This document shows positions 1-64,000 of a stretch of DNA of 64,000 bases, in pieces. The translations under genes and the position numbers were made by a program. This DNA is from a virus. The DNA lies in IMG/VR virus record IMGVR_UViG_3300023074_000001, positions 32,001-96,000 of that record. One strand, 5' to 3'. The notes under the pieces were generated by a model. That model did not search any database. It was not told where the DNA came from and saw only the letters and a list, made by a program, of their open reading frames with translations. Position 1 is the first letter of the stretch; every line of letters starts with the position of its first letter.

Positions 1-1
1 T

Positions 2-310
2 GAAAGTTTCCACGATACTGCTGTTCGTGAGCTTATCGAGGAGCTTGGTCCTGATGTCAAGTTCACCAAGCCTCAGGTTACTTCTGTTATTAACTTGACA
101 GATTACATGCCTAAGCATTATGTTGACATCGGTATGGTTGCTTCCTACATCGAGGGTGAGCCGCGAGTGATGGAGCCTGACAAGTGTGAAAGTTGGCAGT
201 GGGTTTCTGTGGATGAGGTTCTTTATGGTAATGTAAAGGTATTCGCTACGGTACCTCGAATCCTTGAGTCCTGGTATAGTATTGGAAGAATTTCTGTTTA
301 TGACTCTTGA
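2..310 (+). CDS. Nudix hydrolase (5' truncated by window)
   Basis: Frame from position 2 reads ESFHDTAVRELIEELG (Nudix box) and continues into ORF 95..310. Confidence 0.85.
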   Translation, partial: ESFHDTAVRELIEELGPDVKFTKPQVTSVINLTDYMPKHYVDIGMVASYIEGEPRVMEPDKCESWQWVSVDEVLYGNVKVFATVPRILESWYSIGRISVYDS

Positions 311-611
311 TATGTTTATGCTAATTGCTATTAGTATAGCAATGATTGCAGTATTTACTAATTTTTTCGGTCTAGGTAGTTATCAGCGAGGAACCTGGTA
401 TGAGGTTTCCTACGATGAGCTTGACACGACGATGAAGAAGCTATATGCTCTCAAGGCGTTCAACGATTCTGATGGAATCCCTCAGGAGCAGTTGAAGGTC
501 AAGGCGTTTGTACAGGACGGCCAGGTGTGCTACCTTGTACGGGTACCGAAATGGATTTTCAAGAATGTTGAAATAGAGTTGACCGAAGCCAAAAGACGCG
601 AGCTGATCGGC

Positions 612-640
612 TTGACACCGTAAGATAGCTAGTGTAAAGT
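612..640 (+). promoter_or_regulatory. sigma70/HrdB-type promoter driving the tRNA/Y RNA/ro cluster
   Basis: TTGACA-17 bp-TAAAGT; same architecture recurs dozens of times in the window. Confidence 0.7.
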
Positions 641-645
641 AAAAC

Positions 646-706
646 TTGTCAGGGCGGCAAGCCTGCTTAAATGTGTATGCCTCGGATCTACGAGCAGCCC
701 TGACAA
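646..706 (+). ncRNA. small structured RNA, unknown
   Basis: Closing stem TTGTCAGGG/CCCTGACAA plus inner CTGCT/AGCAG; starts right after promoter. Confidence 0.45.
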
Positions 707-709
707 CAT

Positions 710-782
710 GGTCTCATCGTCTAGTGGACAAGGACGCAACCCTCTCAAGGTTGAAACGAGAGTTCAATTCTCTCTGGGACTA
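710..782 (+). tRNA. tRNA-Glu(CTC)
   Basis: Cloverleaf; anticodon arm CAACC CT-CTC-AA GGTTG; T loop TTCAATT. Confidence 0.92.
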
Positions 783-786
783 CAAA

Positions 787-872
787 GTTGAGCCGAATAG
801 GTATTGGTTATCTAATTATATGTAAATTAACCGCCCCCTTGGGGCATCTCCAATCCTAAATCCATGTTCAAC
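787..872 (+). ncRNA. Y RNA-like 1 (minimal, no tRNA module)
   Basis: GTTGAGC[C]G...TGTTCAAC bulged-C helix, upper stem TAGGtATTGG/CCAATCCTA, GTTATCT motif; upstream of ro. Confidence 0.75.
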
Positions 873-883
873 CTTTAATTTTA

Positions 884-949
884 GTAGAGTCGGAGTTAGT
901 GGTTTATCTTACTTACAAATAAAAATACCACTAACAAAACATATTCTAC
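884..949 (+). ncRNA. Y RNA-like 2 (minimal)
   Basis: GTAGAGT[C]G...TATTCTAC helix, upper stem GTTAGTGGT/ACCACTAAC, TTATCT motif. Confidence 0.75.
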
Positions 950-956
950 GTATTTT

Positions 957-1029
957 GCCGCCGTAGCTTAGAGGACAAAGCAGCTGCACGACATGCAGAA
1001 GAACGTGGGTTCAACTCCTACCGGCAGCA
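957..1029 (+). tRNA. tRNA-Val(GAC), atypical anticodon loop (C33)
   Basis: Cloverleaf GCCGCCG..CGGCAGC; loop AC-GAC-AT. Confidence 0.7.
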
Positions 1030-1034
1030 CAAGC

Positions 1035-1157
1035 AGTGAGTCGAACAGAAAACGATTATCTTACTATTATCAGGAAACTGCTGGGTTCAACTCCCAGGAC
1101 ATCCACGAGGGTGTTGCAGGCTTGCCTTAAACTCGTCTTCTACCCTTTATATTCACT
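1035..1157 (+). ncRNA. Y RNA-like 3 (YrlA-like, T arm plus closed acceptor-like hairpin)
   Basis: AGTGAGT[C]G...TATTCACT helix; CTGGG TTCAACT CCCAG T arm followed by GACATCC/GGGTGTT hairpin. Confidence 0.78.
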
Positions 1158-1181
1158 ACTTACTTTCATGGAGGCTTTAAC

Positions 1182-1376
1182 TTGTCTTTCAAGGAAACCA
1201 AGGCACTTAAGGCTGCTGCTCAGAAGCTTGCTGCGGCGAGAAAAGAATTGTTTGCGGCGCAAAAAGCAAAGTCTAGAGATGCAGCTCTAATCAAAGAGCT
1301 TGAGAAGCAAGTAGCTAATCTCACCTATTTCCATAGTCATCTTTTTTACGATGCTAATAAGGATGCGAGACCGTAA
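1182..1376 (+). CDS. small basic helical protein
   Basis: GGAGG SD, TTG start. Confidence 0.55.
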   Translation: MSFKETKALKAAAQKLAAARKELFAAQKAKSRDAALIKELEKQVANLTYFHSHLFYDANKDARP

Positions 1377-1520
1377 TTTATGGCAGACAACAAAGAAACA
1401 CGTGCAAAAGTAAGTAAAGCAGCTAATAGCTTAACACGAGCTAAAGAAGCTAAGCTAGATCAATCTGATGCTCGTGAAAAGCTTAGAAAAGCTATTGCTG
1501 AGTACGACAAGTAATACTTA

Positions 1521-1639
1521 TTGGCGAGTCGTAGTTGAATGGTTAACAGTCCAAACCGCTTGCGTGGGTTCGATTCCCACTTCGTAGTTTAATGGCAGAA
1601 CAGCGGTCATCTTCCGTTTAACGATCCTATATTCGCCAA
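1521..1639 (+). ncRNA. Y RNA-like 4 (YrlA-like, permuted T arm then D arm)
   Basis: TTGGCGAGT[C]G...TATTCGCCAA helix; GTGGG TTCGATT CCCAC followed by TA GTTT AATGGCA GAAC. Confidence 0.82.
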
Positions 1640-1643
1640 TCAT

Positions 1644-1732
1644 GCTCTTGCTAGGGACCAACGAAGTCGCGTTCGTTGAGCGTAGACCGGCGGGTTTATG
1701 ATGGGAAGGTTCGAATCCTTCCAAGGGCACCA
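1644..1732 (+). ncRNA. tRNA-like RNA with acceptor stem, T arm and encoded CCA but non-canonical D/anticodon region
   Basis: GCTCTTG/CAAGGGC-A-CCA; GAAGG TTCGAAT CCTTC. Confidence 0.65.
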
Positions 1733-1779
1733 TTCGTAATATTCAATTTTCATTGAGTCGAAAGAGAGGCTATAAGCCC

Positions 1780-3381
1780 ATGTCAGCACTAAAGAAGTAT
1801 TCAACTAATTCATTCTCCCAGACTGAGAAGGCTCGTACCGATCAGGTGCAGAACTCAGCCGGTGGCTATGTTTTCAAGGTAAACGATCTCAAGCGTCTTG
1901 AGCGATTCCTTATCATCGGAACTGATGGTGGAACCTACTATGTCGGTGAGCGCGACCTTACTAAGGCTAACGTTGATTTTATTCGTGAGATGATTGCTAA
2001 GTCTCCTGAGACTGTTCTACACACCGTTGTAGATGTTTCAGATAAGGGTCGTGCATATCGTAACGACGCAGCTATCTTTGTGCTTGCGCTTATGCTTAAC
2101 GATGCTCCTGCTGATTTCAAGGCTCAGATAGTTGAGGCTGTACCGGCTGTTGCTCGTATCGCTACTCACGTATTTCAGCTTGCTGCTTACATCGAGAACC
2201 TTGGTGGTTGGGGCCGTGCAAAGCGTCGTGCTATTGCTAAGTGGTTTGAGTCAAAGTCAGCGGATCAGCTTGCATACCAGGCTGTAAAGTACCGTCAGCG
2301 TGATGGTTGGACCATGAAGGATCTTATGCGTCTGAGCCACGTTAAGGGTGTAGATGAGCGTGTAGGCGGGTTCATTCTTGGTCGTGAGACTAACCCTGGT
2401 GGGGACATCATTGATGGTTTCCAGACCATGCAGCTTGCGCTTTCGCCTTCTGAGGTAATTTCTACTCTTGGGCGTTACCCTAATCTGCCTTGGGAGACTA
2501 TTCCTACTCAGTTCCTCAAGGATGCTGAGGTTTGGAAGACTCTATTTGCGAATGGTCAGCTTAAGGGGCAGGCTCTAGTACGTAACATCACTAGGCTTTC
2601 GCGTATTGGCGCATTCAACGATATGGTATTCGCTCGTGAGGTAGCTGACAAGCTTGTTGATTCTGACATGATTGCGAAGACTCGTCTTCACCCAATCCAG
2701 TATCTTCTGGCTTCTGTTACTCACCGTACGGGGCAGATGGATCGTAATGGTTATGGTAGTTTCTATGGTGCAGCTCGTAAGCGTGACTGGGAGATCGTTC
2801 CAGTAATTGCTGATGCGCTGGATGCAGGATTCTACCAGTCATTTAAGTCTATCGTTCCGGCAAACAAGCGTACTATGCTTGGCCTGGATATTTCAGGTTC
2901 TATGGCCGCTACTGCTCTAGGAATTGATTTGAGCTGTGCTCAGGTTTCTGCTGCTATGGCTATGGTCACAGCTCGTACTGAGCCATACACCATGATTCGT
3001 GGATTCTCTACGCAGTTCAAGGATCTAGGCATTACTCCTAATCAGGATTTTGCTACAGTTATGAGTAAGATTAGTAACCAGAACTTTGGTGGTACTGACT
3101 GCGCACAACCTATGATTTGGGCAATGGAGAACAAGGTTGAAGTTGATACCTTTGCTGTCTTTACCGACTCAGAAACTTGGGCTGGTAGGACGCAGCCATT
3201 CCAAGCATTGAAGCGATACCATCAGAAGATGGGTATTGATGCTAAGCTGGCAGTTTTCGGTGTTGCTAGCACGGAGTTCACTATTGCAGATCCTAGTGAT
3301 TCTGCGGGAATGATGGACTTCTGCGGTTTTGATTCCAACGCAGCTAGTGTGTTTGCTGACTTCTCAGCAGGTCGTCTGTAA
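1780..3381 (+). CDS. rsr: Ro60-related RNA-binding protein (TROVE + vWA)
   Basis: NSAGGYVF, LERFLIIGTDGGTYY, KYRQRDGW, DISGSM MIDAS, GGTDC, FTDSETW motifs; ATG 1780 after GAGAGG. Confidence 0.96.
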   Translation: MSALKKYSTNSFSQTEKARTDQVQNSAGGYVFKVNDLKRLERFLIIGTDGGTYYVGERDLTKANVDFIREMIAKSPETVLHTVVDVSDKGRAYRNDAAIFVLALMLNDAPADFKAQIVEAVPAVARIATHVFQLAAYIENLGGWGRAKRRAIAKWFESKSADQLAYQAVKYRQRDGWTMKDLMRLSHVKGVDERVGGFILGRETNPGGDIIDGFQTMQLALSPSEVISTLGRYPNLPWETIPTQFLKDAEVWKTLFANGQLKGQALVRNITRLSRIGAFNDMVFAREVADKLVDSDMIAKTRLHPIQYLLASVTHRTGQMDRNGYGSFYGAARKRDWEIVPVIADALDAGFYQSFKSIVPANKRTMLGLDISGSMAATALGIDLSCAQVSAAMAMVTARTEPYTMIRGFSTQFKDLGITPNQDFATVMSKISNQNFGGTDCAQPMIWAMENKVEVDTFAVFTDSETWAGRTQPFQALKRYHQKMGIDAKLAVFGVASTEFTIADPSDSAGMMDFCGFDSNAASVFADFSAGRL

Positions 3382-3395
3382 GGTTTGACAGTATA

Positions 3396-3442
3396 AGTAG
3401 CGAGTGGTAGAGTTTAGCTCAGTAGCCACTCGCTACTTTTTT
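3396..3442 (+). terminator. intrinsic terminator overlapping next promoter
   Basis: AGTAGCGAGTGG/CCACTCGCTACT hairpin plus T run. Confidence 0.65.
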
Positions 3443-3456
3443 ATCCTACTCATAGA

Positions 3457-3936
3457 TTGAAGATTGATTTGAAGCTTCTCATTGTTCTACTAATTCTTGC
3501 TGCACTAGGCTATCTGGTGTATCGAGGTTATAAGAAGTATCTTGCTCCATTCAAGAAGCCTAAGCAAAGTATTACTGATTCCTATATTGGAGGTTCCGTG
3601 ACTCAAGTTTCTGGTGTTAAGGATTACGTTCGTCGTCCTACTGAGAACTTCGTTAAGCCGACCTTTCCTGCGCCAAGGCCGAAGCCTTCTTCACCGACAA
3701 ATCCTGGCCCGAAGCGAAGCTCGCAAGCAGAGCGTGAGACTTATGATGTTTATCAGACAGATGAAAACTTTGAGTATCCTTCTTCTCCAGACACAAGTAA
3801 TGCGTACGTCTGGGAAGATAGCTCTACTAGTCGCAGTACTGAATCTACGTCGTATTACTCGCCTCCTGCTGAGGCAAGCCCGCCAAGTTCCAGCACCCCA
3901 GATACACCTTCTACGTCCAGTAGTTCTGACTACTGA
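3457..3936 (+). CDS. membrane-anchored Ser/Pro-rich protein
   Basis: N-terminal TM helix, low-complexity tail. Confidence 0.65.
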   Translation: MKIDLKLLIVLLILAALGYLVYRGYKKYLAPFKKPKQSITDSYIGGSVTQVSGVKDYVRRPTENFVKPTFPAPRPKPSSPTNPGPKRSSQAERETYDVYQTDENFEYPSSPDTSNAYVWEDSSTSRSTESTSYYSPPAEASPPSSSTPDTPSTSSSSDY

Positions 3937-4041
3937 AGGCTTGACAGCTTAGCGAGACTAGGCTAGGATTAACCAAGTAAGCCGGTTGTGGTACTTGCGA
4001 ATAACAGCCCGTAAGGATAAAAGTAATTTGGCTGTTAGCCT

Positions 4042-4116
4042 GGAGTAGTCGTCTAACAGGACTAGGACACCAGACTTTCAATCTGGGTAATGCGGGTTCG
4101 AATCCCGTCTACTCTA
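4042..4116 (+). tRNA. tRNA-Glu(TTC)
   Basis: Cloverleaf; CCAGA CT-TTC-AA TCTGG. Confidence 0.93.
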
Positions 4117-4148
4117 CTTTAAATTTTATTGTATAATGGAGATTTGCT

Positions 4149-4382
4149 ATGTCTACTCAAGTACTAGAGAGGCCAGTAGAAACATCAGATTTTAATAAGT
4201 TTTGTCATGTGGTTTGTGCGTGCAGTCCTAAGCTTTCATTGTGCGGGGCATACAAGCCAATACAATGTGGCCTGGCTATTGTTGATAGCAGAGCCATAAA
4301 AACTTGTCCTAAGTGCAAGAAAGATTTCTGTCAGGATTGCATAGATCTTTTGCCATACGAATGTGTACGCTGTGGTCGCTAG
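4149..4382 (+). CDS. Cys-rich putative zinc-binding protein
   Basis: Multiple CxxC; GGAG SD. Confidence 0.65.
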   Translation: MSTQVLERPVETSDFNKFCHVVCACSPKLSLCGAYKPIQCGLAIVDSRAIKTCPKCKKDFCQDCIDLLPYECVRCGR

Positions 4383-4514
4383 ACGTCGTAACTTCCCCAA
4401 AGGAAATTTTGCACCTCTCAAGCCTTGCACATGCGAAACACTACACAATCACAGCTTTGCAGCTGGATGCCGGTGTAAAAGACATGCGCAAGAGACTAAA
4501 TGAGGTGTTATTAG

Positions 4515-4937
4515 GTGTTTAGAATCCTTATCACAGGGTCACGAACCTGGGATGATTACGATACCATCTGCAAAGTAATTGTTGATACTATCGTAGCTTA
4601 CGTTAAAGATAATCCTCACCTGAATAAAGGCCCTATTGATTGGGTTACTATTGTCCATGGAGATTGTCCTAAGGGTGCTGATTACTTAGCTGATATGTTT
4701 GCCTCTCAAGTACTTAATTGCCAGGTCGAGCGATATCCTGCTGATTGGGCAACCTTTGGCAAGAGGGCTGGTTTTGTGAGAAACAGACGTCTGGTAGACT
4801 CGATGCCTGATGTGTGTCTAGCCTTTATTCGAGATAAATCCAAGGGTGCTACTATGTGCAGAGACCTAGCTAAGGCTAAAGGCATTCCTACAGAAACCTA
4901 CATCTACGATCCTGAGAAAGTAGCAACCAATGGCTAA
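4515..4937 (+). CDS. SLOG superfamily protein (DUF2493/YspA-like)
   Basis: RILITGSR, IVHGDCPKGAD, PADW, AGFVRN, SKGA motifs. Confidence 0.85.
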   Translation: MFRILITGSRTWDDYDTICKVIVDTIVAYVKDNPHLNKGPIDWVTIVHGDCPKGADYLADMFASQVLNCQVERYPADWATFGKRAGFVRNRRLVDSMPDVCLAFIRDKSKGATMCRDLAKAKGIPTETYIYDPEKVATNG

Positions 4938-6026
4938 GAGCAAAGATCCTCAGTGTGGAACCTGTAGTAGCTACCTCAACAAAGCTGGCAACTGTTTGAA
5001 TTGTCATCCTACGGGTCGCGCTAGAAAGCCAGGGAATCCTGGACACGGTAATAGCAGGGATAAGAAGGAAAGGCGACCACCAGCACGATGACACAAGAGC
5101 AATTACTTGATTGTTTACATATTCTTCTAGGTAAGTTGCATCTGTATCAAGCTGGTGAAAAGGTTCTAACTCTAGGAGAATGGAATCTTATCTGCGATCT
5201 ATCTGATTGGTATGCAGATAAAGGTAAGTTGATCGCTGAAGGCAGACGCTTGACAGCTATGCAGGTTGTGCTAGACTAGAGAACATAGGGGATGGGGTTT
5301 GCTGGTAGCTACCTCCCAAAATCTGTATGAAACCAGCACTAGGGTATCCGCGATCGGCAGGGCACCGGTAAAACGTCCTGGCAGGTTTGACACCTGCAAT
5401 ATCCACTTTATCAGAATGATCAACTGATGAATGCACTAGGCTTAATTACCCTAGTGAGCAACGTAGTTTAAAGGAAAAACAGAGAAACCTTAGTAGGGAA
5501 ACAAGTAGGCATTGCGCTGAACGAAGTAGCCGAACAGTAAGTATTAGATGGTAGGGTCGAGTCTACCCGTTGCGCATGGCAGATAGAGTTTGTGATTCTT
5601 GTGACTGGGGTCAGTGCTTACAGTGTCGTAAGGGTAGCTGTCGATGTAAAAATTGTGGTGGAGGTCGTCCGTCGCTGGACCCCCGTAGACGCCGATAAAT
5701 CCTTTAACGACTTATTGTTAGGAGATTTATCATGATCAGTGTAAGTTTTGATCCTGTCCTTGACGGTGAGGGCAACCTTATCGGCCAGAGACTAACTATT
5801 TATTTCAACAACAAGATAGTTAATTCTCTGGATTATCCACCTGAGGCTGTTATGACTCAGGACGACCTAGATAATTATATTGTTGGAAAGCTGTCGGGCA
5901 TTCTGTCTTGACACAGTGGGGCTAGATGATGTAAGGTATTAAGCATAAGACGGCCGGTGGGATGCGCCATACGGTAGCTTCGGGTAGGAAACTAGCTCGC
6001 ATGAAGGCTAAAAACAACGCATACCT

Positions 6027-6099
6027 CGGGCACGAGGGAGACGGTTAACCCGGCTGGTTTGGAACCATCAGACACCCAGTTCGACTCTGGGGTGCCCGA
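6027..6099 (+). tRNA. tRNA-Pro(TGG)
   Basis: CGGGCAC/GTGCCCG-A; loop TT-TGG-AA. Confidence 0.88.
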
Positions 6100-6157
6100 C
6101 AAGTAAGAGTATGGCATAGTCCCTTAATTGTCCCATAGTGGTGCTCTTACCGTAATT

Positions 6158-6231
6158 GTGGCTATAGCTTAATGGTCTAGAGCGACAGGTTGTGTCCCTG
6201 TTAGGTGTCCGTTCGAATCGGACTAGTCACC
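6158..6231 (+). tRNA. tRNA-His(GTG), no encoded G-1
   Basis: Cloverleaf; ACAGG TT-GTG-TC CCTGT; C73. Confidence 0.9.
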
Positions 6232-6279
6232 GAATACAGAAAGTGTAAGTAACATAAAAATTTACTTACACTTTCTCAT

Positions 6280-6351
6280 GGAGTTCGTAGCTCAATGGTA
6301 GAGCGCTGGGTTGTGGTCCCAGATACGGGGGTTCAATTCCCCTCGATCTCC
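6280..6351 (+). tRNA. tRNA-His(GTG) with G-1
   Basis: Cloverleaf; CTGGG TT-GTG-GT CCCAG. Confidence 0.9.
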
Positions 6352-6840
6352 CTACGACAATTTAAGGAAAACTATGATTCAGGCTACACTTTACAAGTGT
6401 CCTCGGTGTGGTAATGTTCTTCCTCGAAAATGCCCCTGCTGATACTATAAACTTAAATGACAACGGCGTCATCAATTTCTGAAGTAAAGGATGTTGATGG
6501 CGAAATATATTTGTATGGATTGTGGAACGCCTCACGATGGTGAACACAAATGTAAAAAGAAATAATTGCTCCCTAGGGTCTTTCGAGACTCCTAGGGATT
6601 TTTTATATAAGGAGAGTAGCACTATGAAACCCATTCATATATGGGATAAGATTATTTATTGGTGGGTAACTACATCAGAAGCTTGGAGATTCACTATTCT
6701 GATGCTTCTGGTATTCTGGGCCATGATGTTTTTCCTCGTAATTTAGGAGCAGTTATGGGTCACAGTGAGCCTAAAGTCTGTCCTGTCTGTGGAACTGTTA
6801 TGACAGGATCAGTATGCCCTTACAAAGGTAAGAGACACGA

Positions 6841-7323
6841 ATGAAACCGATACGATGGCTACTTGATGTTGATGGGGTGCTTAATGCTTCTAGGGCTGGT
6901 TGGTCTGCTGCACCTAATTTAGGGTTAGCTTATGGTAATGGAGCATCATGGAGAATGCGATGGGCTCCTGCTCTGATGGAGCGTATTCGTCAGGTGCATA
7001 ATACGGGCCTCGTAGAGATTTTATGGGCGACTACTTGGGTAGGGTACACAGACCAACTGGAAAGCCTTTTTAGGCTCCCAGCTTTGCGCTCAGCAGGCTT
7101 AACGGCTATGTCTGTGGCAGACAAGCAGGATGCAGCTGAGGAGACTGTTGACTCAGGAGTTAAGTTGATCTGGACAGATGATGTGGCTATTCCTACAGAT
7201 GGTGCACTACGGTTTAAATTAGAGGCACACAACAGTCTGCTGATAGCTCCTAGGTCTAGTAGAGGGTTACGTCCTGAGCATCTTGACCAAATTGACTCCT
7301 ACGTGCTACGGTACGGATCATGA
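6841..7323 (+). CDS. HAD-superfamily phosphatase (RNA-repair-associated type)
   Basis: LLDVDGVLN, WATTW, IWTDD motifs. Confidence 0.8.
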   Translation: MKPIRWLLDVDGVLNASRAGWSAAPNLGLAYGNGASWRMRWAPALMERIRQVHNTGLVEILWATTWVGYTDQLESLFRLPALRSAGLTAMSVADKQDAAEETVDSGVKLIWTDDVAIPTDGALRFKLEAHNSLLIAPRSSRGLRPEHLDQIDSYVLRYGS

Positions 7324-7721
7324 GCAACACCTATACCCTCGAAGGACTAAGGTTTACTGAAGATGAAGAAATCATCCAATACTTCACGCGCGGGCAATGT
7401 AATGCGCTTGCGTACGAGCTTAATAGACTTAAAGGATATAGTCTTGGAATCTGCTCTAGTAGTGCTGGTGGAGAAGACGATTTCGGCGCTCATGCGTTCT
7501 GTTATACATCTGATGGATTAGTTATTGACATTAGAGGTGTGCAGCACTTTGCCGACTTCAGGATGGATTGGCTTTACTTTCCTTTTGTTACTCGATACAC
7601 GCTGTCTGACTATCACAAAGAAATGAGATTTTGGAAGAACGATACTCACTATACTCAAGACAGGTTTGCTCGTAAGTGGGCTAAAATTATAGTCGATATA
7701 CTCGAAGACCCATTTTACTAA
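7320..7721 (+). CDS. hypothetical protein (possible papain-like C-H-D set)
   Basis: FTRGQC...HAF...IDIRG. Confidence 0.6.
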   Translation: MSNTYTLEGLRFTEDEEIIQYFTRGQCNALAYELNRLKGYSLGICSSSAGGEDDFGAHAFCYTSDGLVIDIRGVQHFADFRMDWLYFPFVTRYTLSDYHKEMRFWKNDTHYTQDRFARKWAKIIVDILEDPFY

Positions 7722-8323
7722 AGAAGCGAGGCGAGACATGGCAGATAAGGCTGTGTCTCGCCTTTCTTCATTTATGGCTAAGTATAGTGATAAACTACAT
7801 CTGTGCTTCGCTGCTTTCTGGATACTGATGGTAATACCTACGTTACTTTTTTGGTCCCAATCTGTTGCTGTAGTATTAGTCTATTCTGTGTATGCTTTAG
7901 TAGGTGCTCACATTGCTGCTTATGAAGGAGCAAAAGATGACGCCCAAATTGCTTTACTCATAAAAGAGGTACGTGAGCTGCGCAAACAGCTTGAAGGCAA
8001 GAGTTGACTGTGGTAGAATCAGGACATGACACACTACACTAAGGCTAATGAAGACCAGAGAAACGACAGGGCACTAAAAGATTTAGTCTACATGGAAGTA
8101 ATGAATGAGTATTCTTCCTACGAGAAGTCCGCTACTTGGTTGCAGAAAATCTATGATAACACCAGCTTTAACAGGGCAGAGGTGTATGGCCTGCTGAAGA
8201 AAGCTATTTGGCATAGAGATCTTTTACAACGAGTATTGAGTAAGTATCCTGAAGATGATTTTTACATAGGAAATCAGGCAGCATTTTTGTCTTCTGAAGA
8301 GGTTATCAAACTTAAGGAAAAAT

Positions 8324-8869
8324 ATGCAATTGATTGATTGGCGAGGAAATCCTTATACCGTAGGTAGCAAGGTTATCTATGCCGCTATGAGTGGGCGTAG
8401 TGTAGAACTGCAAGAGGCCGAAGTATTAGAGATTAAAACAGTTTACCGTAATAACTACACAGGCAAATGGGTGACTTACAAAGAAGGTGATCCTATTCCA
8501 CGAGAAATGGAGTACGATTACGATAATAAGTCTTGGGCACCTACAGGTGACGAAATTACTAAATTTGAAACTAGGGTAAAGCTTCAACCTACTCGTAAGG
8601 GCTCTCGAAACTTCTCTATGCGTGAAGATACCGAAACTTGGTATGAGAACAAGCATACAGGAGAGCGTAAAGACTGGAAATGGATTGATGAAACTTACTA
8701 CCTTCCTGCTGCGATTAAGGCACATCAGGAAACTGGTTCTCGATATCATAATAGGTACCGAGAAATTGCCGCAGAGATTGATAAGGATGGCTGGGAGCGC
8801 AAGGAGAAGTATGTTCTTCCTAAGCCGGTAAATCTGACAGTAATCGATAATATTACGGTGATCGAATGA
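8324..8869 (+). CDS. hypothetical phage protein
   Basis: Long ORF, coupled to neighbours. Confidence 0.7.
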   Translation: MQLIDWRGNPYTVGSKVIYAAMSGRSVELQEAEVLEIKTVYRNNYTGKWVTYKEGDPIPREMEYDYDNKSWAPTGDEITKFETRVKLQPTRKGSRNFSMREDTETWYENKHTGERKDWKWIDETYYLPAAIKAHQETGSRYHNRYREIAAEIDKDGWERKEKYVLPKPVNLTVIDNITVIE

Positions 8870-9879
8870 AAGTTGCAATTCTTAATGATGTTCATCTAAC
8901 AGATCCTAACAATCATCCTAGTTCCTGCACATCTGAATACACAGAAGATATGTTTGACCTGCTGTATCAGGCGAGTAAGGTAGCTGAGGAGTCTGATTGC
9001 TCAGCAATTATCCAGCTAGGAGATCTATTTCATATTAAGACTCCAAGTCGTAATTCTCTCAAACTAGTACAACAAGTTATTGAGTGGGCAAGATATACAG
9101 ATCTTCCTGTATTTGTTGTTACCGGAAATCATGATTTGCTCAACGATAGACTAGATAGCCTTGATGAGGGCCAACCTCTAGGAGTACTATATTCTTCGGG
9201 AGCAGTTTATAAAGCTGATCAATACTTCGGTGATTCCAGTTCAGTATTGACAGGAGTTCCTAAAGCTGGACATTATCCAATATACGGTGTTCCGTGGCAG
9301 CAATTCTGGGATGCTGAGCATTCTGTAGCAGATCGAGCAGTCAAGGATGCATTACATGCTTTTAAGCCTTCCGATACTGCTCAGCTAATTGTTACTCATG
9401 CACCGTTCTTTCCGCCAGGAGTTAACCCAGCTTATGAGCACTACTCAACAGAGAAGTTTTCTCGATTCGTTAACCCATCTGGACAATCAAATGTTCAAGT
9501 TGTGTATGGTCACATCCATGACAGGCATGGAGAATACGTTGTTAACGGGGTTCGATTCTGTAATTACGGTGCTCTATCACGTGGGAGCCTTACCGAATCG
9601 AACCTTACTAGAGCTGTTGGAGTTACGATCTGGGATTCTATTACAGGAAGATTTGAATTCGTAGAACTGAAAGCTAAGCCTGCTGAGCAGGTATTTAGGG
9701 TTAAAGAGATTAAAGAAGTCAAGGCTACTCAAGTCAGACTGGATGAGTTCCTAGCATCCGTAGGCCAATCTTCTATTACCATTACCGATATTGCTAGTGT
9801 TCTTGATCATGTCAAGACATTGAAATTAGGTAAAAAAATAGAAGATATTGTTGAGGAACTTCTCACCACTGTAGAGTAG
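8866..9879 (+). CDS. Mre11/SbcD-like metallophosphoesterase nuclease
   Basis: DVH, GDLFH, GNHD, THA, GHIH motifs. Confidence 0.88.
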   Translation: MKVAILNDVHLTDPNNHPSSCTSEYTEDMFDLLYQASKVAEESDCSAIIQLGDLFHIKTPSRNSLKLVQQVIEWARYTDLPVFVVTGNHDLLNDRLDSLDEGQPLGVLYSSGAVYKADQYFGDSSSVLTGVPKAGHYPIYGVPWQQFWDAEHSVADRAVKDALHAFKPSDTAQLIVTHAPFFPPGVNPAYEHYSTEKFSRFVNPSGQSNVQVVYGHIHDRHGEYVVNGVRFCNYGALSRGSLTESNLTRAVGVTIWDSITGRFEFVELKAKPAEQVFRVKEIKEVKATQVRLDEFLASVGQSSITITDIASVLDHVKTLKLGKKIEDIVEELLTTVE

Positions 9880-10106
9880 GTAAAACAATGATTGCAGAAG
9901 ATGGTATGTTTGTCGAACCTGACAAGGAATCGATGTTTATATTTTTCTTCTGCACAATCTGTCCTTTATCTATTCCTTTTATTCATGCTAGAAATGCTTA
10001 TCTGTATCTTGACGGTCACAGACAGAACGCATACCACAAAAGGCGTCTTGAGCTGCAACGATGAAGTGTGATATACTTGATTATTACTATAATTAAAGGA
10101 ACACAC

Positions 10107-10901
10107 ATGACTGAAAAAGACACTAGATTTAAGGTTTCTTGGAGTAGTTTACAAAGACATGAGTATTGTAAGGCTAAGCATTTTCTTGTATTGGAGGGTC
10201 ATACGGTTCCTGGTAAGGACGCAAGAAACTTCCTTGCCGGTAATGTTATTGACTCTGTGCAAAAAGCTTGGCTTGACAATCCTGTAGGTAGTATGGATGC
10301 TATGGTTGATGATCATATGGAAATGGCTATTGCCGAATCTGAAATCAAGGGTAGCATCAAGTGGCGCAATAAGAATGATAAAAAGAATATCAATACTTCC
10401 TGTCATACGGCTGCTGTACAACTTCAACCTATTTTGGAAGCTAGAGTATTGCCTTATGATTATGAGCCTGCTAAGAGGTTCTATACTCCCGTCAAGATTC
10501 GTAAGCCTGATGGTGAAGTATTAGAGATTATTCTTCGAGGTGAGTTCGACTTATTGGTAAAGGATAATTTTGGCAAATTCATAGTATGGGATTTGAAGAC
10601 TACAGCAGACAATGACTATTGGAAAAAAACATTAGGACAACTGGTGTTTTATGATTTAGCCATCTACAGTATGTTTGGTGAGCCTCCTGTAAAGACAGGA
10701 TTTATTCAGCCGCTCTGTGATGAACAAGTCAAGGAGTTCTATTTCGATGACTCTCATAGAGCTGAAATGTGGGGGAGAATTAATTCTATGATGCAGGCTT
10801 TGTGGGTAGAGGATTACAGCCCAAAAGTTGATAACACAGGCTGCTCATTCTGTGAGGTTGCCCACTCCTGCCCTAAGTTCAAGAGGAAGTTATTTAGTTG
10901 A
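10107..10901 (+). CDS. Cas4/RecB-like PD-(D/E)XK exonuclease
   Basis: SWSSL..C, GEFD..VWDLKT, QLVFY, terminal CSFCEVAHSC. Confidence 0.85.
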   Translation: MTEKDTRFKVSWSSLQRHEYCKAKHFLVLEGHTVPGKDARNFLAGNVIDSVQKAWLDNPVGSMDAMVDDHMEMAIAESEIKGSIKWRNKNDKKNINTSCHTAAVQLQPILEARVLPYDYEPAKRFYTPVKIRKPDGEVLEIILRGEFDLLVKDNFGKFIVWDLKTTADNDYWKKTLGQLVFYDLAIYSMFGEPPVKTGFIQPLCDEQVKEFYFDDSHRAEMWGRINSMMQALWVEDYSPKVDNTGCSFCEVAHSCPKFKRKLFS

Positions 10902-11073
10902 GCAAGCCTGGATACTATGATAAAACTCGTATGTTGGAATTCATGCAAAAAGAAGTAAATTGTTTAAGCTCTAGACTAATAGAATTGCCTCAGTCTACAG
11001 AAAGATTAGCGCTGCAATATTGTGTAGGTGCATTGCAGACAAGCATGTACAGAATTCAACATGGAAGTGATGA

Positions 11074-11322
11074 ATGAGCAATACAGACGCTATTATCGAT
11101 AATCTTAAGGCTCGCAGAAATGCAGCTCAACTAGCTAGGGTACGAGCTGAGACATTAAAAGAAACAGCTCAGGCATCGTACGATGCTGCTATAGCTAGTT
11201 TAAAGTCTGAGTTTGCTGTTGACACCATCGAGGATGCTCGTGCTAGACTTAGTGATCTACAACGTCAATTCGAATCTCAGCTGGAAGACATTACAGCAAA
11301 ATTAGATGCAATGGGGTGTTAA
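11074..11322 (+). CDS. coiled-coil protein
   Basis: Heptad-like helical sequence. Confidence 0.65.
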   Translation: MSNTDAIIDNLKARRNAAQLARVRAETLKETAQASYDAAIASLKSEFAVDTIEDARARLSDLQRQFESQLEDITAKLDAMGC

Positions 11323-11323
11323 A

Positions 11324-12574
11324 GTGGATCAGACAGGCGGAGTTGCAGAGCTAGATATTCTTAGTTGGCTTGACAGTGAAGAATCCGTTAAGCCCAAAAT
11401 AGCAGTTAGATCTTCAGCTCATGCTAAAAGTCTCACTACGGATAACACTGTTAAAATGGGTTTTGAGGTACAGCGAGAGGTATTGCTGAGTTTACTGAAC
11501 AAGGCTATTTCTGCTGTACCTAGTAATACTATGATTCCTGTGCTCAATAACTTCAAGTGCGCAGTAGGCAACGATAAGTTAGTTGTTGTTGGTAGCTCGA
11601 AGAGTATGTCTATTGCAGTAACTACGGATCAGGTTAGTATTAGTACTGAAGGCACACAGGTATTTCCTGCGAAAACATTCCTGAATATTGTTAAAGAATG
11701 TAATCCAGGGTCTACGGTATTTATAGAAGTTACTGATGTTGGTGCAGTCATCGTAGCTGGAAGCTTTAGTGTAGAAATAGCTTTAGCTAAAGCTGATGGA
11801 TACCCCGCACTTGAAGATGTTTCTGCATTAGAGTTTCACCAGGTCAACAGATTGCAATTTATAGATGCTATAAACATTGTGAAATATGCTCTACCTAGTA
11901 GAGAGTTTTCTGGTCAGAGTTCTATGAAGATGATCAACATCAAGGGTGGTAAGTTCACCGCCTGCGACGGATCACGATTTCAGCAGAGTAGGATTCATGG
12001 GTTCAAGTTGCACATGCAGCTACCAGCTGATAGTATCAGCATACTGAACAAGCTGCTAGGTGGCTCTGACCTGGAGAACCTGGAAATTGGTGAGGTTACT
12101 AAGAAATTAATCTTCAAACTCGGCACTACAGTATTCTATGTCAATAAGCTTGATGATCCATATCCTAATGTTGAACAGCTCTGGCTTAGACCTGCTCTCA
12201 CTAACGATCAGGAATTGCTTGTGGATCGTCAGGAATTGATTACAGCAATCAAGCAGGTAAGAACTACAGCTGATACTAATTCTTCTGCATTAGGTCTTCA
12301 AGTAGAGGCCGAATCTATGAGAATAGTAACTAAGGATACTAATAACTCAGCTTCTGCTACTATAGCCTGTAAATGGTCGGGTAAATCTAGAAACATTGTT
12401 GTCAATTACCTGCATCTTGCAGAAATGTTAAAGGCTTATCCCTCAACTGAGTGTAGATTTATGTTAGGTGAGGATACACAGAAGCATAAGTCACCTATTC
12501 TACTGCGAGATGATGATACGATGGCGATTGCAACAATCAGTCAGCTACTTGCGTACCAGCCAGGTTTGCTGTAG
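11324..12574 (+). CDS. dnaN: DNA polymerase III beta sliding clamp
   Basis: FEVQREVLLSLL..A..AVP..IPVL, ACDGSRF, YPNVE, VNYLHLAEML; three-domain length. Confidence 0.88.
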   Translation: MDQTGGVAELDILSWLDSEESVKPKIAVRSSAHAKSLTTDNTVKMGFEVQREVLLSLLNKAISAVPSNTMIPVLNNFKCAVGNDKLVVVGSSKSMSIAVTTDQVSISTEGTQVFPAKTFLNIVKECNPGSTVFIEVTDVGAVIVAGSFSVEIALAKADGYPALEDVSALEFHQVNRLQFIDAINIVKYALPSREFSGQSSMKMINIKGGKFTACDGSRFQQSRIHGFKLHMQLPADSISILNKLLGGSDLENLEIGEVTKKLIFKLGTTVFYVNKLDDPYPNVEQLWLRPALTNDQELLVDRQELITAIKQVRTTADTNSSALGLQVEAESMRIVTKDTNNSASATIACKWSGKSRNIVVNYLHLAEMLKAYPSTECRFMLGEDTQKHKSPILLRDDDTMAIATISQLLAYQPGLL

Positions 12575-12621
12575 GGTAGTGCTCATGACGGCACAAAGTC
12601 GTCTTAACGAAAGGGTTTTCT

Positions 12622-12861
12622 ATGAAGTCTGCTAAGTTTGTTGCGGTAGCAGTTGCTGCTGTGTTAAGTTTTGGTAGTATGGTCGCCTGTGGTTCTGGAA
12701 ATTCAGAGCCTGTTGACGCCAATATTGATACTGGTGTAGTGATTGACAAGTCCAGTAAGCGTGTTACTATTCTTGAAGACGACGGCGAGCGAGACACCCA
12801 CAAGTTCCGAAACTCTAAGAAGTGTCTTGTTGGTCAGCGTTGGCCTGATTGCAAGAAGTAA
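12622..12861 (+). CDS. small lipoprotein
   Basis: Signal peptide with MVAC lipobox. Confidence 0.65.
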   Translation: MKSAKFVAVAVAAVLSFGSMVACGSGNSEPVDANIDTGVVIDKSSKRVTILEDDGERDTHKFRNSKKCLVGQRWPDCKK

Positions 12862-13202
12862 TGGCTAAGTCAAAGGAAACAGACAATATCTCTGATGGTT
12901 ATCATACTTTCGGAGAATTATACGATCATCGTCGTGCATTGACACGAGCCTTGATGTTGTCAAATACTAAAATTTCTTGGCGTTCAAGGCACCACCACCC
13001 AGATGATGCGCCTATGTTTGAGGGTGGGTATTTTATCGTAGGAATGCAGTTGCCTACGGGACAAATCAGTTACCACTACAAGCTTACTCACTGGAATGAT
13101 TTTGACGGAGTACACACCATCGAGCACGCCCCTAAGTACGATGGACACACTCCACGAGAAACAGTGACCAGACTACTTGACTGGGTAATCAGAAAGATGT
13201 AG
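12861..13202 (+). CDS. conserved phage protein (SDGYHTF/WDGH-type)
   Basis: ISDGYHTFGELYDHR, LPTGQISYHY, YDGHT. Confidence 0.75.
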   Translation: MAKSKETDNISDGYHTFGELYDHRRALTRALMLSNTKISWRSRHHHPDDAPMFEGGYFIVGMQLPTGQISYHYKLTHWNDFDGVHTIEHAPKYDGHTPRETVTRLLDWVIRKM

Positions 13203-13235
13203 ACTAGTACTACAGCCAGGGAAACTTGGCTTCAT

Positions 13236-13319
13236 GTGTTAGAGGCAACTGTTGGTTGGTTGCAACGGTCTGTAAAATCGTTCCGCGAGGCGTCGGGGGT
13301 TCAATTCCCTCCTAACACA
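13236..13319 (+). tRNA. tRNA-Tyr(GTA)
   Basis: Cloverleaf with long variable arm; CT-GTA-AA. Confidence 0.92.
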
Positions 13320-13640
13320 CATACATTAACTTAATACAAAGGTAGAGTCACTTATAGGGCAGGCTGTTGAGAGAAGCCGGTAATTCCGTAGAGATCCCAG
13401 GAGGGTGTAAGACCTTCGCTCTAACCTATTCAAATATTAAGGATTAAACAAGTGGCAAAAGTTGGAGATAACATGTCCGCAGCTGAGCGTAAAGCTGCAC
13501 AGGAAAAGGCTAAACCATTACGCAAAGTATCAAAACCTAAAGTAATATATCCAGATAGAGTAGCTAACGCTCAATCTAGAGAAAAGAAGTAAGTCAAGGC
13601 ACATGGAAACATGTGCCTTTTTCATTTCAGGAGAGTTATC

Positions 13641-13790
13641 TTGACTAAGAAGGACCCTAACGCAAGTCGCGGTGAAAGGCGTCACTGCCAAAGCCCAACT
13701 TGTGGAAATGTATTTATCGCTAACAACAGCGGGCAGATTTATTGTTCGATCAAGTGTCAACGTGCGGCAGCATATCGAAAAAGGAAGTAA
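13641..13790 (+). CDS. CGNR-like zinc-finger microprotein
   Basis: TTG start after GGAG; RHCQSPTCGNVF...IYCSIKCQRAAAYRKRK. Confidence 0.6.
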   Translation: MTKKDPNASRGERRHCQSPTCGNVFIANNSGQIYCSIKCQRAAAYRKRK

Positions 13791-14132
13791 CCCTTATGTT
13801 TTTCTGTGATTTTTGTGCCAATAAAAGAAATTGGCCTGAGAGTATGTCTAAGTCTTATGGAGTTTGTGAAATTTGTGATATAACTGCTAGGTGTAATGAC
13901 GTACCCTCATCAGCTTTACCTATGCCTGCTAAGGTTATTGAACCCGAATATGTAGGAAGGCATCGTAAGATAGAAGATATAGCAGCAGATGTCGTTAAGT
14001 CTCGCAAGGATATGCTTGAAAAACTAAAAGACTAATTATGAAAAAGCAGCTGCGCGAACTTCCTTGACACAGCCCCCGGCAGCATGATAGGGTAGCTGTA
14101 ATAAACAAACACAGAGAGGACGATCGGTACAG

Positions 14133-14585
14133 ATGAACCGACGCATGTATTCGCGCCGTGTTGCACTGACTGGTACATTTCTATTGCTTGCTGCTGGTGG
14201 CATGGCTGCCTGTGATAGCGCAGACGATGACCCGAATGAGGATGGTCACTTTTACTGCTCTGATAGTAACGGTACGGTAATTGATGAAAGCTACTGCGAT
14301 GATTCAGATGGAGGTGGGGGTGGCTATTTCTTCGCTTACATGGGAAGCTCTGTCCACGGTAACACCACTTATCCTGTAGGCTCAAGGCTTCCTGCTGGAC
14401 ATCAGAAGTTCTCCGTCAAGGACACAGCAGCTAGGTCAAGGTTCGGTCTTCCTGCTTCTGGTAGAATCAGCAACGGTACAGTAAAGACTGGTGTTATCGG
14501 CAAGGGTGGACCTGGTTCTACTGCTAAGGTAGGATCTGGAGCTAAGGGTGGAGGTGGCACCGGTGGTAAGTCTGGTGGTGGCTGA
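14133..14585 (+). CDS. Tat-signal lipoprotein with Gly-rich tail
   Basis: SRRVAL twin-arginine, MAAC lipobox. Confidence 0.75.
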   Translation: MNRRMYSRRVALTGTFLLLAAGGMAACDSADDDPNEDGHFYCSDSNGTVIDESYCDDSDGGGGGYFFAYMGSSVHGNTTYPVGSRLPAGHQKFSVKDTAARSRFGLPASGRISNGTVKTGVIGKGGPGSTAKVGSGAKGGGGTGGKSGGG

Positions 14586-14619
14586 GTAAATATGTTAGGG
14601 TGTGCTTGTCACACCACTT

Positions 14620-14695
14620 GCTCCGTAGGCTTGGCTGGTGGCTGGAGGCACGCTTATAACGTGCTTAAAGGTGGGTTCGATTCCCACACGGAGTA
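14620..14695 (+). tRNA. tRNA-Ile(TAT), irregular D arm
   Basis: GCTCCGT/ACGGAGT-A; GCACG CT-TAT-AA CGTGC; GTGGG TTCGATT CCCAC. Confidence 0.75.
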
Positions 14696-15206
14696 CGTGA
14701 ATAAAAATCATGATGTTGAAGACCTGTTTAACGCATTTGTTGGATACATTTTTCTTGTAGGAATAATTTTTGGCATTGTAGTTCTGGCAGTACTCGTACT
14801 AATTATCTGGCTACTCTTCACCCTCGTTTAAAGGATCATTATGGACAAGGTATTTACCTGGATTTTTAACAACTTCGGTAAGCTTTGGATCGGTGCAGCA
14901 GTACTTGGTCTTGGCATTACTGGAGTAGTTGTTTGGGGATTCATTATGCTCGTTCTGCATTTCACCTGAGGAGTTTATTTTGCCAGAAAAGAAAGACCGC
15001 ATTCGTACCAAGAGCGATGAGCTAGGCGTTCAGGTTAAAGGCGCAACCACTAGAAAATTGATCAAGAATCAAAAAGCTGGTACCGCTGATTTTCGAGATG
15101 ACCCTGATCGAGATGGCGGAAATACTCGTACTAGTAGAGGCTGACAATAGCTTTTACCTGGAGAAACTGATATAATTATTTAATGGCCTGCTCACGCAGG
15201 TATCTC

Positions 15207-15296
15207 GGAGAGCACCGCATGAGGTCATGCGACTAGTCTTGAAAACTAGGGTATCGGGTTAGTAGCCGGATAGGGGATCGTTACCTCTGCTCTCCT
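15207..15296 (+). tRNA. tRNA-Ser(TGA)
   Basis: Long variable arm; CTAGT CT-TGA-AA ACTAG. Confidence 0.88.
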
Positions 15297-15582
15297 CATG
15301 TCACTAACATTCTTTTCTGTTGAAATCGATCCTGAGCACGAAAATGGCCCTGGCTTACAGATGTGTCAGGCATACGATCATGCTACGGTATTAGCTAGCA
15401 ATGAAGACGTCAACTGTGCTCTCCCTCCAGTAGAGGTTTTGCAAATGCGTATTGGAGAAGATATTACCCTGGCGCAGGCGTTGTGTATCGTGCATCTCAA
15501 TGCATTTAAACTTGGTCTTCGTGACGGTCAAGTACTTTATGATGCAGACTCACTCCAATAATTTATTCTAGGAGATTTCACT

Positions 15583-16395
15583 ATGGTACTTATCATTGGC
15601 TCTACAGCCATGAATTATTGGTTCTCTGATGCTCGGGAGCCTAAGGACTACGATTACTTTGCTGATCCTGAGGGGCATGTATCACCTTGGATCAAGAATA
15701 ACTCACAGGCTGATCCTTTCTGGGACAATAGCTGGAGGGGTACGCGACTAGACGAACCATTTATGAATAGAATGGCTACTCCGGATGAACTTTATACCAT
15801 CAAGATGTCTCATTCTTATTGGGAATTAAAAAACGGTTCCTGGAGTAAGCATATGGCTGACATCGTTTTTTTGAAGCGTCATGGTGCTAAGCTCGATATG
15901 GCACTACATAATATTTTGTATCCTGTATGGGTCAAGACGCATGGCGCTAAGAAAATGAATTTAGCTCAGGCAGCTGGTAACTTCTTTGATGATGCGGTAG
16001 TCCGTATCTACGATCACGACTCTATTCATGAGAGTTGCGCATTCGGCGATAAGCCTTTGTATGAGGCTATTCTTAAGGATGGTGAGACTGTAGATATCGA
16101 TCCTACTAAGCTGTGGAATATGCCATTTGATACTCAGGTCAAGCTGTTCCGTGAGGAGATTGCGGCTACGGCTCTTGAGCGCTGGATGATTCCCTCAAAA
16201 TACCGAGTCAGCCCTGGTCTGGCTTATACTCTGGCACTTCGTAAGACGATTGTTAGCCTTACTAAGGGCCGGTCTGCTCGCTTTATTGTAGATAATTTTG
16301 AGCATTTCATGAAGCCGCATGACTACATGAGCATTCATCGTGAAAAAATTGATAAGCTGAAGCCTCTGGACAAGACCAAGAAGGGTATGATGTAA
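15583..16395 (+). CDS. putative nucleotidyltransferase-fold phage protein
   Basis: IIGS...PKDYD (GS..DxD); TIKMSH, YDHDSIHE, REE motifs. Confidence 0.6.
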   Translation: MVLIIGSTAMNYWFSDAREPKDYDYFADPEGHVSPWIKNNSQADPFWDNSWRGTRLDEPFMNRMATPDELYTIKMSHSYWELKNGSWSKHMADIVFLKRHGAKLDMALHNILYPVWVKTHGAKKMNLAQAAGNFFDDAVVRIYDHDSIHESCAFGDKPLYEAILKDGETVDIDPTKLWNMPFDTQVKLFREEIAATALERWMIPSKYRVSPGLAYTLALRKTIVSLTKGRSARFIVDNFEHFMKPHDYMSIHREKIDKLKPLDKTKKGMM

Positions 16396-16519
16396 TGCAT
16401 TACGCTGATACTCCAACACGGGCAGCCTGTGGAGCAAAGCTTTCACTAGGTAAGTCCACTACTAATATGAGTAAGGTTACTTGTACCGGCTGTAAAAGTG
16501 TTATTAACAAGGGCTGGAA

Positions 16520-17065
16520 TTGATGGAAGTAGTTCATTTTAGTATTACGGGGAAACCAAATACTTTATGCTATCGCCCTAAAGATTGGCTACTCCTAACC
16601 ATCAACGAAAAAATAGTGACCTGTGACTCCTGTATTAGGCATTTAAATGCAGACGCGAAGAAAGAAGAGACTATGAGTGAATGTAAGTTATGCGGAACAC
16701 AACTACCTGCTAGCCATCCTGCTGTGATTCTGGCAGAGTTGGAGACTTGGGTAAAGTCGAAAGGCGGGTGGGATATCTTTGAAAGTGAAGATACTCGATA
16801 CGGATTGTACCCTGTAGGTAAGGAGTTTTCTGTCGGTAATAGGTTTGCTTCTGTAGCTGATAAGAAGATGACTCCAGGGTATCCTCCTAACGGCTACGAT
16901 GGTGCATACGAGCAGGGTACTGAGTTTGAAGTATATGTAATTATTAAGGTAGGAGAACAGTATTTCAAGAAGTCAGGTAGTGCTGATTCCTACGGAGAGG
17001 TTTCCTGGGATGGCGATCTGAAGACTGTTCAGCCTAGAGAGAAGACGGTAACCTATTATGAATGA
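16520..17065 (+). CDS. paralog array member 1 (N-terminal H-C-TCxxC segment; alternative start 16673)
   Basis: C-terminus FKKSGSADSYGEVSWDGDLKTVQPREKTVTYYE. Confidence 0.75.
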   Translation: MMEVVHFSITGKPNTLCYRPKDWLLLTINEKIVTCDSCIRHLNADAKKEETMSECKLCGTQLPASHPAVILAELETWVKSKGGWDIFESEDTRYGLYPVGKEFSVGNRFASVADKKMTPGYPPNGYDGAYEQGTEFEVYVIIKVGEQYFKKSGSADSYGEVSWDGDLKTVQPREKTVTYYE

Positions 17066-17420
17066 CGTAACAGTAGCTGAATTACAGGAGTGGTTCCGCA
17101 ATCACGAGGACGTAAATTATTTGTATGAGCTTGAGTTAGAGTATTCTAGCGTCGGTGATACTATCGAGCTAAGTTCTCTACCTGAAGGGTATTCCATTAC
17201 AGTCAAGGATCTTAAGCTTGAGCGAGAGTATTCTTCCTATGGATACCAAAATCTTCATGATGGCTATATTATTCTGACAGTAAAGGACTCTGAAAGTAAG
17301 GAAAAAGACTTCAAGATTCCGGTTACTTATGCATCCTTCGAGGGCTGGGGCTATGAAATTGACAACATCGTTCCTGCGGTACGTAGAGAGCAGACCATTA
17401 CTACCTATGAGTGGGTATAA
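17058..17420 (+). CDS. paralog array member 2
   Basis: C-terminus TYASFEGWGYEIDNIVPAVRREQTITTYEWV. Confidence 0.75.
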   Translation: MNDVTVAELQEWFRNHEDVNYLYELELEYSSVGDTIELSSLPEGYSITVKDLKLEREYSSYGYQNLHDGYIILTVKDSESKEKDFKIPVTYASFEGWGYEIDNIVPAVRREQTITTYEWV

Positions 17421-17768
17421 ATGTACAGCACTAGTGAGGTAGAAACAGCATTATTGAGATTTGCTGAAGACAATCTAGACGAGGGCTCTAGTTACGGAGC
17501 CTTCCTTAATTCTTACAGCGACCTGCGTGGAACAGTGCATGAGATCCCAGAATTAGGCCCTGTTACTATTGTTGATTACCATGAATACGATAGTGATAAG
17601 AACTACGATGGTTGGTCAGAGAAGCTGTATATTATCTTCGACTTATGTGGTATTCTTTATCGCGCTACAGGTACCTATACATCTTATGTAGGTTCTGAGT
17701 GGAATGATACTCTAACTATTGTTGAGCCTAGAAACAAAACTGTTATCGAATATGTGGAGGCTGCATGA
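17421..17768 (+). CDS. paralog array member 3
   Basis: C-terminus YRATGTYTSYVGSEWNDTLTIVEPRNKTVIEYV. Confidence 0.75.
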   Translation: MYSTSEVETALLRFAEDNLDEGSSYGAFLNSYSDLRGTVHEIPELGPVTIVDYHEYDSDKNYDGWSEKLYIIFDLCGILYRATGTYTSYVGSEWNDTLTIVEPRNKTVIEYVEAA

Positions 17769-18187
17769 ACCAGACCCTAACTGATATGAGTATCACCGAA
17801 GCCGCATCTAAGGCTCTTGAGATTCTATTAGTGAGTTGTTATACGGGATACTATAACGCAGAAGCAGAAGAATATCTAAAAGCCGAATTAGAAATCGATC
17901 AGTTTTCTGATCTAGATAATACAATTCGAGCTTGGTCGCAAGTTAAGGGCGAGCTGTACGGAGATAAAAAGAAAGCTACCTTAGATAACTTTACAGCTGA
18001 GTTGGTAGCGGAGTATGGTGGAGAGGGTCAGGGTGACCAGTATTGGGTAGTAATTTCTCTTTCTGATGGAAAGACTACTCGCTACTTCCGTAAGGATGGC
18101 TGGTACGCATCTTATTCTGGCGGCGAACTTGACGGAGACACCTATGAAGTTACACCTCAAGAAAGAATGGTTGTGTTCTACGAATGA
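17765..18187 (+). CDS. paralog array member 4
   Basis: C-terminus FRKDGWYASYSGGELDGDTYEVTPQERMVVFYE. Confidence 0.75.
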   Translation: MNQTLTDMSITEAASKALEILLVSCYTGYYNAEAEEYLKAELEIDQFSDLDNTIRAWSQVKGELYGDKKKATLDNFTAELVAEYGGEGQGDQYWVVISLSDGKTTRYFRKDGWYASYSGGELDGDTYEVTPQERMVVFYE

Positions 18188-18282
18188 GTTATGTCAATGA
18201 ATGGATCTGCAAAGCTAAGGGTTGCGGAGCTAAGAATAGTAAGTTTCTCACACACTGTACCCAATGCGGTAAAAAGAAGTAA
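18184..18282 (+). CDS. 32-aa RanBP2-type zinc-finger microprotein
   Basis: WICKAKGCGAKNSKFLTHCTQC matches W-x-C-x4-C-x3-N-x6-C-x2-C; ATGA overlap with upstream stop. Confidence 0.6.
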   Translation: MSYVNEWICKAKGCGAKNSKFLTHCTQCGKKK

Positions 18283-18545
18283 TCATGGCTGATAAGAAGA
18301 ACAACAAGTTCTCTATTATCTGTCGCGGCTGTGGTCACGGACAGAAGTAAGGCATACAGCAGTTTGTGAAAATAAGCTGCTTCTGGAAGGTAAATTGCTG
18401 AGGTCAGCAACCCTATTTGCTAAATAGGTGGTAGGTAAAACTATGGATTTCGAATATCCTGCCTTCCTCATTGAAGGAAGTTGATTTTTTAGGGAGAAGT
18501 CTTAGTGCTATTTTTTTATTTTATTATTAAAAGGAGAATAATGTT

Positions 18546-19022
18546 ATGAGGAAATTAGCTTTACTTGCTGTACCGTTTATTTTATTAGTAGGCTGCAATA
18601 AACCTACTGATTTACCACCTACACCTCCTACCATGCCAGCTCCGTCTGTTGTTGTTTCAACAAAGACGCTAGAGCCTCCTAATGTGCCTGCTGTGACTAT
18701 TACAGCAACCCCGAAGCCTGCCGAAAAGGAGTCACCGAGAGTACCTACAGCATCACCATCTGAGCCTGCTACGGTAGGTGTGCAGTTTGCTCAAAGATGG
18801 GGTTTGCGTTACCCTAACGTTCCTGAGTATGCAATCTTAAAGGCTGCTAATGCGACATGTAAGATTATCGAGAAGAATGAGCTTTCCTGGAATATCGAGC
18901 CTGGCATTCTTAAAAGCATTGAAGATGTTGTTAACATAGCTGGACTACCAGATAACGATGCACTAGAGTTTGCTCAAGATGCTAATCAGAACTACTGTGC
19001 GAGTGTGTCAAACCCCACTTGA
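18546..19022 (+). CDS. Pro-rich lipoprotein (DUF732-like C-terminus)
   Basis: LVGC lipobox; terminal A..C...A..YC pattern. Confidence 0.7.
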   Translation: MRKLALLAVPFILLVGCNKPTDLPPTPPTMPAPSVVVSTKTLEPPNVPAVTITATPKPAEKESPRVPTASPSEPATVGVQFAQRWGLRYPNVPEYAILKAANATCKIIEKNELSWNIEPGILKSIEDVVNIAGLPDNDALEFAQDANQNYCASVSNPT

Positions 19023-19106
19023 CCTGCACAAACTCTCATGTTACACTAAGGCTGCTGGAGAAAACTCTCTGGCAGCTTTTTTATTTTATCAGAAAGGTCG
19101 AACGTT

Positions 19107-19571
19107 ATGACGTTGCTATGGATTATTGTCCTTAGCTTGTTGGCGTATCTGATTACTGGGATTCCTGTAGGCATCTATTCCCGTAATAGATCTGTCAATA
19201 AGTCTTTTAATGAGCATTACGACGACAACAAGCGTCTATACTCCAGGGAAAGTGAGGAGGATCAGATTCTACGAGCCATGAGAGACTCTGAAAGATTTAA
19301 TGAAGAAGAGAAATTGTTCGCAGGAGTCTGCGGAACTATATTCTGGCCTTTATTCCTTGTGGGGTTTGCCTGGCACTATCTCTTCAAGGCTGTAGCAAAA
19401 AGGATTGCGCCTATTCTGCCAAAAGCAGAATCTGAAAAGAAAGTAGACCTCATTCTTCAGCGCAAGAGGCTAAGGGAAGAATCTGACAGAATCATCAAGA
19501 TTGCTCGACAGCTTGGCTTCAGTACAGAAGAACTTAAAGAAATGGAATCAATAGTTGAAAACAATAGATGA
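19107..19571 (+). CDS. membrane protein
   Basis: Two TM segments, FWP motif. Confidence 0.7.
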   Translation: MTLLWIIVLSLLAYLITGIPVGIYSRNRSVNKSFNEHYDDNKRLYSRESEEDQILRAMRDSERFNEEEKLFAGVCGTIFWPLFLVGFAWHYLFKAVAKRIAPILPKAESEKKVDLILQRKRLREESDRIIKIARQLGFSTEELKEMESIVENNR

Positions 19572-20202
19572 GCTGATTCAAGAGACACGACGTATTCGTA
19601 AGCGTGTAGATAGAAGAGTAGCTGAAGCTAGACTTATTGCCGGTAGCGGTAAAAAACTACAAGAAGAAATCAAATTAGCAGCTGCGGACGTAGAACTCTA
19701 CAATCAAGTAGCTATCACTTTAGCATCGATCGGAGAGACAAAGCAAGCTGCTGCACAAGAGACAATCGAACAATTGGTAACACGAGGATTGAATAGTATT
19801 TTCGGTGAGGATTTATCTTTTCATCTGGTGCAGACTCAGAGGGGCAAGACGCCCGAAGTTAAATTCCTCGTAAAATCTAGGGGCCTTAACGGGGCATCTG
19901 TGGAGACTGCTGTGATGGACGCCAGAGGCGGTGGTATGGCTGCTGTGGTAGGGTTCCTGCTGAGGCTGGTGGTCCTATTGCTGGATAAGAAGAAAACTGA
20001 TCCTGTCCTGATCCTGGATGAGAGTTTCAGTCACGTCTCGGCAGAGTATGAGCGCCCGCTAGCTGAGTTTATCAAAGAATTGATCGACAAGACTAAGGTT
20101 CAGATTATCCTGGTAACGCATTCTGATGCCTTCAGTGAGTTTGCTGATAAGCGATACAAGTTTACTCTTGTACAAGGAGTTACTAAGGTAAAGGAATTAT
20201 GA
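19555..20202 (+). CDS. Rad50/SbcC-like ABC ATPase, C-terminal half only
   Basis: Signature-like RGGG, Walker B LILDESFSH, IILVTH; no Walker A. Confidence 0.82.
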   Translation: MKTIDELIQETRRIRKRVDRRVAEARLIAGSGKKLQEEIKLAAADVELYNQVAITLASIGETKQAAAQETIEQLVTRGLNSIFGEDLSFHLVQTQRGKTPEVKFLVKSRGLNGASVETAVMDARGGGMAAVVGFLLRLVVLLLDKKKTDPVLILDESFSHVSAEYERPLAEFIKELIDKTKVQIILVTHSDAFSEFADKRYKFTLVQGVTKVKEL

Positions 20203-20365
20203 TGGAGTTCTATATTAAGGTTAATGCAGACAAGAAACAGTTGCAGGAGTTGTTCGGCTCAGAGCTTTCTGAAGATGAACTTGTCAGCAAGGTTATCGAA
20301 CATCTCTACAGCACAGAAATCAAGGATTACTTCGAGTACAACAATGCTCCTCTAGAGCTATCCTG

Positions 20366-21071
20366 AGGGACAGATACTTACCTACACTTCAACTCAAGGA
20401 GAAGATAAGCACCATGAACAGATTTGATCATCAGAGCAAGCAAATTAAGATCCAGCGAGATACTGTAACTGCCGCCTATGCAAAGTACCTGAGGGCTGTT
20501 GATACCTCGCAGTCTTATCCTCCAGCTACTCGTAAGGAAATGATAGCTAAGGCGTATGAGGAACTTAGCAGAGCAGAAAAGCAAAGTACGCAGACCTACA
20601 TTCGAAGCATGAAGGATTTTGATAGCAATGTTTGACATATTCAAAAAAGATGTAACTATCAAATGTTACAATCTTGAGGAATTAGCTAAGTTGCTTGAAT
20701 TGAACGAGAAGTTTTTGATCCTGTACTTGAGCAAAGACCTATAGCTGAGATCCTAGGCAGGTCCCTCTAGAGGGACTAGATACTTACCTACACTTCAAAC
20801 TTGGAAGGAGACAACATGATCGGTTTAGTAATCTTGGGTAGCATGGCTCTAGCTCTGCTAGCTATCGTTGTTCTAGGAACCTGTCCCCAGGGACAGATAC
20901 TTACCTACACTTCGAATCAGGAGGAGGATCAGCATGGAACATCTTAAGGTTATAGCTTCAGCATTGTTTGATCTCTTCTCTGACAAGACTCACAGAGAAG
21001 CTATGCAGTTGATCTACAGATGGTTCTATCAGTGAGCCATCTCCTGAGGGACAGATACTTACCTACACTTC
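20366..21071 (+). repeat. four copies of AGGGAC(T)AGATACTTACCTACACTTC
   Basis: At 20366, 20771, 20889, 21047, each just upstream of an SD and short ORF. Confidence 0.92.
20628..20770 (+). pseudogene. internally deleted, frameshifted paralog of 21093..21380
   Basis: FKKDVTIKCYNLEELAKLL vs FKKPIKVRCDTTEELGRLL; shifted frame EVFDPVLEQRPIAEILGRS vs EVIDRVLQQRVFSEILGRS. Confidence 0.75.
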
Positions 21072-21092
21072 GATTTGAGAGAGGAGAGCACT

Positions 21093-21380
21093 GTGTTTAA
21101 GAAACCTATCAAGGTTAGATGTGACACCACCGAAGAACTAGGAAGACTGCTGGATTGGTTGAGAACTGATTCAGGATTATCTGAGTTGAACAGACAGCGT
21201 TATGCGGTAACCGCAGTTATGGCGATGCAGTATTGGGAGAATCCTCATGAGCTTATGTATTTTGAGGTAACAGTTCCTTACTACATTTATAAAAAGCAAA
21301 GAGATAAGTTTGTGCAGACAGAAGTTATCGATCGTGTCTTGCAACAGCGGGTGTTTTCTGAGATACTAGGCAGATCATGA
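21093..21380 (+). CDS. hypothetical protein
   Basis: GAGGAG SD, GTG start after repeat. Confidence 0.7.
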   Translation: MFKKPIKVRCDTTEELGRLLDWLRTDSGLSELNRQRYAVTAVMAMQYWENPHELMYFEVTVPYYIYKKQRDKFVQTEVIDRVLQQRVFSEILGRS

Positions 21381-21969
21381 CTAAGCCGGGGAAACGTTCT
21401 GAGCCAGCTAAGGCTGGAAGAGTATCTAATCAATTTGTCGAGAAGCTGGAAAAATACGGAGCTTCAGAGAAGTTACTGAAAAAGCTAAAGGAATCTGAGG
21501 AAAAATGATGGAAGAAATAGCTACCGTAAAGCTTAATTACGTTGAATTATGTACCCTCCTAGACTCAGGTACCGTTGAGCATGGTTCGGCGCTGTACGTA
21601 AAACTGAGGGCCGCTAGAGATGCCTTCACGCAGACTCCGAAGGTTTATGGAAACGGTCTAGGTATTAGGATGCAGAAGGTGACTCAGTGAGCAAACCTGA
21701 CTCGGGGGATGTCGTTCCTGAAGGAAGCAACTGGTCTCAGACAGGAAACAAGATACCTATGACTGCCGAGAAAATAATTAGAGTCTTTAGTAGAGCGAAG
21801 AAGGGTAAAATTAAATGAGCAAACCGGATCCAGATGAGGTATATCGAAAGGGCACTAGTTGTGAGCCATGCGGCGGCATAGGAACTGTTGCTGTAAGGAC
21901 TAAATCTAAGCTGACTAACTATGCTAGTTACAAATGCAGCAAGTGTAACGGTAAAGGAAAATATATTAA

Positions 21970-22803
21970 ATGAGTAAAGCTGATGATGAATACACGAATA
22001 TGGTTTTTGACGTTTTAGCGTATGGTAAGCCGCGAGAGGATCGTACAGGCACAGGAACTATTTCTCTGTTTTCGTATCAGCTGATATTTGATATGGCTGA
22101 TGGTTTTCCATTACTGACTACCAAGGATATGACAGCAGGCTTTAAGCATATTGTTGCTGAAATGCTCTGGATGTTACGAGGATCTACCAATGCTGATGAG
22201 CTTGCAGAAATGGGTTTTGGTATCTGGCGTAAGTGGGCTAAGCCTGACTCTAACGGTGACCTAGGGCCTGTTTATGGACATCAGATGCGTAATTTTAACG
22301 GCCATACCTATAATTCTCCAGGCAATGAGCACGGAGTAGATCAGATTTCCTGGATCATTAATGAACTGAAGACCAATCCTGAATCCAGGAGAATGGTTGT
22401 CAGTTTGTGGAACCCTAATCAGCTTGATGAGATGGCATTACCTCCGTGTCATTGGGCGTTTGAGCTTTATGTAGACAGTAATAGGCTTAACATGAAGCTG
22501 CATCAGCGCTCATGTGATGTATTCCTTGGTGTTCCGTATAACATTGCTGAATACGCGCTATTGTTGCATATGCTTGCTGATGTTACTGGATATATTCCTG
22601 GAATACTTATTCACGATATGACTAACGTGCATATCTACAACAACCATATTGAACAGATCAAAAAACAAATATGGAGAGTTGGTCATCCTGCACCTACTTT
22701 AGTCAGGCGCAAAGTTGATTCTATATTCGATTTTGACATAAATAGCTTTAGTCTCTCTGGCTATAAGTATCACCCTAAGTTAACGGGTGAGGTATCTGTT
22801 TGA
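21970..22803 (+). CDS. thyA: thymidylate synthase
   Basis: DRTGTGT, FPLLTTK, LGPVYG, SRR, MALPPCH, QRSCD, GVPYNIAEY, HIYNNH. Confidence 0.97.
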   Translation: MSKADDEYTNMVFDVLAYGKPREDRTGTGTISLFSYQLIFDMADGFPLLTTKDMTAGFKHIVAEMLWMLRGSTNADELAEMGFGIWRKWAKPDSNGDLGPVYGHQMRNFNGHTYNSPGNEHGVDQISWIINELKTNPESRRMVVSLWNPNQLDEMALPPCHWAFELYVDSNRLNMKLHQRSCDVFLGVPYNIAEYALLLHMLADVTGYIPGILIHDMTNVHIYNNHIEQIKKQIWRVGHPAPTLVRRKVDSIFDFDINSFSLSGYKYHPKLTGEVSV

Positions 22804-24489
22804 TGGAGCCATTCAATGCAACCCCAGAAGAAGCAGAAGAGTTAATTTGGTGGCTCGTCTATCTGCTAGGTGGTAGAGTAACTATTCCAACAGATGATGA
22901 GTTTTGGGATAACAATTTACCCGAACACAGACGGCTGTCGGTGGGTCACGACGACCAGGGTAATCCTGTCTTGCTTGCTGAGCAGCAGGTATGGAGTGAC
23001 TTGACATAGAGGCTTTGAGGAGGTAGGTTGTGGGTATGGACATGACCTATCTCAAGACAGAGGAACGTAGGTGGCTTAAGTATCATCTAAGCTTGACTGA
23101 CCCAGACTTGGATAAGGTCTGGGAAATCATGATGGCTCAGTTTGTGCAGAAGGTTGCTAAATCTAAGGCTGTGACATATACTGCCAGGAGTCCTGAACGG
23201 CGAGAGATCTCTCGCTGTGGGTATCCTGTGGATTCATCTGGAGATGATGAGCCTATTGACATGCAGGAACTAACAGCAAAATGTTATACTGTTGTCGGAA
23301 GCTGGGAGTGGCAGTCAGGAACTAGATCTCCGCAGATTCGTGAACGCAACATTAAAGATTATGAAACTTTGCGAGGCACCTATAAAGATGAATGTAATTG
23401 TGCCCCTTGTAATCCCTGACACCAACTAACAAGATAGGAAGCAAATGGCGCTACGCAGACGTTCTGAGATGACTCACTATGTTGATTTCGGAGACCTTGA
23501 GAGTTTCATCAAGGAAACTTACGGATTTACCTATAATATTGCCGCAGCTGAAGAATGCGGCAACGATACTTCATTGACTTACCACATCGATGGCGTCCTT
23601 GATCTTTTTGAGCATAGTCTTTTTGAGCAGATGTTAGCAGGAGAATGGCTTCCTTACAAAACTCGACTTATTCTCAATAAGCTGCACCAAGATGGACATA
23701 TTCCCGCAGGTAATTATCTCATGACTGTAGATTGGTGAATCATTATGTTTGGAAATTCTAGGAAAATTAATCAGGCTGCCATGTCTGCTGCCGTTAAGGG
23801 AATGAAGAAGGATAAGCTTCTCAAAAAGGGTAGTGGCGGCCATAGCTGCGATGGTGGCTTTATCGGTAAGAAGCCCTGCATTGTGTGTAATCCTCGCTAA
23901 AACCCCTAAAGGAGCCTACTTGACGGTAGGCTCCTTTTTGTGTATGGTCTAGCTATGAGTGTTGATCTAGTAAAAACCATATACGCCGAAGATGTTAATG
24001 TAGGCGATGAACTTGATTTTGCAGAAGACGAATACTGCTGGAATGACTTAGCAGATTCAGCCTATGCTACGATAAGCCGTAGAACTGAATGGTATAACGG
24101 TCATACCGGAGAGCCGTGGGTTACTCTTATAACTTCCCAAGGTGATTTTGAAATGCCAGCAGCGCATCAGGTAAAGAAGAGAGTGATTGAATGAACAACA
24201 CATTAGTTATTACTGTTGGTGGGCATGATAGTAAGACTCATGCACAGTTTTTATCAGAATACTTAGGCACCAACGTTCAAATAACAGCTAAGCGAAAGAA
24301 ATGGTATCAACGGCATGTTGAGCATGTCATCAGAGCACAGAACGTCTCCTCAGTTGCCGTAAAGTTCATCAGCGACTACGCTAACAACAGCGGGCTACCA
24401 CTCAAGGTCAAACTTTTCTAGGCTTGACAGCAAGATTTGAGCGATGTAAGCTCTAGCTATCAACAACAACGAGGCAGAAAGGTACCACC

Positions 24490-25005
24490 ATGGCTAAGAT
24501 TGTCATCATCATCGAGGACTGCCGTGACAAGGTTTCTCCGAATTGCACGAAGACTTTCTCTCGTACCCCAGGACGTCGAGGTCGGCCCTCCGTCAACTGT
24601 GTGCCGTGCCGAGATGCCCTGAAGGCTAAGACGGCTTCTAAGTCTGGTGCGGATGTTGCTGAGCATGACTGTAATTCTGTTGGCTGGGATTGCATGGTCA
24701 ACAACGGAGTCAAGGAGCATCACCAGATTTCCAAGGTTGTTACCTGTCCCTGTAATAACACCTTCACCGTCATGCTGGGTCGTCGTGGCCGTCAGCCTAC
24801 TAAGTGCGAGGCTTGCCGTCATGCTGGTACGGTGTACCGTGAGAACACCGAGGGTGAGATGGAGCTTATCCGCGCTGAGGAGGCTCGGGAGAAGGCTCGG
24901 GAGAAGGCTGAGCAGGCTGGACGTGAACGTGCCGCCCGACTTTGTGAGATGATGAAGCCGATTATTGACCGTGACAACCGTCGTCGTAATTTGGTTAAGG
25001 TTTGA
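24490..25005 (+). CDS. zinc-ribbon protein with duplicated C..F...RRGR P..CxxCR module
   Basis: GRRGRPSVNCVPCR and GRRGRQPTKCEACR. Confidence 0.75.
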   Translation: MAKIVIIIEDCRDKVSPNCTKTFSRTPGRRGRPSVNCVPCRDALKAKTASKSGADVAEHDCNSVGWDCMVNNGVKEHHQISKVVTCPCNNTFTVMLGRRGRQPTKCEACRHAGTVYRENTEGEMELIRAEEAREKAREKAEQAGRERAARLCEMMKPIIDRDNRRRNLVKV

Positions 25006-25532
25006 TATGTATGAAATAGCAGGCATTATTGCTTGTATTTTAGGTGCCATAGGACTTATATGTTCTTTAGGCGCACTTATCTATGATATCGCTGAACCCG
25101 TACAACCAGAAGCCGATAAAGTAAATGTGAAAAAGCTAGTGGCTGAGAATACAGAACTGAAGACAAAAGTAGCAGAATTGGAAAACATAGTTTCTGCTGA
25201 GCAGATGGTTAGAAATTGGAGCGCGCCAGATATGAAAGAAACACTTAGTAATGCCACGCAGGAATAATAGAATCGCGGAGGATGCTTGGCTGCCTACATT
25301 TAAGGCAGAAGATGAGAGGCGCGACCTTCCTACGTGCAATAAGTTTCCCCATAAAACCCTATTCACCACGGGCTATCGCGCTCAGGTAGCGGTAGATGAG
25401 ATAAATGCTCGCTCGCATAGGGATGATAAGCCTAAGCGAGTATATGAATGCCTAGAGCGTGCCGGAGGCTGTGGTTATTTCCATACAACAAAGCAAAGCG
25501 AATACAGCGAATAAGTTTTGATAGGCGGCAAT

Positions 25533-25904
25533 ATGAGAACAGAACCCTGCAAGCAATGTAATATGTTTGATTTCTATTACCGGGGAACCTTCTCATACTG
25601 CCGCCCTTGCCATTCTCAGGCACAAAGGCGTTATGCTGCTAAGCAAACTGAGAAGCAATTAGTGCAGCCTCCTAGGAGAAGTCTAGAAGAAATATTAGAG
25701 TTGAAAAACTCATTCTCTAGAAATAAGACCCATTGCGTTAATGGTCATCCTTTCTCCGGAGATAATGTGCGCTACTCAAGCCAAAAAGGCGGGCGCAATA
25801 TGTTCCGCAGATGCAGGGCTTGCGAGCGGAACGCTAAGCGTGTAAAGTATGGGCTAGCACCGGAGCCAACACCTATGACTCTGGGTAAATTGCTAGAGGA
25901 GTAA
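25533..25904 (+). CDS. zinc-finger DNA-binding protein (KTHCxxGH type seen in actinophage HNH proteins)
   Basis: KTHCVNGHPFSGDN...RRCRAC. Confidence 0.7.
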   Translation: MRTEPCKQCNMFDFYYRGTFSYCRPCHSQAQRRYAAKQTEKQLVQPPRRSLEEILELKNSFSRNKTHCVNGHPFSGDNVRYSSQKGGRNMFRRCRACERNAKRVKYGLAPEPTPMTLGKLLEE

Positions 25905-27175
25905 TCATGTGGTATGGTAAGTTCTTCAAAGAAGCTCAGCTTGTAGGTTCAATCTTGATGGTCGAAGGCCCTGAGCGTGCTATTGTGCTTGATACTGAGG
26001 TTGAGTCTCTTGAGGAGGCTTGCCAGATCATGCTGGACATTCACAAGCAGGCTCCGCACTGCTCGCCGGTAGTTCGCAAGCGCCTGAAGAAGGTTTGACA
26101 CATATAGTTGATGTTGCTAGAGTAGTTATATCGAAAGAAAAACTACTGAGGAGATCAGCTAATGTGTAATGCACCGCAGTGTGCTACGATCAAGAAGTAC
26201 GGTCAGAACCAGCCTGAGGCACGTAGGGCTGATCAGGAAAAGCTTGAGCGAGTACTTTACAACCGTAACCCGAAAACCGACTAAGAAAGGCAACTCTTTT
26301 AGTATGCCTAGGACACCTAAGTATCGTTCCCACGAAGTTGGGGATGTAGTTGCAGCTATCGAAAGCATGAGCCCCAAGGAAGCCAAAGAAGCAATGAAGG
26401 CTATTCAAAAGGGCAATGTGCCGGGCATGAGCAGGAAGCAAATCAAGGCGCTTGAGAAGCCCATTAAGCAGCTCGAAAAGAGGCTTGAGGGTGGCGTTCA
26501 ACTCGGTGCTACTGCTGCCGGTATCAAGGACTTCTTTAACAGCCACAAGGGAAATGCAGGTAAGGCTAAGCCTCCTCCCGGCCGTAGTTCCTGGTGGTGA
26601 CTTATGCGTAAGACGTGTTCGGTATGTAATAAACCTATAGGGCCTTTTGGTCACGCATGTGATTACCCTGGGAAGTGATTTGAAAGTAGGGACAGAGGTT
26701 TCTGTCCCTACTCCTATTTAGACAGGAGTGCATTATGGTTTTGACTGATGTTACCAACAAGGACATGGAAGCTACTCTTGGTTGGTTCGAGAAGCTTATT
26801 GTTGCTATTGGTGATGGAATTATGGCTGTGGTAAACTTTCTTCCAGACGTAGTTCTCGGGGGAATTGTAGTTGTACTTATTATTCTTGCCATTTATCACC
26901 ACATCAAGAACTAATGATGTTCAAGGTTAAGAAGACTTATCAGTACTTTGTGGCTTACACCTATAATTCGAAAGACAAGACCTCAATTAGTAATTGGCAG
27001 TTTGGCTTTACTAAGAGGCTTACTACAAATGCTGATCTTGAGGTAATTCGTAAGCATCTATGCGATGTGCATCAAGTAAATCATGTCACATTTCTTACAT
27101 ACCCGAAGTTGATGAGGGTTGACAGGAAGCTCAGGCGCAGGTAAGCTAACTTCATCACCTAGCGAAGGGGTCACT

Positions 27176-27622
27176 ATGGAGCTGTTTGATGCCAGTATCC
27201 TGGCTAAGGAGCTTATCTCTCAGTACGTTCCGCAGTATCGATTCTCCTGGAATAGCCTGAAGACTAAGTACGGTGTATGCAGCTACAGCAACAGGACCAT
27301 CTATCTGTCTCGGCATCTTACTCCGCTACGTACTGAGGCTGCTGTCCGTCAGACGATTATGCATGAGATCGCTCATGCCTTGACTCCTGGCGCAGGACAC
27401 GGTATGCTGTGGAAGATTCAGATGCAGCGATTTGGGTATAAGCCTGAGCGTTGTAGTTCTGATGTAGTAGACAAGTCCAGTATCTCAAACTGGAAGGCTA
27501 CATGCCCTGGCTGTGCTAAGGTTGTCTACATGGTTCGCAAGCCAAGAGTTGTTAAGTCTTGCGGCAAATGCGGTCATGGTAAGTTCAACCGTAAGTACAT
27601 CTTGGAATTCAAGAAGATTTGA
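27176..27622 (+). CDS. SprT-like metalloprotease
   Basis: TIMHEIAHAL..GHG..W, C-terminal CxxC..CxxC. Confidence 0.9.
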   Translation: MELFDASILAKELISQYVPQYRFSWNSLKTKYGVCSYSNRTIYLSRHLTPLRTEAAVRQTIMHEIAHALTPGAGHGMLWKIQMQRFGYKPERCSSDVVDKSSISNWKATCPGCAKVVYMVRKPRVVKSCGKCGHGKFNRKYILEFKKI

Positions 27623-28611
27623 CCGCCTCGGACGGTACTGGTAGGATGTGGAGAGAGTTTAACGATTCTCGTAGAAGCAGATGATCACCAGTACCGTCCG
27701 TTTTTGTTTTCTCAGAATGAGAGGTTAGCGCTATGGACACGACAATTGAAGGTGTGCGTCAGGTCTGGTATCGACAGACCTTGCTCGCTAAGCCAGTTAA
27801 GCCTAGTCGTTGCAGAGATTGCGGGGAGGCTATTCTTTTTGTCTCTTCCGATCGGAAGCATTCCTATTATCCTGTTGATGTCGTGCGAAGTGAAACTGAG
27901 CCTGGTAAGGTCGTTCCTCTAGTAGGTCAGAATCACCTGACTACGTGTGTCATCGCTATTCTGGAGCGTAAGCGAGCTACACAGCAACCCTCAACTGAGG
28001 TGCCTGCTGTCAAGTCTGATGAGCCAGCAGAGGTTAGAGTTACCTTGACACGCGGCAATGAGAGTGTTGCGGTAGTCGCATCGGGCAACAATAAGTCTGA
28101 GGCATCCGAGCACGCACGTGCTAAACTCGCAGAGTATCCTGGCTTTGAGGTTTCTCGCTGGGCTGTTGTGAGTTTGGCAAACTAACTAAGAAGGGTTACA
28201 CTATGAACGAAGGCAGGCGTAATTGGATTATTGTCTGGATTGCCGTTGCGCCACTCATGATTATCAGTTGGGTTTTCTGGCTGATCAGGCTTCCGTTTAC
28301 CTGGTTTGTCAAGGGTGTTGAGAAGGTCTGTTCGTGGGTTGACAACAAGGTATCCAACCGTTAGGGTTTAGGCATGACAAGGTATTGGTACTGGGTAGTT
28401 GCATCGCTAGACAGATCTACGCTAGCGCTGGAATTGGGATTCGATGATCCTATTACAACAGCTGAGCAACTTAACGAGATTGCCATTCATGTTAAGAAGC
28501 ATTTTAACATTGAGTTTGGCAGCTGCGTAGTCACAAACTTTATTTTTCTCAGGACCGAAGTTGTTAAAGACGGTGGACAACCTAGCTAGTATGTAGTAAG
28601 CTTCAAATCAT

Positions 28612-28731
28612 CAAGTAGCCCGCTAACCAGCTAAACCGTGGGCCCACCGAGGAGCGATCCTTATCGGGTGGGTAGCCGAGGCCGTGCTGCGCTGGATACA
28701 GTCTGGTAAGCTAGTCAGGCCGAGCTACTTG
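28612..28731 (+). ncRNA. structured RNA candidate A upstream of lsr2
   Basis: CAAGTAGC/GCTACTTG closing stem, internal hairpins, follows promoter. Confidence 0.5.
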
Positions 28732-28765
28732 TGGTTTGTGGTAGAATCTAGTAAGTTTTAATCAA

Positions 28766-28844
28766 GTCAAGCAGCCCGCGCACCACGCAGCATTAAGTCT
28801 GTGGATTTCGGCCAGCCGGTGAGAGTCGGGCCGGGCTACTTGAC
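28766..28844 (+). ncRNA. structured RNA candidate B, paralog of A
   Basis: GTCAAGCAGCCCG/CGGGCTACTTGAC closing stem. Confidence 0.5.
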
Positions 28845-28917
28845 AGCACGAACGCAACCTGATAGATTACTTCCACCAGGGCAACAACGCCCAAACAAAC
28901 GAAAGAGGAAAACCATT

Positions 28918-29463
28918 ATGGCTACTGTTACTAACGTTGTTCTGCTTGACTCCCTCGACGAGCGGATCAAGAGTGGCGTTGAGACTGTTACCTTCTTCGA
29001 CCCGATGACCGGTCAGGAGATGGAGATCGAACTGGGCGAGGCTAACCGTAAGCACTTCACCAACCACATCGAAAAGCTTCAGAAGTACATCGATGCTGCC
29101 CGTAAGGTTGAGGCTGCCCCTAAGAAGGCTGTTGCCGCTCAGAAGGGTAACCAGAGCGTTATCCGTGAGTGGGCTAAGGCGAATGGCTTTGAGGTTGGTG
29201 ACCGTGGTCGTATCAAGGCTGACATCGTTGAGGCTTACCACAAGGCTCAGGTCGTGCCGACTCAGACTGTGATCCCCGAAGCTGAGACTAAGGCTGAGGA
29301 GATTGCAGTTGAGATTGAGCAGGCTCGCACCGAGGAGCCCGTTAAGCTTGTCGAGGTGTCCTCTGAGGCTCCTGAAGCTGAAGTCAGCGACAACGAGCAG
29401 GCTATCGCTGATGCCCTGGCGTCCATCAAGGCTGAGGTTGTCAAGAGTGGCGCTAGCGAGTAA
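28918..29463 (+). CDS. lsr2: Lsr2-like DNA-bridging protein with acidic extension
   Basis: VLLDSLD, ETVTF, EIEL, IREWAKANGFEVGDRGRI. Confidence 0.92.
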   Translation: MATVTNVVLLDSLDERIKSGVETVTFFDPMTGQEMEIELGEANRKHFTNHIEKLQKYIDAARKVEAAPKKAVAAQKGNQSVIREWAKANGFEVGDRGRIKADIVEAYHKAQVVPTQTVIPEAETKAEEIAVEIEQARTEEPVKLVEVSSEAPEAEVSDNEQAIADALASIKAEVVKSGASE

Positions 29464-30223
29464 GCTTTGAGCAATAGGCAAGCACGGGTAGAGCGTAGGG
29501 CAACTGAAAGAAAGGTTGCCCGCCTCGCACAGGAAATTAAAGACAAACGCATTGCAGAACGTGATAGGCTCAAGAAAGAATTAGCCAGTATTCCTACAGT
29601 TAAGCCTAAAAGAAAGTCCTAATATGCTTCTTGTATTAATGGTCGTAGCCTATTGGCTTGGCTCAGTTGCGGGCACATCATGGTTTATTATGATTGCTAC
29701 GGGGAACCTGCATCATCTCAATGCCTACGTGCCAGCACTCAGCTATTCAGAAGTTTTCTCAGCTATCCTTTGGCCTAGCCTGGTTATTCTGGTAGTATCC
29801 GTGGTGTGGCAAATCATTACAGCTTCAGATTGACGTACGTTAGACCAGTATGGTAGCCTGCCTTACACAGCAGGCGAGAGCATCGATGCTCTCCTGGTCA
29901 CAATGCTTGCCTCACGGCTTGACAGACATCATAATGACAACTTGGAGGTAGTACATCATGACTTTCTTCGAAATCCTCAATGAGATCTTCAAGGCGCACC
30001 GTAGCGGCGACATGGTGCGTAAGCACATTCTGATGGAAATGCTCGATGATGTTGAGCCGACTTACGCTGACACCCTTGACAGGATCGAATATGCCAGCTA
30101 GGCTGTAACCTGAAAGACCTGCTGAGCTAGCTCGGTAGTGTGGGCGGGGGAGTGGATTCCCATAGTGGGATGATACCTAGATCCGTGGCCCACATCCAAT
30201 TTTCCTGAAAAGGATTATGAATA

Positions 30224-30589
30224 GTGCCTCACAGTTTACGCGCACCTAAAGTGAGAAAGTATTTACTGGAAAAGTACGGTCCTGTTTGCCAGATTTGCCT
30301 TGAGTGGAAACGTACTGGTAGGGTAACGCTTATCGATCTTACAATCGATGGCGGGCCGCTATCGTATTCCGTTGACCATAAGATTGCTCGCGCCGATGGC
30401 GGGCCGAATACCAAAGAAAATATGCAGCCAGCACATAGGTTGTGCAATGAAGTTAAGGGCAGCAGTATTGACAATAGGCTAGGCAATATGCCTAAGATGC
30501 CGAGACGCAACACAGCGCCGCCACAGACAATCATCCGTGGATCTGAGTTGCGCTACACCTCAGCTAGTGCTAAGCTAGTTTCAGCTTAA
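30224..30589 (+). CDS. HNH endonuclease
   Basis: CQIC, SVDHKIARADGG, NMQPAHRLCNEVK. Confidence 0.9.
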   Translation: MPHSLRAPKVRKYLLEKYGPVCQICLEWKRTGRVTLIDLTIDGGPLSYSVDHKIARADGGPNTKENMQPAHRLCNEVKGSSIDNRLGNMPKMPRRNTAPPQTIIRGSELRYTSASAKLVSA

Positions 30590-30685
30590 GACATTCACAC
30601 CTAGAAAGGCGCAACAATTTATGGTACCTACTAATTCGGATAGTAAAGAGATCATCTCTCCTCTCCTTCCAAAGAAGGAAACTAA

Positions 30686-31090
30686 GTGACTGACTATGCT
30701 AGGCTCAGCCTTGACGCACTCAAGTTGAAGGCTGCTGATCTGAAGATCAAGGGTCGCAGCAAGATGAATAAGGCAGAGCTTATTGCAGCTATCGAGGCTA
30801 CTCAGCCTCTTAAGGCTGAGTCTGTCGTCGATGCAATTGTTGCCGGTATTCGTAACGACCGTGAGGCTCGTAGCAATAAGGGCCGATCTGCTGGTAATGC
30901 ATCGCCTAAGACCAAGAAGATGCACCCTGACACCAAGGCTGTACAGTATCGTCTGTCGCGTGGTAGTATGACTGCAAAGCTTACTCCTAAGCAGTCTAAG
31001 CGAGTTCGCAAAGCTGAAGCTAAGTTCTACAATGCTCAGCGGTACAACGTGTGTACTGGTATGGGTGCCAATAACTTCACCTACGCCTAA
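30686..31090 (+). CDS. Rho N-terminal (HeH)-like domain protein
   Basis: LSLDALKLKAADLKIKGRSKMNKAELIAAI. Confidence 0.75.
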   Translation: MTDYARLSLDALKLKAADLKIKGRSKMNKAELIAAIEATQPLKAESVVDAIVAGIRNDREARSNKGRSAGNASPKTKKMHPDTKAVQYRLSRGSMTAKLTPKQSKRVRKAEAKFYNAQRYNVCTGMGANNFTYA

Positions 31091-32066
31091 GGATTGAGTA
31101 CAATGGCTAAGGCCAGTCGGCGCAAGTTTCTTTGTCTTGATTGTGGTATTGACACAGCTCGAAACAATGAGCTGTACATGTTGATTAATCAGACATGGGC
31201 GTTGACTGGCCTTAGTAAGTTTGGTATGCTCTGCGTGCTCGACGTTGAACGTCGTATCGGCCGTAAGCTGGTAAAATCAGACTTCAACGCTAGTTACCTC
31301 AACGACTTGCGGACAGCCAGCAAGAGTGCTAGGCTGATCAGCAGAATGACAAACCAAGGAGAGTAAATCATTATGGGTGGAATGCACAGCCTCTACGATA
31401 CCCCTGAGCAGTGGATCGGCCGTCAGGTAACTTATAGCGGCGTCAACCGTCCTGAGCTTGCTGGGCGAAAGGGAAAGATCGTTAGTTTTAGCAAAAACTC
31501 CAACAACATCACCTACGGTGTAGCCTTCCCGGGGCACCCTAAGATTGAGTTTGGCTCAGAGTGGGCCTGGAAGTTGGTCCCACAGAGCGAAGCTGACCAG
31601 ACTGCGGCACTTGATGCCTTGCTCACCGATGCTGCGGGTGGTAAGCTTCAGGTAGCTAAGAAGGAAATCGAACGTCTTGAGGAACGTATTGCGGAACTTC
31701 GCATGTTCGTCAAGGTTCACGAGTCTCTGTGATTCTGCCACGATTGATGGCAGGCGTAGTATTTTTGGTGGTAGGGTGGGTTATTGCACAGTTTCCAAGT
31801 ACTTGGATTCCAATAGCTCACCTTATTCCATTTACTGCGCTAGCTATATTCGTTTACGGTGTCTACAGGGTATGGAAGGCTTAGATGTTTACCAAAGGTA
31901 GTCGAGTAATAATCTCTCGCCCGATAAAGGCATGGGGAGACTACCTTAAAGGTAAAACAGGAAAGCTAATTACCGTATCTAAGACGCAACGTCATGCTAC
32001 TATGGTGCTAGACGGTGACCCTCTCACAGAAGAGATGTGGGTTGCTATTCGAGAATTGGATTTGCT

Positions 32067-32723
32067 GTGAGTATCCTTGATTTGACAAATCTAAGTTATT
32101 CAAGGTCTGCTTATGATGTTGATCCTGCTGAGCTAATCGCTAACGCTGAGACTCAGCTCTACGGGCATAGAGTAGACTTTGATTCTATGGTTGGCGTTGG
32201 GCTTAGTGGTCTGTTAGTATTGCCCTTGCTGGCTAGACATTTCGATGTACCTTTTTTCGGCTGTCGAAAGCGTAATGAGCCTAGCCACAACAGTTTGTTG
32301 CCTCAAGGTGGAGGTAGGATTGGGCAAAAGTGGATTCTGATAGATGATGCTAAGGTGACAGGTAATACTGTCGCTAAGGTGCAGCGTACTATTTCTCTCG
32401 TAACACGTAAACACAATTTCAAGACCACCTATAAAGGTGCCTACTTTTATAACAGCTACGCTAATACTCCTGGCGCATTTCAAGGGCCTGAGGACGACGC
32501 TAAGCAATCTTCTTTGCAGCGGTATACTGATGATGCAGGCAATGTTAAATACATTCCTAGCGACATGTATTTCCGAATTAAATCTGTGTTTGATGTCTAC
32601 GCTCCTGATCGTACTTGCGTAGTAGATAAAACTATGGAACACTTCAGGCGAACAGACTACCGAGGATGGGGCCATGATCAGGTACTCAAGATCGTGGAGC
32701 ACCTAGACAGAGTTGCATCCTGA
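32067..32723 (+). CDS. phosphoribosyltransferase-fold protein
   Basis: VGVGLSG, CRK, PRPP-loop-like WILIDDAKVTGNT. Confidence 0.75.
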   Translation: MSILDLTNLSYSRSAYDVDPAELIANAETQLYGHRVDFDSMVGVGLSGLLVLPLLARHFDVPFFGCRKRNEPSHNSLLPQGGGRIGQKWILIDDAKVTGNTVAKVQRTISLVTRKHNFKTTYKGAYFYNSYANTPGAFQGPEDDAKQSSLQRYTDDAGNVKYIPSDMYFRIKSVFDVYAPDRTCVVDKTMEHFRRTDYRGWGHDQVLKIVEHLDRVAS

Positions 32724-34023
32724 CGTCGTATCGTGTAGAGTTCTTCTTACCAGCTCACCTGACAAGAAAGAGTCGCTATGTATCTTGCTATTGTTCTCAC
32801 TGCTGTTGCCTGGATTTCTTGGGTCGTGAGTATCAATTACTCAAATAAGGATTTCAACATTCGCAATCTGCGAGTCAAGTTTGTTTCTCATCTGGTGTCT
32901 ATGCTTGCTGTTGCTATTCTCGCATCTCTTTGCCTCAGTAATGCCTTGAGTGTCGATCACTCCATTTTCGTATCCTTCGCGGGGTATGTTATTGTTCTCG
33001 GGTACTTGGGTGTGCGGCTGAACGGCATTATGAATCAGTTTGATGAATTGGAAAGCAAGCCCATCATTTAATCAGTAAGGATGTCTATTATGGCAGAAAA
33101 GAAGCCTAAGGCTGGTTTTTGGCCGATCGAGGATCGTGCTAAGGCAATGGAAAAAGAAGCCAAAGTTGGAAAGGTCAAGAAAACAATTCTTGACTACCGT
33201 AAGCGCATTAAGAGTTGATTTAGCCAGGCATTAGGATTGTCTCCTAATGCCTGGCTACTTTCGTTGTTGCGCTACCTTGACAGCTGTGCTAGGCTCTAGC
33301 CATACCAACTGAGAGAGGTAACCATGGGCGACAACACAATCGATCCTGCCGACATTCCTACCATCCGGCACATGCTGGAAGACTACGGCGTGGATGACTA
33401 CCTGACTCCGGCGAACTTTGAGAATCTGGTAGCCTCACTGGAGGAGCGAGAGAGCATCATGATCAAGGAACTTGGTCCTGAAGTCTACCGGCTAGGACTT
33501 GACAGGATCATCTCAGAGCACTAAGCTACATGAATAAGGCAAGCACAGAAACTAAGAAGCTTGCACAGGATAGAGCTAATTGATATATTTCTGATTTAGA
33601 CATAGTTCACCTCCCACTCATATCTTACTGTCTTGCTACATTATATTAGGTGTGCAGCAATACTCTATTTATACTCTACTGTGCAAACTTTTATGAACGG
33701 AAAACTCTCTTGAAGATTCTAAGATTTATCCTCAAACATTGTGACATTTGTGGTAATGTATTCAAGGCCGGTAAGTGCATCAATAAGCTCTGTCCTAACA
33801 GTTAGGATGTTACTGTGGTTACCTTGACAGTAGTTCTCTCCAACCGTAAGCTGCGAGAGTCTTTTGAAGTCAGCGCCGAAACTGCCCGGGAAGCTAGAAA
33901 CCTGGCTTTCTGTATCGCCGGGCGAGATTTTGCTGATCTGACTGTTGTCAAACTTCAGCGTAAGCGCTAGGATTTTGTCATAACTAATTTTTGGGAAATC
34001 AGCAACCGATAGAGGGAGTCGCT

Positions 34024-34269
34024 ATGAGCCAGGGTGTTCGTCCGCTGAGTGTTATTGCTCTTGATATTCAGAGCACGTGGGGGACCAAGGTCAACTTTGC
34101 TGCCAAACCTTATCTTGCAGCTATGCTCACGCTTGACAAGATTACTGACACCTACTACGCTGACAGCGCACGTAGCGTTGTTCGCTACTTTCTCAGCAAT
34201 GCGAACTATTGGCGAGGCGACGACGCGAAACGTATTAAGGCTGAGCTGAAAGCTTTGCTTGCCAACTAG
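34024..34269 (+). CDS. conserved hypothetical phage protein
   Basis: AKPYL.AM..L, YFLSNA..WRG..A..IK.EL. Confidence 0.75.
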   Translation: MSQGVRPLSVIALDIQSTWGTKVNFAAKPYLAAMLTLDKITDTYYADSARSVVRYFLSNANYWRGDDAKRIKAELKALLAN

Positions 34270-35360
34270 AACTTGATCTGCTAGGCTCCATCTAACTTAG
34301 AGAAAAGAGATTATCGATGCGACTTATTACTTGGTCAACTAACCTCGCTGGTGAGCCAGTAAACCTCATGGACAACACAGAAGTTGAGGTCTCCTCGTTC
34401 GCCGAGGCTACTGCTGTCCTCGCCAGTAATCTTGCTGAGACTGCATCCGATGATTTCCTTCACGATGCCTTGAAGCAATGGTTTGATTCTGGTAAGATCG
34501 AAAAGCTGCCGGAGGGCGGCGAGGTTTTCTGGAATGTCGAGCTTGACGCGACGGAAGACAAAGGCTAAGCTTTACCTATAAAAGCAATAAGCCGGGGCGA
34601 CGGTTAAAGTAGTACTCGAATTCTTTAAGATCCTGTCGCTAAAGGATCGGGCAGAAATAGTAGTACTCGAATACTGCTCTCATAACAGACCATTTAATTT
34701 CTCTTGAGAGGTAACGCCTTGCGTAATAAGAAGTCTGTTGGAGCGCTCGCCGCTATTGCAGGCATGAGTATTGTTCTGCTGCTGTCGGGTTGCGGAAGCA
34801 CACGACAGATTGATCCTGCGGACACTAAGTCCTGGCAGATTACGGGTACCTCATGGTATGCTTTCTGCGATGGGCGAAACGCCTTTATTTGGGTGCCTAG
34901 CCGTACAGACAGCGACCCTGATGAGCTTGAGGCCGTGGTTTACGATCACTGGCGCTGCATTAAGACTGTTGACATCAACCCGGGCTCAAGCCCTAGTGTT
35001 GCACCGAGCAGCAAGCCAGATGCTGATCCTGATGGAATCATCGACGACAACGACGATTGACAGCAGTAAGCGTTTAAGGTAAGTTAACCGCAACAACCTA
35101 AATCAAGGAGAACAAAACAATGGCACGAAAGAAGCCTGTTACCCGTACCCGTCAGGTTAAGAAGACCCGTCGCAACTCTGCTGGTGAGACTGAGGTTTAT
35201 TACGACACCGAAAGTTTTACTGAGTATGTGACCGACACGTCGTCTGGCTATGACTCCGGCAGCTCTAGTGGAAGTTCTGATTACGGATCTTCCGGCGGAT
35301 ACAGCGGAGAGTAAGTGATAAACGTTCTGCCAGGGTCTTAACACCTTGCGTAGACTGACT

Positions 35361-35426
35361 GAGCTAATAGGTAGCGCCAATTCGTTAAGGGATTGGTTAT
35401 CAGGTTCGAACCCTGACAGTTAGCTT
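35361..35426 (+). ncRNA. D-armless tRNA-like element
   Basis: AGCTAA/TTAGCT stem, CCAATTC/GGATTGG stem, TCAGG TTCGAAC CCTGA. Confidence 0.45.
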
Positions 35427-35427
35427 A

Positions 35428-35511
35428 TCCCATTGATGTATAAGCATCCCTTAAGGGTGAAAGCATATTCTGATCTATAATCAGGATTGAGCGGAATTAA
35501 CCGCATGGGGC
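35428..35511 (+). tRNA. degenerate tRNA-Ile(TAT)-like with expanded D loop
   Basis: TCCCAT/ATGGGG; ATGT..GCAT D stem around extra hairpin; loop TC-TAT-AA. Confidence 0.4.
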
Positions 35512-35575
35512 AAACTCGCCAGTTAGTCTAACAGAGTACCTTCCGGAGGGTACGTAATTCTGCTAGACTCTGTGC

Positions 35576-35651
35576 GCGGCCCTTAGCATGAAGGACAAAT
35601 GCACTCTGACGGTAAATCAGAGAGATACAGGTTCAAATCCTGTAGGGCCGC
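35576..35651 (+). tRNA. atypical tRNA (loop CG-GTA-AA; identity uncertain)
   Basis: GCGGCCCT/AGGGCCGC; CTCTGA/TCAGAG; ACAGG TTCAAAT CCTGT. Confidence 0.65.
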
Positions 35652-36976
35652 TTTTATGGTAAAATAAGGAAGGCTACTATGGGTCAACGTAGAGGCGGAA
35701 GCAACAATCAGACAGGTTCAGCAGTAGGGCAACAAAAGGGCAGTAAACTTGACAGAACTTGCCCCGTCTGTAATGCTAGACCTAATCAACGTTGCTTCAA
35801 GACAGGATCTAACAACTACGGTGAGACAATGAGTCACCAACACCCGCAAAGGTAGGTTAGAATATGCCAGGTAGGCACAGAGAGAAATATCAAAAAGAGC
35901 ACCCTACTCCTGTTGCAGAACCTAGGGGTAAGAAGTACGGTACTAGGAAGGAAAAGCCAACCCCACCATCACCCCTTACTGATCGTGAAGGCGAATACGA
36001 TAAGTAAGGCAGTTGACAGCGTTCGGTAGGCAGTATAGGGTCTAGTTATTAAGTCAAGCGCTGGTAACTAGACCCTATAATTTTAGGAGAGTTGCACATG
36101 TTCCGTATCGGTGATAGAGTCAAGCTCGTTAACGACTTCAACAATGAGCCCGGCATCATTCCTGCTGGCACGATGGGGGTTGTTCGCTCGTTCTCTACTG
36201 AGTATGTTGTTACTGAGTTTGATGATGTGAGCGATCTTGAGCCACACGCTCAGATCAATAACGCTGAAGGCGGATTGTTTATGTTTGCTCACGAAATTGA
36301 AAAGGTCTGAGAAAGGTAACACTATGTTCTGCTTGGATATTTGGTTTGTCAGTCGCCCTACGCCTTTGCAAATAGTCTTTAGCGATGCAGAGACCCGCGA
36401 TAGTGCATTCAACGTACTTAGCGAGTTAATGCAAGATCCTAAGGCTGTATGGCAGAATCATAGCCATACGATCCGCCTGAGTGCTGTATCGAATGTGGTT
36501 AGAGGCTTGACACCCTGATTTTCCTCTGATAGTGTTTCTCTCATCAGCAGGTCAGCACACAAGGAGATAATCGTTATGGCTAGTCATGGTGCCGCATACG
36601 ATCAGACCATTCTCGACTTGGAAAACTGCACTCCTTTCCAGCGACGTGGTTATGGTCTTTCTCTTGTAACCGGTAAGTGGAGTGGGTCGGGTAGGTTGCA
36701 GGGTGATGCTCTGAAGGAATACTACGGAGCTGAGGATATCGCCTATACTGCTCTTAGCTATGGCACTCCGATTGCGTGGGTTTTGCAGGACGGAAACGTG
36801 ATTGTACCTGAGGATACCTACAGCACAACGACCAGCCAGCATCAAAGGATGTGCCGAGAACACCTCAATGTGTTTGGTCGTCCTGTGAAGTAATTAACAC
36901 CCCTGAGAACTTGACACTGAGTTCTCAGGGGTGTTAGTGTTTACCCATCAGCAAGACAACGAGCTAGGGAGTCACT

Positions 36977-37720
36977 ATGGAAACCACCAACGAGCTGTCT
37001 CGCTTCGACCAGCTGGTCGGTAACGGACATGAAATTGTCGCTACGGCTATGGTTGAGTACGGTGTTGACATTCTCGCTGTTGTCGATGAAATCGATGCTA
37101 AGATCTCTCACAACGTGATCGGGTTCAACAACCCTGATGCTCTCTGGTATCTTCACGCAAATGCATTCGCTCACCAACTGGCGAATAAGTACGACACCAC
37201 CTTTACGATTGCCGCTGGCATTATCTCTGCGGTTTCTCCGCGTATGCCCTGGCTGCGCAATAAGCGAGTCGCTGAATCTATTCTGAAAAACTTCCGTAAG
37301 TACGATAGCCTTTCCGCTCTTGATGCCGCTAAGGCTATTAAGTTGGGTATGGGTGCTAACGTTGCTATGGCTATCAAGATTGCCCGGGGCGAAAGCATTT
37401 CTGATACCCTTACCGGAACTAAGCGCCGAAGCTTTTACAACAACATCGTTGAGCCGTTGACCGGTATTGACTCGGTTACCGTCGATACTTGGATGCTTAA
37501 CGCCTTTGTCAATGCATGTGGTATCACCAAAAAGGATGCCGAAAAGTTCGTGCGAGCCAACTACCGAGCGCTTGGTGGCACGGGTGCTGGCTACTACGTG
37601 ATGGCTGAAGCTGTCAGAATGGTTGCTCAGGCTCACGATGTACCCGCCAACTTTGTTCAGGCTGCCTATTGGTGCGCGGTTAGTGGATCGGCTGATGGCG
37701 GCCGGTCGGACATCAGCTGA
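36977..37720 (+). CDS. conserved phage protein, remote DNA glycosylase-like family
   Basis: WY, SAVSPR..W..N, K..SFYNNI, VTVDTW, QAAYW. Confidence 0.6.
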   Translation: METTNELSRFDQLVGNGHEIVATAMVEYGVDILAVVDEIDAKISHNVIGFNNPDALWYLHANAFAHQLANKYDTTFTIAAGIISAVSPRMPWLRNKRVAESILKNFRKYDSLSALDAAKAIKLGMGANVAMAIKIARGESISDTLTGTKRRSFYNNIVEPLTGIDSVTVDTWMLNAFVNACGITKKDAEKFVRANYRALGGTGAGYYVMAEAVRMVAQAHDVPANFVQAAYWCAVSGSADGGRSDIS

Positions 37721-38612
37721 AATTAGTTGTTGACAGTGCTTGGTTGCCCTGGTAGTGTTCTTCACATCAGGGCAACCAAGCACTTAGCGAGAGGCAAGAA
37801 AATGAAGAAAGCTACTCTTACGGTTTCCCTCTCCACCAATCCCGCTACCGCCCACATCGGCCCGTATTTCGCTGACTTGCGAGTCGGTAAGCGACAGAAT
37901 ACTAAGGTGGGTAGTGTTGCCGAAGTTCGCGATTACATCAAAAAGGCAAAGATGTCTGCGGAAGCTTTTGGTATTGAACTTGACATCACGGATGAGACCC
38001 TGAACAATGAGTTCACCGCTAAGGGCGGCATTCCTGACTGAAAGATCTTTATCGAGTAGGGGTTGACAACTGATTCCTACTTCGGTAATGTTCGTTTAGT
38101 CAAAACAGCACAACATGAAAGGCACCACATCATGTCGGTTATCCTGAAGGCTCACTGCAATTCCGCTCTTGCTTTCGGCGAGGTTGTGGATATGCCGTCC
38201 CCAAACACCTATCGCGTTGAGCTAAGTGATGGTAAGGTTGTGGTGGTACATGATTCTCTGATCAAAAAGTTCTACATGTGAGCTAGCTCACCTTGACAGG
38301 ATGCCAGTCAGCTACTAGAGTTTGTTTCATCACCAACCGAGAGGGTAAGAAAATGAAGCTCACCTTTGACACTGAGGCTCAGGACATCGTGCCCGGTCAG
38401 GTCTACACTGACGGTAAGATCGTTTTTACTGCTCACCGCGTCGCCCCGATCACTCTGACTGCTATGGTGGTGGTTACCCGTACCGGTCGGCGCATCCTGA
38501 CCTCCAACACCACTAAGGTTGCCCCGATCAATAAGTGACACAGCTCACAGTTTCTTAGCTTGTGCTTTGGGGCCAACTCGACTAGGGTTGGTCTCATTGC
38601 AAGACCTAAGAG

Positions 38613-39198
38613 ATTCTGAGAGAAAGAGAATCCATCATGAGTATTGTTGGTCTCGCTCCGCACGGGGGTTGCAACTATGAAGGATGTAAGATATGCTTCC
38701 CTCACTTGCAGGGTAAGCTGCCCGTAACAGATAGAGATTATTACGACCGGGCTATGGAAATCCTTGCTGGTGCCAGACCACGTGATACTGAGTACATCGA
38801 TGCTCTTGCGGTTGCTCGACACTGTGCTAAGCTCTTGCGTAACCGCTGATTCTGAGAGAAAGAGAAATCGCTATGGCTATCGTTATCAATCCTCACGCCG
38901 CTAAGTTTGTTGCCGGGCTCAACGCTAAGTGGCCTGCTTACGGCACCTTTACCGTCAACCCTGGTAAGAAGTATGATAAAATCGTTGTAGCGACTAAGCC
39001 TGATGATTCTGTCAGGGTCTATGCTTTCGTTGACCAGGATGGTAACGTCTACAAGGCAAACGGTTGGGCTGCACCCGCTAAGGGTGTTCGGTATGCTAGT
39101 GTGGAAGCTGCACTCCAACACGCGGACAGGTTCGGAGCATTTCTCTACACTGAGTATGTCAAAAAGATTTCTCAGCAGTAATTCTGAGAGAAAGAGAA
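38613..39198 (+). repeat. three copies of ATTCTGAGAGAAAGAGAA before start codons
   Basis: 38613, 38849, 39181; 6 nt upstream of ATG each time. Confidence 0.88.
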
Positions 39199-39629
39199 AC
39201 CATCATGGCAGTCGGTACGCTTGTGTGCTATAAGACTTACCCTGGCGAGGCAGTTGATCTTTCTATCGGTATCATCAGGGATGTGCTTGACGAAACGTTT
39301 CTGGTAGAGTGGGATGACGGTTACATAACTTGGTATGGTGCAGTCGCGCTGATCAAGGTCTAAGAAAGTTCTTGACAGTTTCCTCCTCACAGACTAAGGT
39401 TGTTCACATGACCAACGAAATGCTCATTCAGAACATGCTCACTGAGGTCCGTGACTTCAACGTTTCGATGATGGCTAAGGCACATGAGCTTTACCGGTCG
39501 ATCGATGACCAGGACAGCGAAGAGTGGCAGACTGCATACCAGATCTTCCTTGACAGTAGGAAGGCAGCAGAGGAAGCTGAACGCGCACTGATGTACGGTA
39601 TGCCTGGGGTCGAGTGATAGTGTAGGATC

Positions 39630-39720
39630 ACCCTTATAGCTCACTGGGAGAGCACACAGCCCCGGCTAACAACCGGATTCTGGCTAGTGGTTAGGGCAGG
39701 TTCAAATCCTGCTAGGGGTA
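39630..39720 (+). tRNA. tRNA-like RNA with elongated anticodon arm, loop CT-AAC-AA
   Basis: Normal acceptor, D and T arms; CAC-AGCC-CCGG/CCGG-attct-GGCT-a-GTG arm. Confidence 0.7.
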
Positions 39721-39865
39721 CTTTTTAGACGTACAGTCTGCTATAGTCGCGGGTAGCCTTGTAATGACTGTGCCAGGGTGTTGACCAACCTAGGATAAGG
39801 TTGATGCCTTGAAATTGCCGCGGCCTAAACTTGCAAAATCAGTTTTCACCTGTTAGGGTTACGTA

Positions 39866-39949
39866 GCAAGGCGAGGGATAACCGAAATGTAAGGTTGGTT
39901 ATCTTAAACAACAGCTTAGGCTCTCAACCTAGACCGTGCCTCGCCTTGC
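39866..39949 (+). ncRNA. small structured RNA with own promoter
   Basis: GCAAGGCGAGG/CCTCGCCTTGC closing stem after TTGCAA-17-TAGGGT. Confidence 0.55.
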
Positions 39950-40010
39950 AAGATCAGCTTTCACCTGGTAGTGTTCTCCACATCAGCAACGACAAGCGGA
40001 AGGCAACACC

Positions 40011-40412
40011 ATGAAGACTTACGCGGACTATCTCAACACCCTGACGGTCAAGGCTCTGCGCGAGATTGTTTCCCAGTTTGGCTACAAGGGTACCTCTAAG
40101 TTCCTTAAGGCTAAGTTGGTTGAGATTGTTGACATGGAGGCCGGGGTCGCCTACGATGACGCGGTGAGTGAGAACCGTAAGCGCGTCGTGACCAAGATCG
40201 CTGCCGGTGCTTCGCTCAAGCTGGGAGGATTCGACTCCAGCGCATTCACCAATCACGTGCTGCCTATCGAGCGTGTGGAGCGTAAGGTGAACAACTACAT
40301 GCGTCAGAACAACAGCGATAAGCTTACTCCGGCTCAGTGGCGGCGTACCCGCAAGGCGATGCGTAAGGCTGGCATCAAGACCCTCAGTGAGTTGACTCTC
40401 ACCTTCCCCTGA
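40011..40412 (+). CDS. Rho N-terminal (HeH)-like protein, paralog of 30686
   Basis: LTVKALREIVSQFGYKGTSKFLKAKLV; C-terminal KLTPAQWRRTRKA. Confidence 0.7.
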   Translation: MKTYADYLNTLTVKALREIVSQFGYKGTSKFLKAKLVEIVDMEAGVAYDDAVSENRKRVVTKIAAGASLKLGGFDSSAFTNHVLPIERVERKVNNYMRQNNSDKLTPAQWRRTRKAMRKAGIKTLSELTLTFP

Positions 40413-40728
40413 TCTATCTTGACAGAATAGGAAACTGACGTGAAAATCACTCAGATGCTCTTTCCTGTCCCCACTCCTGCCCTCTACGTCGGTAGTATGG
40501 AAGAGTGGCATGGGGATGTTACGGTGACCGGCCCCTATCCTCACTTTGGCGGAGATCGCTGGCGAGTAGAGCTTCCTTGCGGTGAGGTGCTATGGTGTCC
40601 AAACCGTAGTTCGTTCGTCACCAACGATTGAGCTATCCTGTGACCTAGACCACACACCCTCATTTGCCTCACGGTAAAGGTGTGTGGTAGTGTTCTCCCA
40701 TCAAGTCAGAACGAGTTAGGGAGTCACC

Positions 40729-41637
40729 ATGACGGATACGCGAGCACACACCTTTGACTGCGACTGCACCAGCTGCAACGCTCAGGATGCCGCTACTCCG
40801 GTTGGTATGGATCTCTTCCGCAAGCCGACTGCCATCCGTAATATCACTCCGGTAACGACTCAGACGACCGGGCCGGTTCGTCACCTGAAAGCTGGTCAGC
40901 GAGTCGGTAACGGTCGGGTTCGCAAGATCAGCGACAAACAGGAGTGGTACATCAATAAGCTGATCAATGAGCGTGACCTGACTGACCTCAAGATCCTTTC
41001 GAATCAGACCATAGACCCGGATGAGATTCCCTACATGGGGTTGCCTGCCGCTAAGGCTCTCATCGAGAAGTTGCTCGGAATGCCCTTCAAGGGAACTGAT
41101 TCCCCCGTTCCCGCTAAGCAGGCTATTCCGGGTTCCCCCAAACAGCAGAAACTCATTTCCGATCTCGCAACCGAGCGTAATCTGTCAGAATCAGATCTCG
41201 CGGCAATGGTCAAGATCTTCCCTAACGCAAGCAACCTGATTACGGCGCTGTTCAAGCTGCCTAAGCCCAACAAAGCTGATATGCTCAAAGAGGAAATCGC
41301 TAAGGCTACCGACAACGACGAATACATTCCGACCAAAATCATTCCTGGTTTCTACAAGGACAACAACAACGATGTGTGGAAAGTACAATTCAATAAGGCA
41401 CAGACGGGAATGTACGCTCTGCTGCGCATTACCCCTAAGAAGTACGAATACACACCGGGTGCTATCAACAGCATCACTCCTGAGATGTTCGTCAGTCTCA
41501 ATCCTCTCGATATCACGCTGGAGGAAGCTAAGGCATACGGTCGTAAGACTGGCTCCTGTTACATGTGTGGTCGGGAGCTGACCAAGCAGGAAAGCATTGA
41601 TGCTGGTATCGGACCTATCTGTGCCGGTAAGTTCTGA
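40729..41637 (+). CDS. DUF6011-type zinc-finger protein
   Basis: YGRKTGSCYMCGRELTKQESIDAGIGPICAGK. Confidence 0.8.
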   Translation: MTDTRAHTFDCDCTSCNAQDAATPVGMDLFRKPTAIRNITPVTTQTTGPVRHLKAGQRVGNGRVRKISDKQEWYINKLINERDLTDLKILSNQTIDPDEIPYMGLPAAKALIEKLLGMPFKGTDSPVPAKQAIPGSPKQQKLISDLATERNLSESDLAAMVKIFPNASNLITALFKLPKPNKADMLKEEIAKATDNDEYIPTKIIPGFYKDNNNDVWKVQFNKAQTGMYALLRITPKKYEYTPGAINSITPEMFVSLNPLDITLEEAKAYGRKTGSCYMCGRELTKQESIDAGIGPICAGKF

Positions 41638-43309
41638 CAGAATAGGAATGGGAGGCAATGTCAATAAGCCCTCCCATTCTGCTAGAATCAGATATCAGAG
41701 GTGACTATCATAATGTACAAAGGATTAGCTCAAGAGATCACTATGTATAGCGAGGCTTGTAGCGAGGGAAGGATTACGGTAGAGCAATACTATTCATTGG
41801 TAGATCTGGCTATCGAATGGCATAAGCTGTTGGAGTCAGCACCTATACCGCGTTTTGTTCTTACTGCTCTAGCAAGGATTAATCACCGCAATTTCCGTCG
41901 CAGCCTTTCCCCAACCGTCCCTCAATCGCCTTCCACAAACCACTCTCCATCCTGATCCTCCCTTCACACTCCCCTTTAGCTGTTCTATAACACTCTCCAC
42001 AACGAGTTACTGCGAGTAATAAAATAAAAACTGAGAGTGATGTCCAATATGATCTTGATACCTACACAGACACAACTCACTAGAGAGCCCGTTTAAGGCA
42101 CCTGAGAGCCAATCTGAGCAATGTTTACCCCCTACCCTATGTCTCAGGTAGCAAAGGCTCTAATTAGCTCTCTAAAACCCTCTCTGAGCCGTTTGACATA
42201 CTGGCTTTACTCGACTAGTGTTGGCACCATGGTTATTCGATGCATGTGGCTGGCATATGACATAGCCTTTCTGATCAACAATCTGCGCACATATGCCGTT
42301 CTCGGCTATGGATCTGGCGTATGTTTACGGAAAAGCGTTGACTCTCTGTGTATGCTACTGTCTTAATGTACCTACATCCTCGCCAGGTCAGAGCGTTTTG
42401 GGATGGCACCTCACACCTATAGACTAAGCCAGATGCTCACTCAAAGTAGTTGTTGACAACTTCAGCAGGCTCGACTAGTGTTCTTCCTATCAGCACAACG
42501 ACCTAAGGGAGTCATCATGAAGCTCAAGACGTGGGACATGATCGAACTGTTCGGTACCACTCACGTTCGCATCCCGCAGAGCACGATGGCGGTTTGTGAG
42601 GCTACCCTCAACCCCAACATTGAGGTAACCGTGATCGACAACATCCGTCAGAGCATCACGTGTGACCGTTGTCTCACTACTCTCCAGAGTCTCCAGATTC
42701 CCACTAGCGTGTGACCTAGTTCACAGGATGGGGGTTGCAAGATCGGCCCCCATCCACTAGGGTTTGTGTTGTAAGGCAAGCGGGACGCGGTAGGCGACAC
42801 AAACACCGGTAAGCAGAAGCAAGGCACAGGATGTCTTGGGGATGTAATCGGTGAAGAAAGCCTAGTAGTTCTCGAAAAGCAGATGATCGCTACTTTCCTC
42901 CGCTTGCCTTACCAGACAACCTCTGATAGTGTTTCTCTCAGAATCAGATACCGACGTAACCGCGCAATGCGGGCTAACACAACTGGTGAAGATTCTGACA
43001 GATTCAACTTGCACGGCAACCGCAAGCCTGGTAGTGTTCTCCATATCAGCAAGTCAACGAGCTAGGGAGTGCATCATGTCGGAAGCCCTGAAGACCTACT
43101 ACAGCCTCAGCGCGAAGCTCCCCCGCACCAACTCGGTTCGTGCTGCCGCCGCCAGCTTGGTCCAGTCTTCCGCCATGGGCACCAACGAGGAGGTCATCCG
43201 CAAGGCGAACGGCTGGCTCCTCCAGGAAATCTTGGAAATGGGCTTGACGACCGATGACGGCTCGACTAGTGTTGACCACAACAGCAACGACAACGCCTCG
43301 GAGGACACC

Positions 43310-43765
43310 ATGTACGCCGACACCCTGAACTCGAAGAACTACACCGTCAAGGCTCTGAAGGAGATCGCTAAGCGGATGGGGCTCAAGCGGTACTCGGCGC
43401 TCCGTAAGGCTGACCTGGCGAACCTGATCGCGGAGAACATCGAGATTCCGGTGATCCTGAGCACCGAGGTTGAGGCTGACATCGTGCCGATCAGCGAGAT
43501 CATGGAGGCGGTCAAGGCTGAGCTTGCCGCTAGCACCCCCGTTAAGGCTCCTCAGATGGCCGCTACCGAGACAGATGCGGATGAGGATGCTCCCCTGACG
43601 GTAGAGGAGATCGTGACCGCCTACACGAACATGAAGCGCACGTGGAACCGTGCAACCGGCAAGCTTGCCCTGAGCCTGATGACCAAGCTGATCAAGATGC
43701 GCACTGAGGTCAAGGCCATGGGGTTCAACCCGGTGGCCGTGGGTATGGGTTACTCGGTAGCGTGA
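43310..43765 (+). CDS. Rho N-terminal (HeH)-like protein (in-frame upstream start at 43076)
   Basis: TVKALKEIAKRMGLKRYSALRKADLANLI; GGAGG SD. Confidence 0.78.
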   Translation: MYADTLNSKNYTVKALKEIAKRMGLKRYSALRKADLANLIAENIEIPVILSTEVEADIVPISEIMEAVKAELAASTPVKAPQMAATETDADEDAPLTVEEIVTAYTNMKRTWNRATGKLALSLMTKLIKMRTEVKAMGFNPVAVGMGYSVA

Positions 43766-43855
43766 CATACCTCACAGGATAGGGGTTGCATACGGTAGCC
43801 CCTACCTACTAGGGTAGTACCTAGATAGCTTACCTACACAGAATGGATACCCACC

Positions 43856-44245
43856 ATGATCGCACGTATCATCGCCCTACTGCTCACCCTACTGGTAGCG
43901 GGTACCGTAGCCACCGCATGTAGCACCCCTGAGAGTGCCGTACAGACCATGGTCAGTGTCACCCCTACTGCTACCCCTAGCCTGCCTGTGTGTGTGGTGG
44001 AGGATGGTGCAGGGCAGGCACTGTGTATGTGGGATGCGCACAGGGCAGGCAATGGCATGGGTACTGATGTGGTCAGTGGTGACTGTGCTCTCACTCTCAC
44101 ACACGATGACATGACACAGGGCATGTGCCTCAACGTGCATCACGATGGGGTTGACGGGCCTGATGCGGTACGGGAATGCAATGACATTTACGAGCAGGCT
44201 AAGGGCAAAGTCAATTTGCTCGAATGTTATCGGGCAATGCTTTGA
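43856..44245 (+). CDS. secreted/lipoprotein, Cys-containing
   Basis: Signal peptide, ATAC; LPVC..EDG...C.WDA..GNGMG. Confidence 0.7.
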   Translation: MIARIIALLLTLLVAGTVATACSTPESAVQTMVSVTPTATPSLPVCVVEDGAGQALCMWDAHRAGNGMGTDVVSGDCALTLTHDDMTQGMCLNVHHDGVDGPDAVRECNDIYEQAKGKVNLLECYRAML

Positions 44246-44265
44246 CAATAAAAGAATGGTAATGC

Positions 44266-44324
44266 AATTGCACCGGAAAAGGGGAATGCGAAAAACACTC
44301 CTCAATTCCGGTGCAATTTTTTTT
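44266..44324 (+). terminator. terminator ending the + strand block
   Basis: AATTGCACCGGAA/TTCCGGTGCAATT plus T run. Confidence 0.75.
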
Positions 44325-44422
44325 ATGCCCGCGACAGCTGTTGGGATTTTTATAGTTAATTCCTACTAAACCGATAGGATATCCTCTGAGTTCTCCACAA
44401 CTAATATAATACAGAACAGGGA

Positions 44423-44505
44423 GTTTCCAAGGAAACCAACCCTAAAATCTGCTGGAAACCTCAAGGAAACTCCCCTGGAAACGTTCTGGAAACCACCTTG
44501 GAAAC
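44423..44505. repeat. clt-like array: six direct GGAAAC plus one inverted copy
   Basis: GGAAAC at 44431, 44454, 44465, 44477, 44488, 44500; GTTTCC at 44423; abuts translocase stop codon. Confidence 0.85.
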
Positions 44506-46485
44506 TTAGCCTAAATAGCGCCAGAATCCTTCCGGTGTCTTCTCCAGTCTACCCTCTGACTGCATAGCGGTGAGCCTCTTACTGACCCATGATTTACCTC
44601 TGTCTGCCGTCATGGATTCCTGTATTTCCTTGTTGACGAAGGTAGTCTTTCCTTCGGCTTTCCAGGACTCCAGAATATTGTAAACCTCCGCAATAGCTGA
44701 AGCAGTCTCATAAGGATCTGTACCTAAATTCCCAGTAGTTTGCGCCTTGGTAGGAATTACTTGAGTAGGTTGTGCGGGACTCAAGTCTATAGTTTCTAGA
44801 TCCTCCAATGTCAATACTTGCGTATCAGGTGCTACCGGCCAATCCTTTGTGGTGTCTCTGAATCCTCTGTTGGATCTCATTTCCTGCCAGGAGGTACTAC
44901 CCGCAGCTACACTATCTCTATAAGCCTGGTAATCCAAACCTAATGCATCAGCGGTAATATTGTCCATAGGATACTCAGGATATGAATCCACATGCTGCTC
45001 TAGATTTCTTACATCTATCCAGTCACTAAGAAGCTGATGAGACGCTAGTCTCTGATCTATCCCAGCAGCCTCTAGATAGAAATGGCCGGGGAATCTATCC
45101 TGCCATAAATGCGGGCTAGCTCCCGATGAACGAGCATACTCCGATAACCCGAACTCAGCATCTCTTTTAGCTTTGACGCCGAAACACATATTACCGCCGA
45201 GGTTATAGCGAGCTGAGGTATTGATACGGTCAGCAGTAGCACGCTGAAGACTAAGCACAATAGTTATTCCAGCAGAACGAGCAGCCTCTAGAAGTTCGAT
45301 CAAATCATTGACCTTAGCAAAACGAGCAGCCTCCTCCAGATGGAAAATCAAGAAGTTAAGACCGCAACCTGACTCCCAATGAGATAATCCTATGCTGGTA
45401 AGGTAATTAGTACGAGCCTCAACAGCATTGATGACAGCATCAATCTGTTTCAGACAATCATCCTCGGTCCAGGCGAACCAAGCCAGCTTAGAAGCCAGAG
45501 GCCCCCCTGTCTGCATACCTTTAGCAGGATCTCCATAGATGACAGACACCTCACTACGAGCCAATACGGTACCATAAATAGCCTGCCAAGCCTTTGACTT
45601 ACCTGTTCCTGGCATTCCTACAGTAAGGAAATGCTGAGATGAGCCTCCATCTTTTCCAGCAATATAGATGACACCACGCTGACCTGTGTCATAAGTAGCG
45701 AATCCTACAGGAGCAACAATCGATTGACCAGGGTATTCTGGCCCCAGCCAAGGATTCTTAGTCTTAAAAGGATTCTCATCGAGAATAGTAATATCTACTT
45801 CACCTTCGATACCGGAATCTGTTTCTGAAACGTGTACTAGAGTACGAGGCTTACCAGCTATTTGAGCCATCTCGATAGCCTTACTCTTAGCATCCTCTAT
45901 TCTTTTACCTAAGCTAAGTTTCATACGGTAGACAGCACCATTACTGGTTTTGTAGCTCTTTTCCTTGTTGATATGGGTAGATTCACCCAGACCGATAGCA
46001 GCAAAGGGATTCTCACTTTTAGTGCTGTTCTCGTTGTCTTCACCTCTGTAGGCCCACCTGCGAATACACCAGGATAAACCTAGAACAGCTCCACCGTACA
46101 TGAAAGTATAGACCGTAGGCATACCGAACATCCACTCACCGAGATCCTGCCATACTGCAATAATCATCCATACGTGTACTAATACAGAAGTAACAGCAGC
46201 ATGTACAGAAATGAAGTGATGAAATTGGTCTCTAGGTCGAAAAAGTTTCCAGGCTAATGCTGATAAAATCAGCATACTAACAACAATAATAATTGTCAGT
46301 ACCTGACTAGCATCTACTGCGGAGGTATCCCCCCAATTCACCTGTGCCCATACACCTAATCTACTGATAACAGCCATGAGAAAAGCTAAACCCGCCCCGA
46401 TGAGCATAGCAATATACGGTAAAGCTTTACCGAACAGTGCGTATTCATCATCGTAGCGGGTTACGTTAATGTTTCTTGTTGCCAC
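44506..46485 (-). CDS. traB: FtsK/SpoIIIE-family DNA translocase, actinomycete conjugative TraB-like
   Basis: N-terminal TM helices, GMPGTGKS, FHLEEAA, ARSAGITIVLSLQRA, C-terminal winged helix (KSWVSKRL..GRLEK..GFWR); GTG after AGGAG. Confidence 0.8.
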   Translation of the reverse strand: MATRNINVTRYDDEYALFGKALPYIAMLIGAGLAFLMAVISRLGVWAQVNWGDTSAVDASQVLTIIIVVSMLILSALAWKLFRPRDQFHHFISVHAAVTSVLVHVWMIIAVWQDLGEWMFGMPTVYTFMYGGAVLGLSWCIRRWAYRGEDNENSTKSENPFAAIGLGESTHINKEKSYKTSNGAVYRMKLSLGKRIEDAKSKAIEMAQIAGKPRTLVHVSETDSGIEGEVDITILDENPFKTKNPWLGPEYPGQSIVAPVGFATYDTGQRGVIYIAGKDGGSSQHFLTVGMPGTGKSKAWQAIYGTVLARSEVSVIYGDPAKGMQTGGPLASKLAWFAWTEDDCLKQIDAVINAVEARTNYLTSIGLSHWESGCGLNFLIFHLEEAARFAKVNDLIELLEAARSAGITIVLSLQRATADRINTSARYNLGGNMCFGVKAKRDAEFGLSEYARSSGASPHLWQDRFPGHFYLEAAGIDQRLASHQLLSDWIDVRNLEQHVDSYPEYPMDNITADALGLDYQAYRDSVAAGSTSWQEMRSNRGFRDTTKDWPVAPDTQVLTLEDLETIDLSPAQPTQVIPTKAQTTGNLGTDPYETASAIAEVYNILESWKAEGKTTFVNKEIQESMTADRGKSWVSKRLTAMQSEGRLEKTPEGFWRYLG

Positions 46486-46751
46486 AGCGACTCCTGTCTT
46501 ATTGTCCTCTACTCTAGAGAGCATAAGAGTCAGCATAGCACGATTATTTCTTAGTGTGCAACTATCTGTCTTTGCGAGAATCCCAGGCCACGGAAGCTAT
46601 AAGCCCACAAATTACCCCAGAGGGTAGGATTCCTATTAAGGTAAAAAACCAATAAAAGGAATCCGTTAGACCAAGGTAGATGCAGAAGCCTATGACTATC
46701 GCAAAAATGCAAGTCAAAATAGAGAACCCTGCGAATATTAAGTTTTCCATG

Positions 46752-47633
46752 TTACACTTTCTGTCTGGCTCTATGTACAGCCTTGTACATAGAGCCGTAT
46801 TGAATGTCCGAACCCTTGACAATTCTTGCCCAGGACAAAATAGTATTGATGTCCAGTTGACCATTCTGTACACAGATCTCTGCGATTTTTGCCAAGGACA
46901 TGGTTGGCTCTCTGGGAAGCCAGTCGGGAAGGATGACTAGTTCACCCTCGTACACAACATCATCGATGTCTTGTTCTGTTCTTGGCATGACAAGTTCTGT
47001 CTTTTCAACAATCTGTACATTGTTAGTCGCTGTCTCAGACATGTCCAGCTGTGGGATGTCTATAATGTCTTCTTGTACGACAGCCTTCCCAACAAAAATG
47101 GCATGTCTATCCTCAGGAATGTCAAGCTTGTCAGCGGCATCTACCAGGCGTTTCTGCATAGAAATACTCATCAACTGCCATGTTTGTTTACGATACCTAA
47201 CCCATGTCAATATTCCCACTCTTGGCAATCTTGGCACTAGTGTACCAGCTGTGCGGCGTTGCTGCCTTGTCATGAAGGACAACATGACCTTCAACATGAC
47301 ACCCGCAATAACAGGAGCAGCCCCAAACATGACCATGCCAACAATTCCGTAGTCATTGACTAGAGCATGTTGTACATTGATGTAAACACTTGTCAGGACA
47401 AAAGTAAATGCCCACAACTCAGGCCAGACACCGCTGTCGTCTGTCTTGGCATATTCAATAGCCATCATGCCAAGCCAAATGGCACCCAGGTCAAATGCTA
47501 AGGATACACCGGCGGACAAAAGCCAAGGAAGGTCAAACCCATTAGTTGCCAAGTCGGTCATAGAATACCAAGACATAGACAAAGCAATGACAACAACTAC
47601 AGCAAATAAAATCCAGTGATACCATCTGATCAT
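46752..47633 (-). CDS. DUF2637/SpdA-like membrane protein with C-terminal helical DNA-binding-like tail
   Basis: Four TM helices with S...L, D, S...NV.H, P pattern; ends YKAVHRARQK. Confidence 0.72.
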   Translation of the reverse strand: MIRWYHWILFAVVVVIALSMSWYSMTDLATNGFDLPWLLSAGVSLAFDLGAIWLGMMAIEYAKTDDSGVWPELWAFTFVLTSVYINVQHALVNDYGIVGMVMFGAAPVIAGVMLKVMLSFMTRQQRRTAGTLVPRLPRVGILTWVRYRKQTWQLMSISMQKRLVDAADKLDIPEDRHAIFVGKAVVQEDIIDIPQLDMSETATNNVQIVEKTELVMPRTEQDIDDVVYEGELVILPDWLPREPTMSLAKIAEICVQNGQLDINTILSWARIVKGSDIQYGSMYKAVHRARQKV

Positions 47634-47642
47634 GCGGACTCC

Positions 47643-47987
47643 CTAATAACTATCATTTTGCGCTAGAGCTACACCTCGATCTACACCTTCGGCATATGCC
47701 TTGTCCAATTCTGTTTCTAGTTCTGTTATTCTCTCTTCAAGGTCTTGGATTTGCTGATCGTATTCTTCTTCCATCTGCTCCTGCATAGAAGCCTCGCCAT
47801 CTTCAACACCGAGTTGATAAGCAGTATCACGCTCATTATCGATTCTGTCAGAATACTGAGCAACAAGTACTTCTAGCTTTTCCAGCAGCCATTTACGATC
47901 AATACTTAATGGCTCTGACGGATTTTCATCTATCAGAGCCATAACGTCTTCTGCAAATTTATAAGCAGTATTATCTTGAGTAGTCAT
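47643..47987 (-). CDS. acidic coiled-coil protein
   Basis: ORF track; AY..G..DG repeats. Confidence 0.65.
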   Translation of the reverse strand: MTTQDNTAYKFAEDVMALIDENPSEPLSIDRKWLLEKLEVLVAQYSDRIDNERDTAYQLGVEDGEASMQEQMEEEYDQQIQDLEERITELETELDKAYAEGVDRGVALAQNDSY

Positions 47988-48018
47988 CTAGCCAGCATAG
48001 TGTTCAATGGGGGCTATG

Positions 48019-49110
48019 TCAAGCCTGAAAAGATTTCATAGCGTCTAAACTCATAGCAGCAGACGTAGGAGGTACTATTTGAGGCTGAGGTTCTACTATT
48101 GCTCCCGCAAATGCCTCACCAACAATGGAAAAAGCCATTTCTAGGCTCCTCATGGGGTCGTTAAGGGCTAACTTAGTCTGCAACTCCCACATAATCTTCA
48201 TAGCCTTCAATAATTGCCCCAAATTAAGCTTACTAGCCAGCATTTGACGCTCAGCAAGAGCATTTCCTTCGTAACAGGAGGTAATTCCCGCCTTCAGCAG
48301 CATAATATCCTTGATAGTTTCGATGATTCTGTCTGCAATTTCATCAGAATTAACGTAATAAGCAGTCTCTTCGAGCTTTTTCAAGGCCGAAATAGGGCCT
48401 CCTACGGCACTCAGCAACAATGTTGGCCCAAAATCAATATTCCCGTGAAGAAGGTTGTATTGCTCTACAGAAGTAATTTCTGCTAACCACACCTGCTCCA
48501 AAAGCATTAAACTCTCTCTAAATGAGCCCTCAGAGCGCTGGGCTATGAGATTAACAAGAGAATCATCGATATTAATACCCTCTTGCTCGATAACATAGGT
48601 CAAACGGCTTTTCAAATCCTCTAATGAGGCTCTTTTGAAGAAATATCTATCGCATCTATGCCTGATAGCAGGCTCAAGTGCCTGAGGTTCTGTCGTGCAA
48701 AGAATAATTATTACATTTTTAGGAGGAAACTCCAACAAATGCAACAAAGCATCAAATGCTTGGTCGCTGATGGAGTGTACCTCATCGATAATAACTACTT
48801 TATTTCCTGCTGAGGAGTAGTTGAGGTTCCTTTTCAACTCTCGAATAGCGTCTACGGAGCCGTTGGAGGCTGCATCGATCTCGATGACTGCTGGATGCCT
48901 GCCTTCATGTACCTCCTGCGCGCCCTCAGAATTAATCTGAGAGGCTACGATGCGTGCCATGCTAGTCTTACCTACCCCCGATGGGCCGGTAAATAATAAA
49001 ACCTGTGAGAGCTTGTCTTTAGCAATCATGGCAGACAGAATAGCGGCAGTAGCGTGCTGACCTACGACATCCTTAAACTCTTTTGGCCTGTACTTCAAGG
49101 CTAGTGTCAT
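48019..49110 (-). CDS. dnaX: DNA polymerase III gamma/tau clamp-loader subunit
   Basis: LALKYRP.F.DVVGQ, GPSGVGKT, EIDAASN, IIDEVH, LEFPP, HRC. Confidence 0.93.
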   Translation of the reverse strand: MTLALKYRPKEFKDVVGQHATAAILSAMIAKDKLSQVLLFTGPSGVGKTSMARIVASQINSEGAQEVHEGRHPAVIEIDAASNGSVDAIRELKRNLNYSSAGNKVVIIDEVHSISDQAFDALLHLLEFPPKNVIIILCTTEPQALEPAIRHRCDRYFFKRASLEDLKSRLTYVIEQEGINIDDSLVNLIAQRSEGSFRESLMLLEQVWLAEITSVEQYNLLHGNIDFGPTLLLSAVGGPISALKKLEETAYYVNSDEIADRIIETIKDIMLLKAGITSCYEGNALAERQMLASKLNLGQLLKAMKIMWELQTKLALNDPMRSLEMAFSIVGEAFAGAIVEPQPQIVPPTSAAMSLDAMKSFQA

Positions 49111-49456
49111 TTAAATCTCCTAAAATGAAGAAAGCTCTACTCAATTGAGTAGAGCTACTATCACTTCTGCTTGGTTTCAATATCCTTTGCAGATACCTTG
49201 CGATCCTTATTACCAGAATAACCATTGCCTGTCTGCGGGCCACCATGACGAGGAATATGCCCATCCTTTGTCTTAGCGGTCTTCAACTGATCCTTGTGCT
49301 TACCAGCCACTTAATTACCTTTCGTTGTACCGGCTACCTGGAGTGGTGTTATTTGTGTTTTTAGGCTCTGTAGCCTTACTTCCTTTGCTTTGCCTGGTAA
49401 TTCCCCCAGGCAAACTAACTCCACAATAATTAGATTTCTTACGTTTAACGCCCATG

Positions 49457-49567
49457 TTCCGCGACCAGGATTCGAACCTGTACCTCTAGATTATCAGTCT
49501 AGTATGCTAACCCATTAGGCTTACTTAAGGCTCCGGCGACCTCGTTTTCAGCTTACATCATCGCGGA
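49457..49567 (-). tRNA. tRNA-Ile(GAT) with ~37-nt D-loop insertion
   Basis: TCCGCGA/TCGCGGA-A; CTAGA CT-GAT-AA TCTAG; 111 nt. Confidence 0.72.
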
Positions 49568-49818
49568 TAGAATTGCTAGCCATGGTGCCTTCCTGCTAGC
49601 TGTAGACCTTACAAGACCCGATCTCGTATGTCTACTGTCTGCGGCCAGACAACAGAGCGTCCTTAAAGACGGGTGTTATACATTCCATAATGTCGGGTAG
49701 TATGTTCAGGACTCATCCCTACCTGAACTGTGCGGGCCTCCTACTCGGCCTTCCGCTTCGGTGGACAGTTTAAAGTTTTATTGAAAGGTCGTCATGAACT
49801 GACAATTTATCGACCTCG

Positions 49819-49898
49819 TGGAATCAGCGGAATTCGAACCCACATCTCCGGCATTAAATCCGGCGTTTTATCCTTTTACACTTTTAAACTATGACCCC
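49819..49898 (-). tRNA. atypical tRNA, loop ATTTAATG (TTA or TAA reading), long D loop
   Basis: GGGGTCA/TGATTCC-A; CCGG/CCGG stem; GTGGG TTCGAAT TCCGC. Confidence 0.6.
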
Positions 49899-49989
49899 AG
49901 GTACTAGTTTTATATGAATACACAACCTTTTAAGGGCATGTAACTCTGGACTTTACGTGTATCTTCGTAAAACTAGCAAAAACGGAGCG

Positions 49990-50127
49990 TGCCAGGTAGA
50001 GGAATCGAACCCCATAGACCTTGCAAGGTCAGCGTACGTCATTACTTCGCGCGAACTAGTAAGAGCGGTATGCAGCCTATGCACCTTGTAGGTTCTTGAT
50101 ACTCAAAAGTATCCCACCAGGCCCGGC
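49990..50127 (-). ncRNA. large tRNA-like RNA with multiple internal hairpins
   Basis: GCCGGG/CCTGGC-A ends, GGGG TTCGATT CCTC T arm, at least four internal hairpins. Confidence 0.5.
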
Positions 50128-50493
50128 TAGATTTGTTAATTAGTGCATGGTTTTTACATGATAGTAAAGGGCATCCTTGGCGGCCTTACGAGAGTTTTTA
50201 TTGTAAGCCAAGTTAATCGTCAGGCCACATTGAGGGCATCTTGCAGCCCATCTTTTTTGCTTTCTTGTCCAATAATCAGAATAAGCTCGTTTAATAATAG
50301 TGCAGTCAGACATAATGTTTCCTTTTTAGTTTAGTATCAGGCTCGTCACCTACCTGACATGGTTGCCCTCCTATTACCGCGCAACTTCTCTTCTCGCACC
50401 AAATGAACGCGATATCTCAGACGCATTCGGCTGTAGCCTTGTTCACTAATGCCTTATGAGGGCAGTCAAACATGGAGATATACTCGGCTTAAG

Positions 50494-50564
50494 CTGACCC
50501 ACAAGGATTCGAACCTCGATAGACAGTGCCAAAAACTGTCGTCCTGCCGTTAGACGATGGGTCA
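50494..50564 (-). tRNA. tRNA-Gln(TTG)
   Basis: Cloverleaf; ACAGT TT-TTG-GC ACTGT. Confidence 0.92.
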
Positions 50565-50767
50565 TCGTATTCTTAATCCCAGGTCGCATCTATTTTCATA
50601 GAATTACCTCTCATCATTTACACTCACACTGCTTCCAATGAAAGTTAGTGCCCAGACCTAAAGCAGGGCAACCCTTTTTATGCTTTAACTGATGAGTCCT
50701 AGCGGTACTCATGGGTCGTTTTGCTCCATCAGATTCTACTGCTGCTGGCCCCTTACTCTTTTTCACG

Positions 50768-61535: not shown

Positions 61536-62198
61536 TCAGTATTGATAAAGTTCATGGCGCACCTTCCTCAGCCAATTATCAATTGGTACAGGATTAGGAA
61601 CCTCTGGCAATACACACGGTGCGTTGTTAAACATTTCTTTGTACAGAGCTAAGGTGTCTGTGGCAAGTTGTAGATTACCCGCTGCAATCTCTTCACCAAA
61701 ATCGATGAACTTCTGCGGCTCAGCTAGTCTCACAGAATAGGTTCCTGTCGTATACAACTCATAACCCTGATGCAGCAGACGAAACATATGACGTGCCTGC
61801 TTCGGCTTGCTAGACGCAGTTAGCTCTTTAAGTTGTTCAGTAGCATAACCTATATAGGAGTTGCGTACGTACTTGCGAGATAAAAAGTTATTTCTCAGTT
61901 CTACAAGTTCTGTACCTAAAACTGTGCGAACGTTATAATCTTTAATCCACAGCAAATCTAGGACGGTAGGATTGCACTTGAGAGCGAGCCTGCAATACTT
62001 GCCTACTTCATGATAAGTAGTGTCAGGATTCTTGAAAACAAAAGATTCCTGAACTGTACCCATACCATGAAACATTATAGTAGGGGCCGCGTAAATCCCA
62101 AGGAAATCTTCGTCGGAATGTTCATTATGGAGCCCGAAGGCTCGGGAGCCAACACGAGCTTTTAACAACGTGTTGGCTCCCGGGTTAACTATCATCAT
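61536..62198 (-). CDS. Pol-beta superfamily nucleotidyltransferase (YcgL/RlaP-like)
   Basis: GSRAFGL...SDEDFLG, NP, SYIGYA, HMFRL. Confidence 0.88.
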   Translation of the reverse strand: MMIVNPGANTLLKARVGSRAFGLHNEHSDEDFLGIYAAPTIMFHGMGTVQESFVFKNPDTTYHEVGKYCRLALKCNPTVLDLLWIKDYNVRTVLGTELVELRNNFLSRKYVRNSYIGYATEQLKELTASSKPKQARHMFRLLHQGYELYTTGTYSVRLAEPQKFIDFGEEIAAGNLQLATDTLALYKEMFNNAPCVLPEVPNPVPIDNWLRKVRHELYQY

Positions 62199-62351
62199 GC
62201 TATTAGTTCCTTAATATGCCCACACCGGCATTCATAAATTTTAATATCGATAGTAGGCGGCATAAACGGGTAAAAGAAAAGTAGAGTCAAGTACTTAAGG
62301 GGATTAGCCTTTGACTCTACTTTCACAAACTTATGCCAATGAATATGAAAC

Positions 62352-63440
62352 TTAGTCGGCATCGTTGGACACCTTTACAGGAGAATAATCATGCTTAGGC
62401 TTACAACGACGCAACCACTCTGGACGAATGTTCTTACCATCGTAAAGATTAAACAGAGCCCAAGCATAGTTATGATCCTTTGCCTTCATAGCAAATTCCT
62501 TCTTGCTCGGGTTGACTCCAATTTCAGTAAGAATTCGATCATAGCTGATGCAGCAATACTCTACAAACTCATCAACCTCAGTATCAATGTCGTCCTGAAC
62601 TCCGCGAACAAAGCCGTGGAACTCATCCGGTACCTTCTCGATAAGTTCATCAACAGTACCATCTACCATAGCCTGCCACACAGAACGAGCATTCAGTCCT
62701 GTAACAATACGGTGAAGTGCGATGTAATCCTCCTGCTTAATCTTGACACGAACATCATGATTGTACAGGTTGACAACAAAGCCTTCCTTACCTGCGCGTG
62801 GAGGTGCCTCTAGTGCCTCTCGAAAAGTAGTGTACGGAAAAGACTCAGCCTTAGGTCCGGGCCAACTCCAATCCAGTACACCAGCATCCCAGTTGTCGCC
62901 GGTTGAGATATCTACTGAAGCCAGAAGAATTAAATCATCCATGTCGCCGTAATCACACACAATACGGTTCTCGGGATAGATAATTTCAAACAACAGAGTA
63001 ATACCCTTAGGAGGAACATAATTTGCGTACTTGGTACGGAACAACTTAGTAGCATGGATAGCCTGCTCGGAAGCGAAACTACCGCGAGTAGCAATAGCGT
63101 ATTCACCACTCAGAGGTTCACGATACAAAATACCCAGGGAACCATCCATCTTGTCAGAAACAACAGCAGGCTCATCAAGATCGATAGTAGGACAACCTAC
63201 CTGGCCGTAGTTGAAGAACTTAGGTAGCGGACGAGCAACAATCCAATTGAAGGCATCCACAATAAGCCCACGACAATTCATGGTGACCTTATTCCAAACA
63301 CCGTCGAATGCTGCTTTTTCGGTGTAGTTAAGGATAAACAGTTCAGGATTGTCAGGGTGAGTATTAACACGGACATAGCCCTGCTCAAGCATGTTAGCAA
63401 ATGCATCCTCTCGAAAGAGGATGTTAGTGTGATCCTTCAT
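62352..63440 (-). CDS. RNA ligase, T4 Rnl1 family
   Basis: CRGLI, PKFFN, KMDGSLG, TRGSF, FEII, EGFV, KIK..Y..LH. Confidence 0.93.
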   Translation of the reverse strand: MKDHTNILFREDAFANMLEQGYVRVNTHPDNPELFILNYTEKAAFDGVWNKVTMNCRGLIVDAFNWIVARPLPKFFNYGQVGCPTIDLDEPAVVSDKMDGSLGILYREPLSGEYAIATRGSFASEQAIHATKLFRTKYANYVPPKGITLLFEIIYPENRIVCDYGDMDDLILLASVDISTGDNWDAGVLDWSWPGPKAESFPYTTFREALEAPPRAGKEGFVVNLYNHDVRVKIKQEDYIALHRIVTGLNARSVWQAMVDGTVDELIEKVPDEFHGFVRGVQDDIDTEVDEFVEYCCISYDRILTEIGVNPSKKEFAMKAKDHNYAWALFNLYDGKNIRPEWLRRCKPKHDYSPVKVSNDAD

Positions 63441-63451
63441 GGTGTTACTCC

Positions 63452-63760
63452 TCACCTAGCGATTTGTGTACCAAGCACCACCCAACGAAGGTCATCGCCT
63501 GTGAGTGTTACTAGGTCTGAATGTCTACGGTCATCTTGACCCTGTTCGATGCTTACTCCGGCAGAGCCTACCACAACAGGTGTGAATCTCCAAACGCCGT
63601 CCTCATCGCGTCGAACTCGCAGAAGCGTACCATCTGATACTGCCAGAATCAAGCTGTCTGAGGGGGTGTCAAGATAAACATTGAACTCCTCTGCGGGAAA
63701 GCTCGTCCCGTCAATCTCAATAAGATCATCGCTTGCACCATAAATTGTTAATTCATCCAT
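63452..63760 (-). CDS. hypothetical phage protein
   Basis: IYGASDDLIEIDG...EEF motif. Confidence 0.7.
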   Translation of the reverse strand: MDELTIYGASDDLIEIDGTSFPAEEFNVYLDTPSDSLILAVSDGTLLRVRRDEDGVWRFTPVVVGSAGVSIEQGQDDRRHSDLVTLTGDDLRWVVLGTQIAR

Positions 63761-64000
63761 CAGTTCCCAATCTTATTACTGTGTGAGTTCCTTCACTGAT
63801 CCACCGGTTTACTTGCGTATCACCGTAAAAGGGGCAAGCCCAGCCTTCAGTACCTATCCAGTATTCTTCAAAATCTCGATAGCCAACTTCACGACGCTTC
63901 TTAATGTAGGCCATTTTATTAGAGGCAACCACAGTACCTACAGGATATTCACTCATTGGTAAACTTCTTCGCCTCCTTGAAAAGGTGCTGAAACGGAGCT

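What the first reader, a model, noticed from the sequence alone, without database searches (positions are those of the whole stretch)
1740..1804. Ro-binding helix encloses the ro ribosome-binding site: candidate autoregulatory operator
Seen: TTGAGT[C]GAA (1753) and TATTCAA (1798-1804) reproduce the Y RNA helix and bracket the SD (GAGAGG) and ATG 1780. A second TATTCAA at 1740-1746 can pair with the same 5' strand as a mutually exclusive hairpin. Inference: free Ro represses its own translation and Y RNAs titrate it, giving a two-state switch. I know of no description of this.
Basis: partly seen in the sequence, partly recalled or inferred. Interest (0 to 1): 0.82.

Follow-up and report, generated by a model that had tools for sequence, protein, structure and literature searches.

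The report
Y-RNA-stem mimic hairpin before phage Ro60
Just before the ribosome-binding site of this soil phage's Ro60 gene sits a small hairpin that copies, with its two strands in swapped order, the stem by which Ro60 is thought to grip its partner Y RNAs; the same hairpin precedes Ro60 genes of many phages and bacteria, so Ro60 probably limits its own synthesis through it, though this is untested.

Summary
Of the two pairings it proposed, the "alternative" local hairpin (1740-1760) is the real, conserved element. It consists of the Y-RNA 3' strand, a 4-nt loop and the Y-RNA 5' strand with bulged C1759 and a closing G1760·U1740 pair. It ends 3 nt before the SD GAGAGG.

My detector finds this strand-swapped mini hairpin within 45 nt of the start in 73 of 178 distinct ro/rsr leaders, phage and bacterial. 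With a stem of at least 5 pairs it is in 38/99 viral and 30/79 bacterial leaders. Controls give 6/879 and 18/711 coding windows, and 0/99 and 0/79 on the reverse strand. The stem covaries.

The RBS-enclosing helix with the coding TATTCAA (1798-1804) is within chance (P about 0.13). Its predicted pairing probability is 0.002, and it is not conserved family-wide.

Best reading, with binding and repression inferred and not shown: a translational operator that mimics the Ro-binding site, with Y RNAs competing for Ro. No description was found in six literature searches. This scan reached the same reading before on other genomes.

The parts
1740..1760 (+). Strand-swapped mini Y-stem hairpin. 3' strand 1740-1747, loop 1748-1751, 5' strand 1752-1760 with bulged C1759 and closing G1760.U1740.
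   Evidence: pair probabilities 0.74-0.98 for the 7 stem pairs. Homologous hairpins with covariation. A near relative in soil contigs changes only loop position 1749 and turns A1752-U1747 into G.U.
1759..1762 (+). CGAA following the stem. The same motif follows the 5' strand of the window's Y RNAs.
   Evidence: After the closing G, position +1 is A or G in 54 of 57 distinct hairpins and position +2 is A in 47 of 57. The 'CGAA motif' name comes from PMC12135203.
1764..1769 (+). Shine-Dalgarno GAGAGG, 3 nt after the hairpin and 10 nt before ATG.
   Evidence: In one search, by a counter whose zero point I did not verify to within 1-2 nt, an SD-like 4-mer starts within a few nt of the closing G in 47 of 57 distinct hairpins and is absent in 7.
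1768..1778 (+). Small hairpin GGCT/AGCC with loop ATA that pairs the last two G of the SD.
   Evidence: part of the MFE or centroid. Identical in L009 and L012. In L003 the loop differs but the stem is kept. Not analysed further.
1780..3381 (+). ro (Ro60/Rsr homologue, 533 aa).
1798..1804 (+). TATTCAA in codons 7-9 (Tyr-Ser-Thr).
787..1640 (+). Array of four Y-RNA-like genes (about 787-872, 884-949, 1035-1157, 1520-1640), interspersed with tRNA-Val and two small ORFs.
1643..1732 (+). tRNA-like cloverleaf with T arm and encoded CCA, between the last Y RNA and the hairpin.
612..640 (+). Only promoter-like site upstream on this strand (TTGACA, 17 nt, TAAAGT). It suggests ro is co-transcribed with the tRNA/Y RNA array.
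   Evidence: consensus match only.
3421..3445 (+). Terminator-like hairpin plus T run after ro.

Best explanation
The ro mRNA leader carries a 21-nt hairpin (1740-1760) that is a strand-swapped miniature of the Ro-binding stem of Y RNAs. It has the same G-R-G-Y core, bulged C and closing G.U (or G-C) pair, but the 3' strand comes first and a short loop caps the end where a Y RNA has its termini. The 5' strand runs straight into CGAA and the Shine-Dalgarno sequence.

Shown: the structure is conserved, covaries and keeps its place next to the SD in about 40% of sampled ro/rsr genes of phages and several bacterial phyla.

Inferred: Ro60 that is not occupied by Y RNAs binds this hairpin on its own mRNA. 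Being a 60-kDa ring a few nucleotides from the SD, it keeps the 30S subunit off, and Y RNAs compete for the same site. Ro synthesis would then follow the supply of Y RNA. This is autogenous translational control by target mimicry. The downstream TATTCAA is not needed for this.
For: (1) The window hairpin has 7 pairs, a bulged C and G.U. The stem pairing probability is 0.74-0.98.

(2) It has the same core as the four Y RNAs upstream.

(3) The same swapped hairpin sits directly before the SD in several groups: L012, L023, L027, L006, L021; 6 of 6 sampled Streptomyces Stanwilliamsviridae phages, where the upstream neighbour is a protein gene; Microbacterium phage Zooman and Sinorhizobium phage Phosso.

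(4) Survey: the hairpin is present in 73 of 178 distinct leaders. With at least 5 pairs the counts are 38/99 viral and 30/79 bacterial leaders. Controls give 6/879 and 18/711 coding windows, 0/99 and 0/79 on the reverse strand, and 16/1980 and 28/1580 in shuffles.

(5) A test that does not select on pairing: of RGYCG sites at -45..-1, 78% (n=54) and 83% (n=36) have an upstream partner of at least 5 pairs, against 6.3% (n=648) and 9.3% (n=1130) in coding sequence.

(6) Covariation. Stem pair 5, which the detector does not require, is paired in 53 of 56 hairpins, with A-U 15, C-G 13, U-A 10, G-C 14. The core pairs show 12 double changes against 1.6 in shuffles.

(7) The closing G lies 8-21 nt from the start in 50 of 57 hairpins.

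(8) A covariance model found 35 hits at E<=1 in 367 kb. All are on the + strand, and 30 end within 17 nt of the ro start. Most were training sequences.

(9) A near relative changes only the loop and one A-U pair to G.U.

[quoted passage not shown] A phage Ro60 binds a compact single-hairpin RNA with a CGAA motif taken from the region upstream of its own gene (PMC12135203, sections 8 and 17).
Against: No binding, footprint, reporter or transcript data exist for any of these hairpins. No RNA run holds this phage.

About 60% of sampled leaders lack the hairpin by my detector. Most of these instead have a full Y-type stem upstream: 56 of 105 end within 70 nt of the start, 32 lie farther away and 17 have none. 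That detector is rough. So the element is not universal, and experimentally studied mycobacterial-type loci appear to be of the other kind.

The swapped topology has not been shown to bind Ro. In the nearest-neighbour model the bulged-C/G.U closing pair is not stable (probability 0.001). The window's MFE prefers an alternative in which CGAA pairs with UUCG at 1733-1736.

The covariance model did not reach E<=1 on the window's own AU-rich variant.

Hits are phylogenetically related, so the counts overstate the number of independent events.
Confidence: 0.55

Rival explanations
1. The 5' strand (1753-1760) alternates between the upstream TATTCAA (hairpin, translation on) and the coding TATTCAA at 1798-1804. 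The second pairing is a Y-like helix that encloses SD and ATG, and Ro stabilises it to shut translation off: a two-state switch.
For: Both partners exist. All four swapped-hairpin loci of the window's own clade have an own-CDS partner of at least 6 pairs. The window's is at +19. In L012, L023 and L027 it is at +36. Individual shuffle P values are 0.126, 0.013, 0.087 and 0.137. The near relative keeps both strands unchanged.
Against: The window's helix is within chance (P 0.13 from shuffles, 0.09 from tiles). Its pairing probability is 0.002. The best structure with it enforced has -3.4 kcal/mol, against an MFE of -9.1.

Family-wide, 6 of 73 loci have such a partner, against 3.9% for cross-locus pairings. 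By eye, Jada has none in its first 90 nt.

The +36 partner is the conserved Thr/Ala-Gln codon pair. It is equally present in relatives without the hairpin: L003, L009, L013, L014 and L018. The position differs between the window and its relatives. L012, L023 and L027 are not independent of each other.
Confidence: 0.1
2. The hairpin is a 5'-end or processing element of the ro mRNA and not a repressor site. It marks the boundary where the tRNA/Y RNA precursor is cut, and it protects the new mRNA 5' end from 5'-dependent RNases, with or without Ro bound. If Ro-dependent, this would be positive control.
For: No promoter-like site lies between 640 and ro, so ro is probably cut out of a long precursor. 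The hairpin would then lie about 7 nt from a 5' end made at the CCA of the tRNA-like element. In Zooman and in L116 the hairpin lies shortly after a promoter-like site, near the predicted 5' end.
Against: A generic protective stem-loop would not need the invariant G-R-G-Y-C-G core, the bulged C and the closing pair shared with Y RNAs. Nor would it need a fixed distance to the SD. The two roles are not exclusive.
Confidence: 0.15
3. The hairpin is a minimal Y RNA in its own right. It is released from the leader and loaded onto Ro, possibly in cis on the nascent protein, and it has no effect on translation.
For: The authors of PMC12135203 classify a compact one-hairpin CGAA RNA from upstream of a phage Ro60 gene as a Y-RNA-like molecule and show binding. 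Bacterial Y RNAs are processed from precursors upstream of rsr (PMC4201824).
Against: It has no effector module, tRNA-like or other. Rfam YrlA gives nothing at 1740-1760 or at the leader hairpins of 14 other loci. The constant abutment to the SD is unexplained by this model.
Confidence: 0.1
4. It is a functionless remnant of Y RNA gene duplication and decay next to ro.
For: Y RNA arrays are dynamic. The closest relatives (L008, L009, 75-76% Ro identity) have a full Y RNA where the window has the hairpin.
Against: The hairpin shows compensatory changes, a kept position and a presence in distant phyla, and it occurs in phages where no Y RNA is adjacent. In most loci that have both, the hairpin's stem sequence differs from that of the neighbouring Y RNA.
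Confidence: 0.05

Closest known systems
Ro60-binding lower stem of Y RNAs (bacterial and phage YrlA/YrlB/Yrn types; Chen et al. 2014, PMC4201824, abstract and passages read)
   Same: The helix core, with a bulged C and an adjoining closing pair followed by CGAA/CGGA, is the same. It is encoded beside ro and shares its core with the four Y RNAs of this window.
   Different: Strand order is swapped: 3' strand, short loop, 5' strand. There are no paired termini, no internal loop and no tRNA-like module. It is part of an mRNA leader and abuts the SD.
Autogenous translational operators by target mimicry (E. coli thrS operator, ribosomal-protein operators such as S8, S15, L1, L20; phage coat-protein and RegA operators). 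Named from general knowledge, not from a call.
   Same: A copy of the protein's main RNA-binding site is placed at its own ribosome-binding site. Competition with the main RNA ligand would set the level.
   Different: No binding or repression is shown here. The protein is Ro60, for which six searches found no such control described.
Yrl2 of Thermus phage phiLo (PMC12135203; abstract, sections 8 and 17, and passages read)
   Same: It is a compact RNA with one hairpin and a CGAA motif, taken from the non-coding region upstream of a phage Ro60 gene. That Ro60 binds it in EMSA and cryo-EM.
   Different: The authors treat it as a free Y-RNA-like molecule defined by prediction. I could not obtain its sequence, strand order or distance to the SD (figures and supplements are not available here), so identity with the present element is open.

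Membership tests
Y RNA (YrlA-type) | Long stem formed by pairing of the 5' and 3' termini | tested here: not met
   The strands are in swapped order and joined by a 4-nt loop.
Y RNA (YrlA-type) | Conserved Ro-binding helix with a bulged C | tested here: met
   The GAGT[C]G / TATTC core is identical to the window's Y RNAs. The core is invariant or covarying in 48 aligned hairpins.
Y RNA (YrlA-type) | Effector module (tRNA-like domain or large internal loop) | tested here: not met
   21 nt in all. There is no Rfam YrlA match at 1740-1760.
Y RNA (YrlA-type) | Bound by Ro60 in vivo | not testable with these tools
   No RNA or CLIP data. No RNA holder is listed.
Autogenous translational operator by target mimicry | Copy of the protein's RNA-binding site in its own mRNA | tested here: met
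Autogenous translational operator by target mimicry | Site overlaps or abuts the ribosome-binding site | tested here: met
   The hairpin ends 3 nt before GAGAGG. The closing G lies 8-21 nt from the start in 50 of 57 distinct hairpins.
Autogenous translational operator by target mimicry | The protein binds the site and represses its own translation | not testable with these tools
   Needs EMSA, toeprint or reporter assays.
   P 0.128 (shuffles) and 0.093 (tiles). Pair probability 0.002.
   6 of 73 own-CDS against 3.9% cross-locus. But 4 of 4 in the window's clade have one, at two different positions, and one of these is a conserved codon pair.
Intrinsic terminator | GC-rich stem followed by a T run | tested here: not met
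   No terminator-like site at 1740-1770. The stem is followed by CGAAAGAGAGG.

The most novel reading that the evidence does not exclude
Ro60 synthesis in many phages and bacteria is set by a strand-swapped Y-RNA-stem operator on the ro/rsr mRNA. Free Ro represses its own translation and Y RNAs act as anti-repressors by titration, which couples Ro to Y RNA stoichiometrically. In this window's clade the operator may in addition toggle with a partner in the first codons.
Probability: 0.5. Interest if true: 0.8.

Novelty: new member of a known kind. Interest (0 to 1): 0.7.

Why it matters
How cells and phages set the level of Ro60 relative to its Y RNAs is not known. A conserved copy of the Ro-binding helix at the ribosome-binding site offers a simple, directly testable feedback. 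It would add Ro60 to the classic list of RNA-binding proteins that control themselves by target mimicry.

It would also give a minimal natural Ro-binding RNA of about 20 nt for structural work. It would explain why Y RNA genes and ro are so tightly linked. For annotation, the hairpin is a useful marker of the true ro start.

Tried and rejected
Rfam. A gathering-threshold search of the whole window found only tRNAs. An E-value search of 600-4200 found nothing at the hairpin, only a weak YrlA/tRNA signal inside Y RNA 1520-1640. An E-value search of 14 other loci found no family at the leader hairpins.

Close DNA relatives among named phages. Megablast found only short coding matches.

Expression. 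No RNA holder is listed for this DNA. Contigs of four soil runs were laid. They gave one near relative over 1500-1807 and nothing on transcripts.

'Shared strand' switch. I tested whether the hairpin's 3' strand is also the 3' strand of the last Y RNA. Overlap was flagged 7 times (one per Y-stem candidate) among 28 loci that have both elements, so it is not the general design.

Other operator sites. A whole-genome scan gave 7 hits of at least 6 pairs. None but the ro leader has a convincing SD and start.

Covariance model R1. It is dominated by GC-rich hairpins and did not score the window's AU-rich variant at E<=1. I did not run it on the bacterial set.

phiLo Yrl2. I could not get its sequence or position. 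The paper gives no accession in the text I read, and figures and supplements are not available.

Sim et al. 2020 review (PMC10870794). Not held. Subscription papers on Ro/Y RNA were not searchable, so 'not in print' holds only for searches.

Denominators. Three of the 178 leaders (L015, L024, L025) are 5'-truncated matches whose real start is off the contig, and they count as negatives. At least L047 and L060 have the hairpin but were missed because of a second G.U. The long-range Y-stem detector is rough, especially in GC-rich genomes.

Full report
**What is there.** The window is bases 32001-96000 of a 135,654-bp IMG/VR phage record with terminal repeats. The ORF from ATG 1780 to 3381 is a Ro60 homologue: vWA_Ro60 2e-60, TROVE 1.6e-35. 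Its nearest named relatives are Streptomyces phages at up to about 60% identity.

Upstream lie four Y-RNA-like genes whose terminal stems share the core GAG(T/C)[C]G paired with (T/C)AT(A/G)TTC. A tRNA-like cloverleaf ending in CCA follows at 1643-1732. The only promoter-like site on this strand is at 612-640, and a terminator-like site follows ro at 3421-3437. So ro is probably co-transcribed with the array.

**Which pairing is real.** The 5' strand can pair with either TATTCAA. Folding puts it with the upstream copy. That hairpin has seven pairs (1741-1747 with 1752-1758) and a 4-nt loop, with pair probabilities of 0.74-0.98. The downstream helix has a probability of about 0.002, and the best structure with it enforced has -3.4 kcal/mol, against an MFE of -9.1. 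With C1759 bulged and G1760 on U1740, the local hairpin reproduces the whole Y-stem core in swapped strand order.

A partner as good as the coding TATTCAA turns up in 12.8% of 5000 shuffles of the downstream region and in 9.3% of 576 tiles of the window. The 7-mer is common in this phage: 19 found against 10.75 expected.

**Relatives.** Leaders of ro homologues fall into two kinds.

- In the first kind, a complete Y RNA ends 4-25 nt before the SD and nothing Y-like follows. Examples are L002, L003, L004, L005, L008, L009, L013, L014, L017 and L018. L008 and L009, the closest at 75-76% identity, belong here.
- In the second kind, the SD is preceded by the same swapped hairpin as in the window, with different stem letters. 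Examples are L027, L023, L012, L021 and L006.
- All six sampled Streptomyces Stanwilliamsviridae phages have the hairpin, for example TGCCCAGAATGGGCCG in Jada. There the upstream neighbour is a protein gene. Jada still has a YrlA-like RNA with a stem of the same type about 1.9 kb upstream.
- Microbacterium phage Zooman and the Sinorhizobium jumbo phage Phosso also have it.
- Gordonia and Mycobacterium phages, and two mycobacterial genomes, are of the first kind.

**Survey and controls.** With a Ro alignment I fetched 80 viral and 80 bacterial loci and estimated starts. The estimates agreed with all 26 known starts. I then scanned -45..-1 for an RGY[C]G strand with an upstream partner.

- 73 of 178 distinct leaders are positive. 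They include Armatimonadota, Nocardia and other actinomycetes, Myxococcota and a Chloroflexia MAG.
- With at least 5 stem pairs the hairpin is in 38/99 viral and 30/79 bacterial leaders. Controls give 6/879 and 18/711 coding windows, 0/99 and 0/79 on the reverse strand, and 16/1980 and 28/1580 in shuffles.
- Without selecting on pairing, 78% (n=54) and 83% (n=36) of leader RGYCG sites have a partner of at least 5 pairs, against 6.3% (n=648) and 9.3% (n=1130) in coding sequence.
- Among 57 distinct hairpins, the fifth stem pair, which the detector does not require, is paired in 53 of 56, with all four Watson-Crick types.
- The five core pairs are 100% paired in 48 aligned sequences, with 12 double changes against 1.6 in shuffles. 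That alignment was selected for pairing, so it leans that way.
- The closing G lies 8-21 nt from the start in 50 of 57 hairpins, and the SD usually begins within a few nucleotides of it.
- A covariance model gave 35 hits at E<=1 in 367 kb. All are on the + strand and 30 end within 17 nt of the ro start, though most were training sequences.
- In this phage's whole genome, the ro leader hairpin is the longest of only 7 hits.
- A near relative in soil-metagenome contigs changes only loop base 1749 and turns A1752-U1747 into G.U. It leaves both TATTCAA copies and the 5' strand untouched.

**The enclosing helix in relatives.** An own-CDS partner of at least 6 pairs exists in 6 of 73 hairpin loci, against 3.9% for cross-locus pairings. 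The exception is the window's own clade. The window (+19) and L012, L023 and L027 (+36) all have one, with shuffle P values of 0.126, 0.013, 0.087 and 0.137.

The +36 partner is the conserved Thr/Ala-Gln codon pair, which relatives without the hairpin also carry (L003, L009, L013, L014, L018). The position also differs from the window's. I therefore treat the switch as possible but unsupported.

**Mechanism.** Published work states that the bulged conserved helix is what Xenopus Ro60 and Deinococcus Rsr need on Y RNAs (PMC4201824, passages). It also shows that a Thermus phage Ro60 binds a compact one-hairpin CGAA RNA taken from upstream of its own gene (PMC12135203, sections 8 and 17). I could not learn that RNA's position relative to the SD.

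The most economical reading is an operator. Ro60 not occupied by Y RNA binds the leader hairpin and blocks the adjacent SD, and Y RNAs compete for Ro. Binding and repression are inference.

They are weighed in their own sections.

**Novelty.** Six full-text searches found no description of Ro60/Rsr autoregulation or of an rsr leader element. Rfam 15 has no family there. Subscription papers and supplements could not be searched.

Within this scan, the same reading was reached before on at least six other genomes. My tests here were made independently of those notes and agree with them. What this window adds is a direct test of the two competing pairings.

Noticed in passing
window 1768-1778: A second small hairpin (GGCT/AGCC stem, loop ATA) pairs the last two G of the SD. 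The stem is kept in L003 with another loop and is identical in L009 and L012. It may add to control of initiation.
   Followed up: partly
window 1182-1376 and 1380-1514: Two small Lys/Ala-rich ORFs (64 and 44 aa, no Pfam match) sit inside the Y RNA array. Similar small ORFs lie at the same place in L002 and L003.
   Followed up: no
window 787-1640; L002-L018: The Y RNAs of this clade share a (G/C)G(A/T)TTATCT motif shortly after the 5' strand. Its role is unknown.
   Followed up: no
window 1807-1889: In near-relative soil contigs, identity is about 96% over 1500-1807. A stretch of the same length (81 nt) is then diverged before similarity resumes. This is a mosaic joint inside the first 40 codons of ro.
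   Followed up: no
window 1753: the ORF listing starts the ro frame at TTG 1753, inside the hairpin. Conserved N-termini show that ATG 1780 is the start.
   Followed up: yes
L127, L129, L138, L147, L163, L166 (upstream of rsr): Bacterial Y-like RNAs upstream of rsr give sub-threshold matches (27-37 bits, cut-off 38) to the nematode family RF01656, ceN72-3_ceN74-2.
   Followed up: no
L155, L178, L183: Myxococcota rsr genes are flanked on both sides by clusters of tRNA genes, much as in the phage.
   Followed up: no
window 21608-21630: A Y-core-like hairpin in normal strand order (TGAGGGCCGCT with GATGCCTTCA, 13 nt apart) was found in the genome scan. Its context was not examined.
   Followed up: no

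What the first reader, a model, noticed from the sequence alone, without database searches (positions are those of the whole stretch)
44423..47633. Plasmid-type DNA transfer module (TraB + clt-like repeats + SpdA-like gene) inside a phage genome
Seen: a membrane-anchored FtsK ATPase with a C-terminal winged helix. Directly after its stop codon are six GGAAAC copies (spacing 23, 11, 12, 11, 12 bp, roughly one helix face) plus one inverted copy. A DUF2637-like membrane gene lies upstream in the same orientation. Established: mycelial actinomycete plasmids and AICEs transfer dsDNA with a single TraB translocase whose wHTH binds short direct repeats at the clt locus, assisted by Spd proteins for intramycelial spread. 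Inference: the phage may pump its own genome between hyphae or across septa without virions. Related phages may already carry an 'FtsK-like' annotation; the cis site and module logic are the new part.
Basis: partly seen in the sequence, partly recalled or inferred. Interest (0 to 1): 0.92.

Follow-up and report, generated by a model that had tools for sequence, protein, structure and literature searches.

The report
Phage TraB DNA pump with docking repeats
A large tailed soil phage carries the plasmid-type DNA pump TraB, the short repeated DNA label that such pumps grip, and a membrane partner gene, so it may be able to push its own DNA between host cells or hyphal compartments without virus particles.

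Summary
Six GGAAAC copies plus one inverted copy (44423-44505) abut the stop codon of a 659-676-aa gene, and this is the only such cluster in the 135,654-bp genome. The protein is a full-length homologue of Streptomyces plasmid TraB (NCBIfam NF041214, E 6.5e-96, below the equivalog cut-off). Its model has four membrane helices, an FtsK-type motor and a C-terminal winged helix. A Pfam DUF2637 membrane gene lies upstream. The record is a tailed phage (portal, capsid, tape measure, DNA polymerase) with no integrase, resolvase, ParB or WhiB match.

In six of six plasmids checked, including pWTY27 and pJV1 whose clt loci are experimentally defined, repeat arrays start at the traB stop in the same way. 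Related phages keep the module, and many have arrays of a different unit. The unit changes together with one residue of the predicted recognition helix (16 of 16 loci; 4 of 4 independent contrasts, too few for significance). Two near-identical phages differ in just this helix-plus-array segment.

DNA binding, DNA export and the host are all untested. The 'SpdA-like' label is not supported.

Precedents are the Streptomyces plasmid-phage pZL12 and the phage-plasmid pCQ3. Earlier AI notes of this scan report similar phage TraB arrays on other genomes.

The parts
44423..44505 (-). Phased repeat array (candidate clt or TraB docking site). It has six direct copies, GTTTCC in the traB sense (GGAAAC on +), at 11-12-bp steps with one degenerate slot. 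A seventh, inverted copy forms a palindrome with the last direct copy.
   Evidence: 6 copies; 0 of 200 shuffles reach this; only cluster in the genome.
44506..46536 (-). TraB-family membrane-anchored dsDNA translocase. The listed ORF is 676 aa; the likely start is the GTG at 46485, giving 659 aa. Walker A (GTGKSK) and Walker B (HLEE) are invariant in 24 homologues. The predicted wHTH covers residues 608-674, with the recognition helix at 648-660.
   Evidence: (NF041214, E 6.5e-96, 322 bits, profile 19-631 of 639).
46562..46750 (-). Small two-helix membrane ORF (62 aa from the internal ATG) directly upstream of traB. It is conserved in relatives.
   Evidence: (tblastn hits just before traB in L001, L002, L003, L004, L005, L007, L017, L018, L020).
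46752..47633 (-). DUF2637 membrane protein (four helices, 3-129) with a disordered linker and a conserved C-terminal three-helix domain (247-292). Its coding DNA is the genome's peak of GACA/TGTC (31 copies in 882 nt).
47643..47987 (-). Coiled-coil 114-aa ORF that travels with the module (DnaX - this ORF - DUF2637 - small ORF - traB). Function unknown.
44403..44430 (-). Promoter-like site (TTGGAA, 16 nt, TATATT). Its first hexamer is formed by the junction of the last direct copy and the inverted copy.
   Evidence: This is a consensus match only: the scan found 7 sites against 6.9 expected in shuffles. A TATA-rich block follows the inverted copy in most relatives.
44256..44405 (.). Convergence zone. 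It holds the intrinsic terminator of the + strand lipoprotein-like gene (hairpin about 44270-44320 followed by a T run) and a nucleotide-conserved element of about 75 nt with unknown role.
   Evidence: only the terminator hairpin covaries; no Rfam match.

Best explanation
This is a phage-borne version of the actinomycete TraB/clt double-stranded-DNA transfer system.

Proposed mechanism:
1. The 659-676-aa protein is a membrane-anchored, FtsK-type hexameric pump of the plasmid TraB family.
2. Its C-terminal winged helix reads the short repeats that begin at its own stop codon. The repeats are six phased direct copies closed by an inverted copy.
3. This loads the pump onto phage DNA.
4. The DUF2637 membrane protein and a small membrane protein, both co-transcribed upstream, are accessory parts of the pore or tether. 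The DUF2637 protein's conserved C-terminal helical domain may hold the GACA/TGTC-rich DNA of its own gene.
5. Once loaded, the pump would push unprocessed double-stranded phage DNA through a membrane or septum into a neighbouring compartment or cell. Infection could then spread without virions.

Shown here: homology, fold, repeat architecture, conservation of the module, and joint change of the helix and the repeat unit.

Inferred, with my estimates of probability:
- The wHTH binds the array: about 0.7.
- DNA is exported between cells or compartments: about 0.4.
- The host is a mycelial actinomycete: about 0.6.
For: Family:
- NCBIfam plasmid_TraB NF041214 matches at E 6.5e-96 over profile positions 19-631 of 639. 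The only other NCBIfam hit is EccCb at E 1.3e-4.
- tblastn finds 51 plasmid records: Streptomyces 45, Nonomuraea 3, and Thermobispora, Amycolatopsis and Streptosporangium 1 each. They include pWTY27, pJV1 and pSN22.
- In an 81-row tree the 23 phage-type rows form one clade (SH-aLRT 99) inside the TraB radiation, with Micromonospora FtsK as root. One cluster of the sister group holds a Micromonospora tulbaghiae protein.

Fold:
- The model shows four membrane helices, an FtsK-like motor (Foldseek 6t8g, E 6.8e-15) and a C-terminal wHTH.
- Walker A and B are invariant in 24 sequences.

Cis site:
- The array is unique in the genome.
- Positive control: in 6 of 6 plasmids, repeat arrays start at or within the traB stop codon.
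- pWTY27's clt covers 16 bp within the tra gene (traA in the paper, annotated traB in RefSeq) plus the adjacent 159 bp. It has 7-bp direct repeats and inverted repeats and is bound by the Tra protein. pJV1's clt has nine 9-bp direct repeats (PMC3583192 passages; PMC4447253 introduction).

Relatives:
- In 7 of 21 rows (20 loci plus the window), at most 2 of 200 shuffles reach the observed count. In 11 of 21, at most 17 of 200 do.
- Units differ between loci (TTTCC, ATTCC, ATTAC, ATCACC, TTTAC, TTTTA), and spacings are nearly always 11-12 bp or multiples.
- Lys at position W+3 of the recognition helix coincides with a unit ending in TCC in 16 of 16 loci, and in 4 of 4 independent contrasts.
- L012 and L013 are 95-100% identical in DNA on both sides but only 44-45% identical across the wHTH coding end plus the array. 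Their DUF2637 proteins are almost identical.

Module:
- A DUF2637 gene lies upstream of traB in 13 of 14 loci that have at least 1.6 kb of upstream flank.
- A DUF2637 gene lies upstream of traA-traB on pWTY27 and on the NBC_00104 plasmid.
Against: - The host is unknown. The source is a leaf-litter metagenome.
- The only cultured relative found, Microbacterium phage Magritte (major capsid 53.9% identical), infects a non-mycelial host. It has no TraB match and a different gene order.
- The NCBIfam score of 322 bits is far below the equivalog cut-off of 800. Pfam FtsK_SpoIIIE reaches only 12.1 bits.
- No TraR-type GntR gene scores over its cut-off, and no TraA homologue was found.
- Ten of 21 rows show no statistically clear array. 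These include the three most distant loci (L019, L023, L027), L005 and L022.
- The repeat units were assigned by eye.
- The helix coding region and the array are adjacent in the DNA. Their joint change could therefore reflect physical linkage in one recombination tract rather than function. Four contrasts give p = 0.125.
- The array overlaps a promoter-like site.
- The genome looks virulent: no integrase, resolvase or ParB match. The benefit of exporting DNA from a cell that will lyse is not obvious.
Confidence: 0.5

Rival explanations
1. The array is mainly a transcriptional control element. The TraB winged helix, or another phage protein, binds the phased repeats to repress or activate the promoter-like site that overlaps the inverted copy. 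This could also block read-through at the convergence of the two transcription arms. Under this reading the pump acts on DNA chosen in some other way.
For: A TTGGAA-16-TATATT site lies at 44430-44403, with its first hexamer made by the repeat junction. A TATA-rich block follows the inverted copy in most relatives. Direct repeats at 11-bp steps next to a promoter are typical of winged-helix activators of the OmpR/PhoB type; this point is recalled, not from a call. In plasmids, unregulated traB is toxic and is under TraR control (PMC4447253 introduction), and no TraR was found here.
Against: The promoter scan found no more sites than shuffles give (7 against 6.9). In 8 relatives a terminator hairpin follows at once, so nothing obvious would be transcribed. 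Plasmid clt loci with proven transfer function have the same position and build.
Confidence: 0.15
2. The pump does move phage DNA across septa, but its purpose is persistence rather than spread. It would load phage genomes into prespore compartments or resting cells, giving a carrier state, in the way SpoIIIE/FtsK-type pumps move chromosomes into spores.
For: The same molecular evidence as for the best explanation applies. TraB resembles the septal translocators FtsK/SpoIIIE (PMC4447253 introduction). The genome has no integrase or partition genes that would otherwise give persistence.
Against: There is no evidence on the host's life cycle. Known TraB systems act in conjugation and intramycelial spreading, not in sporulation (PMC4447253 abstract and passages).
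Confidence: 0.12
3. The array is a replication origin (iterons) or a partition centromere of the parC type, bound by a different protein. On this reading its position after traB is a coincidence of genome layout.
For: The array lies in the only convergent intergenic zone of this region, where the GC skew changes sign. It adjoins an AT-rich stretch. Short phased direct repeats are also typical of iterons: pWTY27 itself has an iteron region with 8-bp and 7-bp repeats (PMC3583192 passages).
Against: The array abuts or overlaps the traB stop in every relative that has one, and in 6 of 6 plasmids. The unit changes together with the TraB C-terminal helix, while the flanks and the DUF2637 protein stay the same. 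No ParB was found. The GC-skew switch coincides with the switch of coding strand.
Confidence: 0.08
4. A host response regulator of the OmpR family binds the GAAAC-type repeats, coupling the locus to host physiology. GlnR-type boxes contain GAAAC half-sites at 11-nt steps; that consensus is recalled, not from a call.
For: This rests only on the resemblance of the unit and its 11-12-bp phasing in this one phage.
Against: Closely related phages have quite different units (ATTAC, ATCACC, TTTAC). A conserved host protein would not follow such changes. The changes track the phage's own helix.
Confidence: 0.05

Closest known systems
TraB (named Tra or TraA in some papers) with clt on Streptomyces plasmids pWTY27, pJV1 and pSN22 (NCBIfam NF041214)
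   Same: Full-length homology at 26-27% identity over 79-84% of the protein, up to its last residues. Both have N-terminal membrane helices, an FtsK-type motor and a C-terminal DNA-recognition domain. Short direct repeats plus an inverted copy start at the stop codon. A DUF2637 gene lies upstream on pWTY27.
   Different: The setting is a 135-kb tailed phage, not a small plasmid. There is no TraR or TraA. The unit is 6-7 bp and AT-rich, at strict 11-12-bp steps. The score is below the family's equivalog cut-off. The DUF2637 gene is saturated with GACA/TGTC, which the plasmid genes are not.
Streptomyces plasmid-phage pZL12 and phage-plasmid pCQ3
   Same: Both combine virion genes and a TraB-type transfer gene on one replicon. 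pCQ3 has traA-traB with repeats after the stop, followed by major capsid, HK97 gp10-family and tail-domain genes. The pZL12 paper's title names replication, transfer and a plasmid/lytic phage cycle; I saw the title only, in reference lists.
   Different: pCQ3 has ParA/ParB, an integrase and WhiB genes, and pZL12 has ParA/ParB (PMC4487206 passage). The present genome has none of these. Instead it has its own DNA polymerase, a clamp loader, ribonucleotide reductase, RNA-repair genes and many tRNAs. TraB is about 27% identical to the pCQ3 protein.
FtsK/SpoIIIE with KOPS/SRS read by the gamma winged helix
   Same: The motor fold is the same (Foldseek E 6.8e-15, about 400 aligned columns). Both have a membrane anchor, a flexible linker and a C-terminal winged helix that reads short DNA words.
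   Different: Sequence similarity is marginal: Pfam 12.1 bits and a PDB profile search at E 0.002. The motif is one local array, not a genome-wide skewed word; the GGAAAC strand skew ranks 429 of 1,939 hexamer pairs.
Spd proteins of Streptomyces plasmids (SpdB2, an integral membrane DNA binder; SpdA2/sps)
   Same: These are membrane or DNA-binding helpers encoded beside traB. SpdB2 and SpdA interact with TraB (PMC4447253 passages). SpdA2 binds a motif inside its own gene (PMC4170104 abstract), which is a parallel to the GACA/TGTC field inside the DUF2637 gene.
   Different: No significant sequence link was found between the phage DUF2637 profile and the traB-neighbouring genes of pJV1, pSN22 or pCQ3 (hhalign probabilities 0.4-18%). 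SpdA2 and SpdB2 sequences themselves were not compared.

Membership tests
Plasmid TraB (NCBIfam NF041214, equivalog) | Whole-protein score over the curated cut-off (800 bits) | tested here: not met
   322.3 bits, E 6.5e-96, profile 19-631 of 639. This makes it a homologue of the family, not an equivalog. A Streptomyces protein named TraB (P0075) scores 787.
Plasmid TraB (NCBIfam NF041214, equivalog) | FtsK-type ATPase motor with Walker A and B | tested here: met
   Foldseek FtsK motor domains, E 6.8e-15. GTGKSK and HLEE are invariant in 24 sequences.
Plasmid TraB (NCBIfam NF041214, equivalog) | N-terminal membrane anchor | tested here: met
   Four long helices, residues 29-164, in the model. 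This is a prediction only.
Plasmid TraB (NCBIfam NF041214, equivalog) | C-terminal winged helix whose third helix reads the repeats of clt | tested here: inconclusive
   A helix-helix-helix-strand-strand domain at 608-674, pLDDT about 80-87. One helix residue changes together with the repeat unit. Binding was not testable.
Plasmid TraB (NCBIfam NF041214, equivalog) | Groups with TraB and apart from chromosomal FtsK in a tree | tested here: met
   This was a quick search with LG+G4 and a single long FtsK root. Only 45 of 121 eligible representatives were used.
Plasmid TraB (NCBIfam NF041214, equivalog) | Drives conjugative transfer of double-stranded DNA | not testable with these tools
   Needs mating or mobilisation assays.
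[quoted passage not shown] | Short direct repeats, often with inverted repeats, at or near the 3' end of the tra gene | tested here: met
   The same layout occurs in 6 of 6 plasmids. Published descriptions are in PMC3583192.
[quoted passage not shown] | Bound specifically by the cognate TraB and required in cis for transfer | not testable with these tools
   Only indirect support: a cassette-like joint change of helix and unit.
Pfam DUF2637 (PF10935) | Score over the gathering cut-off (22.8 bits) | tested here: met
   28.4 bits, E 1.8e-6, residues 8-154. pWTY27 and NBC_00104 neighbours score 29.0 and 36.3 bits.
   No SpdA2 sequence of pIJ101 was compared. The passages read describe a purified DNA-binding protein with a zinc-finger-like motif (PMC4170104). 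The pSN22 ORF directly after traB, which I recall as spdA, has no Pfam family in common with it.
FtsK/SpoIIIE (Pfam PF01580) | Score over the gathering cut-off (24 bits) | tested here: not met
   12.1 bits in a six-frame search of the genome. No PF01580 hit at E 0.01 or better in the hmmscan of the protein.
Phage-plasmid of the pZL12/pCQ3 kind | Plasmid maintenance genes (ParA/ParB) and/or an integrase beside virion genes | tested here: not met
   No PF02195, PF00589 or PF00239 match in the genome. ParA families were not searched.

The most novel reading that the evidence does not exclude
An apparently virulent, tRNA-rich 135-kb phage uses a conjugation-type pump as a viral movement system. 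TraB docks on its private repeat array and drives replicating phage genomes through hyphal cross-walls or cell contacts, so one adsorption event can take over many compartments without virions. The wHTH-plus-array segment would act as an exchangeable specificity cassette, so that co-infecting relatives do not move each other's DNA. A second conserved field of GACA/TGTC inside the DUF2637 gene would tether the DNA to the membrane.
Probability: 0.3. Interest if true: 0.9.

Novelty: new variant of a known kind. Interest (0 to 1): 0.62.

Why it matters
TraB/clt is the one-protein conjugation system of mycelial actinomycetes. If a lytic-type phage uses it, phage infection could spread inside a mycelium as naked DNA. 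That would change how plaques, phage defence and phage ecology in soil actinomycetes are read.

The family also gives a natural set of matched helix-and-repeat pairs, including near-isogenic phages that differ only there. This set could be used to work out how TraB winged helices read DNA.

In my literature searches I found FtsK-like genes of Streptomyces phages mentioned without a function (PMC11536984 and PMC13587820 passages). I found no description of a clt-like site in a phage. The library lacks most subscription journals, and the pZL12 paper could not be read.

Tried and rejected
Searches that found nothing or were unavailable:
- The 'phages' collection gave no match for the module DNA, for the TraB protein or for its distant homologue P0073. 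The tool warns that near records may be left out, so this is weak evidence.
- A single-protein scan of viral contigs found nothing. The alignment-based scan found 2 loci.
The 130-139-kb relatives listed could therefore not be fetched, and only 27 loci were used.
- Rfam gave no match in 43800-44700.
- The pZL12 paper (PMC2897331) is not held.
- No RNA holder was listed for the stretch.
- A profile search of 401 sampled genomes of the class around a Micromonospora genome gave 8 genomes with TraB-level matches (at most 229 bits). There were no phage-level copies, so it gave no host clue.
- No TraA homologue and no GntR match over the cut-off were found in the genome.

Ideas rejected or left unsupported:
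- A KOPS-like genome-wide polarity of GGAAAC is rejected: 44 against 23 in coding sense, rank 429 of 1,939 hexamer pairs.
- hhalign of the phage DUF2637 profile against traB-neighbouring proteins of pWTY27, pJV1, pCQ3 and pSN22 gave probabilities of 0.4-18%. BLASTP against the pWTY27 DUF2637 protein gave E 0.04.
- Foldseek of the DUF2637 model gave no match at E 0.001 or better.
- Complex prediction of TraB 600-676 with DUF2637 233-293 gave no answer.
- An RNA reading of the conserved 75-nt element is unsupported. Only the terminator hairpin covaries.

Technical points:
- The exact k-mer repeat test was too crude and mis-set the L011 stop. It was replaced.
- The mixture-model tree did not finish and was replaced by an LG+G4 quick tree.
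- Supplementary files were not opened. The supplements of PMC4447253 (interaction tables) may bear on the Spd comparison.

Rows dropped:
- One search left out L007, L010 and L025 (no stop codon in the locus) and the duplicates L014, L017, L018 and L024.
- One search also left out L005 (no unit assigned), L022 (same protein end as L013, collapsed array) and L019, L023 and L027 (no array).
- One search used 45 of 121 eligible unnamed representatives. It labelled 22 metagenomic proteins as 'phage' on the strength of the loci seen, not one by one.

Full report
**What is there.** The minus-strand ORF 44506-46536 ends in TAA at 44508-44506. On the + strand, GGAAAC starts at 44431, 44454, 44465, 44477, 44488 and 44500, and one inverted copy lies at 44423-44428. 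Read in the sense of the gene, the stop codon is followed at once by GTTTCC copies at +3, +15, +26, +38, +49 and +72. There is a degenerate slot near +60, and then an inverted copy that forms a palindrome with the last direct copy.

The window holds 44 copies of the hexamer against 26.8 (sd 4.8) in shuffles. In the whole 135,654-bp genome no other place has three copies within 100 bp. A blind scan for five or more periodically spaced copies of any 7-mer hit only this array (three overlapping windows) and one A-rich window, out of 5,423.

**The replicon.** The window is bases 32001-96000 of a virus record of 135,654 bp with terminal repeats, rated 100% complete. The exact end repeat is 127 bp and G+C is 44.3%. 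The genome encodes a portal, a major head protein, a head decoration protein, a 1,624-aa tape measure, minor tail proteins, a weak terminase match, a family-A-like DNA polymerase and a helicase. It also encodes a clamp-loader ATPase, a class II ribonucleotide reductase, a polynucleotide kinase-phosphatase, an RNA ligase and an RlaP-like protein. The window alone holds 18 tRNA genes.

Six-frame searches found no tyrosine integrase, no resolvase-type recombinase, no ParB and no WhiB. It therefore looks like a virulent-type siphovirus, although ParA families and repressors were not searched.

The DNA occurs in a leaf-litter metagenome. The only cultured relative I could find is Microbacterium phage Magritte, with a major capsid 53.9% identical and a clamp loader 39.5% identical. 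Magritte has no TraB match and a different gene order next to its clamp loader.

**The protein.** Pfam gives only sub-threshold hits to coupling-protein families. PHROGs places the protein in an unnamed family (phrog_24831, E 6.1e-65), with a weak hit to an FtsK/SpoIIIE-like family. NCBIfam is decisive: plasmid transfer protein TraB (NF041214) matches at E 6.5e-96 over profile positions 19-631 of 639. The score is 322 bits, below the 800-bit equivalog cut-off.

tblastn against 72,556 plasmids found 51 records: Streptomyces 45, Nonomuraea 3, and Thermobispora, Amycolatopsis and Streptosporangium 1 each. These include pWTY27, pJV1 and pSN22 at 26-27% identity over 79-84% of the query, up to its last residues.

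The AlphaFold2 model (24-row alignment, mean pLDDT 74.9) has these parts:
- four long helices at 29-164;
- a beta-rich domain;
- an ATPase core at about 300-505;
- a disordered linker at 556-606;
- a C-terminal helix-helix-helix-hairpin domain at 608-674.

Foldseek's best matches are FtsK motor domains (E 6.8e-15), followed by TcpA and EccC. Walker A and B are invariant in 24 homologues. The likely start is the GTG at 46485, five bases after an AGGAG, which is where the homologues begin.

**The tree.** The tree has 81 rows: the window's protein, 22 metagenomic relatives, six plasmid TraBs, a Streptomyces TraB, two Micromonospora chromosomal homologues, 45 unnamed representatives, two pSAM2-type Tra proteins and Micromonospora FtsK as root. 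The phage-type rows form one clade (SH-aLRT 99), nested in the TraB radiation and far from FtsK. The named plasmid TraBs form another subclade. One cluster of the sister group includes a Micromonospora tulbaghiae protein. This was a quick search under LG+G4 with one long root branch, so the deep order is not secure.

**Is the array a clt?** The published picture is as follows. TraB binds a plasmid region called clt, and the clt regions contain direct 8-bp repeats recognised by the corresponding TraB (PMC4447253 introduction). For pWTY27, clt is 16 bp within the tra gene plus the adjacent 159 bp. It has four 7-bp direct repeats and inverted repeats and is footprinted by the Tra protein. pIJ101's clt has an inverted repeat and three 5-bp direct repeats. 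pJV1's clt has nine 9-bp direct repeats and two inverted pairs (PMC3583192 passages).

As a positive control, I ran my repeat test on six plasmids. In all six, arrays begin at or within the traB stop codon and include an inverted copy. Counting how many of 200 shuffles reached the observed copy number in the stretch from 20 bp before to 100 bp after the stop:
- pWTY27 (unit TGACACC): 1 of 200;
- pSN22 (CCGCACA): 0 of 200;
- the NBC_00104 plasmid (CCGCACA): 0 of 200;
- the S. canus plasmid (CTGACAC): 0 of 200;
- pJV1 (CCGCACA): 20 of 200;
- pCQ3 (CTGACA): 35 of 200, but 0 of 200 for the next 100 bp.

The phage array has the same position and build as these loci.

**Relatives.** The protein search found 76 homologues, mostly on metagenomic contigs. 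Many of those contigs are 130-139 kb, and one hit is a Streptomyces TraB at 28% identity. The exhaustive search found 581 cluster representatives. I could fetch 27 loci.

The gene order clamp loader, coiled-coil ORF, DUF2637, small membrane ORF, traB, and then a convergent lipoprotein-like gene is kept. DUF2637 lies upstream of traB in 13 of 14 loci with at least 1.6 kb of upstream flank (L023 is the exception).

For the 100 nt after the stop, 21 rows were tested with 200 shuffles each. At most 2 shuffles reached the observed count in 7 rows: the window and L001, L006, L009, L011, L013 and L021. At most 17 did in 11 rows. Ten rows were not significant. Among the ten are the three most distant loci, which have no visible array, and L005. 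L022 has the same protein end as L013 but only one direct and one inverted copy. Five others have arrays that are visible but degenerate.

Spacings are almost always 11-12 bp or multiples. The first copy abuts or overlaps the stop codon. The units differ between loci: TTTCC-type, ATTCC, ATTAC, ATCACC, TTTAC and TTTTA (assigned by eye).

**Joint change of helix and unit.** In the predicted recognition helix (648-660, around the invariant W650 and L655), Lys at W+3 goes with units ending in TCC in 16 of 16 loci. Gln-Asn goes with TTTA(C)-type units, Arg-Arg with ATTAC and Asp-Arg with ATCACC. On a tree built without the last 75 residues there are four independent contrasts, and all four are concordant. 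Four contrasts cannot reach significance (p = 0.125).

L012 and L013 are 95-100% identical in DNA at the 5' end of traB and again from about 140 bp after the stop. They are only 44-45% identical across the wHTH coding end plus the array. Their DUF2637 proteins are nearly identical. The helix and the array thus behave as one exchangeable cassette, and the DUF2637 protein does not set the array's unit.

The caveat is that the two parts are adjacent in the DNA. One recombination tract could move both without any functional tie.

**The partner gene.** The ORF 46752-47633 passes Pfam DUF2637. Its model has four membrane helices, a disordered linker and a conserved C-terminal three-helix domain. It has no structural match.

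A DUF2637 gene lies upstream of traA-traB on pWTY27 and on the NBC_00104 plasmid, which is 2 of the 6 plasmids checked. The neighbours of traB on pJV1, pSN22, pCQ3 and the S. canus plasmid do not hit the family. Profile comparisons with three of them (pJV1, pCQ3, pSN22) are weak.

The 'SpdA-like' label is not supported by what I read. SpdA2 was purified and binds a palindrome inside its own gene (PMC4170104). SpdB2, described as an integral membrane DNA binder that interacts with TraB (PMC4447253), is the nearer functional analogy. No homology to either protein was tested.

**A second cis feature.** Following a first-stage note and a hit of my own scan, I counted GACA/TGTC in the DUF2637 gene.
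- The gene holds 31 copies in 882 nt, against 7.0 expected from the window's density. Synonymous-codon shuffles reach this in 1 of 500.
- It is the top 800-nt window of the whole genome: 30 copies against a mean of 5.8 (sd 3.0).
- The same holds in 9 of 10 homologous genes, including the window's own. The gene is the peak of each of the 7 loci profiled, at 39-58 copies per kb against 9-14.
- It does not hold in the plasmid DUF2637 genes.

This word stays constant among relatives, as does the DUF2637 C-terminal domain, while the post-traB unit and the TraB helix vary. A simple reading is two protein-site pairs: DUF2637 with the GACA/TGTC field, and TraB with the array. That reading is untested.

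**Mechanism and rivals.** The best-supported reading is a TraB/clt-type DNA translocation module serving the phage's own DNA. My estimates are about 0.7 that the wHTH binds the array and about 0.4 that the result is export of phage DNA to neighbouring compartments or cells.

The rivals are:
- an operator or promoter role, since a TTGGAA-16-TATATT site overlaps the inverted copy, though the scan found no more sites than chance;
- loading of phage DNA into spores;
- an origin or centromere;
- a host OmpR-type regulator, which the changing units argue against.

A genome-wide KOPS-like polarity is not seen.

Points against the main reading are:
- the host is unknown;
- the one cultured relative infects Microbacterium;
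- TraR and TraA are absent;
- the family score is sub-threshold;
- ten loci have no clear array;
- it is unclear what a lytic phage gains from DNA export.

**Novelty.** A TraB gene on a virion-encoding replicon is not new. pCQ3 (85.5 kb) has traA-traB with repeats, then capsid and tail genes, ParA/ParB, an integrase and WhiB genes. pZL12 is a published plasmid-phage whose paper title names transfer; I saw the title only, and the paper is not held.

FtsK-like genes of Streptomyces phages are mentioned without a function in PMC11536984 and PMC13587820. A Thermobifida phage ORF is likened to FtsK in PMC4569894. I found no paper that describes a clt-like site in a phage (searches, in a library that lacks most subscription journals).

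Earlier AI notes of this scan report phage TraB genes with clt-like arrays on other genomes. Among them are a 77-kb phage without integrase and a case where the array changes with the pump's tail. I did not test those notes, and they are not independent evidence.

What this case adds:
- a large, apparently virulent, tRNA-rich phage lineage from soil and litter;
- a strictly phased array;
- a near-isogenic cassette swap;
- the GACA/TGTC field.

I rate it a new variant of a known kind, with interest 0.62.

Noticed in passing
window 46752-47633; also L001, L002, L004, L005, L010, L012, L013, L020 (DUF2637 genes): The DUF2637 coding sequence is the genome-wide peak of GACA/TGTC. It holds 31 copies in 882 nt against 7.0 expected, and synonymous shuffles reach this in 1 of 500. 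The enrichment is conserved in 9 of 10 homologous genes, including the window's own, but is absent from the plasmid DUF2637 genes of pWTY27 and NBC_00104.
   Followed up: partly
window about 44329-44400 (and the matching stretch in 10 loci, alignment A3): A non-coding element of about 75 nt lies between the array and the + strand terminator. It has invariant blocks across phages whose TraB proteins are only 52-72% identical. It has no Rfam match and no covarying structure apart from the neighbouring terminator hairpin.
   Followed up: partly
L002 5001-5700, L015 576-1260, L016 1-560: In three relatives the traB gene is read in two frames: the membrane part in one frame and the rest in another, with the change near a G/A-rich run. 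Split forms of 439-471 aa also appear in the protein search (P0062-P0068). The window's gene is in one frame.
   Followed up: partly
L022 1203-1225 against L013 6944-7020: The two loci have the same TraB C-terminus. L022 has one direct and one inverted repeat, while L013 has six direct and one inverted. This is either a copy-number change of the array or a collapse in assembly.
   Followed up: no
window 59315-63455 and 54743-56860: An RNA-repair gene set (polynucleotide kinase-phosphatase, RlaP-like nucleotidyltransferase, T4-type RNA ligase) and a class II ribonucleotide reductase share the minus-strand arm with many tRNA genes. This fits a defence against tRNA-cutting host systems.
   Followed up: no
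window 51119-51856 and 60317-61342: There is a Spherulin4-family protein (E 8.4e-37) and a collagen-repeat protein (E 1.2e-34). Both are unusual for a phage replication arm.
   Followed up: no
L032 (pWTY27) 10642-12102; L054 (pCQ3): The small plasmid pWTY27 is annotated with a phage major capsid protein gene downstream of its clt. pCQ3 is a full phage-plasmid with traA-traB. This suggests repeated traffic of the TraB module between plasmids and phages.
   Followed up: partly
L004 4042-4626: Most relatives have an extra gene of about 194 aa and a 51-aa membrane ORF between DUF2637 and the small ORF before traB. The window lacks these.
   Followed up: no
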